Below are positions 1 through 64,000 of a stretch of DNA of 64,000 nt, in pieces. Numbering within the stretch: the first letter of the stretch is position 1; every line of letters starts with the position of its first letter. The stretch is taken from the sequence record DRR378314_213; one strand, 5' to 3'. The translations under genes and the position numbers were made by a program. The notes below the pieces were generated by a model, which saw only the letters and a list, made by a program, of their open reading frames with translations, was not told the DNA's origin and did no database searches.

Positions 1-1
1 A

Positions 2-88
2 GTTCCACTGCCACCTGCAGTTCTGATGTTCGGTGCGGCCCTGATGGGGCTGGGTTGGTTCAAGCGCCGCAAAGCGCTGAAGTCGTAA
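2..88 (+). CDS. 3' end of a VPLPA/PEP-CTERM sorting-domain protein (truncated by window start)
   Basis: Frame 2 reads VPLPPAVLMFGAALMGLGWFKRRKALKS*: Pro motif, hydrophobic helix, basic tail; nearly identical to the C-terminus of 373..1011. Confidence 0.85.
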   Translation, partial: VPLPPAVLMFGAALMGLGWFKRRKALKS

Positions 89-112
89 AGGGCAGATGAC
101 ACCGATGTTAAG

Positions 113-141
113 AACGGAGGCGATTTCGCCTCCGTTTTTTT
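113..141 (+). terminator. Rho-independent terminator
   Basis: AACGGAGGCGA-tt-TCGCCTCCGTT stem followed by a T run. Confidence 0.85.
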
Positions 142-372
142 ATGGGGTTCGGTTGATAAAATTTTCAGAAAAGCCACTGTAAATTTGGCTAAAATTTGAT
201 CCTTTTTCTATCTCAATTTTAACTTTTCTCTTTTAGGGTTGGGACCAGTCAAGACGTGAAGCAGGGCTGGAATAGACCACTCTGAATTGCGAGGGGCCCG
301 TGAGCTGGGCCAGATCGGTAGATTACCCGATGAGATGAAATCAGCCTGCATCGGGCAGTATGGAGAGAGAAA

Positions 373-1011
373 ATGCTGAAAAGAATTTTAGCAAGTCTGG
401 CAACAATCGCTGCCGTTACGGTTGGGGCATCATCGGCTCATGCGATTACGATGAATTTCACCCACGGGACTTATGATGACGGCGCTTATCATTACAGTGA
501 AGGCGGATATGATGTCAGTGCCTCTGCTGTTTTTGGGGGAAATCATGGCGGGTATTTTGGTCAGTCTTCCAGCAGCGGCCTTTATATCACCAGTTATAAA
601 TGCAGTGCAAATAAACGGCATTGCTACGACGATAACCACCAAATTGATGGTTACAAGAAAGGTGAGGGCGTAACGCTGACCTTTGATCAGGAAGTCTCCA
701 TTCAGTCGCTCTATTTCTCTTACGTGGGATATAATGACGATTTTTCGATCAAGGCAGATAACGGCTCGACCAGCGTTTTTGATATCGCAGGTGGTAACTA
801 TTACGACACTGCAAAAGGGTCATATAATTTTGCCGATGGCGGTCTTGTCGGTACTGTATTTACAATTGCCGCTCCCTTTTATGATGATGATTTCAAGTTG
901 GCGGGGATGCAGTTCGCACCCGTGTCAGCAGTCCCGCTGCCACCAGCCGTCTTGATGTTTGGCGCAGCGTTAATTGGGCTGGGCGTTTTGAAACGCCGCA
1001 AGCAGGCTTAA
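373..1011 (+). CDS. Secreted VPLPA/PEP-CTERM sorting-domain protein
   Basis: Signal peptide ending in AHA; Gly/Tyr/Asp/Ser-rich body; C-terminus VPLPPAVLMFGAALIGLGVLKRRKQA; GGAGAG RBS. Confidence 0.85.
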   Translation: MLKRILASLATIAAVTVGASSAHAITMNFTHGTYDDGAYHYSEGGYDVSASAVFGGNHGGYFGQSSSSGLYITSYKCSANKRHCYDDNHQIDGYKKGEGVTLTFDQEVSIQSLYFSYVGYNDDFSIKADNGSTSVFDIAGGNYYDTAKGSYNFADGGLVGTVFTIAAPFYDDDFKLAGMQFAPVSAVPLPPAVLMFGAALIGLGVLKRRKQA

Positions 1012-1034
1012 CGTCAGCCTTTCATAAACCCGAT

Positions 1035-1067
1035 AAAACGGAGGCTTTTAATCGCCTCCGTTTTTTT
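1035..1067 (+). terminator. Rho-independent terminator (probably bidirectional)
   Basis: AAAACGGAGGC...GCCTCCGTTTT plus T run between convergent genes. Confidence 0.8.
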
Positions 1068-1073
1068 ATGAAT

Positions 1074-2603
1074 TCAAGAACAGACTTTAATATCGACCCT
1101 TCGGGAGGGGCGATCGGTAAGAGGGGGGCGGCTGCCTTTGCCGGAGAGATAGAGCCGGGCCGGGGATATTCCCTGTTCACTCAGGATCCGGCTAACCTTT
1201 TGCGCCCGCTGAAATGACAGCTTGTTGTTCAGTGCGGCCGAGCCGGAGAGATCGGCAATCCCCTCGATTTGGAACCGGGTGCCAGGCTTGTCCTGATAGC
1301 GTTTGGCCAGGGATTTCAAACGTTTTAGATCCCGCGCCTTGGTCACGCGGGCGCTGCCACTTTCAAAAGCAATGCTGAGGGTTCTCGAGCTTTGAGAACA
1401 GAAGGGCGCCGCAGGGCCTTGTTGCTGAGGTATCCCCACCGTATCGTATTGGTGAAGTTTTTCTTCCATCTCTGAGAGCCTGTGATTAACGGTCAGCAGT
1501 GTTTTTTCCTGATCTTTCACGGTCAACATCAACAGATTTATCTGATGATTGAGCTTGTTATAAAATTTTTGCAGCTCCTCCACTACTGGTGACAGATTTA
1601 GTAAAACAGTAGGTGTGGTTTCCTTCTGCGTGCCGAACAGGCTCTTGGGGATTAATTGGGGGTGCGCCGATTGAGGATCATAAAAAAGTTCATACCGGGA
1701 GGTGGCGCCAATATGCAAGAGGGGTGTAGCTGATGAATTATCTGGCAGAAGGGTTTTATGGGTCGGAAATAAGAACCGCGCCGCTACGCTGAGCTCTCCC
1801 GACGGATTACAGGCCGAGGAAAGGGTGATGTAGCCTGTGTTCGTGGTGGCCTGTTGCTGGCTGCTAAAAGGTTCGGATGAACAGGCCAAGACCGCTTTGG
1901 CCGCGACCCATGTGTGAAAGCCTATCACCAGAGATAACCCCACCAGAATAAGGGTGAAACTAAAAACCTTATGGTTTCCGACTTCCTTGAAAAATAAATA
2001 CCGTTCAAATATGGATTTCGCGGCAAGGAACGGCCGACCCGCCCTCAGGGTTCCATCGGCATTATGAAGCTTGAAAAAGGCGCGGGAAAACCGTTTTTGG
2101 GAAACTGAAACCTGACCATTTCTGGCATGGCCCGAAAAGGGTACAATCAACAGTAAGCGAAAGACCATATTCACCAAGAGAACCGTAAGGCCAATGAGCA
2201 CATTCAAAATCTTTCGGCCAAGGGATACCGGTTGATCCCTGACTTCCCGGATCATGTGAATTGTCAGCAGGACAGCAAAGATCAGGGCTAAAACCCCTGT
2301 ATACAGCAGCCACAGGCCCAGACACCCCACAAGGACAAGGACGGCAAGCTGGATCAAGCCCAGAAAAGCATCCTCAATCCCGATAAGTTTAAAATAGGGT
2401 ATTTGGAACAGGTTATAGACGGTAGCATCCAGAAACAGGCTGAATATCAGAAAATAAAGGGCCAGCAAAAGCGAAAGGCCCGGTATGAGGAGGGTCAGAT
2501 TACGAACGCGATTGACCCTCATATGGACGTCACAAAACAGCTCCCCGTCCAGCGACCTGTTGCGGCATCTCTGGCCCGATCTGGTGGTACCCTGACATTG
2601 CAT
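1074..2603 (-). CDS. Membrane protein with N-terminal Cys3His knuckle and C-terminal OmpA-like peptidoglycan-binding domain
   Basis: N-term CQGTTRSGQRCRNRSLDGELFCDVH; several hydrophobic helices; coiled coil; C-term FESGSA...IEGIADLSG..LNNKLSFQRAQKV...RRVDI. Confidence 0.75.
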   Translation of the reverse strand: MQCQGTTRSGQRCRNRSLDGELFCDVHMRVNRVRNLTLLIPGLSLLLALYFLIFSLFLDATVYNLFQIPYFKLIGIEDAFLGLIQLAVLVLVGCLGLWLLYTGVLALIFAVLLTIHMIREVRDQPVSLGRKILNVLIGLTVLLVNMVFRLLLIVPFSGHARNGQVSVSQKRFSRAFFKLHNADGTLRAGRPFLAAKSIFERYLFFKEVGNHKVFSFTLILVGLSLVIGFHTWVAAKAVLACSSEPFSSQQQATTNTGYITLSSACNPSGELSVAARFLFPTHKTLLPDNSSATPLLHIGATSRYELFYDPQSAHPQLIPKSLFGTQKETTPTVLLNLSPVVEELQKFYNKLNHQINLLMLTVKDQEKTLLTVNHRLSEMEEKLHQYDTVGIPQQQGPAAPFCSQSSRTLSIAFESGSARVTKARDLKRLKSLAKRYQDKPGTRFQIEGIADLSGSAALNNKLSFQRAQKVSRILSEQGISPARLYLSGKGSRPPLTDRPSRRVDIKVCS

Positions 2604-2776
2604 CGTAAAACCTCAAATAATAAGAACATATTGTTGTTTAATTCTACTATAGATGGTTTATGCGGAGAGTTTGTGAGAGTTTTCCGGTGAAAGGCGGATT
2701 GCAAATCTTGCTCTGGCGGACGAATAGGTTTAGGAATATGACAACAAACAGCTAGAGATTTTGAGGAAACACTAAA

Positions 2777-4630
2777 ATGCCCCAATATAGATCGAAAACC
2801 TCCACGCAAGGCCGTAATATGGCTGGCGCACGTGCCCTGTGGCGGGCCACAGGTATGACGGACGGGGACTTTGAAAAGCCAATTATCGCGATTTCCAATT
2901 CATTCACTCAATTTGTGCCAGGTCATGTGCATTTGAAGGATCTGGGCCAGATGGTTGCCCGCGAGGTCGAAAAATGCGGGGGTGTGGCCAAGGAATTTAA
3001 TACAATTGCGGTGGATGACGGGATTGCCATGGGCCATGACGGGATGCTGTACAGCCTTCCCTCCCGCGAGGTGATTGCGGATTCCGTGGAATATATGGTC
3101 AATGCCCATTGCGCTGATGCGCTGGTGTGTATTTCCAACTGTGACAAGATCACGCCCGGCATGCTGATGGCAGCCATGCGTCTGAACATTCCCACCGTGT
3201 TTGTATCAGGCGGCCCGATGGAGGCCGGTAAAGGCATGGCGGATGGCAAGGAAATCGGCCTTGATCTGATCGATGCCATGATCCAGGCGGGTGATCCAAA
3301 TGTTTCTGATGAGCAGGTTGCAGAAGTTGAACGCTCCGCTTGTCCGACATGTGGATCCTGTTCGGGGATGTTTACTGCAAACTCCATGAATTGCCTGACC
3401 GAAGCGCTTGGCCTTGCCTTGCCCGGGAATGGGAGCCTTCTGGCAACCCATGCGGATCGCAAGCAGCTGTTCTTGGATGCGGCGCGCACCATCGTGGATG
3501 TGACACGCCGACATTATGAACTGGATGAAGCGGGTTTGCTGCCTCGGGAAATTGCCAGTTTCAAGGCATTTGAAAACGCCATGACCCTGGATATCGCCAT
3601 GGGTGGATCGACCAATACCGTGTTGCATCTGTTAGCAGCAGCCCAGGAGGGTGAAATAGAGTTTACCATGCAGGATATTGATCGGCTCAGTCGTCAGGTT
3701 CCGCATCTGTGTAAGGTCGCGCCAAGTACCCAGGATTATCATATGGAAGATGTCCACCGGGCCGGGGGCATCATGGGTATTTTGGGCGAATTGGATCGGG
3801 GCGGCTTGATCCATCATGAGTTGCCGACAATCCATGCCCCGACGATGAAAGATGCGCTTTCCATGTGGGATGTCATTCAGACCCGGGCTAATACGGTTCA
3901 GGAATTTTACCGGGCGGGCCCAGGTGGCATTCGCACAACGGAAGCGTTCAGCCAGAATAAACGCTATCCGGATCTGGATGTGGATCGGGAAAATGGCTGC
4001 ATCCGGACCAAGGAACATGCGTTTAGCCAGGACGGCGGTCTGGCGGTGCTGTATGGAAATATTGCGCATGAAGGTTGTATCGTCAAAACGGCTGGCGTGG
4101 ATGACAGCATTTTGAAATTCACCGGTCGGGCCCGAATTTTCGAAAGCCAGGACAGCGCCGTGGCTGCAATCCTTGGGGATGAGATTGTCGCGGGTGATGT
4201 AGTGGTTATCCAGTATGAAGGACCGAAAGGGGGCCCCGGCATGCAGGAGATGCTGTATCCGACGTCTTACCTGAAATCCAAGGGACTGGGTAAAGAATGC
4301 GCTTTGCTGACCGACGGCCGGTTTTCTGGCGGAACATCGGGTCTGTCCATCGGCCATGTGTCACCGGAAGCGGCAGAAGGCGGAAATATCGGTTTGGTTC
4401 AGGAAGGTGATACCATCGAAATTGATATCCCCAACCGGACCATAAATCTGGCGATTACAGATGCGGAAATGGATGCCCGTCGGATAGCTATGGACGCCAA
4501 GGGGGGTGATGCCTGGAAACCAACTGAAAAGCGGACACGGGTGATATCCAAGGCCCTGCAAGCCTATGCGGCCCTCACCACCAGTGCTGCCCGCGGTGCT
4601 GTTCGCGATGTGACACAGGTTCAAAAGTAA
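2777..4630 (+). CDS. ilvD: Dihydroxy-acid dehydratase
   Basis: [56 protein letters not shown]. Confidence 0.98.
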
Positions 4631-4652
4631 TTCTGACCGATGTAGTGAACAG

Positions 4653-4681
4653 AAAAGCCTGGCCAAAAGCCGGGCTTTTTT
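4653..4681. terminator. Bidirectional terminator
   Basis: AAAAGCCTGGC-caaaa-GCCGGGCTTTT between convergent genes. Confidence 0.75.
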
Positions 4682-4693
4682 CGTGGAGGAGAG

Positions 4694-5053
4694 CTAACTC
4701 TCCAAGCCCAGTTCTTTGCGGGTTGATTTGGTGAGTTTGGCAGTGATGATTTTGTGCGCGGTGTCGATATAGGCTTTGATATCGCTATCGGTCATGGCAT
4801 CTGGAGATTGGATCTGAACCCATTTAGCCCGGGCGAGATAGGGGGCGGGGATAATGCCCTCCTGCTCGGTCAGGATCTGGTAGGAAAGATCGCTGCATTT
4901 GAAAGCGATTTTGTGGTGCGCCCCGTCGCCCCATCGGGAACTGATGGCAAAAATTTTGCCGCCGACTTTCCAGACACTTGAACTGCCCCATTGAATAACA
5001 TTGGCAGTCGCCTTCAGGTTTTTACAAAAGTGATCAAACTCCGCTTCGGTCAT
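4694..5053 (-). CDS. MmcQ/YjbR family protein
   Basis: QWGSSSVWKVGGKIFA, FKCS, PAPYLARAKWV; start moved to the ATG of MTEAEF to remove overlap with the GNAT gene. Confidence 0.85.
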   Translation of the reverse strand: MTEAEFDHFCKNLKATANVIQWGSSSVWKVGGKIFAISSRWGDGAHHKIAFKCSDLSYQILTEQEGIIPAPYLARAKWVQIQSPDAMTDSDIKAYIDTAHKIITAKLTKSTRKELGLES

Positions 5054-5057
5054 GAAA

Positions 5058-5552
5058 TCAAAGGTCCAATTGAAAGGTGAAGGAGGTGGGGCGGTCGTAG
5101 CCTTCATGGGCGCTGTCCCCACACTTAACAAATCCTCGCTTTTCAAAAAAGCGATGAACCTCTATCAGTTCCACCCGGGATTGCAGTTCGATGAAAGATT
5201 TGCGGTTGGTTTTTGCATACTCAATACACGCCATCAGGATTTCACTGCCGAGCCCCCTGGATTGCAAATCAGGGTTGGTTGCCACTTTCCCCAGATAATA
5301 ATGATCGCCCCGGTCATCCATGAATGCGCACCCGACCAACTGTCCCTGATCCTTTTTGTAGAATAAGGTTTCTGTCTCGGCCTTTTTCTGGATTGTTGCA
5401 AGATTTAGAAGACGCAGAGAGGAGGGCGGATCAATGCGGGCGTTCATATAGGCAAATGAGGTTTGAAGCAGGTTCAGCAGCGCTGACCATTCGCAAAATT
5501 CACCCTGATTGCGCGTAACGGGTTGAATAGAGAGGGTCGCAGGATCTGTCAC
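5058..5552 (-). CDS. GNAT family N-acetyltransferase
   Basis: YLGKVATNPDLQSRGLGSEI acetyl-CoA motif A; FFEKRGF. Confidence 0.85.
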   Translation of the reverse strand: MTDPATLSIQPVTRNQGEFCEWSALLNLLQTSFAYMNARIDPPSSLRLLNLATIQKKAETETLFYKKDQGQLVGCAFMDDRGDHYYLGKVATNPDLQSRGLGSEILMACIEYAKTNRKSFIELQSRVELIEVHRFFEKRGFVKCGDSAHEGYDRPTSFTFQLDL

Positions 5553-5591
5553 TGGAAACCTTGTTGTTGCACCAGAATGACCTGTAATTTG

Positions 5592-6098
5592 TCAGCTGTC
5601 TCTCAGGGAGTAAAGGCTGAATGTTTCTTCTCTCAGCTGCGAGGGGAGTTTTTCAATATATTCAACGAAAGTAACAGTCCGCGTTACGGTATGACCATCA
5701 TCGGACATCGGCAGAATGACCGTTTCGATCTCTGTAAACGCGTTTTGCGGTCCAACATAGGGAATCGTCTGAAAACTGGGCTCTTTACTGTCGATGACGT
5801 CTACCATGGCTTTCCAGATATTGCTGTCCGGGCCCCGACCCTCAAAGCTCCGCCAGTTTTTGCCCATGCTGTTGACTGAGCTGTGAGAAAGGACGACATC
5901 GCCGGTAATCCGTTCCACAAAATCCAGGGGGTCGTTTAAGACTTGTATAACAACAATATAGGGAAGCAGGGGTTTAATTTCTGCGGGGTTGAAATCCGAC
6001 CAAACCGGCAGGCCAAAATTTCTGTCCAGGGATTGCCAGTAATGGTAACCATCCTGAATTATATTGGCGGGGGCCTCTGTATTTTTATCTTGGAACAT
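5592..6098 (-). CDS. Stand-alone PAS-fold protein (PAS_5-like)
   Basis: YHYWQSL..LPVWSDFNPAEIKPLLPYI...ETVILPMSDDG pattern. Confidence 0.7.
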   Translation of the reverse strand: MFQDKNTEAPANIIQDGYHYWQSLDRNFGLPVWSDFNPAEIKPLLPYIVVIQVLNDPLDFVERITGDVVLSHSSVNSMGKNWRSFEGRGPDSNIWKAMVDVIDSKEPSFQTIPYVGPQNAFTEIETVILPMSDDGHTVTRTVTFVEYIEKLPSQLREETFSLYSLRDS

Positions 6099-6185
6099 GT
6101 ACTCAGACTCATTGTATGACTGACTACATAATTATATTAGAAAATACCATATATCTCAATTATTTGAGAGCATTGAGACCGTGTT

Positions 6186-7883
6186 TTATGCGGCGAGCGT
6201 CAATAAGCGTTGCTTTGGCAGGATCACACAGGCGGTTGTTCCCTTGCCGAGTTCACTTTCCAGCTTAAAATATCCGTCATGGGCTTCTGTCAGCAGTCGC
6301 ACCAGGCTCAGGCCCAGGCCTGTTCCCTGATGGTTGCGATTATAGGTAGAATGGATCTGACCAAACTGGGTCTGCACATGGTCTAGGTATTCAGCAGCAA
6401 TCCCAATTCCATTATCTGTGACGCTGATGACAACATCACCATCCGGCAGGTATGAAACGGCGGTGTTGATATGCCCATCCTGATCAGTGAATTTGACGGA
6501 ATTCGACAGGAGATTAGCAACGATCTGTTTGATCCGTGTTGGATCCACCTGCAGGATTGGCGCAGGATCAGGACAGTCAAGGGTGAGGGAAATATTCTGT
6601 TTTTGGGCGGGAACAGATACCATCTGGATACAGGCATCCAGCAGGGCGCGCAGGTCAATTTCCTGTTCGACCAGGTTGACCTGGTTGGCTTCAATCTTGG
6701 CCACATCCAGAATATCATTGATCACCTGCAGAAGGTGCGTACCCGCATCATTGACATCGGCGGCATATTCTTTGCGCTTTTCTTTATCGACGACTGAGTA
6801 ATCATCCATCATTAGAAGCTCAGAAAATCCGATAATTGCGTTCAAGGGCGTCCGCAGTTCATGGCTCATGTTGGCAAGGAATTGAGATTTGGCTTTACTG
6901 CCCTGAACAGCAGCGTCTTTCGCCTTTCGAAGTTCCTGTGTGCGCTCCATAACTTTTTCTTCGAGCTGTTCCGTATTGTAGCGAAGAACATTTTCCGCAT
7001 TCTTTTGATCGGTAACATCTGTGAAGGAGATGAGCATACCGGCGGGAATGCTTTCCCGCCGAGAATGAAGATATCGGCCGTCGGCGAGTTTTCGAACGCC
7101 ATCAAAGCTCTCAAACTTCTGGAGGCTTTGTTTCAACTTTTGAAGCTTGTCCTCGTTAAAATCCACGCCTGTATATTCGCGCGCAAATGCATAATCAATA
7201 AAATGGTCGACGTGGGTTCCCTTGCGCTTCAATTCTTCCGGAAATTCAAGAACTTCAAAAAAGTAATTATTCCAAAGGGTTAATTTTAGATCTTCGTCAA
7301 AAAGCGCAAGACCGGTATGGACGTTCTGGACAACGGTTTCTAGGGTTGTCGCTTTCTCCGACAGTTCGATACGGCGCTCGGCCAGTTCCATAGTCCGTTG
7401 ACGAACTCTTTCATCGAGTTTGTTGTTGTTTTCTTCCAGAGTCTGTCGGGATTTAGACAGTTCCGTAACATCAGAAAAAGTGGTGATAAAGCCGCCAGAT
7501 GGTAAAGGGTTTGCAACGATTTTTAGGACTGTTCCATTGGGCCGTGTCCGCTCCAGTGTATGGGCTTTTCGGTCTTCGAGTAGAGCCATTCGCTCTGCAA
7601 CATGGGTCTCTACGTCCCCATCTCCATATTCACCCTGAGACGCGCTGTAGCGGAAAACTTCGCTAACATGGGTCTTTCCCGCGGTCATTAAATCAGGTGG
7701 TAAGTCAAGCAAGGTCAGGAAATTAAGGTTCACAAAGATCAGATTAAAATCCGCATCTGTGACACTCACTCCGTGATCCAGATACTCCAGACAGAGATGT
7801 GTTAATTCAGGTCCCAAATACTGTGACAAAGTCGAACTTCCCCCAAAAGCAAAACCGCGCGCAATACGCCGCGCGCTGTTCAA
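6186..7883 (-). CDS. Cytoplasmic PAS-PAS sensor histidine kinase (start uncertain)
   Basis: Two PAS_7-like folds; H box FLANMSHELRTPLNAIIGFSE; NLLSNSVKFT, DNGIGI, GTGLGL; no TM helix, no receiver domain. Confidence 0.9.
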   Translation of the reverse strand: MNSARRIARGFAFGGSSTLSQYLGPELTHLCLEYLDHGVSVTDADFNLIFVNLNFLTLLDLPPDLMTAGKTHVSEVFRYSASQGEYGDGDVETHVAERMALLEDRKAHTLERTRPNGTVLKIVANPLPSGGFITTFSDVTELSKSRQTLEENNNKLDERVRQRTMELAERRIELSEKATTLETVVQNVHTGLALFDEDLKLTLWNNYFFEVLEFPEELKRKGTHVDHFIDYAFAREYTGVDFNEDKLQKLKQSLQKFESFDGVRKLADGRYLHSRRESIPAGMLISFTDVTDQKNAENVLRYNTEQLEEKVMERTQELRKAKDAAVQGSKAKSQFLANMSHELRTPLNAIIGFSELLMMDDYSVVDKEKRKEYAADVNDAGTHLLQVINDILDVAKIEANQVNLVEQEIDLRALLDACIQMVSVPAQKQNISLTLDCPDPAPILQVDPTRIKQIVANLLSNSVKFTDQDGHINTAVSYLPDGDVVISVTDNGIGIAAEYLDHVQTQFGQIHSTYNRNHQGTGLGLSLVRLLTEAHDGYFKLESELGKGTTACVILPKQRLLTLAA

Positions 7884-7947
7884 GCCCCACAGGGTAGAAA
7901 GAATTTCCTAACTTAATCCTAACAAATGAGGAGATTCCCAAACGGAT

Positions 7948-8730
7948 TTAGATTTCCGGTTCAGCTTGGGTGAGATCAACCCAGATAGGGGTGTGGTCCG
8001 AGGGTCTTTCCTCTCCTCTTGGTCCTTTATCAATGCCGACTTCTGTCAGTAGATCCATGGCTTGGGGGGACAGCAGTAAATGATCGATCCGAATGCCATG
8101 GTCGTTTTGCCAGGCGCCCCGTTGATAATCCCAGTAGGTGTAATTGACATCGGGTGTGAAGCTGCGATAGGCATCGGCATAGCCGAGCCCCAAGAGCTGT
8201 CGAAACCGGTTTCGGCTTTGCGGTTGGGTGAGGGCATCCCCCTCCCAACGGCTGGGATCATAACAGTCTTCGTCCTGGGGAATAACGTTATAGTCCCCGG
8301 CAAGGACTACAGGGGTTTCGGCCGTCAGAAGCGACTTGGCATGACCGATCAGCCGATCCATCCATCCAAGTTTATAGGGAAATTTCTCAGTCTCGATAGG
8401 GTTACCATTTGGCAGGTAAATGGAGGCGATCCGAACCCCCTTTATGGTCGCTTCAATATAGCGGGCCTGCTCATCGGAAGGATCGCCCGGCAGATCGCGC
8501 AAGATATCCTCAATGGGATGTTTGGAGAGGATTGCGACCCCGTTATAGGTTTTCTGACCGAAGGTTTCTACATGATACCCAAGCGCTTCAACCTCTTCGC
8601 GTGGAAAATTCTCATCAATACATTTGAGTTCCTGCAGGCAAAGAACATCGATTTGAGTTTTTTCCAGATAACCGATCAGTCGCGGCAGACGTGCTTTAAC
8701 AGAGTTCACGTTCCAGCTGGCAATTTTCAT
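7948..8730 (-). CDS. xth: Exodeoxyribonuclease III
   Basis: MKIASWNVNS, LQELK, GDYN, GIRIDHLL, SDHTP. Confidence 0.95.
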   Translation of the reverse strand: MKIASWNVNSVKARLPRLIGYLEKTQIDVLCLQELKCIDENFPREEVEALGYHVETFGQKTYNGVAILSKHPIEDILRDLPGDPSDEQARYIEATIKGVRIASIYLPNGNPIETEKFPYKLGWMDRLIGHAKSLLTAETPVVLAGDYNVIPQDEDCYDPSRWEGDALTQPQSRNRFRQLLGLGYADAYRSFTPDVNYTYWDYQRGAWQNDHGIRIDHLLLSPQAMDLLTEVGIDKGPRGEERPSDHTPIWVDLTQAEPEI

Positions 8731-8813
8731 TCTATCTTCCCTGCAGGTGAGTTTTTAGAAGCTGTCCCATTGATGACCAATTTGGGAGCGCTTTTCAAGG
8801 AAGATTATCAAAG

Positions 8814-9161
8814 TTAGACAGAGAAGGAGGATCCGCAGGAGCAGGAGGCGGTCGCATTGGGATTACGGATCTGAAAAGCGGCGCCAATCAGGTCGTTGAC
8901 ATAATCCACCTCGGAGCCAGCCAGATACAGAAGAGAGACGCTGTCCACCAAAAGCGTCGCGCCGTTATTCTCAACAACCGTGTCATCAGGGTTCTGGGTA
9001 TCCTCCAGATCAAAACTGTATTGAAAGCCGGAGCAGCCGCCGCCATTAACGGCAACGCGCAGCATTTTCTTGTCCGCTTTCATTCCCTGAACAATTGCAT
9101 TAATCCGTTCAGCGGCTGAATCTGTAAGTTTGACAGGTGTTTCCATCATTTCCCGAGCCAT
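8814..9161 (-). CDS. erpA: A-type Fe-S cluster insertion protein
   Basis: GGGCSGFQY and NPNATASCSCGSSF; position next to xth. Confidence 0.9.
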   Translation of the reverse strand: MAREMMETPVKLTDSAAERINAIVQGMKADKKMLRVAVNGGGCSGFQYSFDLEDTQNPDDTVVENNGATLLVDSVSLLYLAGSEVDYVNDLIGAAFQIRNPNATASCSCGSSFSV

Positions 9162-9276
9162 ATTGAATTGCGCCTATAGAGGCGAAATAAGGTTCACTTA
9201 GGATCTTAAGTCCCTATGATGTATTTATCCGAAGGCCTTTTGTCAATTCTTCACCTGTCAGGGAGACCTAACATTA

Positions 9277-10296
9277 ATGTCCGAACACTACTGGACAGAG
9301 ATCCGAAGTTGTTTGAGTACAGCCTTGAAGGCGCAGCTTTCAGGGGAGGATATGCCGAAACTGGAGGCGCTGTCCCGTTTGACGTTGCGCCCTCCCAAAG
9401 ATACCCGGTGGGGGGATCTGTGCACCAATGCGGGTCAGTTGATGCGGGGCGGCAGCTCTGAGGCCTGCCTTTTGGGTCAGGATTTGCTCCTGGGGCAGTT
9501 GCGCGGCCTTGAGGCAGTTAAGGCTGCTCATCTTACCGACAGTGGAGAAATCAATATAACATTGCAAGAGGCGCGGTTGCTTCAGGATGTGCCAAAAATC
9601 ATAACCCAAGGTGAGGCTTATGGCCTAGCCCATCTGAAAGATCATTGTCAGCCGCTCACCCTTGATGTTCCCGATCAGACCCGTGATTTGTTGGCCTTAA
9701 GACAATCCTGGAATGTCATTTATTTAAAAAAACTGGCTGATCTTGTCGGGGTGCAAACCTCAAAAAGCAAGTGGGAGCCTGGAGAAATTCAGGGCTATCC
9801 CACCGAAACAGCACTGGCTAAATGCGGTGAAAGCCGGTTGCGTCTGGCCCTGTTGGGAAATGGAAAAGACTTTGCCGTTCATTTCAGTCCTGTTCTTGCT
9901 GTAGATCAAACGTCTGATAACCCGGCGTTTTCCATCGGCTACGCTCAGTCCAGACTGGCAACCTATCTGAAAGATGGCGTGCCGCTAAGTGATCTGGAAG
10001 CGGGGGCGGCGCTGTCTTCCCCGCTGGAGCGGGAGCTGTTGATTTGCCTTACACAATGGCCGCAGGCCATCCGTATGGCCCTGCGGGATCGGGACATGGT
10101 TAATTTCGTCTCTTTCCTCCAACGGTTAAGCCTGCTATTTTTCCGGCTAAATGATCAGGAACGGCTTCAATCTTCTGATTATCTTCAGGATTCGGAAATG
10201 GGATTCCTGAGGTTGCAAGTGCTTGGAGCCACCAAAACTCTCATTTCAAAGGGATTGGATCTGATGGATATCGAGCAGCCAAAGGAGTTCATTTAG
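9277..10296 (+). CDS. ArgRS-derived protein: N-terminal domain plus DALR anticodon-binding domain, catalytic core missing
   Basis: PPKDTRWGDLCTN and GEINITL..AYG (ArgRS N-domain-like); DNPAFSIGYAQSR and ERELL..LTQWP (DALR-like); no HIGH or KMSK motif; only 339 aa; sits in the argS syntenic position. Confidence 0.75.
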   Translation: MSEHYWTEIRSCLSTALKAQLSGEDMPKLEALSRLTLRPPKDTRWGDLCTNAGQLMRGGSSEACLLGQDLLLGQLRGLEAVKAAHLTDSGEINITLQEARLLQDVPKIITQGEAYGLAHLKDHCQPLTLDVPDQTRDLLALRQSWNVIYLKKLADLVGVQTSKSKWEPGEIQGYPTETALAKCGESRLRLALLGNGKDFAVHFSPVLAVDQTSDNPAFSIGYAQSRLATYLKDGVPLSDLEAGAALSSPLERELLICLTQWPQAIRMALRDRDMVNFVSFLQRLSLLFFRLNDQERLQSSDYLQDSEMGFLRLQVLGATKTLISKGLDLMDIEQPKEFI

Positions 10297-11249
10297 TGAG
10301 TGATAATCACAGTTTTGACGACGATGACGATTTTTTCGAAGATGACTATGTGCCGACGATTAACCGTTGGAAGCTGCTGGGCGCGGCGCTGGCCATTGTG
10401 ATTATCACAGGTTTTGGGATTGGGATCTGGTACGCCTATGATCAAGGCGTCAAACAAGGCGTGCAATTGGCCCCACCGATTATCAAAGCTGATGACACAC
10501 CGGTGAAAGAGCAACCTGAAGATCCGGGCGGGATGGAAATCCCTCATCAGGATAAAAAAGTCTTTAATGTTCTGAACGGGGAAGAGAATACCGAAGAAAA
10601 GGTTGAAAAGTTGATGGAACCACCGGAGGAGGTGGTTGAAGAAGATGCGCCGGTTGACATCAAGGAAGATCCGGCTGCTAAAAAACCAGCGGAAAAAGAA
10701 ACCCTAATGGCCAAAGATGATGCCGTTGAGGCCACAGAAGAGACGGCAGAGACAGCACCAAGCGAAGGTGTGGCGGGGACAGAAGCGGCTAGCGAGAGCA
10801 AGCCACTTGAAAAGATGGCCGAAAAACCGGGTGAAGAGACCGCTGAAGTTGCAAAGGATGTTGCGGACGCAGAAGAGAAAGTCACTGAGGCCGTTGAAGC
10901 TGAAAGCGAAGAGGAAACTGCACCGCCAGCGCCTGAAAAAGTGCCTGCGGTTGACGCCGGCAAAAAACCTGAGGTGGCCGCTAAAGAAGCGCCTGCCGGG
11001 ATCGCGTTTCGGGTGCAACTGGGGGCCTTTCGATCCGAAGATGCCGCAAAGAAAGCCTGGCGGGATCTGCAAAAGAAACATGAGGAGCTTCTTTCTGGTG
11101 AGGTTTATAAAATCCAGAGTGCCGAAGTTACGGGCAAAGGTTTATTCTTCCGACTTCAAGCAGGTGCCTTTGACGATCGGTCGCAAGCTGCGGACCTGTG
11201 CAATCAGCTAAAGGCCCGTAAACAGGACTGCCTCATTGCCAAGAACTGA
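10296..11249 (+). CDS. SPOR domain cell-division protein (FtsN-like)
   Basis: Single TM helix, acidic low-complexity linker, C-term FRVQLGAFRSEDAAKKAW...FFRLQAG...LCNQLK..QDC. Confidence 0.9.
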   Translation: MSDNHSFDDDDDFFEDDYVPTINRWKLLGAALAIVIITGFGIGIWYAYDQGVKQGVQLAPPIIKADDTPVKEQPEDPGGMEIPHQDKKVFNVLNGEENTEEKVEKLMEPPEEVVEEDAPVDIKEDPAAKKPAEKETLMAKDDAVEATEETAETAPSEGVAGTEAASESKPLEKMAEKPGEETAEVAKDVADAEEKVTEAVEAESEEETAPPAPEKVPAVDAGKKPEVAAKEAPAGIAFRVQLGAFRSEDAAKKAWRDLQKKHEELLSGEVYKIQSAEVTGKGLFFRLQAGAFDDRSQAADLCNQLKARKQDCLIAKN

Positions 11250-12288
11250 TTATGAGGGTGTTCGGTCTGTTATTTTCTCTTTGGAGGGACCAGACTTAAC
11301 AGCCGAGGAGCGGGCGTTTTTCAAGGCCGAAAAACCGTTTGGTTTTATTCTCTTCGCCCGAAATGTGTTGGACCCATCGCAGCTTAGGAGGCTAACGGGT
11401 GAGTTGCGCGAATGTGTTGGCCGTCCAACAGCCCCAATCCTTGTGGATCAGGAAGGTGGCCGGGTGCAGCGTCTGCGGGCACCAAACTGGTTTACCGCGC
11501 CCGCCTTTGGGCAGATCGCTGCGCTCCATGCCCGGGATGGACAAGCCGGATTGCGCGCTGCTGAACTGGCCACCCTGTTGATCGCCCGGGACTTGCGGGA
11601 TACAGGGTTTTCGGTGAATTGCAGCCCTTGTCTGGATTTGAAGCGGGCTGAGACATCTTCGGTGATCGGCGATCGCGCCTTCGGGGCGTCGACAGATGAT
11701 GTTATCCAACTCGGCCAGAAAGTGGTGGAAACTTATCTGCGGGCGGGGATCCAGCCAGTGATCAAGCATATGCCAGGGCACGGGCGCGGAACCGTGGACA
11801 GTCATCATGAACTTCCCATTGTGACAGCTTCGCTTGAAACCTTGCGCCGTTCAGATTTTATCCCCTTTAAAGCATTGAATGACTGTGCCTGGGGGATGAC
11901 AGCCCATATCGTTTTTGAGACCCTTGATCCGCATCGTCCGGCCACCCAATCGTCAAAGATCATTCAAGAGGTGATCCGGGGTGAGATAGGCTTTGAGGGT
12001 CTTTTGCTGACCGATGACCTGAATATGCAGGCGCTGGAGGGAAATCTTCCGGATCGGGCGGCGCGATCCCTCTCTGCCGGGGTGGATATTGTTTTGCATT
12101 GTTCGGGCAAATTGGATGAAATGAAATCCGTTGCCCCAGCCTGTGCGGCACTTGGCGTGGATACCCTTGATCGGATCGAGCGGTGGGAGCAGGGCATGCA
12201 GGTGTCTTCGCGGCAACAGGATGATATGGTGGATCCGGCGATATTGCGCCAGGAATTGGAAAATCTGCTCGCGCAGGGTGAGGGATAA
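11236..12288 (+). CDS. nagZ: Beta-N-acetylhexosaminidase (GH3)
   Basis: DQEGGRVQR, KHMPGHG...DSH, TDDLNM. Confidence 0.93.
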   Translation: MPRTDYEGVRSVIFSLEGPDLTAEERAFFKAEKPFGFILFARNVLDPSQLRRLTGELRECVGRPTAPILVDQEGGRVQRLRAPNWFTAPAFGQIAALHARDGQAGLRAAELATLLIARDLRDTGFSVNCSPCLDLKRAETSSVIGDRAFGASTDDVIQLGQKVVETYLRAGIQPVIKHMPGHGRGTVDSHHELPIVTASLETLRRSDFIPFKALNDCAWGMTAHIVFETLDPHRPATQSSKIIQEVIRGEIGFEGLLLTDDLNMQALEGNLPDRAARSLSAGVDIVLHCSGKLDEMKSVAPACAALGVDTLDRIERWEQGMQVSSRQQDDMVDPAILRQELENLLAQGEG

Positions 12289-12977
12289 TGGAAAATCTGT
12301 CCGACATCATCTGGGCCGCATCGACCTGGATACTTCCGGCGTTGCTGGCAATAACCCTGCATGAGGCGGGACATGCCTTTGCGGCCTGGAAATTTGGCGA
12401 TCCAACGGCAAAAAATCAGGGTCGGGTGACTTTAAATCCCCTGAAACATATTGATCCGATGGGAACACTTATCCTGCCAGCGGTTCTACTGCTTTTGAAA
12501 GCGCCGTTTTTGTTTGGCTATGCAAAGCCGGTCCCGGTGAATTTTGGCCGCTTGAGAAACCCCAAGCGGGACATGATCTGGGTGGCGCTTGCGGGACCCG
12601 GCATGAATTTTCTGCTCGCCTATATTTGTGCCATCGGTATTCATGGGTTGGTGTTGTTCCCTGAATTGGCCAGCAACTGGCTCCTGGCCAATCTGGCGAA
12701 CGGTTTGCTGTTAAATGTGGTTCTGGGTGTCTTTAATCTGTTGCCCATACCGCCGCTGGATGGGGGTAAGGTTGCTGTCGGGATTTTGCCGAACGCGCTG
12801 GCTATTCCGTTGATGAAACTGGAACGCTTTGGTTTTCTGATCCTGATCGGAGTGATTTTTATTTTACCGATGATCAGCCGGGCTATGGGGTATGAGCTGA
12901 ACCTGTTGCGATGGGTTCATGATGGCCCGATCAGCTTTGTTATATCGCTAATTGCCAAGACAGTGGGTCTCCCCTAA
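12288..12977 (+). CDS. Site-2 protease (M50) family protein
   Basis: HEAGH, ALAGP, NLLPIPPLDGG. Confidence 0.92.
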   Translation: MENLSDIIWAASTWILPALLAITLHEAGHAFAAWKFGDPTAKNQGRVTLNPLKHIDPMGTLILPAVLLLLKAPFLFGYAKPVPVNFGRLRNPKRDMIWVALAGPGMNFLLAYICAIGIHGLVLFPELASNWLLANLANGLLLNVVLGVFNLLPIPPLDGGKVAVGILPNALAIPLMKLERFGFLILIGVIFILPMISRAMGYELNLLRWVHDGPISFVISLIAKTVGLP

Positions 12978-12985
12978 ACTTTCCC

Positions 12986-13825
12986 ATGGGAAAACAGGGG
13001 AGCAGCAAAGCGGTGGAAAAGTCCAAAGGCCTTTTCGAAAAATCCGATAATTTTGAGCAGGATGAACGTCCGGTTGTCTCTGAGCATGCGCTGTTGGTCG
13101 ATCTGGATGGCTTTGAAGGACCGCTTGATATCCTGTTGGCGCTGGCGCGGGATCAGAAGGTGGATTTATTAAAAATTTCCATTCTGCAACTGGCCGAACA
13201 GTATCTTGCCTTCATTGAAGAAGCACGCAAATTACGCCTTGAAATCGCCGCGGATTATCTGGTCATGGCGGCCTGGTTGGCGTTTCTGAAATCCCGCTTG
13301 TTATTGCCACCGGAAGACATAGAAGAGGGTCTGTCTGGCCAGGAAATGGCGGAACGGCTGGCCTTTCAGCTTAAAAAGCTGGAGGCTATGCGCAAAGCGG
13401 CCGAACAGCTGACAAATGGGATGATGACTGGGCGGGATCGCCTGCGCCGGGGGCGTCCAGAGGGTGTGAAAGTTATTCGGCATTCCAAGTATGATTGCAG
13501 CCTTCGTGAATTGCTGCAGGCCTACGCCCAGCATCAGGAACGCAAGGGGATTAGAAACCCCCTCCGTCTGATGCGAGAGGCGGTTTTTTCCGTTGAGGCG
13601 GCATTGGAGCGGCTTGAAAATATGTTGGGCAAGATGCCGGACTGGATGGATCTTTGGGCTTATCTGCCGGATAATCTGAAAGATCCCTTTACTCGGCGAT
13701 CCGCGGAGGCGTCAACATTGTTGGCAAGTCTGCAACTTGTTAAAGAAGGGGAAATGGAACTTCGTCAGTCGACAACATTTGGTCCCATCGAAGTCCGCGC
13801 CCATACCCGCAAGGAGGATGAATGA
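12986..13825 (+). CDS. scpA: Segregation and condensation protein A
   Basis: FEGPLDILLAL, AADYLVMAAWL, Q..FGPI. Confidence 0.93.
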   Translation: MGKQGSSKAVEKSKGLFEKSDNFEQDERPVVSEHALLVDLDGFEGPLDILLALARDQKVDLLKISILQLAEQYLAFIEEARKLRLEIAADYLVMAAWLAFLKSRLLLPPEDIEEGLSGQEMAERLAFQLKKLEAMRKAAEQLTNGMMTGRDRLRRGRPEGVKVIRHSKYDCSLRELLQAYAQHQERKGIRNPLRLMREAVFSVEAALERLENMLGKMPDWMDLWAYLPDNLKDPFTRRSAEASTLLASLQLVKEGEMELRQSTTFGPIEVRAHTRKEDE

Positions 13826-14424
13826 GTGTCAATCCAGAACATGTTCGGATGGTGGAGGCTCTGTTATTTGCGGCAAAAGAGCCTTTGGATGAGGTCTCCC
13901 TTGCTGCGCGTCTGCCGGACGATGCGGAAATTCCAGAGATTCTGAAGTTTTTGGCCAAAGCCTATGAGCATAAAGGGGTGAATTTGACCCAGCTTGCGGG
14001 CAAGTGGACCTTTTTGACAGCCCCGGATCTTGCCTGGTTATTACAGGATGAAAAAGAAACTGAACGCAAGCTCAGCCGCGCCGGTTTGGAAACTTTGGCA
14101 ATTATTGCTTATCATCAACCTATCACCCGGGCCGAGATTGAGGAAATTAGAGGGGTTGGCCTGAGCCGTGGGGTTATGGATATTTTGTTTGATGCGGGCT
14201 GGATCCGCCCAAGGGGCCGAAGGCGAACCCCGGGCCGTCCGGTTACCTATGGCACGACAGAAGAGTTTTTGATCCATTTCGGTCTTGATGATGTGCGCGA
14301 TCTTCCCGGTTTTGATGAGATGAAGGCAAGTGGGCTTTTGAATATGGACCCATCCGGGCTTTTTGATGATATCCCGGGCACCGATGCGGCAACCCCGCTG
14401 GATCCAGAAGAGGAAGAGGATTAA
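13822..14424 (+). CDS. scpB: Segregation and condensation protein B
   Basis: EALLFA, LETLAIIAYHQPITRAEIEEIRGV, PGRPVTYGTT. Confidence 0.95.
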   Translation: MSVNPEHVRMVEALLFAAKEPLDEVSLAARLPDDAEIPEILKFLAKAYEHKGVNLTQLAGKWTFLTAPDLAWLLQDEKETERKLSRAGLETLAIIAYHQPITRAEIEEIRGVGLSRGVMDILFDAGWIRPRGRRRTPGRPVTYGTTEEFLIHFGLDDVRDLPGFDEMKASGLLNMDPSGLFDDIPGTDAATPLDPEEEED

Positions 14425-14952
14425 TCAAAGGGTCAGGTACATATAACTGGTCGGTACCAACTGGCTGCCGGAAGGCTGTTTGGCAAATCCGGGGATAATA
14501 CCGGCCAGCTGGAAACCCTGGCGTTCATAAAGCCGTTGGGCCGGACTATCCGTCACCGTGTCCAAAGTGATAAGACTTTTTTTCAATGATCTGGCGTCTT
14601 CTATCAGGGTTTGCATCAAGTCATCGGCGATGCCCTGTCTTCGAAAATCTGGATGAACCAGAAGCTTGGTGACCTCTGCTCGGTGAAGTTGGTTCGGTGT
14701 CAGTTTCTTGATCAGTTGAACGGTTCCAGTAACCTCGTCACCCTTTAAGGAGACCCAGCAGACCCTCTCTTCGTTTTCAAGGGCGGGCAGGGCATTTTCC
14801 TGCCAATAGGCTATAGCCTCTTCAAAGCTGAAAGGCAGGATAAAATTCACATTGGCACCGGCTTCCACGCAGGCTTTTAGGCAAGTTGCCAGACCAGGAA
14901 TAAAACCCGGAAGGGATGAGGCGGTCAGTTTGGTAATGGTGACATCGGTCAT
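14425..14952 (-). CDS. GNAT family N-acetyltransferase
   Basis: HRAEVTKLLVHPDFRRQGIA, LDT..SPAQRLYERQGF. Confidence 0.88.
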   Translation of the reverse strand: MTDVTITKLTASSLPGFIPGLATCLKACVEAGANVNFILPFSFEEAIAYWQENALPALENEERVCWVSLKGDEVTGTVQLIKKLTPNQLHRAEVTKLLVHPDFRRQGIADDLMQTLIEDARSLKKSLITLDTVTDSPAQRLYERQGFQLAGIIPGFAKQPSGSQLVPTSYMYLTL

Positions 14953-14964
14953 GCAGGGTCGCCT

Positions 14965-15519
14965 TTAGACAAGTACCAGGATATAGGTAGCGGCCGACTG
15001 TTGGGGCGTTTCAAAACGCGTCGGGCCGAAGCTGTGATAGCGAAGGCTGTCCCCGGCGGACAGGGTATAAGATGTCGTCTCCACCGTTATGCTCAAGGTG
15101 CCTTCCAGAAGGTAAAGATGATGCTCCAGCCCGGGCAGGGTTGGTTTGTCATAGCTGATCACCTGACCTGCTTGTAGGTGGCATTTCAGCAGTTCCGCCT
15201 TCAATCCCTGAGACGGAGGCGATATAGAAAGCCGATGAAAGCCTTTATCGGTATCGCGCCATTCAGGCTGATCAGAGGGGCTGACCTTTGCAGGAAATGT
15301 ATCCTCAACCATGGATAGCAGCCGGGACAGGGTGAGGCCATATGCCGCACATAACCGGCTGAGCAGGTCAGTGGTCGGACTGACCTCTGCATTCTCCATA
15401 CGTGAAAGGGTTGCCCGGCTGATCCCGCTTTCCGTTGAGAGCTGATCCAACGACCAATTGGCCTCAGAACGCAAGTTTTTCAGGCGCTTTGCCAGTCGGG
15501 ATCCAAGGTCTTCCTGCAT
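14965..15519 (-). CDS. XRE-family HTH/cupin transcriptional regulator
   Basis: WSLDQLSTESGISRATLSRMENAEVSPT plus cupin EHHLYLLEG..GDSLRY. Confidence 0.9.
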   Translation of the reverse strand: MQEDLGSRLAKRLKNLRSEANWSLDQLSTESGISRATLSRMENAEVSPTTDLLSRLCAAYGLTLSRLLSMVEDTFPAKVSPSDQPEWRDTDKGFHRLSISPPSQGLKAELLKCHLQAGQVISYDKPTLPGLEHHLYLLEGTLSITVETTSYTLSAGDSLRYHSFGPTRFETPQQSAATYILVLV

Positions 15520-15550
15520 AAAAGGCTCCTGAAGGGGTGCGTTTAATTAA

Positions 15551-15564
15551 TCTCAATAATGAGA
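15551..15564. promoter_or_regulatory. Putative operator palindrome upstream of the XRE gene
   Basis: TCTCA-ataa-TGAGA. Confidence 0.4.
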
Positions 15565-15618
15565 ATAATTCCCGAATATGAAACGTGTCAAGTCTGACTT
15601 TTGAGGGGCGAGGGCTTG

Positions 15619-15637
15619 ATTGCAAATAATTCTTATT
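15619..15637. promoter_or_regulatory. Putative Fur/Mur-type metal-responsive box
   Basis: 19-mer ATTGCAAATAATTCTTATT upstream of iron ABC genes; imperfect palindrome. Confidence 0.4.
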
Positions 15638-15697
15638 TACTTCAACTCTTGCTGCGATTATTCAAAGGTTTCGCGCTTTAGGGAGAGGTCCGCCGAT

Positions 15698-17413
15698 TTG
15701 ACAACTGCCGCATCCATAGAAAACAGCCCACCGGTTCACCAGAACCGGGCAGGGCATATGGGAGGGATGCTGTCTTTGCTATCCCTTGTGGTTGCCGCAA
15801 TGATTGCAACGCCGGTTCTGGTGGTTGCGGGCTTTATTTTCATTCCGGCGTGGGATGTTTGGGCCCATCTGGCCAGTACGGTGCTCGGAACCTATCTGCT
15901 GAATACGCTGATCTTGCTGCTGGGGGTTTCTGGTTTGGTTCTGGGGATCGGGGTCCCAACCGCCTGGCTGGTCACCATGTATAAATTTCCGGGAAGCCGG
16001 ATATTTTCCTGGGCGTTGTTTCTGCCGCTTGCTATGCCGGCTTATATTATCGCCTATACCTACACTGGAATGTTTGATTTTGCGGGGCCTGTGCAGACCG
16101 GGCTGCGAGAGATGTTTGGCTGGACGCGAAACGATTACTGGTTTCCGCCAATCCGTTCCGTTGGCGGTGCGGCGCTAATGCTGGGTCTTGTGCTTTATCC
16201 TTATGTTTTTCTGGTCAGCCGGGCTGCTTTTTTAGAACAGTCTGTCGCGGCCCTGGAAGTTGGGCGGACCCTTGGCCGCAGACCCTTTCGGGTATTTCTG
16301 GAAATTGCCCTGCCACTGGCGAGGCCAGCTATTGTTGCCGGATTGGCGCTGGCCTTGATGGAAACCTTAAGCGACTTTGGCACGGTTCAATATTTTGCTG
16401 TCGATACCTTCACCACCGGGATTTATCGAACCTGGTTGGGGCTGGGAGAGCCAGCGGCCGCGGCCCAGCTTGCAGGTCTATTGATGCTGTTTGTTTTCAC
16501 CCTGATCATATTGGAGCGCTATAATCGCGGACGCCGGAAATTTCATCACACCGGCGGAAAATACCAGGGAATTAGAACTGTTCGGCTGACAGGGATCAAA
16601 GGATATTTGGCAAGTCTGGCCTGTTCGCTGCCGGTTTTCTTCGGCTTCTTATTGCCGGTAGGCTGGCTTTTGAACAAAAGCTTTCTGTATCCGGAAACGG
16701 TTCTCAATGAAGAGTTTCCGGACTTGCTGGCCAGCAGCATAAGCGTTGCCGCAGGTGCCAGTTTTGTGGCCTTGCTGGTTGCTTTATTTCTTGTTTATGC
16801 CAGGCGCCGGGGTCAGCACCGCAAAGGGGCCGCGCTTCGAAATGTCAGTTTCCGGGTTGCAGCCATGGGCTATGCCATCCCGGGGCCGGTTCTGGCTGTT
16901 GGAATCATGATCCCCTTTGGCTTTCTGGATAATAGCGTTGATCAATGGTCCCGGGAGTTGTTCGGTGTTTCAACTGGCCTGATTTTAAGCGGAACATTGT
17001 TTGCCCTGATGTTTGCGTATCTGGTGCGGTTTTTGGCGGTGTCATTAGGCACGGTTGAGGCCAGTGTCGAGAAAATCACCCCGAGTATGGAGCAGGCAGC
17101 AACTGTAATGGGCGTGACGGGGCTGTCGCAGTTGTGGCGGGTCCATATTCCCATTATATCCGGCAGTTTGCTGACAGCGCTTTTAATGGTGTTTGTTGAT
17201 GTGCTGAAAGAATTGCCGGCAACCCTGATCATGCGCCCCTTCGGGTTTGAAACTCTGGCTGTTCGGGCCTATGAGCTGGCTGCTGATGAACGCCTGGCGG
17301 AAGCGGCAGGGCCATCCATTGCCATTGTCCTCGCCGGGATTGTTCCCGTGATCGTTCTGAGCCGGGCAATTTCCAAATCCAGGCCCGGTCAGAAAGGTAA
17401 ACAAGGTAAGTAG
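15698..17413 (+). CDS. Fe3+ ABC transporter permease (FbpB-like)
   Basis: LPLAMPAYIIAY, two EAA-like loops, METLSDFG, KELPATLIMRPF; start set at the TTG after GGAGAGG. Confidence 0.88.
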   Translation: MTTAASIENSPPVHQNRAGHMGGMLSLLSLVVAAMIATPVLVVAGFIFIPAWDVWAHLASTVLGTYLLNTLILLLGVSGLVLGIGVPTAWLVTMYKFPGSRIFSWALFLPLAMPAYIIAYTYTGMFDFAGPVQTGLREMFGWTRNDYWFPPIRSVGGAALMLGLVLYPYVFLVSRAAFLEQSVAALEVGRTLGRRPFRVFLEIALPLARPAIVAGLALALMETLSDFGTVQYFAVDTFTTGIYRTWLGLGEPAAAAQLAGLLMLFVFTLIILERYNRGRRKFHHTGGKYQGIRTVRLTGIKGYLASLACSLPVFFGFLLPVGWLLNKSFLYPETVLNEEFPDLLASSISVAAGASFVALLVALFLVYARRRGQHRKGAALRNVSFRVAAMGYAIPGPVLAVGIMIPFGFLDNSVDQWSRELFGVSTGLILSGTLFALMFAYLVRFLAVSLGTVEASVEKITPSMEQAATVMGVTGLSQLWRVHIPIISGSLLTALLMVFVDVLKELPATLIMRPFGFETLAVRAYELAADERLAEAAGPSIAIVLAGIVPVIVLSRAISKSRPGQKGKQGK

Positions 17414-17416
17414 CTT

Positions 17417-18502
17417 ATGACGCATCTGTTGTTATCCAATATCCATCACAAGCTGAGCGAGAGCTTTTCGCTTCAGATTGATCATCTGCAGATGCAGGAT
17501 GGGGAGATTTTATGTCTATTGGGTCCCTCAGGATGCGGGAAATCCACCACCCTTCGGATGGTCGCGGGACTGGAACATCCGATGGCTGGAACTATCTGGA
17601 TCCGCGGACAACTTGTTGCCGGGGAGGGACGTTTTGTTGAGCCGGAAGAGCGCCGGGTAGGGTTGGTATTTCAGGATTATGCGCTGTTCCCGCATTTAAC
17701 GGTGCTGGATAACATCTCCTTCGGGCTTGATCATCTGGCTAAATCGGCACGACAAGAGGTCGCAGTGGCGGCGCTGGGTCGGGTCGGGTTGGCCGCTTAC
17801 TCAGATAAATTTCCCCATATGCTGTCAGGCGGAGAGCAGCAGCGGGTCGCGCTTGCACGAGCGCTTGCACCAAACCCTCATTTAGTCCTCATGGATGAGC
17901 CGTTTTCGGGCTTGGACACTGTGCTCAAAGACCAGGTTCGCGATAGCACATTTCGGCTTTTGAAGGAAACCGGCGCGACAGTTCTTCTGGTCACCCATGA
18001 TCCTGAAGAGGCCATGCGCATGGCCGATAAGATTGTCTTGATGAAAGATGGCCAGATAATCCAGCAAGGCAGTCCTGCCGAACTTTATAGCGAGCCGGTA
18101 AACGAGTTTGTCGCGTCATTTCTGGGGCGTGTCAACCGGATGCAAGCCCATGCGGTCGATGGGATGCTGGAGACAGAACTTGGACTGATTGCCCATTCGA
18201 AGGCCAATGACTTTTCAGGCAATTGTCAGATTCTGGTGCGGCCAGAAGCCATCCGCTTGCAGGCCCAACGGGTGGGAGGTGAGGCGACAGGCAAGGCGGT
18301 TTTTGTTCGGAATCTCGGTCCATATAGCCTTATTGATCTGGAGTTACCATCGGGGCGTTTGGTGACGGCACGGGCGGCTAGTATTCTACAGCCAGAAATT
18401 GGGCAAATTCTCTACATTTCAGTGGATAGGCGACAAGTTTTCTTGTTTGATGGTGGATCAACAGGCGAAAACCTCTCAGTTTCAGAAAAACAGATAAAAT
18501 AA
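17417..18502 (+). CDS. Fe3+ ABC transporter ATP-binding protein (FbpC-like)
   Basis: GPSGCGKST, FQDYALFPH, LSGGEQQR, DEPF, TOBE-like tail. Confidence 0.9.
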   Translation: MTHLLLSNIHHKLSESFSLQIDHLQMQDGEILCLLGPSGCGKSTTLRMVAGLEHPMAGTIWIRGQLVAGEGRFVEPEERRVGLVFQDYALFPHLTVLDNISFGLDHLAKSARQEVAVAALGRVGLAAYSDKFPHMLSGGEQQRVALARALAPNPHLVLMDEPFSGLDTVLKDQVRDSTFRLLKETGATVLLVTHDPEEAMRMADKIVLMKDGQIIQQGSPAELYSEPVNEFVASFLGRVNRMQAHAVDGMLETELGLIAHSKANDFSGNCQILVRPEAIRLQAQRVGGEATGKAVFVRNLGPYSLIDLELPSGRLVTARAASILQPEIGQILYISVDRRQVFLFDGGSTGENLSVSEKQIK

Positions 18503-18621
18503 CTGTCGTATCTTTGTGATTTCATGGTTATATATGGGTATGGGAGACTGTCAGGTCGGACGTCCTGGCATAAATTTATTTTCAAAATTGCTTCACGGGA
18601 AGGAAGCAAGGAGTTTTAATT

Positions 18622-18846
18622 ATGAGTATTGGTCCTTGGCAGATTATTTTGATCCTCGTCATTGTGCTCATCATTTTTGGAGCCGGTAAACTGCCACGTG
18701 TCGCTGGAGACTTGGCGAAAGGCATCAAGAATTTCAAAAAAGGGATAAACGAAGAGGACGCGGCGTCTAATGATCCAAAGGAGATCAAAGACGACACCTC
18801 CGCTACTCAATCTGCCGATGAAAAAGACAAGGCCGCTCAAGGGTAA
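18622..18846 (+). CDS. tatA: Twin-arginine translocase subunit TatA
   Basis: IGPWQIILILVIVLIIFGAGKLP...GIKNFKKG. Confidence 0.95.
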   Translation: MSIGPWQIILILVIVLIIFGAGKLPRVAGDLAKGIKNFKKGINEEDAASNDPKEIKDDTSATQSADEKDKAAQG

Positions 18847-18894
18847 GTCCACATCGCGGTATTTTTTCTTCGAATGAGGGTTGAAGGGTGAGCC

Positions 18895-19398
18895 ATGTTT
18901 GATATTGGCTGGTCGGAAATGGTGTTTGTCGCCATAATTGCCGTACTGGTTATCGGCCCCAAGGATTTGCCGGGGGCGATTGCTGCGGTTGGTAAATATG
19001 TGCGTAAAATCAAGGGTTTTGCTCGCGAATTCCAATCAGGTATCGATGACCTGGCCCGTGAGTCGGAGCTGGATGAGCTGAAGAAAACAGTCAGTGGTGA
19101 TCAGTTTAATATCAAAAAACAGGTTGAAGATGCGGTTGATCCAACCGGGGACTTCTCCAAGGCTTTTGAAGATATAAAACCGGACATCCGTGAAGATCGC
19201 CCTGAACCGGAAAAGGCCGCAGAAACTGTGCAGACATCGCCGGCTTCCACATCATCGGCTTCCCGGTCCTCTGAAACGGTAGAGCAGCCAGAAAAACCTC
19301 AGCAGAAAATTGGGATCACGCCGGTTTCTGAAATCCATTATGATAAAGAGCCGGAAGCCGATAAAGCTTCGACCCCCACAGACAGTAAAGTTTCCTGA
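18895..19398 (+). CDS. tatB: Twin-arginine translocase subunit TatB
   Basis: MFDIGWSE...VIGPKDLP. Confidence 0.95.
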   Translation: MFDIGWSEMVFVAIIAVLVIGPKDLPGAIAAVGKYVRKIKGFAREFQSGIDDLARESELDELKKTVSGDQFNIKKQVEDAVDPTGDFSKAFEDIKPDIREDRPEPEKAAETVQTSPASTSSASRSSETVEQPEKPQQKIGITPVSEIHYDKEPEADKASTPTDSKVS

Positions 19399-19400
19399 AA

Positions 19401-20276
19401 ATGACAGCAGATAACGAGCTAGATAGCAGTAAAGCCCCATTGATGGAGCATATTGTTGAGTTCCGAAACAGGCTTGTTTATTCAGTTATCACGCTGCTGA
19501 TCACGTTTATATTCTGTTATTTTGTTAGTGAGGAACTTTTCCGGTTTCTCGTCCGCCCGCTGGTAGATGCATTGGGCGACGATGTTACCGGGCGGCGCAT
19601 GATCTATACAGGTCTGCATGAAGCCTTCTTTACCTATATCAAGATTGCCTTTTTTGTCGCGCTGTTTGTCTCTTTTCCAATCATTGCGACACAGATTTGG
19701 GCGTTCGTCGCACCCGGTCTTTATAAAAACGAAAAGAAGGCGTTTCTGCCGTTCCTGGTGGTAACGCCGGTCCTTTTCTTTATGGGCGGTGCGCTGGCCT
19801 ATGAACTGGTGATGCCACTGGCCTGGAACTTCTTGCTGGGCTTTGAAAGCTCGGGCGACAGCTCTATGTATGCCAAGGCCTATGCCGCCATTACCGAGAC
19901 TTATCCGGCAATGTTGGCGTATTTGCCCACACCTTCAGCGCCCATGTCATTGCCCATTCAGGCGGAGACACGGGTCAGTGAATATCTCAGCCTCTCCATG
20001 AAGTTGATATTTGCCTTTGGGCTTTGCTTTCAGCTGCCGGTTTTGCTGACCTTGTTAGGCCGTGTTGGCATCGTCTCCTCCGAAGGGTTGAAAAAGAAAT
20101 TCAAATATGCCGTGGTGTTTGCCTTTATCGCCGCCGCGGTTTTGACACCGCCCGATCCGCTTTCCCAAATCACTCTGGCTATTCCGATCATTATTCTCTA
20201 CGGAATTTCAATTTTGAGTGTGAAGATGGTTGAGAAAAAACGGGCTGCGCGCGAAGCCGAACTGGATGACGAGTAA
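19401..20276 (+). CDS. tatC: Twin-arginine translocase subunit TatC
   Basis: [32 protein letters not shown]. Confidence 0.95.
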
Positions 20277-20425
20277 GCTGGCCTTCAGGCCATGGAAATT
20301 CTGCAACAGTCCCGGCTTTCTTGCGGAAATCCCTCAGCGGGGTTCGGATTGCGACTGGACGAAGGGATGTCAGACGCTTATACAAAACATTCCAACCTGA
20401 TTTCAAACTGAAGACCGGCCAACAC

Positions 20426-21700
20426 ATGTTAGATTTACGATGGATTCGCGAAAACCCCGAGGCGTTTGACACTGCACTGGCCCGACGCGGGCTGGAGCCT
20501 TTATCGTCCAAGATTTTACAGATGGACGAAGCTCATCGTCAGTTGAAAACCGATCTGCAGACCAATCAGGCCCGCCGGAACGAGGCGGCCAAGGCGATCG
20601 GTAAGGCCAAATCCGCAGGCGAGGACGCCGACGCGCTCATTCAGGAAGTCGCCAGCCTGAAAACTGAAGTGCAGGAAATGGAAGCCAAGGATCGGGAAAT
20701 GGCGGAGGAGATGGACGCGCTTCTCTCCGGTATCCCAAATATCCTGAAAGAGGACGTTCCCGAGGGCGAGGATGAAGAGCAGAATGTCGAGCTTCGTCAA
20801 GTTGGCGATATTCCAAGCTTTGGTTTTGCACCGAAAGAGCATTATGAGCTTGGCGGTGATTTAGGGCTGATGGATTTTGAAACCGCCGCCAAACTTTCTG
20901 GCAGCCGGTTTGTTGTCAATAAAGGCGCTCTCGCCCGGTTGGAGCGGGCCCTGGCAGCTTTTATGATTGATGTCCAGACAGAAGAAAACGGCTATCTGGA
21001 AGTCTCTCCGCCGGTGATTGTTCGCAATCAGGCGCTTTATGGAACCAGCCAGCTACCTAAGTTCGAGGAAGATCTCTATAAATTGGATACAGGGAGTTAC
21101 CTGATCCCGACGGCAGAGGTTCCGCTGACCAACTTGGTCAGCGACAGCATTGTGAGTGAAGCCGATTTGCCGATGCGTTTCACCGCCCACACTCTTTGTT
21201 TCCGGTCCGAGGCCGGATCTGCAGGGAAGGATACTGCGGGGATGCTGCGCCAGCATCAGTTTGCCAAGGTGGAAATGGTTTCCATCACCACGCCGGAGCA
21301 ATCTGCGGATGAGCATGAACGAATGACAGCTTGTGCCGAGGGCATTCTGAAAAAATTGGGACTTGCCTATCGGGTCGTTGTGTTGTGCAGCGGTGATACT
21401 GGATTTGGGGCGCGCAAAACCTATGATATTGAAGTCTGGTTGCCCGGTCAGAATAGCTACCGGGAGATTTCTAGCTGTTCTGTTTGCGATGACTTTCAGG
21501 CGCGGCGGATGAAAGCCCGCTTCCGCCCCGAAGAGGGCAAGGGAACCCGGTTTGTTCATACTCTGAATGGATCCGGGCTGGCCGTTGGCCGGACGTTGAT
21601 TGCCGTGATGGAAAATTATCAGCAGGAAGATGGGTCTATTCTGATCCCGGAAGTTCTGCAGCCCTATATGGGCGGATTGACTAAGATCCAAGCCAATTAA
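20426..21700 (+). CDS. serS: Serine--tRNA ligase
   Basis: Start [39 protein letters not shown]. Confidence 0.97.
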
Positions 21701-21725
21701 CAACAAGAAAGGTTCAGGTGTAACT

Positions 21726-22481
21726 TTGAGAATTTTATTGAGTAATGACGACGGTTTTGATGCGCCGGGTATGGATGTCCTGCGGCGGATTGCAAATGCG
21801 CTTTCTGACGATGTTATCATTGTCGCCCCAGCGAAAGAACAGAGCGGCGCGTCCCGCTCGCTGACGCTGCATGATCCGATCCGTACCATCAAGCATTCCG
21901 AGACAGAATACGCAGTTGAGGGAACTCCTACGGATTGTGTCATGATGGCACTCAATTATCTTTTTAAAGACAATCCACCTGACTTGATCCTCTCTGGTGT
22001 GAACCGGGGCGGAAATCTGGGTGAAGATGTTCTGTATTCCGGAACTGTTGCCGCCGCGAGTGAGGGAACCCTCTTGGGTGTTCGCTCCATTGCGTTGAGC
22101 CAGTGTATTCTAGATGCGGATCAGATCTACTGGGAAACCGCAGAAACTCAGGCTGTTCAAGTGATCAAAAAACTGCTTGAGTTTGACTGGGGCGACGGCA
22201 ATTTGATGAATATTAACTTCCCACCGGTTCCCGCCGATCAGGTCACCGGTGTCGTGGTTACCCGTCAGGGTAAGCGGGATCTGTCAAATCTGCTGATTGA
22301 TGCGCGTGTGGATGCGCGGGGCCGGGAATATTTCTGGCTGGGGTATCGTCCGTCAATTGGCAAACCTGGCAAAGGGGATGATCTTCATGCGGTTGCCCGT
22401 GGCGAAGTCTCCGTGACACCGCTCAATTTGAATTTAACGGCGGATCCGATTGCGGAGAAACTGAAGCAAACACTATCCTGA
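21726..22481 (+). CDS. surE: 5'/3'-nucleotidase SurE
   Basis: ILLSNDDG, GTPTDC, SGVNRGGN, YSGTVAAA. Confidence 0.96.
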   Translation: MRILLSNDDGFDAPGMDVLRRIANALSDDVIIVAPAKEQSGASRSLTLHDPIRTIKHSETEYAVEGTPTDCVMMALNYLFKDNPPDLILSGVNRGGNLGEDVLYSGTVAAASEGTLLGVRSIALSQCILDADQIYWETAETQAVQVIKKLLEFDWGDGNLMNINFPPVPADQVTGVVVTRQGKRDLSNLLIDARVDARGREYFWLGYRPSIGKPGKGDDLHAVARGEVSVTPLNLNLTADPIAEKLKQTLS

Positions 22482-22507
22482 CGGTTCAGGTCGGTTAGAG
22501 AGTAGAT

Positions 22508-23155
22508 GTGAACGAAAATGCGGCACAAAAGATCCGTCTTTTGATGGAGCTTCGGCGAATGGGGATTACCAATACGGAAGTCCTTTCCGCCATTGAACGG
22601 GTTCCCCGGGAAGTTTTTGTGCCGCCGACATTCCGTGATCGGGCCTATGACAACATTGCGCTGCCGATCACCAGCGGCCAAACCATTAGCCAGCCTTATA
22701 TCGTCGCTTACATGACCCAGCTGCTGAACCCGGATGATCGGGCGAAGGTTCTGGAAATCGGGACGGGGTCCGGTTATCAGGCGGCTATTCTGTCCAAACT
22801 GTTTCGCCGTGTCTATTCCATCGAGCGCTATCGCAGTTTGCATCTGCAGGCATTGGAAATTTTTGAAAAGCTGAAAATCTCAAACCTGACCAGCAAACTG
22901 GGCGATGGCTACAAAGGATGGATAGAGCAGGCCCCCTTCAGTCATATCATTGTCACGGCTGCCGCCGAAGATGTCCCGGCCCCTCTGGTCGATCAGCTGG
23001 GAGATAATGGAACACTGGTTATACCCGTGGGGCCAGATCAGGGAGATCAGACGATTTTGCGGATCACCAAAGACCACCATGGGATGATCGCAGAGGAGGA
23101 GCTAATCCCCGTCAGATTCGTTCCACTAGTTCAAGGGCTTGCGGTCGAAACTTGA
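22508..23155 (+). CDS. pcm: Protein-L-isoaspartate O-methyltransferase
   Basis: GQTISQP, VLEIGTGSGYQAA, VRFVPL. Confidence 0.95.
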   Translation: MNENAAQKIRLLMELRRMGITNTEVLSAIERVPREVFVPPTFRDRAYDNIALPITSGQTISQPYIVAYMTQLLNPDDRAKVLEIGTGSGYQAAILSKLFRRVYSIERYRSLHLQALEIFEKLKISNLTSKLGDGYKGWIEQAPFSHIIVTAAAEDVPAPLVDQLGDNGTLVIPVGPDQGDQTILRITKDHHGMIAEEELIPVRFVPLVQGLAVET

Positions 23156-23207
23156 GAGACTACTATATCTGTGGGTAGGTTAAATTTCTTGCGATTCGCC
23201 GCTTTTT

Positions 23208-24527
23208 ATGGTTAAATTTAAACCTATGATGGCAATGAACCTGAAAAAGTTGATTAAGCTGGGGCTGTTGACCCTGGTCGCTGCGAATTTACCCGGCTGT
23301 GTCTATGACCGGTATTTGCAACAAGCCGAAGGGCGCAAGCTGACCCAGTCTGCGCCTGTGCAAACCCGTGCGGCCACACCGTCACCCTCTGTGGTGACCG
23401 TCAGTGGAACCGGATATTACGACAACATTGCATACCGACATGTGACTGTTCAACCCGGCGATAGCCTGACACTTATTGCCAAACGTCATCATGCGCCTTT
23501 CTCATCGATTGTTGCCTTGAACAATAGCGAGCCACCTTATCTTATTTATCCTGGCCAATTGGTGAAAGTTCCGGATTTTGGACTGCACCGGGTCAAATCA
23601 GGGGAAACGCTTTATGCCATTTCCCGGGTTTATAATGTTGAAATGAGTGAACTGGCACATTTTAACGCCCTGCAGGCGCCTTATTCCTTGGCACCGGGAA
23701 TTTCTTTAAATATTCCGCTATCCAAAGATAAACAAACGCGGGTTGCGGCAGTTGGTAAGACGGCCTGGGCCGTGTCTTCAAACGAGGCAGAGCAACCTTC
23801 GGTGCAGGCGGGAACGGGTCATAATACCATCTCAACGTCTCCAAAATCGGTTGCCGTGAAGCCTATGGCGGCGCCGACACCACAGAAACGGGACACGGGA
23901 CCAATTCGTCAGCCTTCGGTTCAGGCGCAGAAGCCAGATCAGGGCACAGTTACAGCTCCCGCGCCAAACAGACCAGTGCAAAAAGCCAAGTCAGCGGATA
24001 AGCCCGTTCAGGTCGCGTCCATTTCACCAACGACAGTCACAGATACACCCGTGTCGGAGCCGGAAATTGGAACCGAAATTCCAGCAGCGCAGCTGCCACC
24101 GCTGCCGCGCGCGCGCTATACTATTAAAAGTCCGCCAGTCCGCGAAGGAGGCCGTTTTGGCTGGCCCGCCAAGGGAAACGTAATTTCCAGCTATGGGAAG
24201 AAAGATAGCGGTTTTCATAATGACGGTATCAATATCAAGCTGCAGCCCGGAACCCAAATCAGAGCCGCGGAAAATGGCGTTGTGTCTTATGTTGGAAATG
24301 AGATGCGGTCTTTTGGTAATCTGGTTCTGATTTCCCACGCGGATGGATATGTGACCACCTATGGCCATCTGGCATCCATGTCGGTTTACAAGGGGCAGCG
24401 GATCAAAAAGGGGATGGTGATCGGCACAGCCGGTGCAACGGGCGATGTCCAGATCCCACAGCTCCATTTTGAAATCCGCAAAAACGGCGCCGCTCAAAAC
24501 CCGCAACGGCTTTTGGCGTCCCGTTAA
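23208..24527 (+). CDS. nlpD: LysM/M23 peptidase-family lipoprotein (NlpD-like)
   Basis: Lipobox LPGC; two LysM repeats; M23 domain WPAKG...NDGINI...YGH...QLHFEIR; follows surE-pcm. Confidence 0.85.
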   Translation: MVKFKPMMAMNLKKLIKLGLLTLVAANLPGCVYDRYLQQAEGRKLTQSAPVQTRAATPSPSVVTVSGTGYYDNIAYRHVTVQPGDSLTLIAKRHHAPFSSIVALNNSEPPYLIYPGQLVKVPDFGLHRVKSGETLYAISRVYNVEMSELAHFNALQAPYSLAPGISLNIPLSKDKQTRVAAVGKTAWAVSSNEAEQPSVQAGTGHNTISTSPKSVAVKPMAAPTPQKRDTGPIRQPSVQAQKPDQGTVTAPAPNRPVQKAKSADKPVQVASISPTTVTDTPVSEPEIGTEIPAAQLPPLPRARYTIKSPPVREGGRFGWPAKGNVISSYGKKDSGFHNDGINIKLQPGTQIRAAENGVVSYVGNEMRSFGNLVLISHADGYVTTYGHLASMSVYKGQRIKKGMVIGTAGATGDVQIPQLHFEIRKNGAAQNPQRLLASR

Positions 24528-24569
24528 AAGGCTTTCACCAATTCTAATGTCACGAAAGAGGCTGGAGGG

Positions 24570-25427
24570 TTAATCCAGCCGGGTTTCGGTGCGGCCAGCC
24601 AGATCCTGGACATATTGCCAGGCGACCCGACCTGAACGGGAGCCGCGGGTGCGCATCCATTCAATGGCTTCCTTGACCATCTGCTCATCTTCAATTGGAA
24701 TGTTGTAATGAGAGATATAACCCCGAATCATATCCAGATATTCATCCTGCGAACAGCTATGAAAGCCGAGCCACAGGCCAAACCGGTCTGAGAGGGAGAC
24801 TTTCTCTTCAATCGCTTCAGAGGGGATGACGGCCGTTGATCGTTCGTTTTCAATCATATCCCGGCGCATCAGATGACGCCGGTTGGATGTGGCATAGAAA
24901 ATGACGTTCCTGGGTCGCCCTTCCAAACCACCATCGAGAACTGTTTTTAGGGATTTATAAGTATCGTCATCGCCATCAAAAGACAGATCATCACAGAAAA
25001 GGATGATGTTGCGGTCGGACTTTTGTAACGTGAGCAACAATTCAGGGAGAGAGGGAATATCCTCTCGATGGATCTCCACGAGCACCAGAGTGTTTTTGAG
25101 CTCTTTATTCACCAGGTCATGGACCGCCTTGACCAGTGAGCTTTTGCCCATTCCGCGAGCCCCCCACAACAGGGCGTTGTTGGCCGAATAACCCTTGGCA
25201 AAGCGCGACGTATTGTCAATTAGGATGTCGCGCACCTGATCAATACCCTTGAGCATGCCCATATCCACATGATTGACAGACGGAATAGGCCGAAGGACGT
25301 TATTTTCTGCATTCCAGATAAAAGCATCGCCTTTGCTGAGGTCCGGGGCGTTTTTTGGTCGCGGTGCGATCCGGTCTAGACTATCGGCAATTCGGGTGAG
25401 TTGTTGGAGAATTTCTTTTTTGCTCAT
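24570..25427 (-). CDS. DUF815 family AAA+ ATPase
   Basis: LLWGARGMGKSS, FCDDLSF, YATSNRRHL, EEKVSLSDRFGL, SGRVAWQ. Confidence 0.9.
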   Translation of the reverse strand: MSKKEILQQLTRIADSLDRIAPRPKNAPDLSKGDAFIWNAENNVLRPIPSVNHVDMGMLKGIDQVRDILIDNTSRFAKGYSANNALLWGARGMGKSSLVKAVHDLVNKELKNTLVLVEIHREDIPSLPELLLTLQKSDRNIILFCDDLSFDGDDDTYKSLKTVLDGGLEGRPRNVIFYATSNRRHLMRRDMIENERSTAVIPSEAIEEKVSLSDRFGLWLGFHSCSQDEYLDMIRGYISHYNIPIEDEQMVKEAIEWMRTRGSRSGRVAWQYVQDLAGRTETRLD

Positions 25428-25683
25428 GATCCACGATTGAAAGTTGATTGTTGCATCCCAATCTAAAGATTTGACCATAAAATCCCAGCGAAAAGAATAA
25501 GGATCCATAATATTCTGCCGGGATAGAGGGACATCATGGGCGATTAAGAGATTGCTGCTTGCAATGAAGCATAGGTCTACTATAACAGTCGTTCGAGTTT
25601 TTCAGTGTTTTGGACCAGCTGTCCAGAGGCTGATCTGAATTGCAACGAGCTTGAGTGAAAAGCGTAAGTTAAGGAATTGAGGA

Positions 25684-26034
25684 ATGAGCCAGGAACTTGT
25701 GCAATTGATGCCACTAATCCTGATCGGTGTGGTGTTCTATTTTCTGTTGATCCGTCCTCAGCAGAAAAAAGTTAAAGATCACCGGGCCATGATTGAATCT
25801 GTGCGTCGTGGGGATAATATTGTAACCTCCGGCGGAATTCTTGGCAAAGTTACCAAGGTGCGTGACGACAACGTCGTTCAGGTTGAAATTGCCCCGGAAG
25901 TTCGGATCGACGTGGTGAAATCCACGATTTCTGAAGTGCGCGGGAAGACAGAACCTGCTGATACAACAGCGGCACCAAAGCCAGAAGGTGAGAAACCTTC
26001 CGGTGGTCTTTCAGGATTTTTCAAGAAGAAATAA
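25684..26034 (+). CDS. yajC: Preprotein translocase subunit YajC
   Basis: FYFLLIRPQQKK, GDNIVTSGGILG. Confidence 0.95.
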   Translation: MSQELVQLMPLILIGVVFYFLLIRPQQKKVKDHRAMIESVRRGDNIVTSGGILGKVTKVRDDNVVQVEIAPEVRIDVVKSTISEVRGKTEPADTTAAPKPEGEKPSGGLSGFFKKK

Positions 26035-26043
26035 CGGTAGACC

Positions 26044-27621
26044 ATGCTCAGCTTCCCTAAATGGAAGGCCGCTCTGGTAGTTCTCGTCTGCCTGTTGGGT
26101 GTTGCCTATACAATCCCGAATTTTGTGCCCAAATCTGCCTTGGAAGGGGTGCCTGAATGGGCGCCCAGCAAACAGATCACATTGGGGCTGGACCTGCAGG
26201 GAGGCTCTCATCTGCTGATGCAGGTGGATACCGATGATGTGAGGACCAAGGTCCTGGATAGCCTTATGGACGAGGTTCGCAATAGCTTTCGGAACGAGGA
26301 AACCCGGATCGGCTATCGAAACTTGAAAGTGACCGGCGATAAGGTGACATTCTCGCTTCGCAAAGCTGAGGAACGGGATGCGGCCTATGACGCCCTTCGC
26401 TCGATTTCCTCCATCCTGTCAAATGGGCAGCAAAGTCATCTGATAGAGCTTAGTGATGATGGTAAGGTTGGCTCGATCCAACCGAGTGAGCAAGCCTATA
26501 CCGATCGTATCAGTGCTGTAGTTGATCAATCCATTGAGATTATTGGCCGCCGGGTTAATGAAACCGGGATTAATGAGCCAACTATTCAACGACAGGGCGC
26601 GGACCGGATTCTGGTTCAATTGCCGGGTGTTGGAAACCCTCAGCGAATTATCGATTTGATCGGTCAGACTGCTCAGCTAACCTTTCATCTGGTGGATTTG
26701 ACATCTGCTGATGGAAATGCGCCGGCTGGTTCCAAGAAACTTCCGTCTCTGGATGAAGAGGGGGTTAGTTATGTTGTGAAAAACCGGGTGATGGTTTCTG
26801 GTGAGAATCTGGAGGATGCGCAAGCAACCTTTAGTCAGGGGCAACCCGTTGTCAGTATTCGCTTTGACGGTCTGGGGGGTAAGCAGTTTGCCCGTGTGAC
26901 CACCGACAATGTCCGGAAACCTTTTGCTATTGTTCTGGATGGCAAAGTTATCAGCGCACCCCGAATTAATGAGCCTATTCTGGGCGGTCAGGCGATTATT
27001 ACGGGTGGCTTTAACGTCCAGGGAGCCCAGGATCTGGCCCTGTTGCTGAGAGCCGGTGCTTTGCCTGCTCCTTTAAAAATTCTTGAACAGCGATCTGTTG
27101 GTCCTGATCTTGGTGCCGATTCCATTGCGGCGGGTGAAATTGCGGGTCTTATTGGGCTGCTCGCCGTTGCCGTCTTTATGATCGTCACCTATGGCTTCTT
27201 TGGTCTGGTCGCGGATATTGCGCTGGCGGCCAACATATTCTTGATTATGGCTATTCTGTCGGTCCTAGGCGCGACACTGACGCTTCCTGGCATTGCCGGT
27301 ATTATTCTGACCATCGGTATGGCCGTGGATGCCAACGTTCTGATTTTTGAGCGTATCCGAGAGGAAAGCCGAAATGGAAAGACCCCGTCCAATGCCATTG
27401 AAAGTGGGTATCAACGGGCCTTTACAACTATCGTGGATGCCAATGTGACCACTGGTATCGCCGCCACGATCCTGTTTGTCATGGGCTCCGGCCCGGTGAA
27501 GGGATTTGCCGTAACACTTGGGGTCGGGATTATCTGTTCCATGTTCACGGCAATCTTGCTGTCACGAATGATTATTTCTATATGGGCGTTCAAAACACGT
27601 CCAGAAACCCTGAAGGCGTAG
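26044..27621 (+). CDS. secD: Protein translocase subunit SecD
   Basis: LGLDLQGG, LRAGALPA, GMAVDANVLIFERIREE. Confidence 0.96.
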   Translation: MLSFPKWKAALVVLVCLLGVAYTIPNFVPKSALEGVPEWAPSKQITLGLDLQGGSHLLMQVDTDDVRTKVLDSLMDEVRNSFRNEETRIGYRNLKVTGDKVTFSLRKAEERDAAYDALRSISSILSNGQQSHLIELSDDGKVGSIQPSEQAYTDRISAVVDQSIEIIGRRVNETGINEPTIQRQGADRILVQLPGVGNPQRIIDLIGQTAQLTFHLVDLTSADGNAPAGSKKLPSLDEEGVSYVVKNRVMVSGENLEDAQATFSQGQPVVSIRFDGLGGKQFARVTTDNVRKPFAIVLDGKVISAPRINEPILGGQAIITGGFNVQGAQDLALLLRAGALPAPLKILEQRSVGPDLGADSIAAGEIAGLIGLLAVAVFMIVTYGFFGLVADIALAANIFLIMAILSVLGATLTLPGIAGIILTIGMAVDANVLIFERIREESRNGKTPSNAIESGYQRAFTTIVDANVTTGIAATILFVMGSGPVKGFAVTLGVGIICSMFTAILLSRMIISIWAFKTRPETLKA

Positions 27622-27634
27622 GGAGAGGGAACCC

Positions 27635-28594
27635 ATGCAGTTGAAACTTATTCCTGATACGCTTCGTCTTCCCTTTTTGAAGTTCCGCAAGATCAGCCTT
27701 TCGGCCTCTGCGGTCTTGATGTTGCTTTCCGTCGTGATGTTTTTCGGTCCCGGATTGAACAAAGGCATCGATTTTGAAGGCGGCATAATGATCGAGGTGA
27801 AACTCGATAAGCCGCCCGTTCTCTCAGATATGAGAAGTTCACTTGGCAGTTTGGGACTTGGTCAGGTTTCCTTGCAAACCTTTGGTGCATCTGACGATAT
27901 TCTGATCCGGGTGGAGCGCCAGGAAGGTGGTAATGAAGCCCAGAAGCTTGCTGTGGACGCTGTGAAAGCCCAACTGGTTAAAGAGTATGGGGATGATATT
28001 TCCTACCGCCGGATTGAATTTGTCGGCCCAACAGTTTCCGCCGAACTGGTTCAAACCGCTATTGAGGCGGTGTTGGTCGCGGTTATCGCCATCCTGATTT
28101 ATATCTGGCTGCGCTTTGAATGGCATTATTCTGTCGGCGCGATTGCCGCACTTGTCCATGACGTGTTCCTGACGATCGGTATGTTCACTTTGACCGGGAT
28201 TGAATTTAATCTGGCATCGGTTGCGGCAATCCTGACAATCGTTGGATATTCGATCAACGATACCGTGGTTGTTTATGACCGCATTCGAGAGAATTTCCGC
28301 CGCTACAAGAAAATGGAAGTGAAGGATCTTCTGGACCTTTCTATTAACGAGACTTTGTCCCGAACAGTTATTACCTCTTTAACGACGTTGTTGGCACTGC
28401 TGGCCTTGTTTATCTTTGGCGGTGAAGTGATCCGTGGATTTGCTCTGGCCATGATTTTTGGTGTGGTTGTGGGAACCTATTCCTCGATCTTCGTTGCGGC
28501 CCCAATCCTGTTACAGATTGGTCTGAAGCATCATAATGAGGAAGAGGACGGCTTTAAACCATCTCCTGATGATGCGGTTGACACTGAGAAGTAA
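27635..28594 (+). CDS. secF: Protein translocase subunit SecF
   Basis: GIDFEGG, GYSINDTVVVYDRIRE, GTYSSIF. Confidence 0.96.
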   Translation: MQLKLIPDTLRLPFLKFRKISLSASAVLMLLSVVMFFGPGLNKGIDFEGGIMIEVKLDKPPVLSDMRSSLGSLGLGQVSLQTFGASDDILIRVERQEGGNEAQKLAVDAVKAQLVKEYGDDISYRRIEFVGPTVSAELVQTAIEAVLVAVIAILIYIWLRFEWHYSVGAIAALVHDVFLTIGMFTLTGIEFNLASVAAILTIVGYSINDTVVVYDRIRENFRRYKKMEVKDLLDLSINETLSRTVITSLTTLLALLALFIFGGEVIRGFALAMIFGVVVGTYSSIFVAAPILLQIGLKHHNEEEDGFKPSPDDAVDTEK

Positions 28595-28625
28595 TCGATT
28601 ACCCTCGTCCTTGAAGGAGTAAGCT

Positions 28626-29003
28626 ATGCAGGATATTTCCGGGCTCCCGGATGAGGGGCAGCAACTTATTAATTCATATGGGGATGGTGGCTTTCGGGTC
28701 AGCGGTGTCCGTTATGATGGCAATGTTCTCATTTTACCGGATGAAACCCAGCAATGGACCCTTGAAAAGCTTGAGGATCTTACCCTGGATTCTTTGCAGC
28801 CCATTTTGGATGCAGACCCTTCCGTGGAAATTTTGTTGATCGGGTGCGGGACCTCTATGGCTTTTGTGGACGAGGGCGTCCGCACTCATTTGCGTGAAAA
28901 TGGAATTACGGTGGACAGTATGGACAGCGGCGCGGCGGCACGGACCTATAATGTTCTACTGTTGGAAAAGCGACGGGTTGCAGCTGCACTTATTGCTGCC
29001 TGA
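28626..29003 (+). CDS. Mth938-like (NDUFAF3-like) protein
   Basis: YGDGGF, EILLIGCG, MDSGAAARTYNVLLLEKRRVAAALI. Confidence 0.9.
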   Translation: MQDISGLPDEGQQLINSYGDGGFRVSGVRYDGNVLILPDETQQWTLEKLEDLTLDSLQPILDADPSVEILLIGCGTSMAFVDEGVRTHLRENGITVDSMDSGAAARTYNVLLLEKRRVAAALIAA

Positions 29004-29023
29004 CCGGTTGGGCAAATGACATG

Positions 29024-29053
29024 AAAAAAGGCGCTTTTAAAAGCGCCTTTTTT
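29024..29053. terminator. Bidirectional terminator (perfect 30-bp palindrome)
   Basis: AAAAAAGGCGCTTTT|AAAAGCGCCTTTTTT between convergent genes. Confidence 0.85.
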
Positions 29054-29075
29054 GTTGTCTATCGGGATTTGAGGG

Positions 29076-29669
29076 TTAGGCTTTCGCCAGGTTCTCGTTC
29101 GCAAATTCCCAGTTGATCAGGTTTTCCAGGAAGGCACCCATATAGTCGGGGCGGCGGTTCTGGAAGTCCAGATAGTATGCGTGTTCCCAAACATCCATGG
29201 TGATCAGCGGTGTTGCACCGTCTGTCAGCGGACATTCGGCATTTGGTGTTTTGGTGACTTTCAGTTTGCCGCCGTCCAGGACCAGCCATGCCCAGCCGGA
29301 ACCGAACTGTGTGGCGCCTGCTGTTTTAAATTCTTCAGCAAATTTTTCATATGATCCAAAATCTTCGTTGATTTTGTCAGCGATTGCGCCGGTTGGTGCG
29401 CCGCCACCATTGGGTGACATGGAATTCCAATAGAAAGTGTGGTTCCAAACCTGGGCGGCATTGTTAAAGATACCGGCCTTGGAAGCGTCACCAGCGGTTT
29501 CCTTCATCAACTGTTCCAGAGGCTTGCTACTATCTCCATCCAGCAGATTATTGAGGTTCACAACATATGTGTTGTGGTGCTTGCCGTGATGGAAATTCAG
29601 AGTTTCCTCGGAGATGTGCGGAGCCAATGCAGTTTTTGCATAAGGGAGCTCTGGTAGTTCGTATGCCAT
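29076..29669 (-). CDS. sodB: Superoxide dismutase [Fe]
   Basis: HHGKHH, FNNAAQVWNHTFYW (Fe-type), DVWEHAYY. Confidence 0.93.
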   Translation of the reverse strand: MAYELPELPYAKTALAPHISEETLNFHHGKHHNTYVVNLNNLLDGDSSKPLEQLMKETAGDASKAGIFNNAAQVWNHTFYWNSMSPNGGGAPTGAIADKINEDFGSYEKFAEEFKTAGATQFGSGWAWLVLDGGKLKVTKTPNAECPLTDGATPLITMDVWEHAYYLDFQNRRPDYMGAFLENLINWEFANENLAKA

Positions 29670-29866
29670 ATTATCCTCTCGCCAGTTAATAACAGTTCTA
29701 TGCTGTTGTGATTATGTCGTTATCACTCTAGATATGTAATCCAAATGCTTATACCAGTGATGAATGACAAAAAACAGGCTATCCAACCACATTTTTTAAT
29801 TATTCTAAGGTTGGGTTTCACTAATCAGCCGGGAGAAATCCGGGAGAAAGTTTTGAGGAGCTAGGT

Positions 29867-30712
29867 TTGGGAACCGACGAGAAATTGCCGGAAATATCCA
29901 ATGAGGTAAAACAGTATGATTATGACCGATGGCTGGGGTGCTTGTTCACGGATACGGACAAGCGGGACCCTGTAATGGCGCTGTTGGCCTTCAATTCTGA
30001 AATTGCCAGGGTTCGTGAGACAGTGTCTGACGCTATGTTAGGGGATATTCGCCTGCAATGGTGGCGCGAAGCCCTACAGGAGATCAAAAATAAAAAGGTG
30101 AGGGCACATCCTGTTGTTCAAGCCTTGGACGAGCTTAATAGCACCAACCCGGTTGATTTTCAATTGATGCAGGAAATGATCGATATGCGAAGCCGGGATC
30201 TGGATCCGGCCCCCATCAACAGCGAAGGGGAGTTAATTGTCTATGCGGATGCAACGGGCGGCGCCCTTCATCATTTGATTTATAATGCCCTTGGCGGCAG
30301 CGGAAAATCTCAAGAGGTAGAGGCAGTGGTGCGAAGTGGACGGGCCTATGCTTTGTCCGGAATTTTGCGGGCAATACCGTTTCATGCTCAAAATGACCTG
30401 ATCCTGCTCCCCCAAAGCGTAATCAAGGCACAAGGTCTTGAAACAGCCACCATATTTAAAAAAGAAAATATGTGGTCCTTTAAAAAGGTGGTCCAGGAAG
30501 TCTGTGATTTGGCCGCGAAAGAGTATAATGAAGCGATAGATTTGTCGCTTGATCTTCCCAAGGCAGTGAAGCCCGCCGTTTTTTGCAATGCGTTGACCAG
30601 TATTTATCTGAAACGACTGGTAAAAGCGGGGTTTGAACCTGCAGACCCAAGCCTTAATCCGGGAAGTCTGCGTAAGATTATGGCGTTATTTTTCTATCGC
30701 CTGTTTGCTTAG
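29867..30712 (+). CDS. Phytoene/squalene synthase-family protein (NDUFAF6-like)
   Basis: ALLAFNSEIARVRE..DIRLQWWRE..HPV; no intact DDxxD. Confidence 0.82.
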   Translation: MGTDEKLPEISNEVKQYDYDRWLGCLFTDTDKRDPVMALLAFNSEIARVRETVSDAMLGDIRLQWWREALQEIKNKKVRAHPVVQALDELNSTNPVDFQLMQEMIDMRSRDLDPAPINSEGELIVYADATGGALHHLIYNALGGSGKSQEVEAVVRSGRAYALSGILRAIPFHAQNDLILLPQSVIKAQGLETATIFKKENMWSFKKVVQEVCDLAAKEYNEAIDLSLDLPKAVKPAVFCNALTSIYLKRLVKAGFEPADPSLNPGSLRKIMALFFYRLFA

Positions 30713-30727
30713 ATCGGGGATTAGCCT

Positions 30728-31708
30728 TTACGTATTGCCAAGGCGCCAGGTTTGACCCTGCATGAAATTTTGGGCAAGAAACCGGTAAGTGTGTTTTAGC
30801 TGCCGTTCAACACCACTATTTTCTTCTGGCTCCAGATCTTTCCAGCCTTCGATCATTTCATCCCAGATCATAAATCTTTGATGCAGTGTGTCGCGGGTTT
30901 TGCGAATGAAATCAATGGTCGGTTCGAAGTTTTTAAGAACGGTCAGGACTTCGCAGGTTTGAGCGTCCGTTTCATCGAACTTCCGATCAAAATCGTCAAT
31001 AACAGGGTTGATCAAGGCATTAATGCGGCTGAGATCATCTATCATACCGCGATCGCGTCGATAGATTGTCTGTAATCTATCCACGTTAATACTGATGCGT
31101 TTGATCTGGGAATAGTGGTCCCTGAGTGCTTCTATATAAGACAGTTCGCGGATAACATCGTCAACTTTGGCGACCACATCGTCCTTGGTAATCCCCAATT
31201 TATTGGCGATTTCCTTAAATGCATCCTGAACTTTCTGTTTGGTCTCAGGATCAGAGGCGATGGCTTCAAGTTCACCGGAGTTGGTAATAATCTCCTCGCT
31301 TCCGGAGAGCCAGGAAACGAGTTGCATGGTAATCCGGCCACGGGCAATATTCCGGTGCTTTTCTTCTATCGACCAAGATGCAGAACCATCCAGAATTTCA
31401 GAGGGAATGGAATCGTTTGGATGAATTTCTTTGACGTATTTCAAAGAATTGCTAACGATTTTCAGGAGCTCACCATCCGGGCTTTCCTTGTCAATTCCAA
31501 ACTCTTCGCAAATGGAGCGCACGGGCACAGCCCCAATCATATCGCCAAGGCGGACAAATAGCGACGGTTCCCGATTGTCATTGGTGAGCTTGAAATGAGC
31601 GCCAGGGACTTCAAAGATTTTGTGTTTGAAAGCAAAGTGAGTACTCGTGCTGAGTTCACCTGCATCCTTGTTTTCGTCCATAATCTTTGTTTTCTCTGCT
31701 TCTGCCAT
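30728..31708 (-). CDS. Hypothetical protein, helical C-terminal half
   Basis: Long open frame filling the gap between two genes; no motif recognised; start uncertain. Confidence 0.75.
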   Translation of the reverse strand: MAEAEKTKIMDENKDAGELSTSTHFAFKHKIFEVPGAHFKLTNDNREPSLFVRLGDMIGAVPVRSICEEFGIDKESPDGELLKIVSNSLKYVKEIHPNDSIPSEILDGSASWSIEEKHRNIARGRITMQLVSWLSGSEEIITNSGELEAIASDPETKQKVQDAFKEIANKLGITKDDVVAKVDDVIRELSYIEALRDHYSQIKRISINVDRLQTIYRRDRGMIDDLSRINALINPVIDDFDRKFDETDAQTCEVLTVLKNFEPTIDFIRKTRDTLHQRFMIWDEMIEGWKDLEPEENSGVERQLKHTYRFLAQNFMQGQTWRLGNT

Positions 31709-31837
31709 TTGGCCCCAACAGTTTAAGCTGTTCACCACAAACGGATGGCCGGATGCGGTCTTTCGTATCTGGTCATCTAAATTTATATTAGATTAGCGCA
31801 GACATAGTAACCAAATAGTTACCAAGACCAGAATTAG

Positions 31838-33187
31838 TTAAGCCGTCTCAGGACTGATGGATTTTTGCCATTCTGCGAAATGTTGGAATGCTCTTTGGGT
31901 ATAAGCCTGCTTACGTTCTTTCTTTTTCACCCGCTGTTCAAGCGGTGGAAAAAGTCCGAAATTCACATTCATCGGTTGAAAAGTGACGCTGTCCGCACCG
32001 CCTGTAATGTGGCTTTTGAGCGCCCCTAATGCTGTCGTCAGGGGCGGCGCTGAAAATTCACTTCCGATGAGTTCACTGGCAAGATAGCGCCCAGCGAGGA
32101 TACCAATGGCTGTGCTTTCGACATAGCCTTCAACCCCGGTGATTTGCCCGGCGAAGCGGATGTTAGGGCGGTTTTTTAAACGCAGCTGCTCATCCAGGAC
32201 AAGCGGACTATTGAGAAAGGTGTTTCTGTGAAGACCACCAAGCCGCGCGAATTCCGCATTTTCAAGACCCGGTATTTTTTTGAAGATCCGGGTTTGCTCT
32301 GCATATTTCAGCTTCGTCTGAAAGCCGACAATATTATACAGCGTGCCAAGCTTATTATCCTGACGCAGTTGGACGATACCATAGGGCTTAACGGTTGGAT
32401 TTCTAGGATTGGTAAGGCCGACCGGCTTCATCGGGCCGTATCGAAGAGTTTCAGGGCCCCGTTCCGCCATCACCTCGATCGGCAGGCACCCATCAAAATA
32501 GGGCGTGTCTTTTTCCCATTCTTTAAATTCGGTTTTGCCGCCTTCGTTCAGATCCTGGATAAATTCCTGATATTGCTCTTCGGTAAGTGGGCAGTTGATA
32601 TAGTCCGTACCGGTTCCTTTGTCGTAGCGGGACTGAAACCAGGCCACATCAAAGTTGATGCTGTCCTTGTAGACAATCGGGGCGATGGCATCAAAGAAAG
32701 ACAGGGCATCCGCACCGGTGGCCTGATGAATTTCAGCGGCGAGTTTCTCTGATGTTAAAGGGCCGGTCGCAATAATACAGTTGCCCCAGTCTTCGGGTGG
32801 CAGACCTGTAACCTCTCCCCGCTCAACAGTCACAAGCGGGTGTGCCTGCAGTTTTTCCTGCACATATCCGGAAAAACCGTGGCGATCGACGGCCAGGGCG
32901 CCCCCTGCGGGGACTTTGTTAATATCCGCGCTCTCCATAATCAAGGAGCCGAGCTCTCGCATTTCTTTGTGCAGCAAGCCAACTGCATTATTATCTGCAT
33001 CATCTGAGCGAAACGAGTTGGAACAGACAAGTTCAGCCAGGCTGTCCGTAATATGGGCATCGGTTCCCCGGTCTGGCCGCATTTCATGCAGGATGACAGG
33101 TATCCCCTGATTGACCAGTTGCCAGGTTGCTTCAGAACCGGCGAGGCCACCGCCGATTACATGAACCGGTGTTTTATGTTCACTCAT
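31838..33187 (-). CDS. trmFO: tRNA m5U54 methyltransferase TrmFO (Gid)
   Basis: [43 protein letters not shown]. Confidence 0.96.
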
Positions 33188-33211
33188 TTCGTTGTCTTTC
33201 CTTGGGCTTGA

Positions 33212-36127
33212 TTAAGCCGCACTGGATTTTTTGGCTTTTTTGGATGCCGATTTTGTCGGAGTCTCTTTGTCACCCGCGACAGGAACTTCTGGATATTTGG
33301 CCAGTATATCTTTCAGATATTGTCCGGTGTAGCTGGCGTCAACTTTTGCGACTTCTTCGGGCGTTCCTTCAGCGACCAGATAACCACCGGCGTCGCCGCC
33401 ATCAGGACCCATATCGACGACCCAGTCAGCGGTTTTAATCACTTCCAGATTATGCTCGATCACCAGAACACTGTTCCCGGTGTTTACAAGCGCCTGAAGA
33501 ACCTCCATCAATTTACGCACATCCTCAAAATGCAGGCCGGTGGTGGGTTCATCCAGAATGTATAAGGTTCTACCCGTTGCGCGGCGGGACAGTTCTTTGG
33601 CCAGTTTGACTCGCTGTGCCTCCCCCCCGGAGAGGGTTGTTGCCTGTTGTCCGACATGGATATAGCCAAGGCCGACCTGCTGCAGGGTTTCAAATTTTTC
33701 CCGAATCGACGGGACCGCTTTGAAAAAGACAACAGCTTCATCAACGGTCATGTCCAGCACATCGGAAATGCTTTTATCTTTAAAGGCGATTTCAAGGGTT
33801 TCGCGGTTGTAGCGTTTCCCTTTGCAGACCTCGCATTCTACATAGACGTCAGGCAGGAAGTGCATCTCGATTTTAATCACGCCATCGCCTTTGCAAGCCT
33901 CGCAGCGTCCGCCCTTGACGTTGAAGGAAAAGCGTCCGGATTTATACCCGCGCGCCTTGGCTTCGGGTAGTCCGGCAAACCATTCCCGGATCGGGGTGAA
34001 CGCGCCAGTATAGGTCGCCGGGTTGGAGCGTGGGGTCCGGCCGATCGGGCTTTGATCGATATCAACGATTTTATCCAGCCACTCGATGCCTTCGATGCGG
34101 TCATGAGGACCCGGATGGTTTCGGTTATTATTCAGTTTTCGGGCGATCGCCTTATACAGTGTTTCAATAATCAGAGAGGATTTTCCGCCACCGGAAACCC
34201 CGGTAACGCAAGTGAACGTTCCCAACGGAATATTGACATCAACCCTTTTCAGGTTGTTATGCCGGGCGCCGACGATTTTAATCTGCCGGGCAGATACGGG
34301 TTTACGCCGGGCTGATGGAAGCGGCACCTCCATCTTTCCAGAAAGATACTTGCCGGTAATGCTTTCTTCGACATTACAGATATCTTCAGGTGTGCCTTGA
34401 GCAATCAGGCGTCCGCCATGTCGGCCTGCGCGTGGTCCCATATCAATCACATGATCTGCGGTTTGAATGGCTTCTTCATCATGTTCAACAACCAGAACCG
34501 AGTTTCCCTGATCCCGCAAATTGATCAGAGTTTTCAACAGGCGGGAGTTGTCCCGCTGATGCAGGCCAATGGACGGCTCATCCAGAACATAAAGGACGCC
34601 GGTCAGCCCCGAACCGATTTGAGACGCAAGACGAATCCGCTGGCTTTCTCCACCAGATAAAGTGCCGGACCCCCGAGACAGAGTGAGATATTCCAGGCCC
34701 ACATCGACCAGGAAGCCCAGTCTTTCATTAATTTCCTTCAAAACCCGTTCGGCGATTGACGTGTCTTTTTTCGACAGGACACCGCTTAGTTCAGTAAACC
34801 ACTTCTGGGCATCCAGAATAGATTTTTTTGACACCTCGCCAATATTCAAACCGTCAATCTTAATGGCCAGAGCTTCCTGTTTGAGGCGGTAGCCACTACA
34901 GGTGGAGCAATCAGTCTTGTCCTGGTATTTTTCCAGATCTTCCCGCACAAAGCTGCTGTCTGTTTCCCGCCAGCGTCGCTGAATATTCGGGATGACCCCT
35001 TCAAACGGCTTGTTGGTCTTGTATGTCCGCATACCATCATCAAAGGTAATCTGGATCTTTTCATCACCGGTTCCAAACAGGATTTTGTCCTGATGTTCCT
35101 CCGATAGCTCCTCCCACGGGGTGGTGGCGTCGAAGCCATAATGGCGCCCGAGTGCTTCCAGGGTTTGCATATAGTAGGGCGCGGGGGTCGATGAGCGGGA
35201 CCAGGGCGCGATTGCACCATTGCGCAGGGACAAGGTCACATCCGGAACGATGAGGATGGGATCAAAAAACATTTCTGTTCCCAGACCACCGCAGGATGGA
35301 CAGGCCCCATAGGGGTTGTTGAACGAGAAAATTCGGGGTTCGATTTCTTCAATGGTGAAACCTGAAACCGGGCAGGCAAATTTAGCGGAAAAGATCTTCC
35401 GTTCCTGGGTGTCGGCATCTTCAACGACAAACAGACCATCCGCCAGATCAAGCGCGGTTTCGACACTGTCGGCAAGGCGGGTTTGGATTTCGTCATTCAG
35501 AACGACCCGGTCAACAACCACATCGATATGATGTTTTATTTTCTTATCAAGTTCAGGGATGTCTTCGATGTCATAAATTTCACCATCTACCTTGACCCGC
35601 TGAAACCCTTTTTTACGAAGCTCGACAAATTCTTTCCGGTATTCACCTTTACGGCCCCGCACAATTGGCGCCATGAGATAAAGACGTTTGCCCTCTCCCA
35701 ACGCCATGACCTGATCGACCATCTGACTGACCGTCTGGCTTTCGATGGGAAGGCCGGTTGCAGGCGAGTAGGGGACACCGATCCGCGCGTAAAGAAGGCG
35801 CAGATAATCGTATATTTCCGTTACCGTCCCGACGGTTGATCGCGGGTTTTTGGAGGTCGTTTTCTGTTCGATGGAGATGGCCGGGCTCAAACCATCAATA
35901 TAGTCCACATCGGGTTTTTGCATCATTTCCAGAAATTGGCGTGCATAGGCCGACAGGCTTTCAACATATCGGCGCTGCCCTTCTGCATAAATCGTGTCGA
36001 AGGCCAGCGATGACTTGCCGGATCCCGATAGTCCTGTGATCACCACAAGTTTGTCCCTGGGGATATCGACATTCACATTTTGCAGATTGTGTTCACGGGC
36101 GCCGCGAACGCTGATTTTTGTATGCAT
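33212..36127 (-). CDS. uvrA: Excinuclease ABC subunit A
   Basis: [14 protein letters not shown], two ABC cassettes, zinc fingers, [11 protein letters not shown]. Confidence 0.98.
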
Positions 36128-36212
36128 CTATACTTCCTGGGTCAAAGAGGGCCTTAAGGAAGGGAACTTAGCTAAAGTTCAGTCAAAATTCCAGTCTTTC
36201 ACACATAAAAAT

Positions 36213-36227
36213 GTTGTTCTTTTGTTC
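36213..36227. promoter_or_regulatory. Putative LexA (SOS) box, 1 mismatch
   Basis: GTTG-N7-GTTC versus alphaproteobacterial GTTC-N7-GTTC, in the uvrA/ssb divergent gap. Confidence 0.55.
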
Positions 36228-36325
36228 TTATTACCAATTGGGTGGATTTCTTCTGGTCAGTTGGCTTTTGAGCCGTTAAGCTGAGCGCAAATTTGTGACT
36301 CTATAAGAATCGAAAGCGTTAGGTT

Positions 36326-36850
36326 ATGGCAGGCAGCGTCAATAAAGTTATTTTGGTAGGAAATCTTGGTGCAGATCCGGAAATTCGGCATACACAGGCA
36401 GGTAAACCTGTTTGTAACCTGCGGATTGCCACTTCGGAAAGCTGGCGGGACCGGGATTCCGGGGAACGTCGGGAACGGACGGAATGGCACCGGGTGGTTA
36501 TCTTTAATGAAGGTCTTTGCCGGGTTGCGGAAAATTACCTGCGTAAAGGATCCAAAGTCTATCTGGAGGGACAGTTACAGACCCGCCAGTATGAGCAGGA
36601 TGGCATCACCAAATATTCGACGGAAATTGTCCTGCAAGGCTTTAACTCTAATCTGACCATGCTCGATAGTGCCGGTGGTCAAGGTGGCGGCGGTCAAGGT
36701 GGTGGCTTTGGCGGTGGCACCAGCAGTAATCAGGGTGGCGGCTTTGGGGGTGGTAACCAAGGCGGTAACCAAGGTGGTGGTCATCAGGCCGGTGGCTTCG
36801 GCGGCGCACCTGCTGGCGGCGGTGATTTCGACGACGATATACCGTTCTAA
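36326..36850 (+). CDS. ssb: Single-stranded DNA-binding protein
   Basis: [18 protein letters not shown], Gly-rich linker, DDDIPF tail. Confidence 0.98.
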
Positions 36851-36870
36851 GGATTTTGAAATCAAGACTG

Positions 36871-36899
36871 AAAAAGCCACCCAACCGGGTGGCTTTTTT
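36871..36899. terminator. Bidirectional terminator
   Basis: AAAAAGCCACCC-aacc-GGGTGGCTTTTTT. Confidence 0.85.
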
Positions 36900-36931
36900 G
36901 TGGGGTATGATTTTTTTGAGATTCCCTGGAT

Positions 36932-38125
36932 TTATTCCAAAGCGCTATAGACCCATCCGCGAATGCGTGGGCGATAGCTGGCACGGAGTTTTGGTGCCTG
37001 CATCATGAAAATCGTGATCATATCTTCGGACGGGTCAACCCAGAAATAGGTGCCTGCATATCCGCCCCAGAAATAATCCCCTTTGCTTCCCGGAAAAGGG
37101 CCTTCATCGGATTTGCGAACGGCGAAGCCATACCCAAATCCGTAAACAGGACCCAGCAGATTATAATTTCCGGGTTTGATATCACCCAGTTGATCGGACG
37201 TCATCAATTCGACCGTTTCCGGTTTCAGGATTTGAGTTCCGTTCAGGCTACCCTTATTCAGGATCATTCTGAGAAAGGTGAGATAATCAGGAGCGGTTGA
37301 AACCATACCGCCGCCGCCGGATTGGTATTTGGGTTTCACCAAAGGGTTGATAAGACCCGGATAGTTGGGTTCAACCACCCGATCTTTTTTGGCTGCTTCG
37401 GCATAAAACCGTGTGTCGTTCATTCCAAGTGGGGTCAGAATGTTTTTTTCAATGAAGTCTCCCAGCTTTTCACCGGATGCAACTTCGATTACCCGGCCCA
37501 GAACATCTGTTGAATGACTATATTCCCAAGCAGCTCCGGGTTGATGCTCAAGTGGCAGTTCCGCCAGTTTGTTCGCAAGATCTTCGTTGTTCTGGTTGGG
37601 ATCATAGAGGTTGGCTTTTCGATATTCCGCTCGCGCAGGGGTATCGCCAAAAAAGCCATATACAATTCCCGATGTGTGACGCATGAGGTCCGCAATGGTG
37701 ATCGGCCGGTCTTGCGGCACGCGCTTTGTGTCAACAAGAACCTTTGTATCGGCGAAGGCCGGGATATATTTAGACAGCGGATCGTCCAGTTTCAGTTGAC
37801 CCCGTTCTTTGAGGATCATGGCAGCCGTTGTGGTGATGGGCTTGCTCATGGAATAGATCCGGAAAATATCATCGGTCTTAAGCGGGCCATCGCTGGCCCC
37901 GTTGCCGCGGGTTCCAAATGCTTCGTGATACCCAACTGCGCCGTTGCGGTAGACGGTCAGGGTCGCACCGGTGAGTTTTCCCTCCGCTATGTCTTTTGTA
38001 ATTTCTGTTTTGGCGGTTTCCAGTTTGTTGACGTCTATTCCCGCCTTTTCAGGATCAACCATTTCCATGGCCGCTGCCGGCAAGCATAGGAGGGCGAGGG
38101 TCGCCCCGATCAGGACTGATTTCAT
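36932..38125 (-). CDS. Secreted serine hydrolase (beta-lactamase fold, family VIII esterase-like)
   Basis: Signal peptide MKSVLIG..AAA; SMSK (SxxK), LMRHTSG, WEYS, WGGYAGT. Confidence 0.85.
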   Translation of the reverse strand: MKSVLIGATLALLCLPAAAMEMVDPEKAGIDVNKLETAKTEITKDIAEGKLTGATLTVYRNGAVGYHEAFGTRGNGASDGPLKTDDIFRIYSMSKPITTTAAMILKERGQLKLDDPLSKYIPAFADTKVLVDTKRVPQDRPITIADLMRHTSGIVYGFFGDTPARAEYRKANLYDPNQNNEDLANKLAELPLEHQPGAAWEYSHSTDVLGRVIEVASGEKLGDFIEKNILTPLGMNDTRFYAEAAKKDRVVEPNYPGLINPLVKPKYQSGGGGMVSTAPDYLTFLRMILNKGSLNGTQILKPETVELMTSDQLGDIKPGNYNLLGPVYGFGYGFAVRKSDEGPFPGSKGDYFWGGYAGTYFWVDPSEDMITIFMMQAPKLRASYRPRIRGWVYSALE

Positions 38126-38279
38126 TAGATTTTCTCCCTTTAAGTTTTCTTCTTTCAAGGCGGCAGAATAAAGTAAATTAGGCTTGAGTTGAATAAATAA
38201 TATTAAATCACTCGCCTTGAGCAGGCTCAAGGGGTTGGGTATAAGATGGATGCACCTCTTTCACATGTCAGGACCGATC

Positions 38280-38966
38280 ATGAGCGGCGAGATAGCAGAA
38301 ATTTTCGATCTGATGGCCCGGCGCAGATCTGTCCGGGCCTTTGAAGAGACCGAAATCCCGGAAAATCTGGTGACAGAAATCCTCACAGCTGCATTTCAGG
38401 CGCCCAGCGGAGGCAATATGCAGCCCTGGCAGATTCATGTGCTCAGGGGGCAGGCTAAAACGGATCTGCAGGCGGCTTTGGTCAGCGCCTATGATCGCCG
38501 CCCGTCACCCCGGCGAGATGATTATAATTATTATCCAGCAACGGCTGTCTCCCCCTATACAGAGCGGATTTCAGAGATCGGCTCAGCGCTTTACGGTGCG
38601 CTTCAAATCGGACGCCGGGATGTTGATCAGCGGCGGGATCAGCAAAAACGAAATTACGTGTTCCATGGCGCACCTGTGGGGCTGTTGCTGACCATGGACA
38701 GGCGGCTTGAAAGTGGCTCTTACGTGGATATGGGAATATTCATCTCTCACCTTCTTCTTGCGGCAGAGGCGATGGGCCTGGCAACCTGCGCAGAAGCGGC
38801 CTTTATTTCTTATGCAGATGTAATCCGGGAAGAATTGAAACTTCCGGACACGGAAAAGGTCATTTGTGGGATCGCTTTAGGATATGCAGATAGGGCACAT
38901 CCTGTAAATCAGTTTGCCAGATCGCGAAAACCGTTAAACCAGGCGGTGAAATATCATGGAACCTAA
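38280..38966 (+). CDS. Nitroreductase family protein
   Basis: RRSVRAF, APSGGNMQPW, FHGAP, GLATC, GIALGY. Confidence 0.88.
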   Translation: MSGEIAEIFDLMARRRSVRAFEETEIPENLVTEILTAAFQAPSGGNMQPWQIHVLRGQAKTDLQAALVSAYDRRPSPRRDDYNYYPATAVSPYTERISEIGSALYGALQIGRRDVDQRRDQQKRNYVFHGAPVGLLLTMDRRLESGSYVDMGIFISHLLLAAEAMGLATCAEAAFISYADVIREELKLPDTEKVICGIALGYADRAHPVNQFARSRKPLNQAVKYHGT

Positions 38967-40389
38967 GCTTTCCATTTATGATGCTGTTCTGCAGCACGCA
39001 GCAGAGAGTCCTCAAAAACCAGCACTTCGGATCGGAAGTCAGACAATCACATATCGGGGATTAGTGGATCAGGCTCGGGAATGGTCCCAAAAGCTCTCTC
39101 AGGTTGCGAGCTCCTCCGTTGCGATCTGCAAGCCCAATTCGGTGGATCATCTTGCCGTACTGATTGCCGCCAGTCATCTTGGCCTGAATACCCAAATACT
39201 CAATTCGGATTGGCCAGCGCTTTTGAGGGAAAAAGTGATTGGTCATTTATGTCCGGACGTGATGTTGACAGATGCTGGATTAGCCACCGGAAAAGTCATT
39301 AGCCGGACCTATTCATCCTGGAAAGCTGAAGAAAATCCGTTTTACACGGGCTTTACGTCTGGCTCGACAGGTTTTCCAAAAGGCTATGTTCGAAGTGAGC
39401 GAAGCTGGCTGGGCAGCTTTGCAGCAGATCAAAAAGTATTTGAATTTACCAATGATGATGTGTTCTCGGTTCCGGGGAGCATGTCTCATTCACTCCCCCT
39501 TTATGGTGTGGTTCGCGGATTATATGCTGGCGCAACCGTTTTGATGCAATCCACATTTCGGCCGGATCGGATGGTGGCGCAGTTGGCGGCGGAAAAGGGA
39601 ACAGTGCTGATTGCCACACCGACCCAGATCCGGGCATTGGTTGATTTTGCATTGCGCCAAGGGATACAGCTTGAAACTCTTCAGAAAATCCTGTCTGCAG
39701 GTTCAAAATTTCCCGGATTTTGGCTTGCCGATCTGGTAGCCGTATTTCCTGCTGCAAAAGCGTTTGAGTTTTATGGGACATCGGAATTCTCCTATGTCTC
39801 CTATCAAGAGCTGACCGAAAACACGGATCCCAAAGCGGTCGGAAAAGCGTTTGAAGGTGTTGATATTGTGATCAAGGGGGCAGACGGAGCCCCAATGCCA
39901 CGAGGTGAGGTCGGGACGATATATATCAAAAGTCCATTTGTTTTCATGGGATATGCGGGAGCGGAAGGGCGTATTGATACTCCTGAGTTCGAGGATGGTT
40001 TTTTAACAGTTGGTGATAGGGGATCCCTTAGCGCCAAGGATGACTTGTTGTTGGCGGGCCGTGCCGATCGAATGTTTCAATCCGCTGGACGCAATATCCA
40101 GCCGGAGGAAATTGAGACAGCTTTGCTCAGCATAGCTGGTGTTGACGTTGCCACTGTGATGGGCGAAGCCTGCTCTGTTCGGGAAAACCGGATCGTCAGT
40201 ATAATTGCGGGTAAGGGGGAAATATCAGCATCTGCGTTGGTCGCAGAACTGCGAAACCGGCTGCCTGCTTATGCGATACCCTCTAAATTCTATAAATGTG
40301 TGAATTGGCCCTATACGATATCACAGAAAACTGATTTGGCGGCGTTGGATGCTCTTTTGAAAAGCGGGAAGTTAAAGAGATTACCATGA
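38956..40389 (+). CDS. AMP-binding enzyme (acyl-CoA ligase-like)
   Basis: FTSGSTGFPKG, FYGTSE, TVGDRG, GRAD, NIQPEEIE. Confidence 0.88.
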   Translation: MEPKLSIYDAVLQHAAESPQKPALRIGSQTITYRGLVDQAREWSQKLSQVASSSVAICKPNSVDHLAVLIAASHLGLNTQILNSDWPALLREKVIGHLCPDVMLTDAGLATGKVISRTYSSWKAEENPFYTGFTSGSTGFPKGYVRSERSWLGSFAADQKVFEFTNDDVFSVPGSMSHSLPLYGVVRGLYAGATVLMQSTFRPDRMVAQLAAEKGTVLIATPTQIRALVDFALRQGIQLETLQKILSAGSKFPGFWLADLVAVFPAAKAFEFYGTSEFSYVSYQELTENTDPKAVGKAFEGVDIVIKGADGAPMPRGEVGTIYIKSPFVFMGYAGAEGRIDTPEFEDGFLTVGDRGSLSAKDDLLLAGRADRMFQSAGRNIQPEEIETALLSIAGVDVATVMGEACSVRENRIVSIIAGKGEISASALVAELRNRLPAYAIPSKFYKCVNWPYTISQKTDLAALDALLKSGKLKRLP

Positions 40390-41522
40390 CGAAAGTCTAT
40401 ATCGCTGCGGCAAAACGAACGGCCGTCGCGCCAATTAATGGGGCTTTTCGCCATCTTGGAATTAGCGAGTTAGCGGCGCCAGTGCTGACGACCTTACTAA
40501 CAACTGCGCGGCTAAAAGCGGATCAGATTGATCAGGTTATTTTGGGAAATGCCCTTTATGGCGGTGGCAACCCGGCTCGGGTGGTTGCGCTTGCTGCCGG
40601 CATTCCAGAAAATGTCCCTGCATTTACCATCGATACCCAATGTTGCAGCGGTCTTGATGCCATCTTGCAGGGGGCGTCCCTCATTCGTTCTGGAATGGCA
40701 AGCATGGTTATTGCTGGCGGTGTTGAAGCTTATAGCCGCGCCCCGCGCCGCTTTCACCGGGCCCTGACCACGGGCGGCGCAGATCAGGAATATGACCGTC
40801 CACCTTTCACGCCCTGGCCTGACCGGGATCCTGATATGCTGGACGCGGCGGCAGATTTAGCAAAAGCACAGCAGTTAAGCCGTCACAAACAGCAGGAATT
40901 TGCGATCGACAGCCACCGAAAGTCTTTGAATTTTCAGTCAACAGAGAGTTCGGAGATTGTCCCTGTTGAGGGGTTGAAGCGGGATGCTGCAACTCGCCAC
41001 CTCACTCAAAAATTATGCAACAGATTACCAGTGATTGCGGGAGACGGCGATTTTGGCCTGACATCTGCAACAATAGCGCTAAAAGGGGATGCGGCCGCGG
41101 CTGTTCTGTTGGTGAGCGAGGCTGGGTTGTCGCAACTTGATCTTGGTGCCGGGAGACCGATTGAGCTGGTTGCCGGTCTGTCGCGGGGCAGCGATCCGGC
41201 GCAACCTGCTTTAGCGCCGATCGCCGGGGTGAGGGAGTTGTTGAATAGCTGCCATCTACAGCCGTCGCAGATATCAGTGACCGAGGTTATGGAGGCTTTT
41301 GCCATTCAGGCGATGGAATGCCTTTCACAAACCGGCCTTATCGAAAGCAGCTTTAATCGGGGCGGCGGTGCCCTGGCAAGAGGGCATCCCATTGGTGCTT
41401 CCGGGGCGATTAATGCCGTGCGATTATTTCATGAATTACACGGCATTTTCGAAGGGAGCTATGGTTTGGCGACAATTGCCGCCGCCGGGGGATTAAGCAG
41501 TTCGTTAGTGTTGCGGCGCTAG
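40386..41522 (+). CDS. Thiolase-family protein with atypical active-site motifs
   Basis: NPAR, QCCSGLD, MEAFA, GHPIGASG, C-term IAAAGG. Confidence 0.88.
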   Translation: MTKVYIAAAKRTAVAPINGAFRHLGISELAAPVLTTLLTTARLKADQIDQVILGNALYGGGNPARVVALAAGIPENVPAFTIDTQCCSGLDAILQGASLIRSGMASMVIAGGVEAYSRAPRRFHRALTTGGADQEYDRPPFTPWPDRDPDMLDAAADLAKAQQLSRHKQQEFAIDSHRKSLNFQSTESSEIVPVEGLKRDAATRHLTQKLCNRLPVIAGDGDFGLTSATIALKGDAAAAVLLVSEAGLSQLDLGAGRPIELVAGLSRGSDPAQPALAPIAGVRELLNSCHLQPSQISVTEVMEAFAIQAMECLSQTGLIESSFNRGGGALARGHPIGASGAINAVRLFHELHGIFEGSYGLATIAAAGGLSSSLVLRR

Positions 41523-41531
41523 GCGGCAGGT

Positions 41532-42125
41532 TTATTTGGCATTTGCACCCAGCCGCCCCGCATGCAGAAGCCATTTTTCGATCTGTTCAGGTTTGGCGTC
41601 GGTTGCGGGGGCAAAATTCGTAAAGGAGACGGGTTTAAGGCCAACAAATTTATAGATCTGCCGTTCTATCTGTTTGCGAATAGCAAAGCCATACATCAGG
41701 GAGAGGGCATAAGTCGGGGTGTCTGAGGTCAGTAATGTACTGGCAGTTCGCCCTTTCAGCAAGGGGGCGGGCATGCCGATGAAGTTGGTGTTTCGGGTAT
41801 CAAACGACGTGCCGGGCAGCAAAGCGCGATCAAATAATCCTTTTAAAAGGGCGGGAAGACCACCCCACCACATGGGGGTTGCAACCACCATGTGGTCACA
41901 CCAGAGAAGATCATCCAAAAATGCCTGCAGGTCCGCTTCAAGCGGCTTTGGATGTTTATAGCCACCACCCCCGAAATTCGGATCAAAAGACATGGCATGC
42001 AGGTTATGACGGCGCAAAACGTGACCGGCGGCGATCGCGCTTTCCTGATAGCTATCCAGAAGACCGGCTGAGAGGGACGGAGAGGCCGGATGCCCGTTCA
42101 ACGCTAAAATATTTTTTGAAGCCAT
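41532..42125 (-). CDS. NAD(P)H-dependent flavodoxin-fold oxidoreductase
   Basis: LNGHP, PMWWGGLPALLKGLFDR, LLKGRTA. Confidence 0.85.
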   Translation of the reverse strand: MASKNILALNGHPASPSLSAGLLDSYQESAIAAGHVLRRHNLHAMSFDPNFGGGGYKHPKPLEADLQAFLDDLLWCDHMVVATPMWWGGLPALLKGLFDRALLPGTSFDTRNTNFIGMPAPLLKGRTASTLLTSDTPTYALSLMYGFAIRKQIERQIYKFVGLKPVSFTNFAPATDAKPEQIEKWLLHAGRLGANAK

Positions 42126-42142
42126 GTGAAAAATCCTATATA

Positions 42143-42186
42143 AATGACTATGGTCAATTTTGACATAAAATGACCGTAGTCATTTT
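42143..42186. promoter_or_regulatory. Two TetR-type operator palindromes
   Basis: AATGACtatgGTCAATT (42143-42159) and AAAATGACcgtaGTCATTTT (42167-42186) in the divergent gap. Confidence 0.7.
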
Positions 42187-42208
42187 TCAAGGCCCAAGTT
42201 AATAGAAA

Positions 42209-42808
42209 GTGTCGGAAATTGTGAAAGAACCGCAGAAAAGAAGGCTTGATACTCGAAAAAAAATTCTTGATACGGCGCGTGAATTGATCTTTCAGGACGG
42301 ATATGAAGCGCTTCGGACCGAAGAGGTTGTTAAAAAAGCGGGTATTGCAAAGGGGACATTATTTGCGCATTTCGGGGATAAGGATCAACTTCTCTATACC
42401 TTGATGTGTGAGGAATTTGATGGAGCCGTGGGCACGGTTGTCAGGGAAATGACAGCCCCTGACTACAAACCGGAGGATTTTGTCTCCTCTTTAGTGCCCT
42501 TTTTGAAGCTTCTCAGTCGGGAGCGAATTTTGTTTGATCTGTTTCAACATTTTGCCGGGGTGACAATTGATCAGTTCAATTTGGATGTCGGGGATGATTG
42601 CCATGAATTTCAGGATCTTCTGGCCTCGGCTGTTAAGCGGTTGCAGACAGACCAGAAGATCAGAACAGACTTGCCCGAAACCATACTGGCTGAAGGCTGT
42701 CTTGCTTTTTTGGTGCAGGCAGTTTCCTTTAAGTTAAGTGGCCAATATTTGAGCCTGGATACAGCAGAAAAAGAGTTCCGCTTCAAACTTAAAGCATGGC
42801 TTTCTTAA
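42209..42808 (+). CDS. TetR/AcrR family regulator
   Basis: TRKKILDTARELI..GY..EEVVKKAGIAKGTLFAHFGDKDQL. Confidence 0.9.
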   Translation: MSEIVKEPQKRRLDTRKKILDTARELIFQDGYEALRTEEVVKKAGIAKGTLFAHFGDKDQLLYTLMCEEFDGAVGTVVREMTAPDYKPEDFVSSLVPFLKLLSRERILFDLFQHFAGVTIDQFNLDVGDDCHEFQDLLASAVKRLQTDQKIRTDLPETILAEGCLAFLVQAVSFKLSGQYLSLDTAEKEFRFKLKAWLS

Positions 42809-42867
42809 TTTGATTTCTCGAATAAAGCGGTCATACTCCTCAAATAAAAACAATAAGGGGAGGAAAT

Positions 42868-44739
42868 ATGACTGTGGAAATGATCTCTGGAAAATTTTCC
42901 GGATTACAGGACGTTATCGATTTTGAAAAAACACCAGAAGATATCTGGTTGCGTCCGCAAACCATCTATAATGCGTTTTGCCAGTCCGTCAAAAAACACA
43001 AAGATAAAGATGCGCTAATCGTCCAGCCTTTCGGTGATCCTTTGGGAGAAGGGCAGCATATTTCCTATGGGCAGCTTTTGTCCCTGGTTAATCAGACAGG
43101 TAACATGTTTTTGGATGCCGGACTTGCCGAAGGTGAGACCATAACTCATCTGCTACCCCAGTGCCCGGAAGGATTTTTTACGCTGATGGCGGGAGAGGCG
43201 GTCGGCATTGTGAACGCCGTTAATCCCATGCTGGAAGTAGGTCATATCCTCGGCATTATGAAAGCAGCCAATACAACGCTATTGGTTGTTCCGGGCCCTG
43301 ATTTGAACGCTGAAGTGTGGCAAAAAGTTGAATGGCTGGTTGAACAGCTTCCCAGGCTCAAAAAAGTGATTGTTGTTGGAGGCGGCGAAGGATGTGATGG
43401 GTCAAAGGTCGTTTCTTTTGGTGCGGAAATGGCCAAATTTTCAGGTGATCAGATAACAAATTTGCCGCAAAAAGGGTTGGATGACATTGTTGGTTATTAC
43501 CACACGGGCGGTACAACCGGCCTTCCCAAACTGGTGCCGCACACCAACCGTATGCAATTGGTTCAAATTGCCTCCACCGGTTTTCTGATCGGATATTCCG
43601 ACAAGGACTGCACGGTAACGGGATTGCCGCTTTTCCATATCAGTGGGTCGATTATTTCAGGTGTGATACCACTATGTCTGGGTACAACCCTGGTTCTTGC
43701 GACACCACTGGGATGGCGGGATCCGTTGTTGGTTGCTAATTATTGGAAAATAGTGGAAAAATTTGGCGTGACCGTATTTGGAACGGTTCCCACGGTTCTG
43801 TCGGCCTTGCTCAACATTCCCTCAGATGAATGTGATATCAGCAGCTTGCGCATTGGGATTACGGGTGGATCCGGATCCCCGATGGAGGTGCTGACAGCGA
43901 TATCAGATCTGTCGGGTGTTACCATGCTGGAAGGCTACGGCATGACAGAGGTTACCTCTTACACGACGATGGCGCCGCGGGATGGGGAGGCGAAATTTGG
44001 ATCAGTCGGTGTGCGGGAGCCCTACCTTAATATCAAGGCGATCCTTCTGGATGAAGAGGGAAATTATGTTCGGGATGCCCATACCGATGAGGTGGGCGTC
44101 ATCGTCATGAACGGCACATGTGTCATGCCAGGATATGCTCAAACAAGTTATAACAGATCAGCATTTCCCATCGAAGGCTGGCTGAATTCCGGGGATTTGG
44201 GCCGGATTGATGCCGATGGATATTTATGGCTGACAGGGCGCTCCAAGGATCTGATCATTCGAAGTGGTCACAATATTGATCCGACCCTGATTGAAGAGCC
44301 GCTGCATGAGCATCCAGCCGTGGAGCTGGCCGCCGCTGTTGGCCGTCCGGATGATTATGCGGGTGAAATGCCCATTGCCTATGTTCAACTGAAACCGGGG
44401 CAAAAGGCTACTCCAGAAGAGTTGCAAGAGTTTGCCCGTGCCCGAATTACGGAGCGAGCCGCCAACCCCGCTGAGATTATCCTGATTGAGGAAATGCCGC
44501 TAACCGGGGTTGGCAAAATTTTCAAACCGGCATTGCGGGAACTGGCAGCCCTTCGGGTAGCTGAAGCGGTGGTAGAAGACCTTAAAGGCTCCGTTGATAA
44601 CCTTAGCATCGAAATGGCCAATGATCCCAAATTCGGTTTGACTGCAATTGTTTCTGTGTCGGGCGGGGATAGCAGTCATCGCGAACAGATAAAAAAACGC
44701 CTCGGTGTCTATACGTTCCACTGTGACATTAAAGGTTAA
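42868..44739 (+). CDS. Acyl-CoA synthetase
   Basis: HTGGTTGLPK, EGYGMTE, SGDLG, GRSKDLIIRSGHNIDP, VGKIFKP. Confidence 0.9.
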   Translation: MTVEMISGKFSGLQDVIDFEKTPEDIWLRPQTIYNAFCQSVKKHKDKDALIVQPFGDPLGEGQHISYGQLLSLVNQTGNMFLDAGLAEGETITHLLPQCPEGFFTLMAGEAVGIVNAVNPMLEVGHILGIMKAANTTLLVVPGPDLNAEVWQKVEWLVEQLPRLKKVIVVGGGEGCDGSKVVSFGAEMAKFSGDQITNLPQKGLDDIVGYYHTGGTTGLPKLVPHTNRMQLVQIASTGFLIGYSDKDCTVTGLPLFHISGSIISGVIPLCLGTTLVLATPLGWRDPLLVANYWKIVEKFGVTVFGTVPTVLSALLNIPSDECDISSLRIGITGGSGSPMEVLTAISDLSGVTMLEGYGMTEVTSYTTMAPRDGEAKFGSVGVREPYLNIKAILLDEEGNYVRDAHTDEVGVIVMNGTCVMPGYAQTSYNRSAFPIEGWLNSGDLGRIDADGYLWLTGRSKDLIIRSGHNIDPTLIEEPLHEHPAVELAAAVGRPDDYAGEMPIAYVQLKPGQKATPEELQEFARARITERAANPAEIILIEEMPLTGVGKIFKPALRELAALRVAEAVVEDLKGSVDNLSIEMANDPKFGLTAIVSVSGGDSSHREQIKKRLGVYTFHCDIKG

Positions 44740-44744
44740 GAATA

Positions 44745-44767
44745 TGGGGCAGCAATTTGCTGCCCCA
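44745..44767. terminator. Stem-loop between convergent genes
   Basis: TGGGGCAGCA-att-TGCTGCCCCA. Confidence 0.65.
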
Positions 44768-44774
44768 AGCCTCT

Positions 44775-46283
44775 TTATTGAAACCGCAGGCCGTCCCTTG
44801 GGGAGAAAGTCCAGTTTCTAGCAAACTCACTATTGATTTCCGTTCCAGCGATCCAGCGCTGAACCGTGTTATGTGATAGTAGGTTTTCTTGCGCCGCCAA
44901 TACCGCTTTTCCGAACGGCGTTAGAGTGACTATTTCTGTCCCAGGGCCCGGAATATCCAATTTCTGGGTAACCTTAATGGGCGGCTTTTTCAGTTTCAGA
45001 AGCTTGTCCATTAAGGCGAAAAACATCACATCCCCCTGAAAGGGTTGGGGGTCTTTTTCCGCATGGGTAATGAGAAAAAGTCGCCGAAGCAGAAGCTCCC
45101 CCTCTTCAGTTAAGGTCTGCAGGGCAAGCGTTTCGATCAGCGACAATCCGGTAACCGGATCTGGAAGTTCCCTTAAAAAGCGAAGGATTGCTTTTTGCAT
45201 TAAGGGAAGAGGTGATTTCTTTTCTCTTGCCAACGCCCATAGGGTTTCAGGTGTAGAGCTTGTCAACGCAGTCCACACACGCGCTCCAAATGCGATAATC
45301 GCAGGTGTTACGCTTAAGCGCTGTTGATACAGTAACTGAAGGTTTTCCGGCTCTGGCCCTAAATTACCAAGCCCGATGAAATTCTGAACGCCAGGGAAAC
45401 TATCCACCTGGATCAGGCTCGCATGAACAGAGGTCTGATCTTCCTGATTGCTCAAAAAATGACAGATATAGGCAAGACAGAATTGGTCATAAGCATCATG
45501 CTCAAACCAGAGCAGCATTTCACCCTCTAAAGTGTGAAGAGAAGAGAGAAAACTCAATTCCTTCGGCGCCAGTTTTTGGAGTTCTTTCCAGTGATCGGCA
45601 GGGATGTAGGCACCCAGATCTTCCTTTAGCACCTTTTGCCGGTGCATCTGACCGTCCTGATCACCAATTGGATAAACCGGACCATAAGTGAAGGGGTTGG
45701 AGATTTCCTGAAATTGGCCCTGAAAACCGGCGGCCTTCAACAGATCTTGAATGTCAGTTCCGCAACGGACATGGATATCCGTTGCTTGATCCATCGGCGG
45801 CGGCGCAAGCCGCAGTCGTTCCAGTAATTCAATATGTTGTTTTAGTTTTGGCCAACTGGAAAAGCCGTTTTCGCGGGCCAGGACATGCAGGCAATCTGCG
45901 AGTTTGAGCTCTGATGAGGCTCTTACGCCTGATTGGATTTTTGGATGCCATTCGGTAACTTTTAAAAGAGCTAGGGGATCTTCAGTCTGAACAGCTTTTA
46001 ACAGGGCCTTAGCCTGCTTTTTTAAATAGGAAAGGCTCAGTTTTTGACCGCTCATTTGCTGAAAGAGGATGACCATTTTCATGTCGAAGAGGGTCGCTTT
46101 GAAATCCGGCTTTGCAGCGGCGGGATGATAGCTTTTAACCAGATTGTGAGCGATGGCATCACCCTGTTGAAAGCGGGACCATAGCTGATCAGAAAGTTGC
46201 TTGATTTCCTGTTGTTTGTAGGCGGGGGATCGACCCTCAGTTGGGGTCAGGCGCACAATAGGTGTTGAATGTGATGTGGGCAT
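44775..46283 (-). CDS. DUF1835-like domain protein with N-terminal helical modules
   Basis: LKKQAKALLK...KLADCLHVLARENGFSSWPKLK module; HVRCGTDI, GPV, LWFEHDAYDQ, LRELP..GLS..E, FQGD. Confidence 0.7.
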   Translation of the reverse strand: MPTSHSTPIVRLTPTEGRSPAYKQQEIKQLSDQLWSRFQQGDAIAHNLVKSYHPAAAKPDFKATLFDMKMVILFQQMSGQKLSLSYLKKQAKALLKAVQTEDPLALLKVTEWHPKIQSGVRASSELKLADCLHVLARENGFSSWPKLKQHIELLERLRLAPPPMDQATDIHVRCGTDIQDLLKAAGFQGQFQEISNPFTYGPVYPIGDQDGQMHRQKVLKEDLGAYIPADHWKELQKLAPKELSFLSSLHTLEGEMLLWFEHDAYDQFCLAYICHFLSNQEDQTSVHASLIQVDSFPGVQNFIGLGNLGPEPENLQLLYQQRLSVTPAIIAFGARVWTALTSSTPETLWALAREKKSPLPLMQKAILRFLRELPDPVTGLSLIETLALQTLTEEGELLLRRLFLITHAEKDPQPFQGDVMFFALMDKLLKLKKPPIKVTQKLDIPGPGTEIVTLTPFGKAVLAAQENLLSHNTVQRWIAGTEINSEFARNWTFSPRDGLRFQ

Positions 46284-46403
46284 ACGAATTCCTTATCAAC
46301 GTATCCGCCACCGTTCAGAGTTCGTATCAAATTTTCACAATCTCTGTAAAATCACCATTTGGTCAATAACCTTTCCGCGGACAGGGGGCTTAACGGCAAA
46401 GCC
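46282..46403 (-). ncRNA. Candidate cis-regulatory structured 5' leader RNA
   Basis: Hairpin GGCUU/AAGCC whose loop UGCCGUU complements AACGGUG; UGUCCGC/GCGGAUA helix; AUACGAA/UUCGUAU helix overlapping the AUG. Confidence 0.5.
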
Positions 46404-46620
46404 ATCGCCAAAAAAGCATAAGCGTTTGTACCTGTCAATCCAGGAAACCGGGATGGGTATTTAGTAATCGGATAAGATGTAGGTAAAACTAATGTTCACA
46501 GATTTGACAAAGTTAACCTATGTAGTTGTTGGGAACGTATCAAAAGAAGGGGCGCGCTAACAGGGACAGTAAGCAAAAGCAGTGCAGTTGCTGATCTGAC
46601 CCAATAAGAGGAGTAGGAGA

Positions 46621-47592
46621 ATGCGGTTTCGCAAGATATCTGTTTTAGGGATGTTGCAGGTTGTGGGGGTGGTGTTGAGTGCACAGGCAATTGCAACTGA
46701 AGTGAAGGTGACGCCGCTGGGCAGTCACGATGGGGAGTTCTGTCCCTTGGACCGGGCCATGATCTTCGAAGATCCAGATGGGACCCGGTTGCTTTATGAT
46801 GCCGGCAGAACCGTTGCGGGCGGCGAAGATCCCAGGCTTGGAACAATCGATGCGGTTTTGGTCAGTCACATGCATGGAGATCATGTTGGTGACCGACATA
46901 TTGCCGCCGTGAATGAGGGAAGTTGCTCAAAACCAATGTTTCCAACGGTTTCTTTGCCAAATACCAATGCGGTGAATATTGCGGCTTCCAAGAACGCCAA
47001 AATTGTAACCGGTAGTGAAATGCCGAAATTCTTTGCTGCTAAGCTTAAATCAGTCGGTGCAGATCCGAAAAACTCCCAACTGGTTCGCTTTGGCGCCAGC
47101 CGGAAAATTGGGGGTGTGACAATCACGACCGTTCCAGCCGTCCATTCAAATGGGATTGCGGGTGCGATGATCGGCGGGGAACTTGGCGATCATATGGATG
47201 CGGCAGGACTAACCGCATATGCCGGTCCGCCAACCGGGTATGTGCTGACGTTCAGCAATGGCCTGGTTGCTTATCTTTCTGGTGATACCGGCGTGACGGC
47301 AGAACAGAAAATTGTCGTCGGGGATCAGTATAAAGCCAAATTGGTTGTTATGAATATTGGCGATACCTTTACCACAGGGCCGAAGGAAGCTGCCTATGTG
47401 ATCAATGACCTGATCAAACCGGCATCTGTCATTATCTCTCATGCCAATGAGCCTGCAACAAAAGACGGGAAGGTGATTGCGGGGACCCGCTCGGAAGAAT
47501 TCATGAAGATGAGTTCGGTGCCAGCCTACTTGCCGCTGAGCGGGGTAACACTGTCATTCGATGATGCTGGAAAATGTGTGTCCGGTTGTTAA
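46621..47592 (+). CDS. Secreted metallo-beta-lactamase-fold hydrolase
   Basis: Signal peptide; SHMHGDH, VHSN, SGDTG. Confidence 0.85.
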   Translation: MRFRKISVLGMLQVVGVVLSAQAIATEVKVTPLGSHDGEFCPLDRAMIFEDPDGTRLLYDAGRTVAGGEDPRLGTIDAVLVSHMHGDHVGDRHIAAVNEGSCSKPMFPTVSLPNTNAVNIAASKNAKIVTGSEMPKFFAAKLKSVGADPKNSQLVRFGASRKIGGVTITTVPAVHSNGIAGAMIGGELGDHMDAAGLTAYAGPPTGYVLTFSNGLVAYLSGDTGVTAEQKIVVGDQYKAKLVVMNIGDTFTTGPKEAAYVINDLIKPASVIISHANEPATKDGKVIAGTRSEEFMKMSSVPAYLPLSGVTLSFDDAGKCVSGC

Positions 47593-47610
47593 GAAACTGA
47601 CGTAAATCTT

Positions 47611-47640
47611 TGAAAGCGCTGGTGGTATCCAGCGCTTTCA
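47611..47640. terminator. Stem-loop/terminator between convergent genes
   Basis: TGAAAGCGCTGG-tggtat-CCAGCGCTTTCA. Confidence 0.75.
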
Positions 47641-47645
47641 TTTTG

Positions 47646-48446
47646 TCAGACCCGCCATTTCAAGAATGTTTTTTCCGCCCGGCCAATGAGCCAGCTTACC
47701 AGAAGGCCCATAATTGAGAGAATAGTCACACCGGCTACCAACTGATCCATCGCCATGAGGTTCCCCGCCAGAAGGATATAGGCGCCAATTCCATATTCGG
47801 CCCCGATCATTTCCGCCGCAACCAGCAAAATAATCGCGATGGAGGCGGAAATTCGAAAGCCGGATAAAATCGCCGGCATGGCGCCAGGCAATATGATTTT
47901 CCAGACGATAGAGTGCCATTTCAGATTAAAAGATTGCCCCATCCGGATCAGGTTTCGATCGACATTGTCGATGCCGCCATATACCGCAATTACTGTCGGG
48001 AAGAAGGTGCCAAATAAAATAGTGGCGATTTTGGATTCTTCGCCGATGCCAAACCAGATAATAAACAGCGGTAGTAATGCAATTTTCGGAATTGGAAAAA
48101 TCGCCGCTACCAGCGGAATAATCCCGCCTCTTGCCAATGTGAAAAGGCCCGCCGCCACGCCAAAAAGAATGCCAAGCAGGGATCCAAAGAACCAGCCCAC
48201 GACAAGCCTTTGCAGGGATGCGGCCAAATGTTTGACGAGATCGCCGGAATTAAGAAGGTCTTTAAACGCTGTAAAGGCCTCTGACGGGGCGGGAAGAACA
48301 AGCGGGCTGATCCAGCCACTTCGCGAGCCCAGCTCCCAGATAGTGATCAAAACAGTGAATAAGATGGGGGCGACAATTCGCATGGGTTTTGGCCGAAAGC
48401 CGCCACCGCGATAGGGAACCGTATTTTTGGGGTTGGGATCAGCCAT
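47646..48446 (-). CDS. NitT/TauT-family ABC transporter permease
   Basis: LPAPS, PIPKIALLPLFIIWFGIGE, LPGAMP, LVAAEM. Confidence 0.9.
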   Translation of the reverse strand: MADPNPKNTVPYRGGGFRPKPMRIVAPILFTVLITIWELGSRSGWISPLVLPAPSEAFTAFKDLLNSGDLVKHLAASLQRLVVGWFFGSLLGILFGVAAGLFTLARGGIIPLVAAIFPIPKIALLPLFIIWFGIGEESKIATILFGTFFPTVIAVYGGIDNVDRNLIRMGQSFNLKWHSIVWKIILPGAMPAILSGFRISASIAIILLVAAEMIGAEYGIGAYILLAGNLMAMDQLVAGVTILSIMGLLVSWLIGRAEKTFLKWRV

Positions 48447-49206
48447 GGACCAGCTCCATATCCGCAGCAACTGCTTCTTCGCGCATCAAGTCCCACAAAT
48501 AGGATTGCTTGGTTGCCAGCAAATCCGGGTTGGCTTTTCGCTCATCCAGAGGAATATCAATTTCCACAATTTCCCGGATTGTACCGGGCCGCCGGGAGAG
48601 CACGATGATTTTATGGCCAAGGCGTACCGCTTCATTCAGGTTATGGGTGACATAACAGGCGGTGTAGCGCTCCTTCAGCCAAAGATCCATCAGATCATCC
48701 ATCAACAGCTCACGGGTTTGGCTGTCAAGAGCGGAAAGGGGCTCATCCATTAACAGGCAGGCTGGCCGAACGGCAAGGGCTCGGGCAATGGCCACCCGCT
48801 GTTTCATGCCACCGGAAAGCTGTTTAGGCAGCGCATCCTTGAAATCGAATAGTTTGGTGCGCTTTAAGACATCATCTATGATCTGGTTGGCGTCGGCACC
48901 TTTAATGCCATGATCTTCTAACACCAGACTGACATTTCCCCGAACACTTCGCCACGGCAGAAGGGCAAAATCCTGAAAAATATAGGTGAGGGGGTTCAGG
49001 CAATCAGGCGGAGGGTTCCCCAGTTGAAAGACTTGCCCCTGATTGGGACGTTCCAGCCCACCCATAAATCGCAGAAGGGTTGATTTTCCACAGCCGGAGG
49101 GTCCGATCAGACAGACGATTTCTCCGGTTTTGATGTGAAAACTGATGTCTTTCAGGACTTCCGTGCCGTCATAGGCATGGCTGACGGCATTAAGTTCAAG
49201 ATCCAT
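48439..49206 (-). CDS. NitT/TauT-family ABC transporter ATP-binding protein
   Basis: GPSGCGKST, LLPWRSV, LSGGMKQR, DEPLSALD. Confidence 0.9.
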   Translation of the reverse strand: MDLELNAVSHAYDGTEVLKDISFHIKTGEIVCLIGPSGCGKSTLLRFMGGLERPNQGQVFQLGNPPPDCLNPLTYIFQDFALLPWRSVRGNVSLVLEDHGIKGADANQIIDDVLKRTKLFDFKDALPKQLSGGMKQRVAIARALAVRPACLLMDEPLSALDSQTRELLMDDLMDLWLKERYTACYVTHNLNEAVRLGHKIIVLSRRPGTIREIVEIDIPLDERKANPDLLATKQSYLWDLMREEAVAADMELVHG

Positions 49207-49223
49207 GATACGCCTGTCGGTTA

Positions 49224-49246
49224 GCCGGGCGAGCAAGCCGCCCGGC
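49224..49246. other. Intercistronic stem-loop after the substrate-binding gene
   Basis: GCCGGGCG-agcaagc-CGCCCGGC; probably stabilises the upstream mRNA segment (inference). Confidence 0.5.
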
Positions 49247-49262
49247 ATCAACAAATAAAGAC

Positions 49263-50300
49263 TTAATTGATCGTGGAGACGAAGCTTGTATCCACCATTT
49301 TATCAAGCGTGAGGCTTGCTGGTGCCAGTTTGTGTTTCTGGAACCATTTAAGCTGCTTTTCCACATCCTTGACATCAAGCGCTGCGCCTTCGTTCAAGTA
49401 GACCGCACCCGCTTTGATCGGCGGGGCCGCTTTTTCAATAGGACGATCTGCATAGACGTATTTATGGATCAGCTCGACCATGGCGTCAGTAGCTGCAGGG
49501 TCTTTATCTTGGTGCTGCATGACAGCGTCATAGTCCGCGATGCCTTTTGCATAAGCCTTCATAAAGCGGCTGACCAGGTCTTTGCGCTCAACTGTGTTTT
49601 TCGTCGAGGTGAAGATTGTGGTGACTTGATAATCGGACATGTCTTGGATCTGGCCAATGATTTGGGCAGCTCCGCCTTTGGCGAGGGCTTTGGCAATATG
49701 CGGAACAATAGCCATGGCATCCACCTGACCGGATTTCAACGCGCCGATCATGGAGCCAACCTTTTGCAGGGGCTTGAGTTTCATGTCGCTGATGTCAAAG
49801 CCGTTATTTTCCGCAATAAGACCCGCCATATAATGAAAGGAGGATCCTTGCTGTGTCATCGCCCAGCTTTTCCCTTTTAGGTCAGCCGCCGTTTTCAGAC
49901 CCGCTTCATAAGCCTTGTTAGAAGCCAGAATAATATTGCCGGGCGCGCCTTTCTTCTCTGACATCATGCCGCCAATAACTTTCAGGGCACCTTTGTCGGC
50001 AAGGCTATAAAAGCCGCCACTGAGTGCAGTCACACCAAAGTCGATATCGCCCGATGCAATGGCAACAGCGATTGGTTGGGCTGCCTGGAAGAATTTCAGT
50101 TCAACATCCAGCCCTTCCTCTTTGAAATAGCCCTTTTCATAAGCAATAAAGGTCGGGGAATGAGAGGTGAAGCGAAGTGCGCCAATGGTAATTTTATCAG
50201 CGGCAAGTGCCTGTCCGGCAAAAGCCGACAGTGCCGCTACACCGGCAATGGCGCCAAGCAGGGCCCGCCGTGTTACAGAGTTAAAAATTTTTGCTTTCAT
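49263..50300 (-). CDS. NitT/TauT (NMT1/SsuA-like) substrate-binding protein
   Basis: Signal with TRRALLG; IAYEKGYFKEEGLDVEL, DLKGK, ALKSGQVDA. Confidence 0.88.
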   Translation of the reverse strand: MKAKIFNSVTRRALLGAIAGVAALSAFAGQALAADKITIGALRFTSHSPTFIAYEKGYFKEEGLDVELKFFQAAQPIAVAIASGDIDFGVTALSGGFYSLADKGALKVIGGMMSEKKGAPGNIILASNKAYEAGLKTAADLKGKSWAMTQQGSSFHYMAGLIAENNGFDISDMKLKPLQKVGSMIGALKSGQVDAMAIVPHIAKALAKGGAAQIIGQIQDMSDYQVTTIFTSTKNTVERKDLVSRFMKAYAKGIADYDAVMQHQDKDPAATDAMVELIHKYVYADRPIEKAAPPIKAGAVYLNEGAALDVKDVEKQLKWFQKHKLAPASLTLDKMVDTSFVSTIN

Positions 50301-50427
50301 AGGTGAGTTCTCCCTTACATTGAAACTGTTTTTTCGGAAGGTACGCGATTGCTGGAAACCAATCAATCCAGAACAACACGAGTGGCTTGAAAAATGCAGA
50401 TTTCAGCGTAAGGGAGGGGTATGCCTG

Positions 50428-51186
50428 TCAGGTTTTGTTTATGGAGTTGCCGCCATCGACGATAAACGGACTGCCGGTTACAAAACTGGATAAATCAGAC
50501 ATGAGGAAAAGGGCGGCATTGGCGATTTCAGTAGGCTCAGCAATTCTTTTTAAGGCATGAAGGCTTTCAAGAAAGGCTTTGTGGTCCGGGTTGGTGTCGA
50601 TATCGCCAGCCATAGGCGTATTTGTGCCACCTGGCAGCATTGCGGTGACGCGGATATTATCAGCGCCATGCTCAATGGCCAATGTCTGTGCAAGTCCGAT
50701 CAAACCTGCTTTGGCTGCGGCATAGGCGCCCATTCCCGGAAACGAGGCAGTGGTGCCCACAAAGCTGGAGGTGAACACCATAGAACCCCCTTCGGCTTTC
50801 AGGGCTGGGATCTGATGCTTCGCAAGATAAAAGGCACTGTCCAGATTTGTGACGAGCGTATGCCGCCAGTTTTCTGCACTCATGTTTTCTATGGGACCCG
50901 GATTTCCCATTGTTCCGGCATTGTTAAAAGCTCCGTTCAGATGTCCATAGGTGGAGCAGGCCAGATTGACAAGTTTGCGTGCATATTCCTCCGATGTGAC
51001 ATCACCGGCGAGAAAAACAGCATTTCCATTGTCATCTAGTATCTTTTGAGAAATCAGCGCCAACTCTTCTGAACGGCGGGCGCCTAACGTCAGATTGGCG
51101 CCGTGCCTGGCGAAAAGGCGGGCTGTAGCAGCACCAATTCCACTGCTCGCGCCGGTAATGATGATCGATTTATCTTTAAGTAACAT
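50428..51186 (-). CDS. SDR family oxidoreductase
   Basis: TGASSGIG, NNAG, YAAAK, VDGG. Confidence 0.92.
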   Translation of the reverse strand: MLLKDKSIIITGASSGIGAATARLFARHGANLTLGARRSEELALISQKILDDNGNAVFLAGDVTSEEYARKLVNLACSTYGHLNGAFNNAGTMGNPGPIENMSAENWRHTLVTNLDSAFYLAKHQIPALKAEGGSMVFTSSFVGTTASFPGMGAYAAAKAGLIGLAQTLAIEHGADNIRVTAMLPGGTNTPMAGDIDTNPDHKAFLESLHALKRIAEPTEIANAALFLMSDLSSFVTGSPFIVDGGNSINKT

Positions 51187-51272
51187 CGGGATTTTCCTCC
51201 ATCCATTCGGTTAGGGGGAAAGCATAGAAACAGGCTCAATCTGTCACTATCCGAAAGCCGCGCAGCAATTTT

Positions 51273-51722
51273 TCAAAGGGGGAGTGCCGTCGTAAATTTA
51301 ATTTCTTCCATGGCAAAGTTGCTGCTCACATCACTGAGTTCAATGGATTGGATCAGGCGCCTGTAAAAGCCGTCATAGCTGGCAATATCCGGCACCACGA
51401 CTTTTAACAGGTAATCGACGTCGCCGCTCATCCGATAGAATTCTGTAATTTCAGGGAACCGTTCTACCACTTGTGCAAATTTTTCAAGCCAGTCGGGTTC
51501 ATGGGAAGCTGTTTTGACATTTACAAAAACCGTCACGGGTAGGCCAATTTTTTCCCGGTTCAAAAGCGTGACGCTGGATTTAATAATCCCGACTTGTTCC
51601 ATGGATTTGATCCGCCGCCAGCACGCCGTTCGCGAACAGCCGACTTTTTCCGCCAACTGATTAACCGGGATCTGATTATTATTTTGCAGGTAATTAAGAA
51701 TTTTTCGATCAATAGCGTCCAT
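51273..51722 (-). CDS. Lrp/AsnC family regulator (DecR-like)
   Basis: DRKIL..LQ, CSRTACWRRIK, EFYRMSGDVDYLLKV, FAMEEIK. Confidence 0.9.
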   Translation of the reverse strand: MDAIDRKILNYLQNNNQIPVNQLAEKVGCSRTACWRRIKSMEQVGIIKSSVTLLNREKIGLPVTVFVNVKTASHEPDWLEKFAQVVERFPEITEFYRMSGDVDYLLKVVVPDIASYDGFYRRLIQSIELSDVSSNFAMEEIKFTTALPL

Positions 51723-51865
51723 GGAAAAAAACCCATATTATTTAAATTAATAAAACAAACGTTTCGCAATATAGATAAAGTGTGGGAATTTTGGAAATTA
51801 ATTCCTCTAATTTCGCGGCATGCTGTTCCTCAGTCGTCACAACGAAGAGAAAAAGGGGATAGTTG

Positions 51866-52144
51866 ATGAAAGTGATCCGCGCGCATTTTACGGACCATCC
51901 GGCTTCTGTAAATGAAACCTATCTGGAGCATATGGCCATGTCTGCCGGTTTTGGCAGGGCTTTGCTGGTCGCAACTGCTTGTGCGTTCGTTCACGCGATA
52001 TTTCCATTTCTGTTTGAGAAAACAGCAAGCGGGATCATTAATCAATTGCATTCCCGGATGGTGACAAACCGCCTTTTGAAGACGGCAAAAAGTCACGATG
52101 CGGAGATGGTTCGAAAAGCAACAGCAGGCGTCTATTATATCTAA
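51866..52144 (+). CDS. Small protein, DUF6356-like
   Basis: FTDHPASVNETYLEH...VHAIFPFLFEKTAS. Confidence 0.7.
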   Translation: MKVIRAHFTDHPASVNETYLEHMAMSAGFGRALLVATACAFVHAIFPFLFEKTASGIINQLHSRMVTNRLLKTAKSHDAEMVRKATAGVYYI

Positions 52145-52276
52145 AGGCAAGACCAATTGGGCTCATCGGGCATGTGAAAGCCATTGACCCGATCCTTGGT
52201 TATGCGCATAACTTCCCCTCAGGAACTCAGAAACTGGGGAATGGGTGAATTGTCTGAAGGACAGTCACGAGGGTGA

Positions 52277-53689
52277 ATGCGACCAATCCTTTTTGTAAAC
52301 GGTGCCGTTTTGGCAATTATATCTCTGCCGCTTCTGGTGATCGAGATGTTGAACCCTGGCGCCGATTTACCTTTCTTGAAAGCGTTTGGGGTTATTGTAT
52401 TCCTGGGTCTGGGGCTGATGTTGGCATCCCGCGGCGGCCGTATTGAATTTACCCATAAGCAGATTTTTATCCTGACGGCCTCAATCTGGGTGGTGTTGAC
52501 ATTCGCAGCGACCTTGCCCTTTTACCTTTATGGCATGCGATTGCCTGATGCCGTTTTTGAGGCGTCTTCAGGGATTACGACGACAGGAGCCACGGTGCTT
52601 TCGGGTCTGGATGATTTGCCCCATAGTATTCTGATGTGGCGCGCCTTTTTGCAATGGCTCGGCGGAATCGGGATTGTGGTGACAGCAATTGCGCTGCTGC
52701 CTTTCCTCGGGATTGGGGGGATGCAGCTGTTTCGGTCAGAAAGCTCTGAACTTTCTGAAAAGGAGCTTCCCTCAGCCGCAAAACTGGCAAGTACCACCTT
52801 ATGGGTTTATTCGGCAATGACACTGGCCTGCGCCATTGCCTATATTTGGGGCGGGATGACAGTCTTTGATGGGATTGCCCATGCGTTCACCACCGTTGCG
52901 ACGGGTGGATATTCGACCCATGATAAATCCTTCGGTTTTTTTGATAGCGCCTGGATTCAATGGACCTGTATCATCTTTATGTATCTGGGAAGTTTGCCTT
53001 TCCTTTGGTATATTCGTGTTCTTCGTACCCGCCAGCTGTGGAGCGAGCAGGTTACGGTTTACAGTGTTGGTCTGGTTGTCGTGATCGTTGTTCTGGTGCT
53101 TTGGTTGATCCATGGACATGACATCGAAACTGAAGTTGCCATCCGCCAATCGGCGTTCAGCGTTGTATCAGTAGTCACGACAAGCGGATTTGCGGTTACG
53201 GATTACACACAATGGGGGCATTTCTCTGTCGCCCTGTTTTTCTTTTTGATCTTTATTGGCGGCTGCACCGGTTCCACATCAGGCGGGATCAAAATCATGC
53301 GCTTTATCATCAGCGCCAAGATGATCCGCCAAATAGTTCGAAAACAGATTTATCCAAACGGGATTTTCTCTGAAAAATACGATGGCAAGAAAATCTCGGA
53401 CAATGTGTTTAAGGGGGTTGCCAGCTTTGTGCTGGTGATCGTCCTGACCTTTATCTTCTTTGCCATGCTGCTCATGATCTCAGGGTTGGATTTTGTCACC
53501 AGTTTAAGTGCATCTGCCGCTGCGGTCACCAATGTGGGGCCGGGTGTTGGGCATATGATCGGGCCTGTTGGAAACTATTCCGAGGTGCATGATCTGGCTA
53601 AGTGGGTTTTATCCTTTGAAATGATACTGGGGCGGCTTGAAATTTTCACACTCCTGATTTTTTTGTCCCCCGGCTTTTGGCGGAGTTAA
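52277..53689 (+). CDS. trkH: Trk potassium uptake membrane protein
   Basis: Pore loops TTTGAT, ATGGYS, TTSGF, NVGPG; GGCTGSTSGGIK; GRLE. Confidence 0.9.
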   Translation: MRPILFVNGAVLAIISLPLLVIEMLNPGADLPFLKAFGVIVFLGLGLMLASRGGRIEFTHKQIFILTASIWVVLTFAATLPFYLYGMRLPDAVFEASSGITTTGATVLSGLDDLPHSILMWRAFLQWLGGIGIVVTAIALLPFLGIGGMQLFRSESSELSEKELPSAAKLASTTLWVYSAMTLACAIAYIWGGMTVFDGIAHAFTTVATGGYSTHDKSFGFFDSAWIQWTCIIFMYLGSLPFLWYIRVLRTRQLWSEQVTVYSVGLVVVIVVLVLWLIHGHDIETEVAIRQSAFSVVSVVTTSGFAVTDYTQWGHFSVALFFFLIFIGGCTGSTSGGIKIMRFIISAKMIRQIVRKQIYPNGIFSEKYDGKKISDNVFKGVASFVLVIVLTFIFFAMLLMISGLDFVTSLSASAAAVTNVGPGVGHMIGPVGNYSEVHDLAKWVLSFEMILGRLEIFTLLIFLSPGFWRS

Positions 53690-53869
53690 TGAAGGGGCCG
53701 ATCGAGATGCAGGAAAAGCCGTTTTTCGCAGTTGCAATAGGTTGCTAAGACCCGCAATATCTTGTAGAACTTGTTTCAGCAGACTGCAATATGGCGGGAT
53801 GCATATAAGTATAAAGATTTCGGTTTTTGATCCCTCTGATCAAGATCAGTCAACATTTGGAAGTGTGCC

Positions 53870-56602
53870 TTGAACGACATTACTCTGCCTCCGAGCGATA
53901 AAGACATCGTCCCCGTTACAATTGAAGAGGAAATGCGCAAGTCCTATTTGGACTATGCCATGAGTGTTATCGTATCCCGTGCGTTGCCGGATGCCCGAGA
54001 TGGGCTGAAGCCAGTGCATCGGCGGATCATTTATGCCATGTATGAAAATGGCTATACCTCCGACAAGCAATTCAGAAAATCTGCCCGTGTGGTCGGTGAT
54101 GTGATGGGTCGGTATCACCCCCATGGTGACAGCGCCATTTATGATGCTATGGTCCGCCTGGCACAAAGCTTTTCCATGCGCTTGCCCTTGGTTGAGGGGC
54201 AGGGGAATTTCGGCTCCATGGACGGCGATAAAGCCGCTGCCATGCGGTATACGGAAGCCCGTCTTGAAAAAGCTGCAGAAAGTCTGATTGATGATATCGA
54301 CAAGGAAACTGTCGATTTTGCCAATAACTATGATGATTCCGAAACCGAACCGACAGTTTTGCCAGCGCGATACCCAAATCTTCTGGTCAATGGGGCCGGC
54401 GGTATTGCTGTGGGGATGGCAACAAATATTCCGCCGCATAACCTGGGGGAAGTTATTGATGCGTCTCTGGCATTGCTGGAAAAGCCAGAACTGGCGCCTG
54501 AAGATCTAATTGAGTATGTTCCGGGCCCTGATTTTCCAACTGGCGGTGTGATCCTGGGCCGATCCGGTTCCATAAGTGCGTTGTCCACCGGACGTGGGTC
54601 CGTGATTATGCGGGCTAAGGTAGATATTGAGGAAATTCGCAAAGATCGTCAGGCTTTGATCGTTACGGAAATTCCCTATCAGGTTAATAAATCCCGCCTT
54701 GTTGAGCAGATTGCCGATCTGGTGCGCGCCAAGAAAATCGAAGGAATTGGCGATCTTCGCGATGAATCGGATCGCCATGGTGTACGGGTGGTGATCGAGA
54801 TTAAACGCGATGCCATGGCAGAGGTGGTGTTGAACCAGCTCTACCGCTACACCTATCTTCAGACCTCATTTGGTGCCAATATGCTGGCCCTTAACCGCGG
54901 AAAGCCGGAAATGATGAACCTTAAGCAATTGCTTGAGGCATTCCTGGATTTCCGTGAAGAGGTTGTGACCCGCCGGACGAAGTTTTTGCTCCGTAAAGCG
55001 CGGGAACGGGCCCATGTTTTGATCGGTCTGGCGATTGCTGTTGCCAATATTGATGAAATTATTCACCTGATCCGGAACGCGCCTGATCCCGCGACGGCAA
55101 GGGCCGGGTTGATGGGCCGTGATTGGCCTGCGCAGGCGGTTGAATCGCTGATCCGCCTGGTGGATGATCCTGAATACCCGATTAACGAAGATGGAACCTA
55201 TCGTCTGTCTGAATTCCAGGCTAGGGCCATTCTGGACCTCCGGCTGCAACGTCTGACAGCGTTGGGTCAAAATGAAATCGGTGATGAGCTGAAAGGCCTC
55301 GGTGAACAGATTCTGGATTATCTGGAAATCCTGTCCAGCCGGGTTCGTCTGGTCGGTATTATCCGTGACGAACTTCTGGAGATGCGGGAAAAATATGCAA
55401 CCCCGCGCCGAACTGTCATCGAGGAAAATGAATTTGAGCATGACATTGAAGACCTGATCCAACGAGAGGATATGGTTCTGACCGTCAGCCACAAGGGGTA
55501 TATCAAGCGGGTTCCGCTGTCGACCTATCGGCCGCAACGCCGGGGTGGTAAAGGTCGGGCCGGGATGCAGACCCGGGATGAGGATTTTGTAACACGGGTC
55601 TTTGTGGTGAATACCCATATGCCGGTTCTGTTCTTCTCCTCCTTCGGTCGGGTCTACAAGATGAAGGTTTATCGCTTGCCTGTGGGCTCACCTCAGAGCC
55701 TTGGTAAAGCAATCATCAACCTGTTGCCGCTTGAAGATGGTGAGTTTATCTCAACGCTGATGCCGTTGCCCGAGGAAGAGGAAACCTGGAACGATTTCGA
55801 GGTTATGTTCGCCACCAGCAAAGGTAATGTGCGCCGGAACCGTCTGAGTGATTTCTCCAATGTGAAATCCAACGGCAAGATTGCCATGAAACTGGATGAT
55901 GATGACAGCCTTGTCGGTGTGCAGCTTTGTACGGAAGCCTCTGACGTGCTGCTGGCTGCAGCCGGCGGCAAATGTATCCGTTTCCAGGCAACAGATGTAC
56001 GGCTCTTTAAAGGTCGGGACTCCACCGGTGTTCGGGGTATGAGACTTGCCAAAGGAGACCGTGTTATCGGGATGTCCGTCCTTGGCCATGTGGATGTTGA
56101 GACTGAACAGCGGGATGCTTACCTTAAGGCGCGCCGTTCCGAAGATGAAGACGGGAATGTCACGGATTATGCGGGCTTGAGCGAAGAGCGCTATCAGGAA
56201 CTTTATGATCGTGAGGAGGTTCTGTTGTCCATTACTGAAAATGGCTATGGCAAACGGACCAATGCTTATGAATACCGGGTAACCAACAGGGGTGGTCAGG
56301 GTATCATCAATATTGAGACTTCGGCCCGCAACGGGGACGTGGTCGCAACGATGCCAATTACGCCAGAGCATCAGATCATGTTGGTGACCAATGGCGGTAA
56401 ACTGATCCGGACATCCGTTCAGGATATTAGAATTGCGGGCCGAAATACGCAGGGTGTAACCCTGTTCAAGACAGCCGCAGAAGAAAAGGTCGTTTCCGTG
56501 ACAGCATTGATGGATGCTCAAGCGGAGGAAGATGATCTTGAGGAAGGTGACGCACCAGAGGAAGGTGTCGAGAATTCCGATCAACAGGACGGGGATACCT
56601 GA
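53870..56602 (+). CDS. gyrA: DNA gyrase subunit A
   Basis: [28 protein letters not shown], GyrA-box QRRGGKG. Confidence 0.98.
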
Positions 56603-56662
56603 AACCAGGGTCCCCAGATCAAAAGCTAACGGAGAAATAGCAAGTCTGAAAGGAAACACTTT

Positions 56663-57178
56663 ATGCCTAAAGAGCGTATTGGCCTTTATCCAGGAACATT
56701 CGATCCGATTACCCTGGGTCACTATGATATTATCAAACGGGCGTCAAAGCTTGTTGACACCCTGGTAATTGGGGTCGCAATGAACCCTGGGAAAAGTCCG
56801 CTTTTTTCAGTGGCCGAGCGGTGCCAAATGGTGCAAACCCTGATAACGGAATTTCCGAATACAAATTTTGAGGTTAAACCCTTTGATAATTTGTTGATGC
56901 ATTTTGCAGAACAATGTAATGCCAGTGTCATCATTCGCGGCTTGCGGGCCGTGTCGGATTTTGAGTATGAATTTCAGATGGTCGGCATGAACCGGCGTTT
57001 GAATTCTGAGATTGAAACCGTGTTTTTAATGGCGTCTGATCAACACCAGTTTATCGCTTCTTCCTTGGTCAAGGAAATTGCAATTCTGGGAGGGGACATT
57101 TCTAAATTTGTCTCCAAGACGACAGCGACTGCCATTGTGGAACGCGTCGAACTGCTTGCAAAGCAGTCCAAAGATTAA
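56663..57178 (+). CDS. coaD: Phosphopantetheine adenylyltransferase
   Basis: YPGTFDPITLGH, RGLRAVSDFEYE, SSLVKEIA. Confidence 0.97.
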   Translation: MPKERIGLYPGTFDPITLGHYDIIKRASKLVDTLVIGVAMNPGKSPLFSVAERCQMVQTLITEFPNTNFEVKPFDNLLMHFAEQCNASVIIRGLRAVSDFEYEFQMVGMNRRLNSEIETVFLMASDQHQFIASSLVKEIAILGGDISKFVSKTTATAIVERVELLAKQSKD

Positions 57179-57204
57179 CCCCCCTGGGGGAGTAGGAGCA
57201 GACT

Positions 57205-57690
57205 ATGTCAAAGGACCTGGAGAACACGCTTTATCTTGAGTTGAAAGATGGGCGTGTTGAGATTGAATTGCGTCCTGATCTGGCGCCCAACCATGTGGCC
57301 CGAATCAAGGAACTGGCGCGGGACGGCTTTTATGATGGGCTTGTGTTCCATCGGGTTATTGATGGTTTCATGGCCCAGACTGGCGATCCCAAAGGAAATG
57401 GTACCGGCGGTTCCGGTCAAAACCTATCTGCCGAATTTTCAGGTGAAGCCCATGTGGAAGGAACTTGTTCCATGGCGCGGGCTGCAGATCCGGACAGCGC
57501 AGATAGCCAGTTCTTCATCATGTTTGCCCCGGCCCCCCATTTGGATAGTCAATACAGCATCTGGGGTCAGGTCGTGGAAGGCATGGAACATGTGCATTCC
57601 ATCAAAAAAGGTGACGGTATGATGAACGGGACGGTTAAAGATCCGGACACAATCGTCAGCATGAAGGTTGCGGCAGACGTCGCTGAATAA
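57205..57690 (+). CDS. Cyclophilin-type peptidyl-prolyl isomerase
   Basis: [25 protein letters not shown]. Confidence 0.93.
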
Positions 57691-57711
57691 ATGTATTTGC
57701 AGGAAGCCTTG

Positions 57712-57746
57712 ACGAACGGTTCTTTTCACAAAGGACCGTTCGTTTT
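57712..57746 (+). terminator. Terminator-like stem-loop before queA
   Basis: ACGAACGGTTCTTT-tcac-AAAGGACCGTTCGT then TTT. Confidence 0.65.
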
Positions 57747-57758
57747 GCTGTTTATAAG

Positions 57759-58790
57759 ATGCTTGTAGACGAATTTGACTTTCAATTACCCACTGATTTA
57801 ATCGCGGATCGTCCTGTCACCCCACGGGAAGCGGCAAAAATGCTGGTTGTTGCTGATGGGTTGTCAGATCATACTGTGGGGGAGTTGTCGGATTTTCTAA
57901 AATCTGGTGATGTTCTGGTTTTTAACGATACCAAAGTCATTCCGGCCCGCTTGAAAGGGACCCGGCGCACGGCAAAAATAGAAGTCACGCTACACAAGAA
58001 TGTAGGGCTTGATACCTGGCATGCTTTTGCCAAGCCTGCCAAAAAGCTGAAACCCGGTGACATTATAGAATTTTCCAGTGATTTCAGGGCTTTGGTCAGT
58101 CAAAAACTGGACGGTGGGGAGGTTGTTCTCACCTTTAATAAATCTGGTTTGGAATTGATGCAGGCGCTGTTGAAAGATGGTGAAATCCCGCTGCCGCCTT
58201 ATATCAGTTCGCTCCGCCCGGTGGATGATCAGGATAAAGAAGATTATCAGACCATATTTGCCCGTGAAGAAGGTGCGGTCGCGGCACCTACGGCCGGATT
58301 GCATTTTACGCCGGAATTGCTGGCGACAATCAAGGCTATGGGTGTCCAAACCGTCGCCACCACTTTGCATGTGGGGGCCGGGACCTTTTTACCGGTCAAG
58401 GTGGACGACACGGACGATCACATAATGCATTCAGAATATGGGATCATTACCAAAGAAGCTGCGGATCAGATTAATGAGTGCCGTAAAGCAGGGGGACGGA
58501 TTGTTTCTGTCGGGACGACAAGCTTGCGCCTGCTGGAAAGCGCTGCGGATGACGAAGGGATCATTCATCCTTTCAGTGCGGAGACGGATATCTTTATTAC
58601 ACCCGGCTATCGTTTCAAAGCGGTTGACGTGTTGATGACCAATTTTCATTTGCCAAAATCAACGTTATTTATGCTGGTATCCGCCTTTAGTGGTGCTGCT
58701 CAAATGAAGGCAGCGTACGCGCATGCCATTGATGCCAAATATCGGTTTTACTCTTATGGGGACAGTTCGCTGTTATTTCCGAAATCATGA
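57759..58790 (+). CDS. queA: S-adenosylmethionine:tRNA ribosyltransferase-isomerase
   Basis: [42 protein letters not shown]. Confidence 0.97.
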
Positions 58791-59920
58791 CCATTTCCAA
58801 CTTTGAATTTCAGATCCAGTCGACAGATGGTGCTGCCCGGCGCGGAACATTGAAGACAGCTCACGGGGAGATCAGGACCCCAGCATTCATGCCGGTGGGC
58901 ACTGTTGGTACGGTTAAAGGGATGACCCCGGAAGCGGTGCGGGAGACCGGAGCCGACATATTGCTTGGGAATACCTATCATTTGATGTTGCGCCCTGGCT
59001 CAGAGCGGGTGAAAAAGCTGGGTGGTTTGCACAAATTCATGAATTGGGAGCGGCCGATCCTGACAGATTCCGGGGGCTTTCAGGTTATGTCCTTGAATGA
59101 GCTTCGGAAAATTGATGAAAATGGCGTGGTGTTTAAATCCCATATCGATGGCAAAAAGTTTGAGCTAACACCCGAGCGATCCATGCAGATCCAGAACGAT
59201 CTGGATGCGACCATAACGATGGCATTTGACGAATGCACACCGTTTCCGGCGGATCATAAACTTGCGGCTGACAGCATGCGCCGGTCCATGCGGTGGGCGA
59301 AACGCTCCCGCGATGGGTTTGAAAAGCGAACGGGCTATGGTCTGTTTGGAATTGTTCAGGGGTCCATCTATGAAGACCTGCGAAAAGAAAGCATAGAAGC
59401 TTTGACCGATATTGGGTTTGACGGATATGCAATCGGCGGATTGGCTGTTGGTGAGGGGCAGGAGAATATGTTTAAGACCCTTGAATTCACCACGCCCAAT
59501 ATGCCGACGGAAAAACCCCGGTACCTGATGGGGGTTGGTAAGCCGGACGATCTGGTTGGTGGTGTTATGCGGGGTGTTGATATGTTCGATTGTGTTTTAC
59601 CGACACGATCCGGGCGAAATGCACAGGCTTTTACCCGTTATGGGACAGTCAATATGCGAAATGCCCGCCATCAGGAAGATCCAAGACCTTTGGATGAAAA
59701 TTGTAAATGTCCGGCCTGCCGGAATTATTCACGCGCTTATTTGCATCATTTGTTCAGGGCGAAGGAAATTCTCGGATCAGTCTTACTGACCTGGCATAAT
59801 CTGCAATATTATCAAGATCTTATGGCAGGTATGCGAAAAGCAATTGGCGAAGGTGAGTTGGCGGATTTCGCCCTGGCTTTTCATGCTGCGCAAGATCAGG
59901 GTGATATCGACCCGCTTTAG
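58787..59920 (+). CDS. tgt: tRNA-guanine transglycosylase
   Basis: [33 protein letters not shown]. Confidence 0.97.
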
Positions 59921-61131
59921 GTTTCCTCAAAGCTCATTCGGGTTCCAAGGATCTTTTGCACCTCTGCAACCGGTAGGGGTTTGGAGATCAAATAACCTTG
60001 CCCGAAATGGCAATCCAAATCCCGATAGAGGGAAAGCTGCTTCATGGTTTCAATCCCCTCGGCCACGATTTCCAGGTTCATGTTATGAGATAATCCGGCG
60101 ATGGCCCGAACGATTTCCTGGCTGCCCTGATCACTGAGCATATTATGGGTGAAAGAGCGGTCGATTTTCAGTTTATCAATTGGGAACTGATGCAGGTAGC
60201 TGAGGCTTGAATATCCAGTGCCAAAGTCATCGAGAACGATCTTAAATCCGAAACTTTTCAGGTCCTGAAGCATCTCCTTGGCACAATTGGTATCTGCCAT
60301 CAGGATAGTTTCAGTGATCTCCAGTTCTATATGCTCCGGATTAACTTTAGTTTTGAGTGCGATTGCTTTAATCGTTTCGACCAGATCGGGTTCAGAAAAT
60401 TGTTTGGCGGAAATATTGATGCTGACAAACACTTCCGGGCTGCGATGTTTTGAAGCCCGTTCATTGAACTCTATAGATTTGAGGCACGCCTCTTCAAACA
60501 CCCAGTCACCAATTTCCTGGATCATGTCGGTTTGTTCCGCGATATCGATAAAGTGATAGGGGGTTAGCAACCCTTTTTCTGGATGGTTCCAACGGATTAA
60601 AGCCTCAAAGCCGGCTGTAAACCCGCCCCGTAGAGAGATGATTGGTTGGAAAAACAGTTCAAACTCTGAATTGACAAGCGCTGCTTGTAATTCTTCTTTT
60701 ATTCTAAATCGTTGGACCAGTTCTTCACTGGTGGTTTGTAGCTTCTTCTCGCGATGATGCCGTCGGGATGAGAATGTATTGATCTGCTCATCGGTGCCGT
60801 AATGCTTCAGGGTCAAATTGTGACATCGATCCATGAAGAAATTGAGAAACAGGCTGAGGAGGGGATCTACGTGAGCAGTTTTTTCTTCAATATCAGAAAG
60901 AGTAACCACAACGAGTAAGCTGTCTTCCTCCGCCACAGCCGTCGAATAATGCGCAGCCCCTTCAATCACACCATATTCACCAAACATGTCACCCGGGCCA
61001 AGCGAATAGCTCCCGAGGCTGGACGCCCGGTCACTTACCGCGACTTTGCCCTGTTCGACAATATACGCGTATTCACCTGTTTCCTTGTCAGAGAGAATGA
61101 TGTCTCCCTTTTTGACCTGTATACGATGCAA
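59917..61131 (-). CDS. cNMP-binding domain + EAL domain protein
   Basis: N-term [58 protein letters not shown]. Confidence 0.88.
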
Positions 61132-61517
61132 ATTTTATACTCTAGCAAGTTTTTCTAAAATTGGATGTATACCATGAGCTGCCTTTATTACTTTTTCGTT
61201 AAGCTGCAGAGGTTAAGTAAGTTATTGTATTTAAATAGAAGTTTTTATTCTGATAATCTCTAGCTCAAACAATAAAAATGCACTTATAGGTATAATTAGG
61301 TGATAAGTAATGTTTTTATTTAGGGGATTTGCGTGCAGATATAGCAATTGCTTTACAGATAGAGGACCTATGTCGACGCAATAGGGGTCACAATTCTGCT
61401 GTTTTCTGCGGGGAAGGCAAAGTAATCGAAGCTGCCATTACTCTCAAAGGGGGGGGCTTGGAAAGAAGTAACAACAGCTCCGATCAACCTTGGACAAGTT
61501 CATTTTGTCGTTAGAGT

Positions 61518-61534
61518 GTTAACAATGTGTTAAC
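61518..61534. promoter_or_regulatory. CtrA-type binding site
   Basis: GTTAA-caatgtg-TTAAC matches TTAA-N7-TTAAC on both strands. Confidence 0.6.
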
Positions 61535-61575
61535 TTGTAATGAAAGACTGGCCTTTAATTCTGAAAGTTTTTCAA

Positions 61576-62736
61576 TTAAACCGAGTTATCGTTTTTTTTC
61601 AATAACTTCGCCTTTTCAGGAATTTTCAAATTTTTTTCATTGCTGGTTTTACCGTCATTTTCGTAAAGCATTGTCATGAGAATCTTGTCTAAAAACCGAA
61701 AAATGAAGTCGATACTATAGCCAGCCAGGAAAGCCAGAGCCAATGGGCTTAGGGAACTATCCCCGGGATCGATTGTTAATAGCTGTTCAATATTTTCTGG
61801 AACCGGCTTTGGCGGTCCACTTGTGGGATGGATGAAAAAACTGATCATCATTCCGGCTAACGGTCCTTGGGCCAGACGTAGATTATAATTGATATAGGAG
61901 TTTCGCGAAAAAATGAGGCTCGAGATCTCTCTTGGCAGCTGGCGGAGGATATAAAAACAGGCGCCGATCAATCCATAGAGGATCGGTAGAAGATATTCAC
62001 TGATCGCTTGCAAGGTGTTCTCGGCTGCGACGAACTGAATTCGTTTCTGAATCGCTTTGGAGTAAGACTTGAAATCCTCGTCTTGCCAGGGTTGGTAGGT
62101 GAACACATCCAGATTGGACCAGACTTCATTCCAGTTCTGCAGATGATTGGTCGCCGCGTCACGCCAGTTTAGATGTTCGTTGAGTTGATCGCGGATCAAT
62201 CCCAGTTCAAGCGCTCGCGGATGGTCAATGCTCAAGTGATCCTGTGGTGGGTTTCGAGTTGTTTGTTTGGAAAGTGTAACCAGCCGGTCGTTTAATGCCG
62301 ATATATTTTGATTTTGCGTATTGATATCCAATACGAGGGCATAGCCCACATACCAGTAGATTTGAATCGCGATCAATAAAAATAATGTAGACATGGACAG
62401 GATCCGATAGCGCGTGACACAGCGCTCTGACAGCGATCGCCTACTGCGCCGCCAAAACCAAAAGCGGCTTTCTTTTGAAGCGGTAACAGGTGGGTAGTTG
62501 GACAGGATACTGTCGATGGTAATCGGATGGAGCAGATCACAAAGCTCACTGTAAGCTACCCAAAAGGCAATCCGATTGTCTTTGGTTAGAGTATCTAGCT
62601 GGTCACAATCTGTAACCGTCAGGATCGCGTTCATCACATTTTCGGGAATAGGCAGGGCACATTCACTGGCGACCTGTATCATCAGGCTCGCGTTTTCAGC
62701 TGAGGATAGAAGGCGGCTGTCGTGAGCTATAGACAC
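61576..62736 (-). CDS. Hypothetical multi-pass membrane protein
   Basis: One central TM helix, a soluble helical region, then LLPILYGLIGACFYILR, GPLAGMMISFF, LSPLALAFLAGYSIDFIF. Confidence 0.75.
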   Translation of the reverse strand: MSIAHDSRLLSSAENASLMIQVASECALPIPENVMNAILTVTDCDQLDTLTKDNRIAFWVAYSELCDLLHPITIDSILSNYPPVTASKESRFWFWRRSRRSLSERCVTRYRILSMSTLFLLIAIQIYWYVGYALVLDINTQNQNISALNDRLVTLSKQTTRNPPQDHLSIDHPRALELGLIRDQLNEHLNWRDAATNHLQNWNEVWSNLDVFTYQPWQDEDFKSYSKAIQKRIQFVAAENTLQAISEYLLPILYGLIGACFYILRQLPREISSLIFSRNSYINYNLRLAQGPLAGMMISFFIHPTSGPPKPVPENIEQLLTIDPGDSSLSPLALAFLAGYSIDFIFRFLDKILMTMLYENDGKTSNEKNLKIPEKAKLLKKNDNSV

Positions 62737-62883
62737 TTTAGGATCCTGAGATTACCTGTGCGGTGCAAAAGGTTGCTCAAGTAAGACGGTAACAATTTGA
62801 AATCTGTGAGGGTTGGTCTTGTGAAGTCAGACGGTGCTCAGTATAAATTTAGAATGCTTGATACTATAAGGGGTTTCTGTTCA

Positions 62884-63234
62884 GTGATTACGATTTACGG
62901 CATCAAAACATGCGACACGGTTCGAAAAGCGTTAAAATGGGCTGCAGCGGAAGGGTTGGATCATCAGTTCCATGACTTTCGAAAAGATCCCGTATCTATT
63001 GAGCAGATCCAGAATTGGGAAAAAGCAGTCGGGCGGGATGTGCTGATCAACAAAAAGGGCGCTACTTATCGCAAGATGGATGCGGATGAGAAGGCAATCC
63101 TTGAAGGGGATGCGCCTTATGAATTACTTCAGGCGCAGCCAACACTCATGAAGCGCCCCGTTTTTGAAAAGGGAGCACAAGTGGTTGTTGGATTTAAAGC
63201 TCCGGAACAACAGGCCGTCCTGACGTTTTCCTAA
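62884..63234 (+). CDS. ArsC/Spx (YffB-like) family protein
   Basis: GTG start; ITIYGIKTCDTVRKA, FHDFRKD, PTLMKRPV, VGFK. Confidence 0.88.
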   Translation: MITIYGIKTCDTVRKALKWAAAEGLDHQFHDFRKDPVSIEQIQNWEKAVGRDVLINKKGATYRKMDADEKAILEGDAPYELLQAQPTLMKRPVFEKGAQVVVGFKAPEQQAVLTFS

Positions 63235-63283
63235 GTAGCTTAACGCCGTTCAGAATGCATGTGATCCGTTAAGCGGATGATTG

Positions 63284-63952
63284 TTATTTAAGCTGCTGAA
63301 TGTAGCAAAGAACATGATCGATGGTTCGCAGATCCTCACTTAAGGGGAGCGCAATCAAACGAATGGGCATCTCGCCAGTTAAAGATGGGAATCTTTCTGT
63401 CCCGTGGGTTGGTTTGCCACTTGTCGCTACTTCTCGTGCCAGTCCCAGGATCCAATCGATCACCATGGGGGTGAATTCGATGCGATCAATTTTCTGCTCT
63501 TCAGGTGCGTATTTTTCACTTGTCTTGCGAATAGCTGTTGTGAATTCATACTTCACCTGCAGGCGCCCGATTTCCCGGTTGCAATGGATGAGAAGACAAT
63601 TAGGCCAATGCTGACCAATCTTCTCTGGCTCCAGCGACTGCCAGGACGGATAGCGGCGCCCTTGGCGAATGTCCAACCAATAATTCAGGATATCCGGTGC
63701 GGCCTGCTTCTTCGGTCCCCAACCTGTATTGCGGATCGGTTTTGATGCCGGGGCGGGCATTGGCGCGGGGGTAATTGCGGCTGGGGCTGCAGTTGTTTGA
63801 TCAAGTTCTTCACTCAACAGGGCCAGCCGCCGGGTAATGTCACCAGCTTTCGGAGCGTCGGGTTGGGCCAGGCTCGTCTTTCGGACCTGAATACGGGCTA
63901 AAGAAGCGGCATTGCCGCAATCTACATCCTCTTGATCAAACACATTTGGCAT
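63284..63952 (-). CDS. PAS-fold (PAS_5-like) protein with N-terminal extension
   Basis: ILNYWLDIRQGRRYPSW..LEP...WPNCLL...RLIALPLSED..IDHVL after a Pro/Ala-rich linker. Confidence 0.65.
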   Translation of the reverse strand: MPNVFDQEDVDCGNAASLARIQVRKTSLAQPDAPKAGDITRRLALLSEELDQTTAAPAAITPAPMPAPASKPIRNTGWGPKKQAAPDILNYWLDIRQGRRYPSWQSLEPEKIGQHWPNCLLIHCNREIGRLQVKYEFTTAIRKTSEKYAPEEQKIDRIEFTPMVIDWILGLAREVATSGKPTHGTERFPSLTGEMPIRLIALPLSEDLRTIDHVLCYIQQLK

Positions 63953-64000
63953 GATGCACCCCTTTTTTTATTTGCTGGTAATCTGTTTCAACAAACAATT

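Follow-up and report, generated by a model that had tools for sequence, protein, structure and literature searches.

A predicted non-catalytic derivative of arginyl-tRNA synthetase in the native argS position of Sneathiellales, and its candidate role as a tRNA-Arg reader

Duplicated or displaced synthetase genes have been reused for non-charging roles on several occasions, and the stand-alone proteins HisZ, GluQRS (YadB) and Trbp111, all derived from aminoacyl-tRNA synthetases, are examples of this. For arginyl-tRNA synthetase (ArgRS), a family with the same architecture as the protein described here is already curated at NCBI under the name NrtL (NF045898, mainly actinobacterial), and our literature searches on NrtL yielded nothing beyond the 'non-random two-liquid' model and unrelated matches, so that a paper beyond the searched literature may exist. 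The human protein DALRD3 is the tRNA-Arg adaptor of the m3C methyltransferase METTL2 (PMC7237682). Here we describe a gene for a short ArgRS-like protein, called the remnant below, found in the window, that is, the whole 64-kb stretch of DNA that was analysed. The gene occupies the place where full-length argS is found in other alphaproteobacteria, among which argS is immediately followed by a SPOR gene in 19/19 examined, with nagZ nearby in 17/19 and scpA in 18/19. This is the argS-SPOR-nagZ-scpAB order that an earlier note, written from the sequence alone, had given as normal for the class.

The gene and its neighbours

The open reading frame runs from ATG to TAG with zero internal stops (Table 1). 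Its GGAG site stands at a slightly long, acceptable distance from the ATG, and this start is supported by the N-terminus MSExYW, which orthologues conserve. The TAG (10294-10296) and the GTG (10296-10298) of the SPOR gene, a frame of 317 aa, share a single G, an overlap of 1 nt. The uninterrupted frame with its ribosome-binding site and this overlap had both been read by the earlier note, and both are present in the sequence.

Table 1. Features of the locus, with the evidence for each
Feature	Position	Strand	Evidence
xth, exonuclease III-like gene, divergent upstream neighbour	7948-8730	-	Pfam Exo_endo_phos
erpA-like Fe-S carrier gene, divergent upstream neighbour	8814-9161	-	Pfam Fe-S_biosyn
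GGAG ribosome-binding site	9262..9265	+	11 nt 5' of ATG; read from sequence
Non-catalytic ArgRS-derived gene (predicted), 339 aa	9277..10296	+	ORF; DALR_1 and NF045898 matches; family; omega
ArgRS N-terminal (Add1-like) domain, residues 1-120	9277..9636	+	Profile match, structural alignment
Rossmann fold stub and short linker, residues 121-175	9637..9801	+	DSSP of model; alignment with native-type ArgRS
Post-KMSK segment and DALR anticodon-binding helical domain, residues 176-339	9802..10293	+	Pfam DALR_1; TIGR00456
SPOR-domain membrane protein gene, GTG start	10296..11249	+	Pfam SPOR, 57.6 bits
nagZ-like glycoside hydrolase family 3 gene	11236..12288	+	Pfam Glyco_hydro_3, 170.9 bits
Peptidase M50-family membrane protein gene	12288..12977	+	Pfam Peptidase_M50, 47.4 bits
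scpA (12986-13825) and scpB (13822-14424)	12986..14424	+	Pfam SMC_ScpA, SMC_ScpB

Across 23 Sneathiellales loci, the junction between the remnant and the SPOR gene measured -1 nt in 14, 0 nt in seven and +3 or +5 nt in two, and is therefore tight (-1 or 0 nt) in 21/23. The upstream erpA neighbour was present in 23/23 of these loci and xth in 16/23, the latter count being limited by locus ends, and the length of the remnant stayed within 337-349 aa in 22/23. No tRNA genes were found in the 64-kb window. A search among sequencing runs listed no RNA run and one DNA metagenome run, which had a small share of words (0.09).

Domains, lost core and predicted fold

Pfam DALR_1 (PF05746) scored 31 bits on residues 222-337, above its cut-off of 22.3, and the match covered positions 3-116 of the 117 in the model. 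NCBIfam NF045898 matched in a single stretch (residues 30-336 against model positions 26-325 of 327) and TIGR00456 covered just the C-terminal part (residues 183-336, model positions 416-567 of 569), with 36.3 bits where the cut-off is 261.65. These results bear out the DALR-like helical domain described in the earlier note. Of the HMMs that it proposed, DALR_1 was matched, and Arg_tRNA_synt_N and tRNA-synt_1d were not reported by Pfam at E<=1 on the single sequence. The class I catalytic Rossmann domain PF00750 was absent at E<=1 on the single sequence. The N-domain (PF03485) of the window protein was detected at the profile and structure level only, and precomputed matches to it exist for 6 of 15 short relatives.

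A profile of the short family gave two separate matches when compared with full-length ArgRS, one for the N-terminal part (1-164) and one for the C-terminal part (about 176-346), the N-terminal part aligning with ArgRS residues 1-166. All 12 sequences matched in a PDB search with this profile were ArgRS, and the same search with the single protein sequence from the window returned nothing at E<=1. Homology to ArgRS, the lack of which on profile search would have spoken against the earlier note, is thus confirmed far above chance, at the level of both profile and fold. Every motif quoted in that note was located in the protein: PPKDTRWGDLCTN (residues 39-51), which is a degenerate form of the 'P..HGD..TN' motif of the ArgRS N-terminal domain, SGEINI (89-94), AYG (114-116), CGESRLRLALL (183-193) and DNPAFSIGYAQSR (214-226). 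The motifs of residues 176-339 are FSPVLAVD..DNPAF..YA..R, SLLFFRL and QSSDYL.

Alignment with native-type ArgRS placed the loss at residues 121-175, the junction where about 240 catalytic residues of the native enzyme, including KMSK, are missing. The lost stretch begins directly behind the second Rossmann strand, ends directly behind the KMSK loop and takes with it 65 of the 175 conserved native-type columns. The HIGH histidines are also gone, with His in 0/29 short family proteins at native-type reference position 141. What is left of the Rossmann fold is a stub with a strand (127-131), a helix (138-157) and a second strand (161-165), as assigned by DSSP on the model. It follows from this anatomy, lacking as it does the catalytic core, that the remnant is unable to bind ATP or arginine or to charge tRNA.

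The AlphaFold (AF2) model of the remnant had a pLDDT of 90.6 and a pTM of 0.89. When it was superposed on tRNA-bound E. coli ArgRS (5b63_C), as the earlier note had suggested, 315/339 residues aligned with a Z score of 20.9 and an rmsd of 3.7 A, and the rigid-body superposition spanned chain residues 1-577, the alignment beginning at residue 1-3. The best 15 entries of a structural search were all ArgRS (Z 17.0-20.9), followed by LeuRS at Z 12.3. In the predicted structure the N and DALR modules keep their native relative geometry.

Origin of the remnant and selection on it

Sneathiella relatives carry, at an unrelated locus, a complete ArgRS of 589 aa with N, catalytic and DALR domains. This enzyme shares 20-24% (about 22%) of its residues with the native type, and among PDB sequences E. 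coli ArgRS matches it best (385 bits). The remnant and the complete gene lie on one 2.84-Mb contig in S. limimaris, and the two occur together in all six Sneathiellales genomes checked (G001, G002, G045, G203, G215 and G218). A tblastn search of the 64-kb window with both ArgRS types found only the remnant itself, the second argS being known from the relatives. The short proteins, on the other hand, are of native type: an HMM of the native type gave 45-117 bits for 29/29 of them, against at most 22 bits for an HMM of the E. coli type, and the DNPxF/YAxAR and WP motifs are common to the remnant and the native type only, not the E. coli type. The proposal of the earlier note that native argS was displaced by a copy elsewhere is strengthened by these findings in the relatives, where such a second gene does exist.

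An ML tree was built by a quick method from the N and C columns of 68 rows, using 16 of the 29 short rows and omitting 13. The short family came out as a single clade (SH-aLRT 100), whose long stem attaches to an unresolved backbone, and the tree consequently speaks neither for nor against descent from the native alphaproteobacterial clade. Because the tree could not place the family, we argued its descent from synteny and HMM scores. These comparisons show the remnant to be the in-situ descendant of the native alphaproteobacterial argS, and they point to an origin independent of NrtL. In the Sneathiellales lineage aminoacylation is performed by an E. coli-type ArgRS encoded elsewhere, and native argS lost about 240 core residues in frame while the N-domain, the beta-alpha-beta stub and the DALR domain were kept. 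That the remnant is a selected, non-catalytic derivative of native argS we regard as close to certain.

Evidence for selection came from the whole order. A single stop-free copy was present in 35/39 species-level Sneathiellales genomes, and a 36th has a divergent homologue in the same slot. The tree-wide omega was 0.187 for the remnant versus 0.097 for nagZ and 0.056 for scpA, and pairwise dN/dS was 0.13-0.35 for unsaturated pairs (dS<1). The remnant is 47-48% identical where its neighbours, in the same genome pairs, are 63-85% identical, and with a rate of change 2-3 times higher it is the fastest-evolving gene of the cluster. The earlier note had argued for a retained gene, and had taken frameshifted orthologues or a dN/dS near 1 as signs of the contrary; stop-free copies across the order and an omega of 0.19, well below 1, uphold its argument. 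The remnant is under selection and is not decaying.

Over 29 proteins, which are 27-62% identical to the window protein, nine residues are invariant and 25 nearly so. The invariant ones include N93 (the Asn of the 'GFIN' motif), C183, F203, S204, P216, F218 and E251. Residues P40, G46, D47, N51, G90 and N93 each persist in 80% or more of the 29 members, the tRNA-side residues N215, P216, F218, Y222 and A223 in 86-100% and R226 in 66%, and the C-terminal domain had the lowest dN of three regions in 7/7 pairs compared. Of the 110 conserved native-type columns that remain, however, just 24 still show the native residue in at least 80% of the family. Several basic or aromatic native invariants of the anticodon-binding half were replaced (R428 by N, R519 by Y or N, H532 by F, W535 by V or N, R545 by D), and C183, S204, F289 and R38 are new invariants of the short family. 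Its only conserved cysteines are C183 (100%) and C49 (72%), and the idea of a metal or redox site was set aside; its median pI of 5.15 is similar to that of genuine ArgRS (5.4).

We inspected the argS slot in G001, G045 and five others of 28 sampled carriers of an E. coli-type ArgRS. All five other alphaproteobacterial carriers have cleanly deleted native argS, with no remnant, and they still have SPOR-nagZ-scpAB, now beside a dGTPase-like gene. A lineage of another small order (G054/G240) has a 248-aa remnant made of N and DALR domains, whose deletion end-points differ from those of Sneathiellales and which arose independently. Taken together, the five clean deletions and the independent second remnant imply that the slot can stand without such a protein, which is not there simply as a filler.

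Candidate function and relation to known systems

We propose, with a probability of roughly 0.55, that the remnant is a stand-alone tRNA-Arg reader which binds tRNA-Arg non-catalytically. The Asn of the N-domain GFIN motif reportedly contacts A20 in papers on the T. thermophilus and yeast ArgRS structures. The remnant retains the two modules with which ArgRS reads A20 in the D-loop and C35 and U/G36 in the anticodon. These three positions are given as the tRNA-Arg identity elements for ArgRS (PMC9976931). With both modules the remnant might hold tRNA-Arg, or an RNA resembling tRNA, in a clamp without charging it, and the bound tRNA could then be sequestered, protected or presented to a partner, as with DALRD3 for METTL2. 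The gene remains coupled in translation to the SPOR-domain cell-envelope gene behind it, in accordance with the ancestral position of argS. The rapid evolution of the remnant and the fact that other lineages live without it count against a tRNA reader, and the replaced tRNA-side residues together with the new invariants imply that specificity may have moved off tRNA-Arg, or to a partner that is not RNA.

A broader version of the tRNA-reader proposal is offered only tentatively. Native argS displaced by an E. coli-type ArgRS might have been exapted repeatedly into a stand-alone tRNA-Arg reader, at least twice within Alphaproteobacteria (Sneathiellales and the G054/G240 lineage), with actinobacterial NrtL as a further parallel. 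Such a reader might be a bacterial counterpart of DALRD3 giving tRNA-Arg to some partner (a modification enzyme, an arginyl-transfer reaction, protection from anticodon nucleases), or it might connect the status of tRNA-Arg with the co-translated SPOR/cell-division cluster.

The adjacency of argS and SPOR in all 19 other alphaproteobacteria, the tight junction in 21/23 loci, the many swapped tRNA-side residues and the new invariants would also suit a moonlighting, protein-binding role of the ancestral ArgRS tied to the SPOR/cell-envelope cluster, for example docking on the acidic cytoplasmic tail of the SPOR protein, with no action on tRNA. We consider this unlikely because five lineages have lost native argS and yet keep SPOR-nagZ-scpAB, so the cluster needs no ArgRS-like partner, and the ArgRS tRNA-recognition motifs are the most conserved parts of the remnant. 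The structural evidence for a tRNA reader, namely the model and its superposition on ArgRS, serves just as well for a regulator or helper of the E. coli-type ArgRS or of arginine metabolism, which might compete for uncharged tRNA-Arg and so adjust charging or the stringent response, and the two proteins do occur together in each of the six genomes checked. This too seems improbable, and to the same degree: the replacement ArgRS has N, catalytic and DALR domains of its own, so no missing part is left for the remnant to complement, ArgRS is monomeric, and the five other carriers of the E. coli type are without a remnant.

If translation of the remnant served only to deliver ribosomes to the coupled SPOR gene, or if the gene merely carried the SPOR promoter, the protein itself being functionless, then the conserved overlapping or abutting stop and start and the high rate of evolution would be accounted for. 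An omega of 0.19, the invariant and nearly invariant residues, a near-constant length and a compact fold predicted with high confidence are none of them needed by a leader, and make this explanation very improbable. A decaying pseudogene or an assembly artefact, which the loss of the catalytic core and the single Pfam match to a DALR domain might suggest, is refuted by the 35/39 stop-free copies, by dN/dS values of 0.13-0.35 pairwise and 0.19 tree-wide, and by one architecture common to 22 clusters (50% identity) that come from independent assemblies, and has next to no probability.

The locus offers an unusually clean natural experiment on the fate of an essential synthetase gene after replacement by a foreign type. 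The old argS is gone in five lineages, and its two tRNA-recognition modules are kept under purifying selection in Sneathiellales and, independently, in one other small order. This pattern of loss and retention argues that an ArgRS reader lacking a catalytic site does something selectable for bacteria, much as DALRD3 does for mammals, and the culturable, non-pathogenic marine Sneathiella species are hosts in which the function of the remnant could be found. For annotation, a gene in the argS slot that is labelled 'DALR anticodon-binding domain-containing protein' is not to be taken for the ArgRS of the genome.

Compared with the KMSK-bearing native-type ArgRS, whose closest solved structure is that of C. 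jejuni (3fnr), the remnant has the same genomic slot upstream of SPOR, the same N and C domains in the same geometry and the same motifs (P..GD..TN, G.IN, DNPxF..YA.AR and WP), but it has lost about 240 Rossmann-core residues together with the HIGH histidines and the KMSK loop, and evolves much faster. HisZ, GluQRS and Trbp111 come from other synthetases and have kept other parts, in HisZ and GluQRS the catalytic fold, whereas the remnant keeps the tRNA-recognition parts only. DALRD3 is likewise non-catalytic and built on the ArgRS DALR domain, and by analogy the remnant may read tRNA-Arg without charging it; the ESM-Atlas feature score between the remnant and a DALRD3 cluster was 0.90. DALRD3 differs in being eukaryotic, about 500 aa long and of independent descent, with an N-terminal region of its own (PF26758, in 66% of its Atlas cluster) to which Pfam found no match in the window protein at E<=1. 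The architecture is identical to that of NrtL, the 'ArgS-related anticodon-binding protein' of about 330-345 aa, which also joins an ArgRS N-domain to a DALR domain with the core missing. The nearest ESM-Atlas clusters are NrtL-like proteins, mostly from Actinomycetota (scores 0.94-0.95), and NF045898 takes in the remnant in one stretch and ordinary ArgRS in two separate pieces. The remnant nevertheless reached 57.3 bits on this model, and its relatives 63-79 bits, against a cut-off of 340 that 0/201 sampled alphaproteobacteria attained, and ordinary ArgRS N-domains, at up to 107.8 bits, score above it; NrtL is a parallel family of the same architecture.

The argS slot and the origin of the short gene

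The argS region was compared in 19 other alphaproteobacterial genomes, chosen only for having downstream room on the contig. Full-length argS was followed directly by the SPOR gene in all 19, with nagZ in 17, scpA in 18 and scpB in 17 (one locus stops at the contig end), which is the arrangement that the earlier note had taken as normal for alphaproteobacteria. All 23 Sneathiellales loci carry erpA, the short gene, SPOR, nagZ, an M50 peptidase gene, scpA and scpB. Because full-length argS and the short gene have the same neighbours, the short gene occupies the argS slot. The nearest relatives are Sneathiella species, S. limimaris being the closest at 62% identity. An HD/HD_assoc dGTPase-like gene lies between erpA and argS or SPOR in other alphaproteobacteria (loci L070-L075), and it is absent from the slot in the window (9162-9276) and in the 23 Sneathiellales loci searched.

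Reading the sequence bore out the uninterrupted frame and its upstream GGAG, and every ArgRS-like motif quoted in the earlier note was found (residues 39-51, 89-94, 114-116, 183-193 and 214-226). The overlap with the SPOR gene was also as described: the last base of the TAG is also the first of the GTG with which a SPOR-domain ORF of 317 aa begins, and this junction is a 1-nt overlap or a direct abutment in 21 of the 23 Sneathiellales loci. The SPOR protein N-terminus (window 10296-10400) has a strongly acidic cytoplasmic run, DDDDDFFEDDY, ahead of its membrane helix; that this tail docks on a nucleic-acid-binding surface would be pure speculation.

Features of the short gene and of a second remnant in genome G054
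Feature	Position	Strand	Description
Short gene	9277-10296	+	uninterrupted ORF, 339 aa, ATG start, TAG stop
GGAG	9262-9265	+	11 nt 5' of the short-gene ATG
Second remnant	L075:5037-5780 (G054)	-	248-aa ORF between dGTPase-like and SPOR genes

An HMM of the native type, the KMSK-bearing alphaproteobacterial ArgRS, scored 45-117 bits with all 29 short-family members, and an E. coli-type HMM at most 22 bits. The motifs DNPxF..YA.AR and WP are common to the short family and the native type only. By these sequence comparisons, the short family descends from native-type ArgRS and not from the E. coli type; a maximum-likelihood tree could not place this long-branched family. A 338-aa short ArgRS-like protein (P0120, from a Logan contig of 4584 bases) is much closer to native ArgRS, with 227 bits to the native-type HMM and 149 bits to the model of NrtL, an ArgS-related anticodon-binding protein family, and lies outside the Sneathiellales short family in the tree.

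Domains lost and domains retained

In a single-sequence Pfam search, the one domain found was the DALR anticodon-binding domain, at residues 222-337 with 31 bits (cut-off 22.3); the catalytic domain gave no match. Two NCBIfam models matched below threshold: NF045898 (NrtL) in a single stretch, residues 30-336 against 26-325 of 327 (57.3 bits, cut-off 340), and TIGR00456 (argS) at model positions 416-567 only (36.3 bits). A family profile of 14 members, searched against 1.84 billion representatives, recovered 22 short clusters (191-348 aa, each with at least 203 bits) before a sharp drop to full-length ArgRS at no more than 133 bits. Each of these enzymes was matched in two pieces, profile 1-164 to ArgRS 1-166 and about 176-346 to roughly the C-terminal 165 residues, and all 12 PDB sequences matched by the profile were ArgRS. 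The supposed ArgRS and DALR homology is confirmed.

Alignment with 19 native-type alphaproteobacterial enzymes showed that ArgRS residues 1 to about 165 are kept, comprising the N-domain, first Rossmann strand, HIGH loop, helix and second strand, and that the short protein resumes at about residue 410, directly past the KMSK loop. Most of the Rossmann core has been lost in frame, as had been claimed. The deletion removes 65 of the 175 columns at least 90% conserved among the native-type enzymes, and none of 29 family members has the HIGH histidine. The catalytic site is absent, and the short protein cannot act as an aminoacyl-tRNA synthetase. Among the 110 retained columns, 24 have the native residue in 80% or more of family members, including P40, G46, D47, N51, G90, N93, N215, P216, F218, Y222, A223 and R312. 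The anticodon-binding half has other residues at many positions conserved in the native type, and C183, S204 and F289 are new invariants.

The AlphaFold2 model of the short protein is confident (pLDDT 90.6, pTM 0.89), and each of the 20 Foldseek matches with E<=0.001 was an ArgRS. The proposed superposition on an ArgRS-tRNA complex, made by VIA-align on E. coli ArgRS with bound tRNA-Arg (5b63_C), gave a Z of 20.9 and placed 315 of the 339 residues at an rmsd of 3.7 A, along chain residues 1-577. The best 15 entries were all ArgRS (Z 17.0-20.9); the first other entry, LeuRS, reached Z 12.3 and aligned only from about residue 120. From this superposition, the N-terminal and anticodon-binding domains are predicted to be placed as in the enzyme. 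Both tRNA-recognition modules are retained and conserved, in a predicted native geometry.

Replacement, retention and other lineages

The supposition of the earlier note that native argS was displaced by a copy elsewhere is supported in relatives: Sneathiella genomes carry at another locus, with chaperonin-like and ECF sigma factor genes for neighbours, a complete ArgRS of 589 aa that has the N, catalytic and DALR domains. In S. limimaris this ArgRS gene and the short gene share a 2.84-Mb contig, about 1.15 Mb apart. The 589-aa enzyme has only 20-24% identity to the 19 native-type enzymes where BLAST aligns full length; among solved structures it comes nearest to E. coli ArgRS (385 bits), and the native type to C. 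jejuni 3fnr. Outside Sneathiellales it has its nearest relatives in other alphaproteobacteria, namely Oceanibacterium (58%), Inquilinus (56-57%) and Dongiaceae, and enzymes of this E. coli type, 39-100% identical to it, occur in 28 of 201 sampled alphaproteobacteria (the unpublished G042 being in the sample). Alphaproteobacterial ArgRS fall into two distant types that share about 22% identity, the native KMSK-bearing one beside SPOR and an E. coli-like one elsewhere (L042:7660-9426, G001), the latter going back to one old acquisition or to several. In the S. glossodoripedis draft (L002, L004/L005), the E. coli-type argS falls into two frames of 447 aa and 152 aa, nagZ into two tblastn pieces, and the short gene is in frame without its first 38 or so codons; these are probably draft-assembly frameshift errors rather than biology.

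Exactly one copy of the short gene, without internal stops, was found in 35 of 39 species-level Sneathiellales genomes. Two misses (G215, G219) are small fragmented assemblies with contigs ending within the cluster, a third (G218) is a 1.9-Mb assembly where even scpA was not found, and in G203 the slot is filled by a divergent homologue of about 310 aa (hhalign probability 98.6%, E 1e-15). Pairs below a dS of 1 had dN/dS values of 0.13, 0.20, 0.22, 0.29, 0.33 and 0.35, against 0.00-0.14 for neighbouring genes, and a tree-wide codon model gave omega values of 0.187 (short gene), 0.097 (nagZ) and 0.056 (scpA). Between the same genomes, the short gene is 47-48% identical and its neighbours 63-85%; within it, dN is lowest in the C-terminal domain. 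Purifying selection acts on the gene, less tightly than on the neighbouring genes, and the gene is retained rather than decaying.

In five large non-Sneathiellales genomes with the E. coli-type enzyme (G044, G198, G015, G006 and G112), the slot reads xth, erpA, HD-domain dGTPase-like gene, SPOR, nagZ, scpA, scpB; no argS remnant is left in it, and no short-family homologue was found at E<=1e-3. G054 carries the E. coli-type enzyme and a remnant in the slot (Arg_tRNA_synt_N 30.1 bits, DALR_1 27.2 bits), which shares 38% identity with the native N-domain and whose deletion end-points are unlike those of the Sneathiellales gene. G240, from the same small order, carries a copy with 52% identity (C2:266377-267111), and the third genome of that order, G239, still has full-length native-type argS. 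With this separate remnant, the same outcome has arisen at least twice. Besides its full-length argS, G239 (C295 and C33) has an argS-like locus spread over three frames; a transitional state, MAG errors or contamination could account for it. In G124 (L076, C6:853000-862000), native-type argS and scpA each lie in three frames, either from low-quality assembly or from real decay.

Possible function and known systems

On every testable point the evolutionary reading of the earlier note is supported. As to function, the N-domain of ArgRS reads A20 through the Asn of its GFIN motif. By analogy with human DALRD3, the short protein may clamp tRNA-Arg without charging it and then sequester, protect or present the tRNA, a reading to which we give a probability of roughly 0.55. 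In the account given in PMC9976931, bacterial arginine identity lies in A20 of the D-loop and in C35 and U/G36 of the anticodon; DALRD3 is described as acting in this way for METTL2 (PMC7237682). That other lineages do without the short protein counts against the tRNA-Arg clamp, and the replaced native residues of the anticodon-binding half, together with the new invariants, suggest that the ligand may have changed.

The NCBI-curated, mainly actinobacterial NrtL has the same architecture as the short protein, whose ESM Atlas neighbours are large, mainly actinomycetotal N+DALR clusters, one of them named NrtL; DALRD3 is its eukaryotic analogue. Given NrtL and DALRD3, this is not a new kind of protein; it is a probably independent family, found across the order, whose origin is clear and which has a second convergent case, and its function is accessible to experiment.

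What the first reader, a model, noticed from the sequence alone, without database searches (positions are those of the whole stretch)
46282..46410. Pseudoknotted, switch-like leader RNA that can occlude the start codon
Seen on the minus strand, 5' to 3': hairpin GGCUU-[UGCCGUU]-AAGCC (46403-46387); UGUCCGC (46383-46377); GGAAA; small hairpins at 46371-46361 and 46352-46331; AUACGAA (46327-46321); AACGGUG (46315-46309) directly followed by GCGGAUA (46308-46302); RBS AAGGA; UUCGUAUG. The hairpin loop pairs with AACGGUG over 7 bp (2 GU) and UGUCCGC pairs with GCGGAUA over 7 bp (1 GU), giving adjacent stackable helices, i.e. a pseudoknot. Alternatively AUACGAA pairs with UUCGUAU, covering the AU of the AUG and looping out both 3' strands and the RBS. 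Inference: a translational riboswitch or protein-binding leader. I cannot match it to a known class.
Basis: partly seen in the sequence, partly recalled or inferred. Interest (0 to 1): 0.7.

Follow-up and report, generated by a model that had tools for sequence, protein, structure and literature searches.

The report
New pseudoknotted leader RNA hiding ribosome site
The stretch is a real, previously undescribed folded RNA at the start of an mRNA that buries the ribosome-binding site, and it is found in several bacterial phyla only in front of genes whose proteins begin with the same small helical module.

Summary
Comparative analysis shows a conserved ~125-nt 5' leader on the minus strand (46403-46281) in front of the 502-aa gene 44775-46283. 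P1 plus PK-a form an H-type pseudoknot (the P1 loop pairs with AAUGGU just 3' of P2, not with AACGGUG). Then come an invariant GGAAA junction, hairpin P2 and a variable linker. A long helix P3 pairs an anti-SD strand with the SD and the AU of AUG. Covariation supports the helices. A model built only from distant relatives finds this site alone in the window (E 5e-5). No Rfam 15 family matches. Searched from either side, RNA and protein stay together: credible RNA hits in Alpha- and Gammaproteobacteria, Cyanobacteria, Desulfobacterota and Actinomycetota precede ORFs starting with one ~70-aa helical module, fused to DUF1835, ankyrin, TPR, methyltransferase, glyoxalase or DUF6624 domains. Most likely it is a translational control leader. 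The effector is unknown; I favour the module itself over a small molecule.

The parts
46433..46438 (-). -35-like TTGACA of the presumed promoter
   Evidence: It is invariant in the 6 aligned clade members. A TTGnnn-N16-18-TAnnnT pattern ends 6-12 nt before P1 in 24 of 52 leaders, against 1% of shuffles. The window itself lacks a TAnnnT -10 at that spacing, and the consensus scan found no promoter. The TSS was not measured.
46387..46403 (-). P1 hairpin GGCUU-UGCCGUU-AAGCC
   Evidence: As a 4-bp stem it is 87.5% paired in A5 and 83.8% in A7, with changes on both sides.
46392..46397 (-). PK-a 5' strand (P1 loop, GCCGUU)
   Evidence: It pairs with 46359-46354 (6 bp, 2 G.U; extendable to 8). The helix is 96.2% paired in A5, with 5 of 6 pairs changed on both sides. 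In the alignment-free test, a leader's own loop and tail form >=6 contiguous bp in 24 of 48 cases, against 8.8% of mismatched combinations.
46377..46383 (-). PK-b 5' strand UGUCCGC
   Evidence: It pairs with 46308-46302 (7 bp). The helix is 100% paired over 6 bp in A5 and 91.4% in A7, with 5 of 7 pairs changed on both sides. There are 23 distinct strand-pair types.
46372..46376 (-). Near-invariant junction GGAAA (GRAAA/GGGAA in relatives)
   Evidence: Invariant columns in A3, A5 and A7. It is unpaired in the model.
46361..46371 (-). P2 hairpin GGU-UAUUG-ACC
   Evidence: 98.2% paired in A5, with 4 of 4 pairs changed on both sides; 100% paired in A7.
46354..46359 (-). PK-a 3' strand AAUGGU
46329..46353 (-). 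Variable linker (contains the window-specific hairpin 46352-46331)
   Evidence: There is no conservation of sequence or length among relatives.
46318..46327 (-). P3 5' strand (anti-SD/anti-start) AUACGAACUC
   Evidence: It pairs with 46291-46282 (9 of 10 positions). P3 is 92.2% paired in A5, and its 9-bp core is 80.9% paired in A7. Single-sequence folds give the same helix in 39 of 40 leaders.
46298..46315 (-). P4 hairpin AACG-GUGGCGGAUA-CGUU, with the PK-b 3' strand in its loop
   Evidence: P4 is 72.6% paired in A5 and 83.2% in A7, with changes on both sides.
46302..46308 (-). PK-b 3' strand GCGGAUA
46282..46294 (-). SD AAGGA (46294-46290) and P3 3' strand GAAUUCGUAU (46291-46282), covering part of the SD and the AU of AUG
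44775..46283 (-). Regulated gene, 502 aa. An N-terminal helical module (best copy at residues ~78-160) is followed by DUF1835
   Evidence: ORF. Pfam DUF1835 at residues 170-283, E 2.7e-10. Module alignment A8. AF2 model with pLDDT 94.5.

Best explanation
The element is the 5' untranslated leader of the mRNA of gene 44775-46283, and it acts in cis on translation initiation. The fold and its conservation are shown. A 5' domain consists of an H-type pseudoknot (P1/PK-a), the invariant GGAAA junction and hairpin P2. A variable linker joins it to a 3' domain. There a 10-14-bp helix, P3, pairs a pyrimidine-rich anti-SD strand with the Shine-Dalgarno sequence and, in this clade, the AU of AUG. P3 is capped by hairpin P4. 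Six to eight bases of the P4 loop pair with the strand between P1 and the GGAAA junction (PK-b). PK-b abuts the 3' strand of P4, so PK-b, P4 and P3 can stack. From here on I am inferring. In the fully folded state the 5' domain docks on the P4 loop and clamps the SD-sequestering helix, so the folded RNA is the OFF state. Expression then depends on whatever strengthens or weakens that docking. I take the effector to be the product of the gene itself. The ~70-aa N-terminal helical module is the only thing shared by all downstream proteins, so I propose it recognises the folded 5' domain and gives negative feedback on its own translation. My odds: a real structured cis-regulatory RNA about 0.95; control through SD occlusion about 0.8; the module as effector about 0.4.
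For: Conservation beyond the gene:
- Relatives only 42-52% identical in protein carry an alignable leader.

Independent detection:
- Model R2, built from 14 leaders of one clade, found 25 further leaders at E <= 7e-6.
- Model R3, built from 25 distant leaders with none from the window's clade, found one site in the 64-kb window. That site is 46278-46422(-), 23.0 bits, E 5.3e-5; the next best has E 1.2.

Covariation:
- On A7, 83.3% of cells are paired against 36-45% when slid, and 0 of 500 shuffles reach the covariation score. PK-b columns split CG:12/UA:12, CG:16/UA:9 and CG:16/UA:9.
- On A5, 90.6% of cells are paired against 30-43% when slid.
- PK-a passes the alignment-free test.

Strand specificity:
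- G.U cells outnumber A.C cells, 34 to 8 in A5 and 85 to 44 in A7.

SD occlusion:
- Single-sequence folds of the 3' domain give P3 (anti-SD:SD) capped by P4 in 39 of 40 leaders. The 40th, L027, conforms once its true start is included.
- No terminator-like site is present.

A promoter-like pattern ends 6-12 nt before P1 in 24 of 52 leaders, against 1% of shuffles.

Link to the module, searching from the RNA:
- All 7 hits in 151 alphaproteobacterial genomes precede an ORF that starts with the module.
- So do 9 of 10 hits in 151 gammaproteobacterial genomes.
- The C-terminal domains differ: DUF1835 x5, ankyrin x4 (one with glyoxalase), methyltransferase x3, TPR x1, DUF6624 x1.

Link to the module, searching from the protein:
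- In the same gamma sample, all 9 strong module matches (E <= 1e-18) lie directly behind those 9 RNA hits.
- 40 of 47 module-bearing loci from the protein searches have the RNA.
- None of 20 DUF1835 loci lacking the module has a full RNA hit. One, L040, keeps only the P3/P4 half and has the module deleted.

Neighbouring genes are not conserved, so the gene and its leader form a self-contained unit.
Against: - No experiment or RNA-seq bears on it. No sequencing run was listed, so the TSS is unknown, and the window lacks a good -10.
- Nothing shows that the module binds RNA. Its AF2 model (pLDDT 94.5) matches no solved fold: Foldseek gave no hit at E <= 1e-3, and the best VIA Z was 4.0. The profile search of PDB sequences found nothing either.
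- The module occurs without a detectable RNA in some genes. In the alpha sample only 10 of 17 module genes have the RNA at E <= 1e-3, with 3 more weak. In Actinomycetota the figure is 5 of 9, with 1 more weak. There are also 7 of 47 misses in the protein-first loci.
- P3 plus P4 is stable on its own (-10.6 to -27 kcal/mol). It is therefore unclear how translation is ever switched on, and I found no conserved alternative (ON) fold: the GGAAA:UUUCC alternative appears in only 4 of 51 truncated folds.
- Highly conserved unpaired junction bases are equally typical of small-molecule aptamers.
- The counts involve related sequences and are not independent events.
Confidence: 0.4

Rival explanations
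1. It is a small-molecule (or ion) riboswitch. The 5' pseudoknot domain, together with the PK-b contact, forms an aptamer. Ligand binding stabilises docking on P4 and so stabilises the SD-sequestering helix P3 (a translational OFF switch). The shared N-terminal protein module relates to the same compound, or is only a passenger.
For: The anatomy is the same as in the best explanation. There are near-invariant unpaired nucleotides at helix junctions (GGAAA, and CC before PK-b). Two subdomains joined by a variable linker and a bridging pseudoknot recall some riboswitch classes; that comparison is my recollection and was not tested. The element occurs in several phyla and at one to two copies per genome. 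The downstream domains (glyoxalase/VOC, methyltransferase) could plausibly act on a small molecule.
Against: Riboswitch regulons are tied together by a pathway, not by one N-terminal protein domain. Here every credible RNA hit precedes the same module whatever the enzyme domain. No transporter or biosynthetic gene, and no conserved neighbourhood, is associated with it. No ligand can be inferred.
Confidence: 0.3
2. It is a structured leader read by another factor or condition. Candidates are temperature (an RNA thermometer), RNase III or another nuclease acting on the 17-21-bp P3/P4 stack, a trans-acting sRNA or helicase, or an mRNA stability or localisation element. Neither a dedicated metabolite nor the encoded protein would be the signal.
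For: The SD-sequestering P3/P4 hairpin is long and stable by itself. No conserved alternative fold was found. In the window's clade P3 is A/U-rich.
Against: A simple thermometer or nuclease site would not need an elaborate 5' domain with two covarying pseudoknots and invariant junction bases. It also does not explain the strict link to the module. No Rfam thermometer or leader family matches.
Confidence: 0.2
3. The conserved blocks are DNA operator half-sites (inverted repeats bound by a transcription factor), not RNA helices.
For: The element lies between a promoter-like site and the start codon. Inverted repeats can co-vary when a regulator's specificity changes.
Against: Six separate helices, two of them crossing, with very different arm spacings, fit an RNA fold and not an operator. 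G.U cells exceed A.C cells by 34 to 8 and 85 to 44, which is strand-specific. One helix pairs the SD.
Confidence: 0.03
4. It is chance complementarity in an ordinary untranslated region.
For: The window sequence alone folds no better than shuffles (z -1.19).
Against: Conservation and covariation hold across more than 60 leaders from several phyla, and models built without the window's clade detect the site.
Confidence: 0.01

Closest known systems
Translational OFF riboswitches built on pseudoknots (e.g. SAM-II/SAM-V, preQ1-II/III, ZTP/pfl; named from my own knowledge)
   Same: It is a 5' leader with covarying helices, an H-type pseudoknot and invariant junction nucleotides, and the SD is buried in a helix that depends on the fold. 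As recalled for ZTP, two subdomains are separated by a variable linker and bridged by a pseudoknot.
   Different: No Rfam 15 model matches the window at E <= 10, or 20 diverse relatives at gathering score. No ligand is known. The SD helix is much longer (10-14 bp). The regulon is defined by a shared protein module, not by a pathway.
Autoregulatory protein-binding mRNA leaders (ribosomal-protein leaders, thrS operator; named from my own knowledge)
   Same: There is a one-to-one association between a structured leader and the protein encoded directly downstream. It occurs at one or two copies per genome. The SD or start codon lies inside the structure.
   Different: The partner would be a portable ~70-aa module fused to unrelated C-terminal domains. 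It is not a ribosomal or tRNA-binding protein, RNA binding by the module is unproven, and its fold matches nothing solved.
RNA thermometers / simple SD-sequestering hairpins (ROSE, fourU; from my own knowledge)
   Same: A hairpin pairs a U/C-rich strand with the SD.
   Different: A large conserved 5' domain with two pseudoknots is attached. There is no Rfam match, and the downstream genes are not heat-shock or virulence genes.

Membership tests
Any Rfam 15 family (4227 models) | Covariance-model match at or near the family's gathering score | tested here: not met
   The window at gathering score gave 0 hits. Region 46200-46500 at E <= 10 gave only LOOT (plus strand, 13.3 bits against 46.4) and GlsR6 snoRNA (12.8 against 75). 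Twenty diverse relatives' loci at gathering score gave only a tRNA elsewhere.
The new leader family defined here (models R1-R3) | A significant match of the window to a model built without the window or its clade | tested here: met
   R3, built from 25 distant leaders, matches 46278-46422(-) at 23.0 bits, E 5.3e-5. The next best hit in 64 kb on both strands has E 1.2.
The new leader family defined here | PK-b: the strand 5' of GGAAA pairs with the P4 loop | tested here: met
   The window forms 7 of 7 pairs. The helix is 91.4-100% paired across relatives, with compensatory changes.
The new leader family defined here | The downstream ORF begins with the helical module | tested here: met
   Window protein residues 78-160 align with 19 other modules and fold with pLDDT 94.5.
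H-type pseudoknot (P1/PK-a) | The hairpin loop pairs with a downstream single strand, supported by covariation | tested here: met
   96.2% paired, with 5 of 6 pairs changed on both sides. A leader's own loop and tail beat mismatched ones. The window forms 6-8 bp. PK-a was not evident in about a quarter of leaders (13 of 48 have fewer than 5 bp).
Riboswitch (generic) | Direct, selective binding of a small molecule that changes the fold and expression | not testable with these tools
   No ligand candidate emerges from the gene context. This needs in-line probing or reporters.
Riboswitch (generic) | Two mutually exclusive conserved conformations (aptamer versus expression platform) | tested here: inconclusive
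   All conserved helices are mutually compatible. The one candidate alternative (GGAAA:UUUCC) appears in 4 of 51 truncated MFE folds. Nearest-neighbour folding cannot model pseudoknots or kinetics.
Autoregulatory protein-binding leader | The encoded protein binds its own leader and represses translation | not testable with these tools
   There is only co-occurrence evidence. The module has no recognisable RNA-binding fold.
ZTP (pfl) riboswitch | A match to RF01750 and association with purine or folate genes | tested here: not met
   There is no such Rfam hit. The downstream genes are DUF1835, ankyrin and the like. The resemblance is architectural only and is recalled, not tested.

The most novel reading that the evidence does not exclude
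The leader RNA and the ~70-aa N-terminal helical module form a portable, self-contained regulatory cassette. The module (alone, or with a signal it senses) binds the double-pseudoknot leader of its own mRNA. The pair has been fused repeatedly to unrelated effector domains (DUF1835, ankyrin, TPR, methyltransferase, glyoxalase, DUF6624) across at least five phyla. This would be a new RNA-binding protein fold together with a new cis-regulatory RNA class, spreading as one unit.
Probability: 0.35. Interest if true: 0.85.

Novelty: new variant of a known kind. Interest (0 to 1): 0.78.

Why it matters
It adds a well-supported new class to the catalogue of bacterial cis-regulatory RNAs. The class has more than 60 examples here, two covarying pseudoknots, and members in Alpha- and Gammaproteobacteria, Cyanobacteria, Desulfobacterota and Actinomycetota. 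It matches nothing in Rfam 15, and I found no description in the literature I could search.

Its unusual property is the near one-to-one link to an uncharacterised protein module rather than to a pathway. This gives a direct, testable handle on three unknowns at once: the function of the RNA, the function of the module, and the biology of DUF1835-type and ankyrin-type proteins of unknown role. If the module is the effector, it is a compact RNA-protein switch that nature has already shown to be transferable between genes.

Tried and rejected
Family, literature and prior-note searches that found nothing:
- Rfam on the window and on 20 relatives gave no family.
- No whole genome is held for this window.
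- Sequencing runs for 45900-46700: none was listed, so there is no RNA holder and no TSS data.
- Literature searches gave nothing relevant: DUF1835 (3 papers, listing only, unrelated); riboswitch candidate + ankyrin + pseudoknot (1 unrelated); the 12-nt core motif string (3 unrelated eukaryote or malaria papers); 'novel structured noncoding RNA' + ankyrin (0).
- Main-text term searches of Weinberg 2017 (PMC5737381) and Narunsky 2024 (PMC11109978) for ankyrin, glyoxalase, DUF1835 and related terms gave 0 occurrences. Their supplements were not examined and could list a motif I missed.
- Earlier findings of this scan, searched by sequence, words and place: nothing.

Attempts to identify the module or the proteins:
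- Pfam and NCBIfam on the module gave only a sub-threshold hit to the N-terminus of PF20066 Glyoxalase_8 (E 0.037).
- The PDB sequence profile search found nothing.
- Foldseek on pdb and VIA wide gave no clear fold. My impression that the second half of the module looks like a helix-extension-helix (SAP-like) motif is recall only and was not borne out by these searches.
- The ESM Atlas gave only unnamed clusters at 0.79.
- PADLOC gave only generic ankyrin and methyltransferase similarity.
- The search for homologous proteins on the module region returned only 3 ankyrin proteins, because of its word index.

Structural ideas rejected:
- A conserved leader peptide. An AUG inside the P1 3' strand opens a short ORF in some Sneathiella-clade leaders, but not in the window or in distant leaders.
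- The anti-anti-SD alternative GGAAA:UUUCC, seen in 4 of 51 folds.
- A conserved operon or neighbourhood.

Hits judged spurious on inspection:
- L084 (E 5e-4; no core motif, no ORF).
- L090 (E 7.6e-5; AT-rich; lacks the core).

Method limitations:
- CM-based alignments (A4, A6) misplace the P3 5' strand of distant leaders. For that reason pair counts were made on the MAFFT alignments A5 and A7.
Full report
**1. What is in the window.**
On the minus strand, a 502-aa ORF (44775-46283, ATG at 46283-46281) is preceded by 337 nt of non-coding sequence. This runs up to a divergently oriented metallo-beta-lactamase-fold gene (46621-47592, plus strand). The ORF carries only a Pfam DUF1835 domain (residues 170-283, E 2.7e-10).

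Taken alone the sequence is unremarkable. The MFE is -36.9 kcal/mol with z = -1.19, and 22 of 200 shuffles fold as well. The consensus scans found no promoter and no terminator.

**2. Relatives carry the same leader.**
No genome is held for the window. A protein-based scan of one genome per species returned 40 loci, and a metagenome scan returned 27 more.

The closest proteins come from Sneathiella, Terasakiella and Sneathiellales and are only 42-52% identical. Even so, the ~130 nt before their start codons align with the window. The alignment has invariant blocks, a shared TTGACA and a start-proximal block ending in AUG.

A simple motif search then found the core in distant homologues from Gammaproteobacteria, a cyanobacterium and unclassified metagenome contigs.

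**3. Architecture.**
From alignments A3, A5 and A7 I derive the following, with window coordinates verified:

- **P1:** 46403-46399 pairs with 46391-46387.
- **PK-a:** the P1 loop GCCGUU (46397-46392) pairs with AAUGGU (46359-46354) immediately 3' of P2. One nucleotide lies between P1 and PK-a on the 5' side and none on the 3' side, which is the geometry of a classical H-type pseudoknot.
- **PK-b:** the 5' strand UGUCCGC (46383-46377) pairs with GCGGAUA (46308-46302), which lies in the P4 loop.
- **Junction:** GGAAA (46376-46372), near-invariant.
- **P2:** 46371-46369 pairs with 46363-46361.
- **Linker:** 46353-46329, variable.
- **P3:** AUACGAACUC (46327-46318) pairs with GAAUUCGUAU (46291-46282). 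This covers two bases of the SD AAGGA and the AU of AUG.
- **P4:** AACG (46315-46312) pairs with CGUU (46301-46298), nested inside P3.

PK-b directly abuts the P4 3' strand, and three bases separate it from the P4 5' strand. It can therefore stack on P4 and P3. This last point is my geometric inference.

**4. Tests of the structure.**
On the 25 distant leaders (A7), 83.3% of cells are paired, against 36-45% when partners are slid by 1-3 columns. None of 500 shuffles reaches the observed covariation score.

PK-b is 91.4% paired, with 5 of 7 pairs changed on both sides. Its central columns split CG:12/UA:12, CG:16/UA:9 and CG:16/UA:9. Concretely, UCCGC:GCGGA is replaced by CUUGC:GCAAG, UCUGC:GCAGA, CUCGC:GCGAG, CCCGC:GCGGG and others. 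There are 23 distinct strand pairs among 40 leaders.

On the 14 leaders of the window's clade (A5), 90.6% of cells are paired, against 30-43% when slid:

| Helix | Cells paired | Note |
|---|---|---|
| PK-a | 96.2% | 5 of 6 pairs changed on both sides |
| PK-b | 100% | |
| P2 | 98.2% | 4 of 4 pairs changed on both sides |
| P3 | 92.2% | |
| P4 | 72.6% | |

PK-a loops are hard to align across clades, so I also tested them without an alignment. A leader's own P1 loop and the 11 nt after its own P2 form at least 5 contiguous pairs in 35 of 48 distinct cases, and at least 6 in 24 of 48. For mismatched loop/tail combinations the rates are 27.7% and 8.8% (n = 2194). About a quarter of leaders (13 of 48) show no convincing PK-a.

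G.U/U.G cells outnumber A.C/C.A cells, 34 to 8 in A5 and 85 to 44 in A7. This indicates pairing in the RNA of this strand rather than a DNA palindrome.

Single-sequence folding of the 3' domain reproduces P3 (anti-SD:SD) capped by P4 in 39 of 40 leaders. The exception, L027, conforms once the sequence is extended to its true start.

**5. Is the window's copy a member?**
Model R2, built from the window's clade plus one other leader, finds 25 non-seed leaders at E <= 7e-6.

Conversely, model R3 was built only from distant leaders. Run with filters off on both strands of the whole window, it finds 46278-46422(-) at 23.0 bits, E 5.3e-5. The next best hit has E 1.2.

**6.
Counted on A5, his helix UGUCCGC:GCGGAUA (98.0% paired) and his start-codon helix (91.8%) hold. 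His loop:AACGGUG helix is paired in only 44.9% of cells, which is the level of the slid controls.

In relatives AACGGUG corresponds to the 5' strand and loop of P4. His hairpin at 46371-46361 is P2. His hairpin at 46352-46331 lies in the variable linker.

He read the start-codon helix as an alternative to the pseudoknot. The comparative data show it as the outer helix of a 3' domain that is compatible with PK-b.

I looked for a conserved competing fold, with the invariant GGAAA pairing with the anti-SD UUUCC in transcripts truncated before the SD. It appeared in only 4 of 51 MFE folds. 'Switch-like' behaviour therefore remains unproven.

**7. Known families.**
Rfam 15 gives nothing at gathering score in the window. 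At E <= 10 in 46200-46500 it gives only two noise hits. In 20 diverse relatives' loci it gives only a tRNA elsewhere.

Literature searches found nothing relevant. The main texts of two large motif-discovery papers do not mention the associated gene families. I did not examine their supplements.

**8. What the RNA goes with.**
Neighbouring genes differ from locus to locus. Genomes that have the RNA carry one or two copies.

The downstream proteins are not all DUF1835 proteins. The loci L061, L065 and L066 encode ankyrin-repeat proteins that share only an N-terminal ~70-aa helical segment with the window protein.

*Searching from the RNA.* In 151 sampled alphaproteobacterial genomes, model R1 gave 7 hits in 6 genomes. 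In 151 gammaproteobacterial genomes it gave 10 hits in 8 genomes.

All 7 alpha hits, and 9 of the 10 gamma hits, lie directly upstream of an ORF that begins with this segment. The tenth, L084, is the weakest (E 5e-4), lacks the core and has no ORF.

Pfam assigns the C-terminal parts of 14 of these ORFs as follows:

| C-terminal domain | ORFs |
|---|---|
| DUF1835 | 5 |
| Ankyrin repeats (one also with a glyoxalase domain) | 4 |
| Class I methyltransferase | 3 |
| TPR | 1 |
| DUF6624 | 1 |

In a cyanobacterial sample, only the genome already known had the RNA. A second hit is spurious.

*Searching from the protein.* I used a profile of the module (A8). In the same gamma sample there are 11 matches. 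The 9 strong ones (E <= 1e-18) are exactly the ORFs behind the 9 RNA hits. The 2 weak ones (a fragment at a contig end, and one at E 1.8e-7) have no RNA.

In the alpha sample, 17 module genes were found. Of these, 10 have the RNA at E <= 1e-3, 3 have weak matches (E 0.007-0.045) and 4 have none.

In 151 Actinomycetota there are 9 module genes. Five have the RNA at E <= 1e-3, one has a partial weak match and 3 have none.

*Among the loci from the original protein searches.* 40 of 47 module-bearing loci have the RNA. The misses are L045, L049, L050, L051, L055, L063 and L064, and two of these lack upstream DNA. None of the 20 DUF1835 loci without the module has a full RNA hit.

One of those 20, L040, is an L009-like gene in which the module has been excised. 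Only the P3/P4 half of the leader remains there.

These counts involve related sequences and are not independent events, but the direction is consistent. The RNA tracks the module, not the enzyme domain.

**9. The module.**
It is not in Pfam-A or NCBIfam. The best match is a sub-threshold hit to the N-terminus of PF20066 (E 0.037).

AlphaFold2 with the 20-sequence alignment gives a confident five-helix domain (pLDDT 94.5, pTM 0.82). It has no significant match among solved structures. Foldseek gave no hit at E <= 1e-3, the best VIA-align Z was 4.0, and the PDB sequence profile search found nothing. Its activity is therefore unknown.

**10. Promoter.**
A TTGnnn-N16-18-TAnnnT pattern ends 6-12 nt upstream of P1 in 24 of 52 leaders, against 1% of shuffled upstream regions. 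In relatives, therefore, the RNA probably starts at or just before P1.

The window has the TTGACA (46438-46433) but no TAnnnT at the right spacing. No expression data could be obtained.

**11. Mechanism.**
*Shown:* a conserved double-pseudoknot leader whose 3' helix buries the SD (and part of the AUG in this clade), no terminator, and strict association with one protein module.

*Inferred:* the fully folded state blocks 30S binding (OFF). Docking of the 5' domain onto the P4 loop through PK-b stabilises the P3/P4 stack.

*The effector is open.* I favour feedback by the encoded protein's N-terminal module (about 0.4), because the module is the only common denominator of the regulated genes. A small-molecule riboswitch is the main rival (about 0.3), favoured by the invariant junction nucleotides. 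Other readers, such as temperature, a nuclease or another trans-acting factor, take about 0.2.

The weak point of every model is how the stable P3/P4 hairpin (-10.6 to -27 kcal/mol alone) is ever opened.

**12. Verdict.**
It is a new, multi-phylum class of cis-regulatory leader RNA with two covarying pseudoknots, absent from Rfam 15, and coupled to an uncharacterised protein module.

Noticed in passing
L040:560-760 (compare L009): This is a natural deletion variant. The DUF1835 gene is L009-like, but the N-terminal module is excised and only the P3/P4 half of the leader remains. The 5' pseudoknot domain is replaced by the end of an upstream gene.
   Followed up: partly
L049:1240-1440 and L050:1255-1455: These high-GC module-bearing genes have no model hit. 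They do have a GGUCCGC...GCGGACC pair at the right places and an SD-proximal helix, and they lack the GGAAAGGG/P2 core. They may be a divergent variant of the leader.
   Followed up: no
L116 (G001:C2:64878-65072, minus strand): The Sneathiella genome closest to the window holds a second, weaker module match (E 5.6e-9, 181-aa frame) with no detectable leader. So the module can occur without the RNA.
   Followed up: partly
window 46276-46464 (+): A 62-aa ORF lies antisense to the leader. It is almost certainly spurious, since the conservation pattern and the G.U excess point to the minus strand.
   Followed up: partly
L002:2890-2940 and other Sneathiella-clade leaders: The 3' strand of P1 contains an AUG that opens a 10-18-codon ORF running through the PK-b strand and P2. 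It is absent from the window and from distant leaders, so it is not a conserved leader peptide.
   Followed up: partly
window 45804-46283 (-), protein residues 1-160: The window protein and its close relatives (e.g. L078) appear to carry two tandem copies of the helical module, the first degenerate. G094:C557 also has two module matches in one ORF.
   Followed up: no
window 46621-50366: Upstream of the leader, in divergent orientation, is a secreted-looking MBL-fold protein (46621-47592, +). It is followed on the minus strand by what looks like an ABC transporter set: permease 47646-48470, ATPase 48439-49254 and binding protein 49263-50366. L001 shares the MBL-fold and AMP-binding neighbours; other loci do not.
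   Followed up: partly
L029:2905-3060: This DUF1835 gene keeps the N-terminal 'MIESLPTLRQQF' peptide typical of the Thiodiazotropha-type proteins but lacks the module and has no leader. It is a second apparent co-loss.
   Followed up: no
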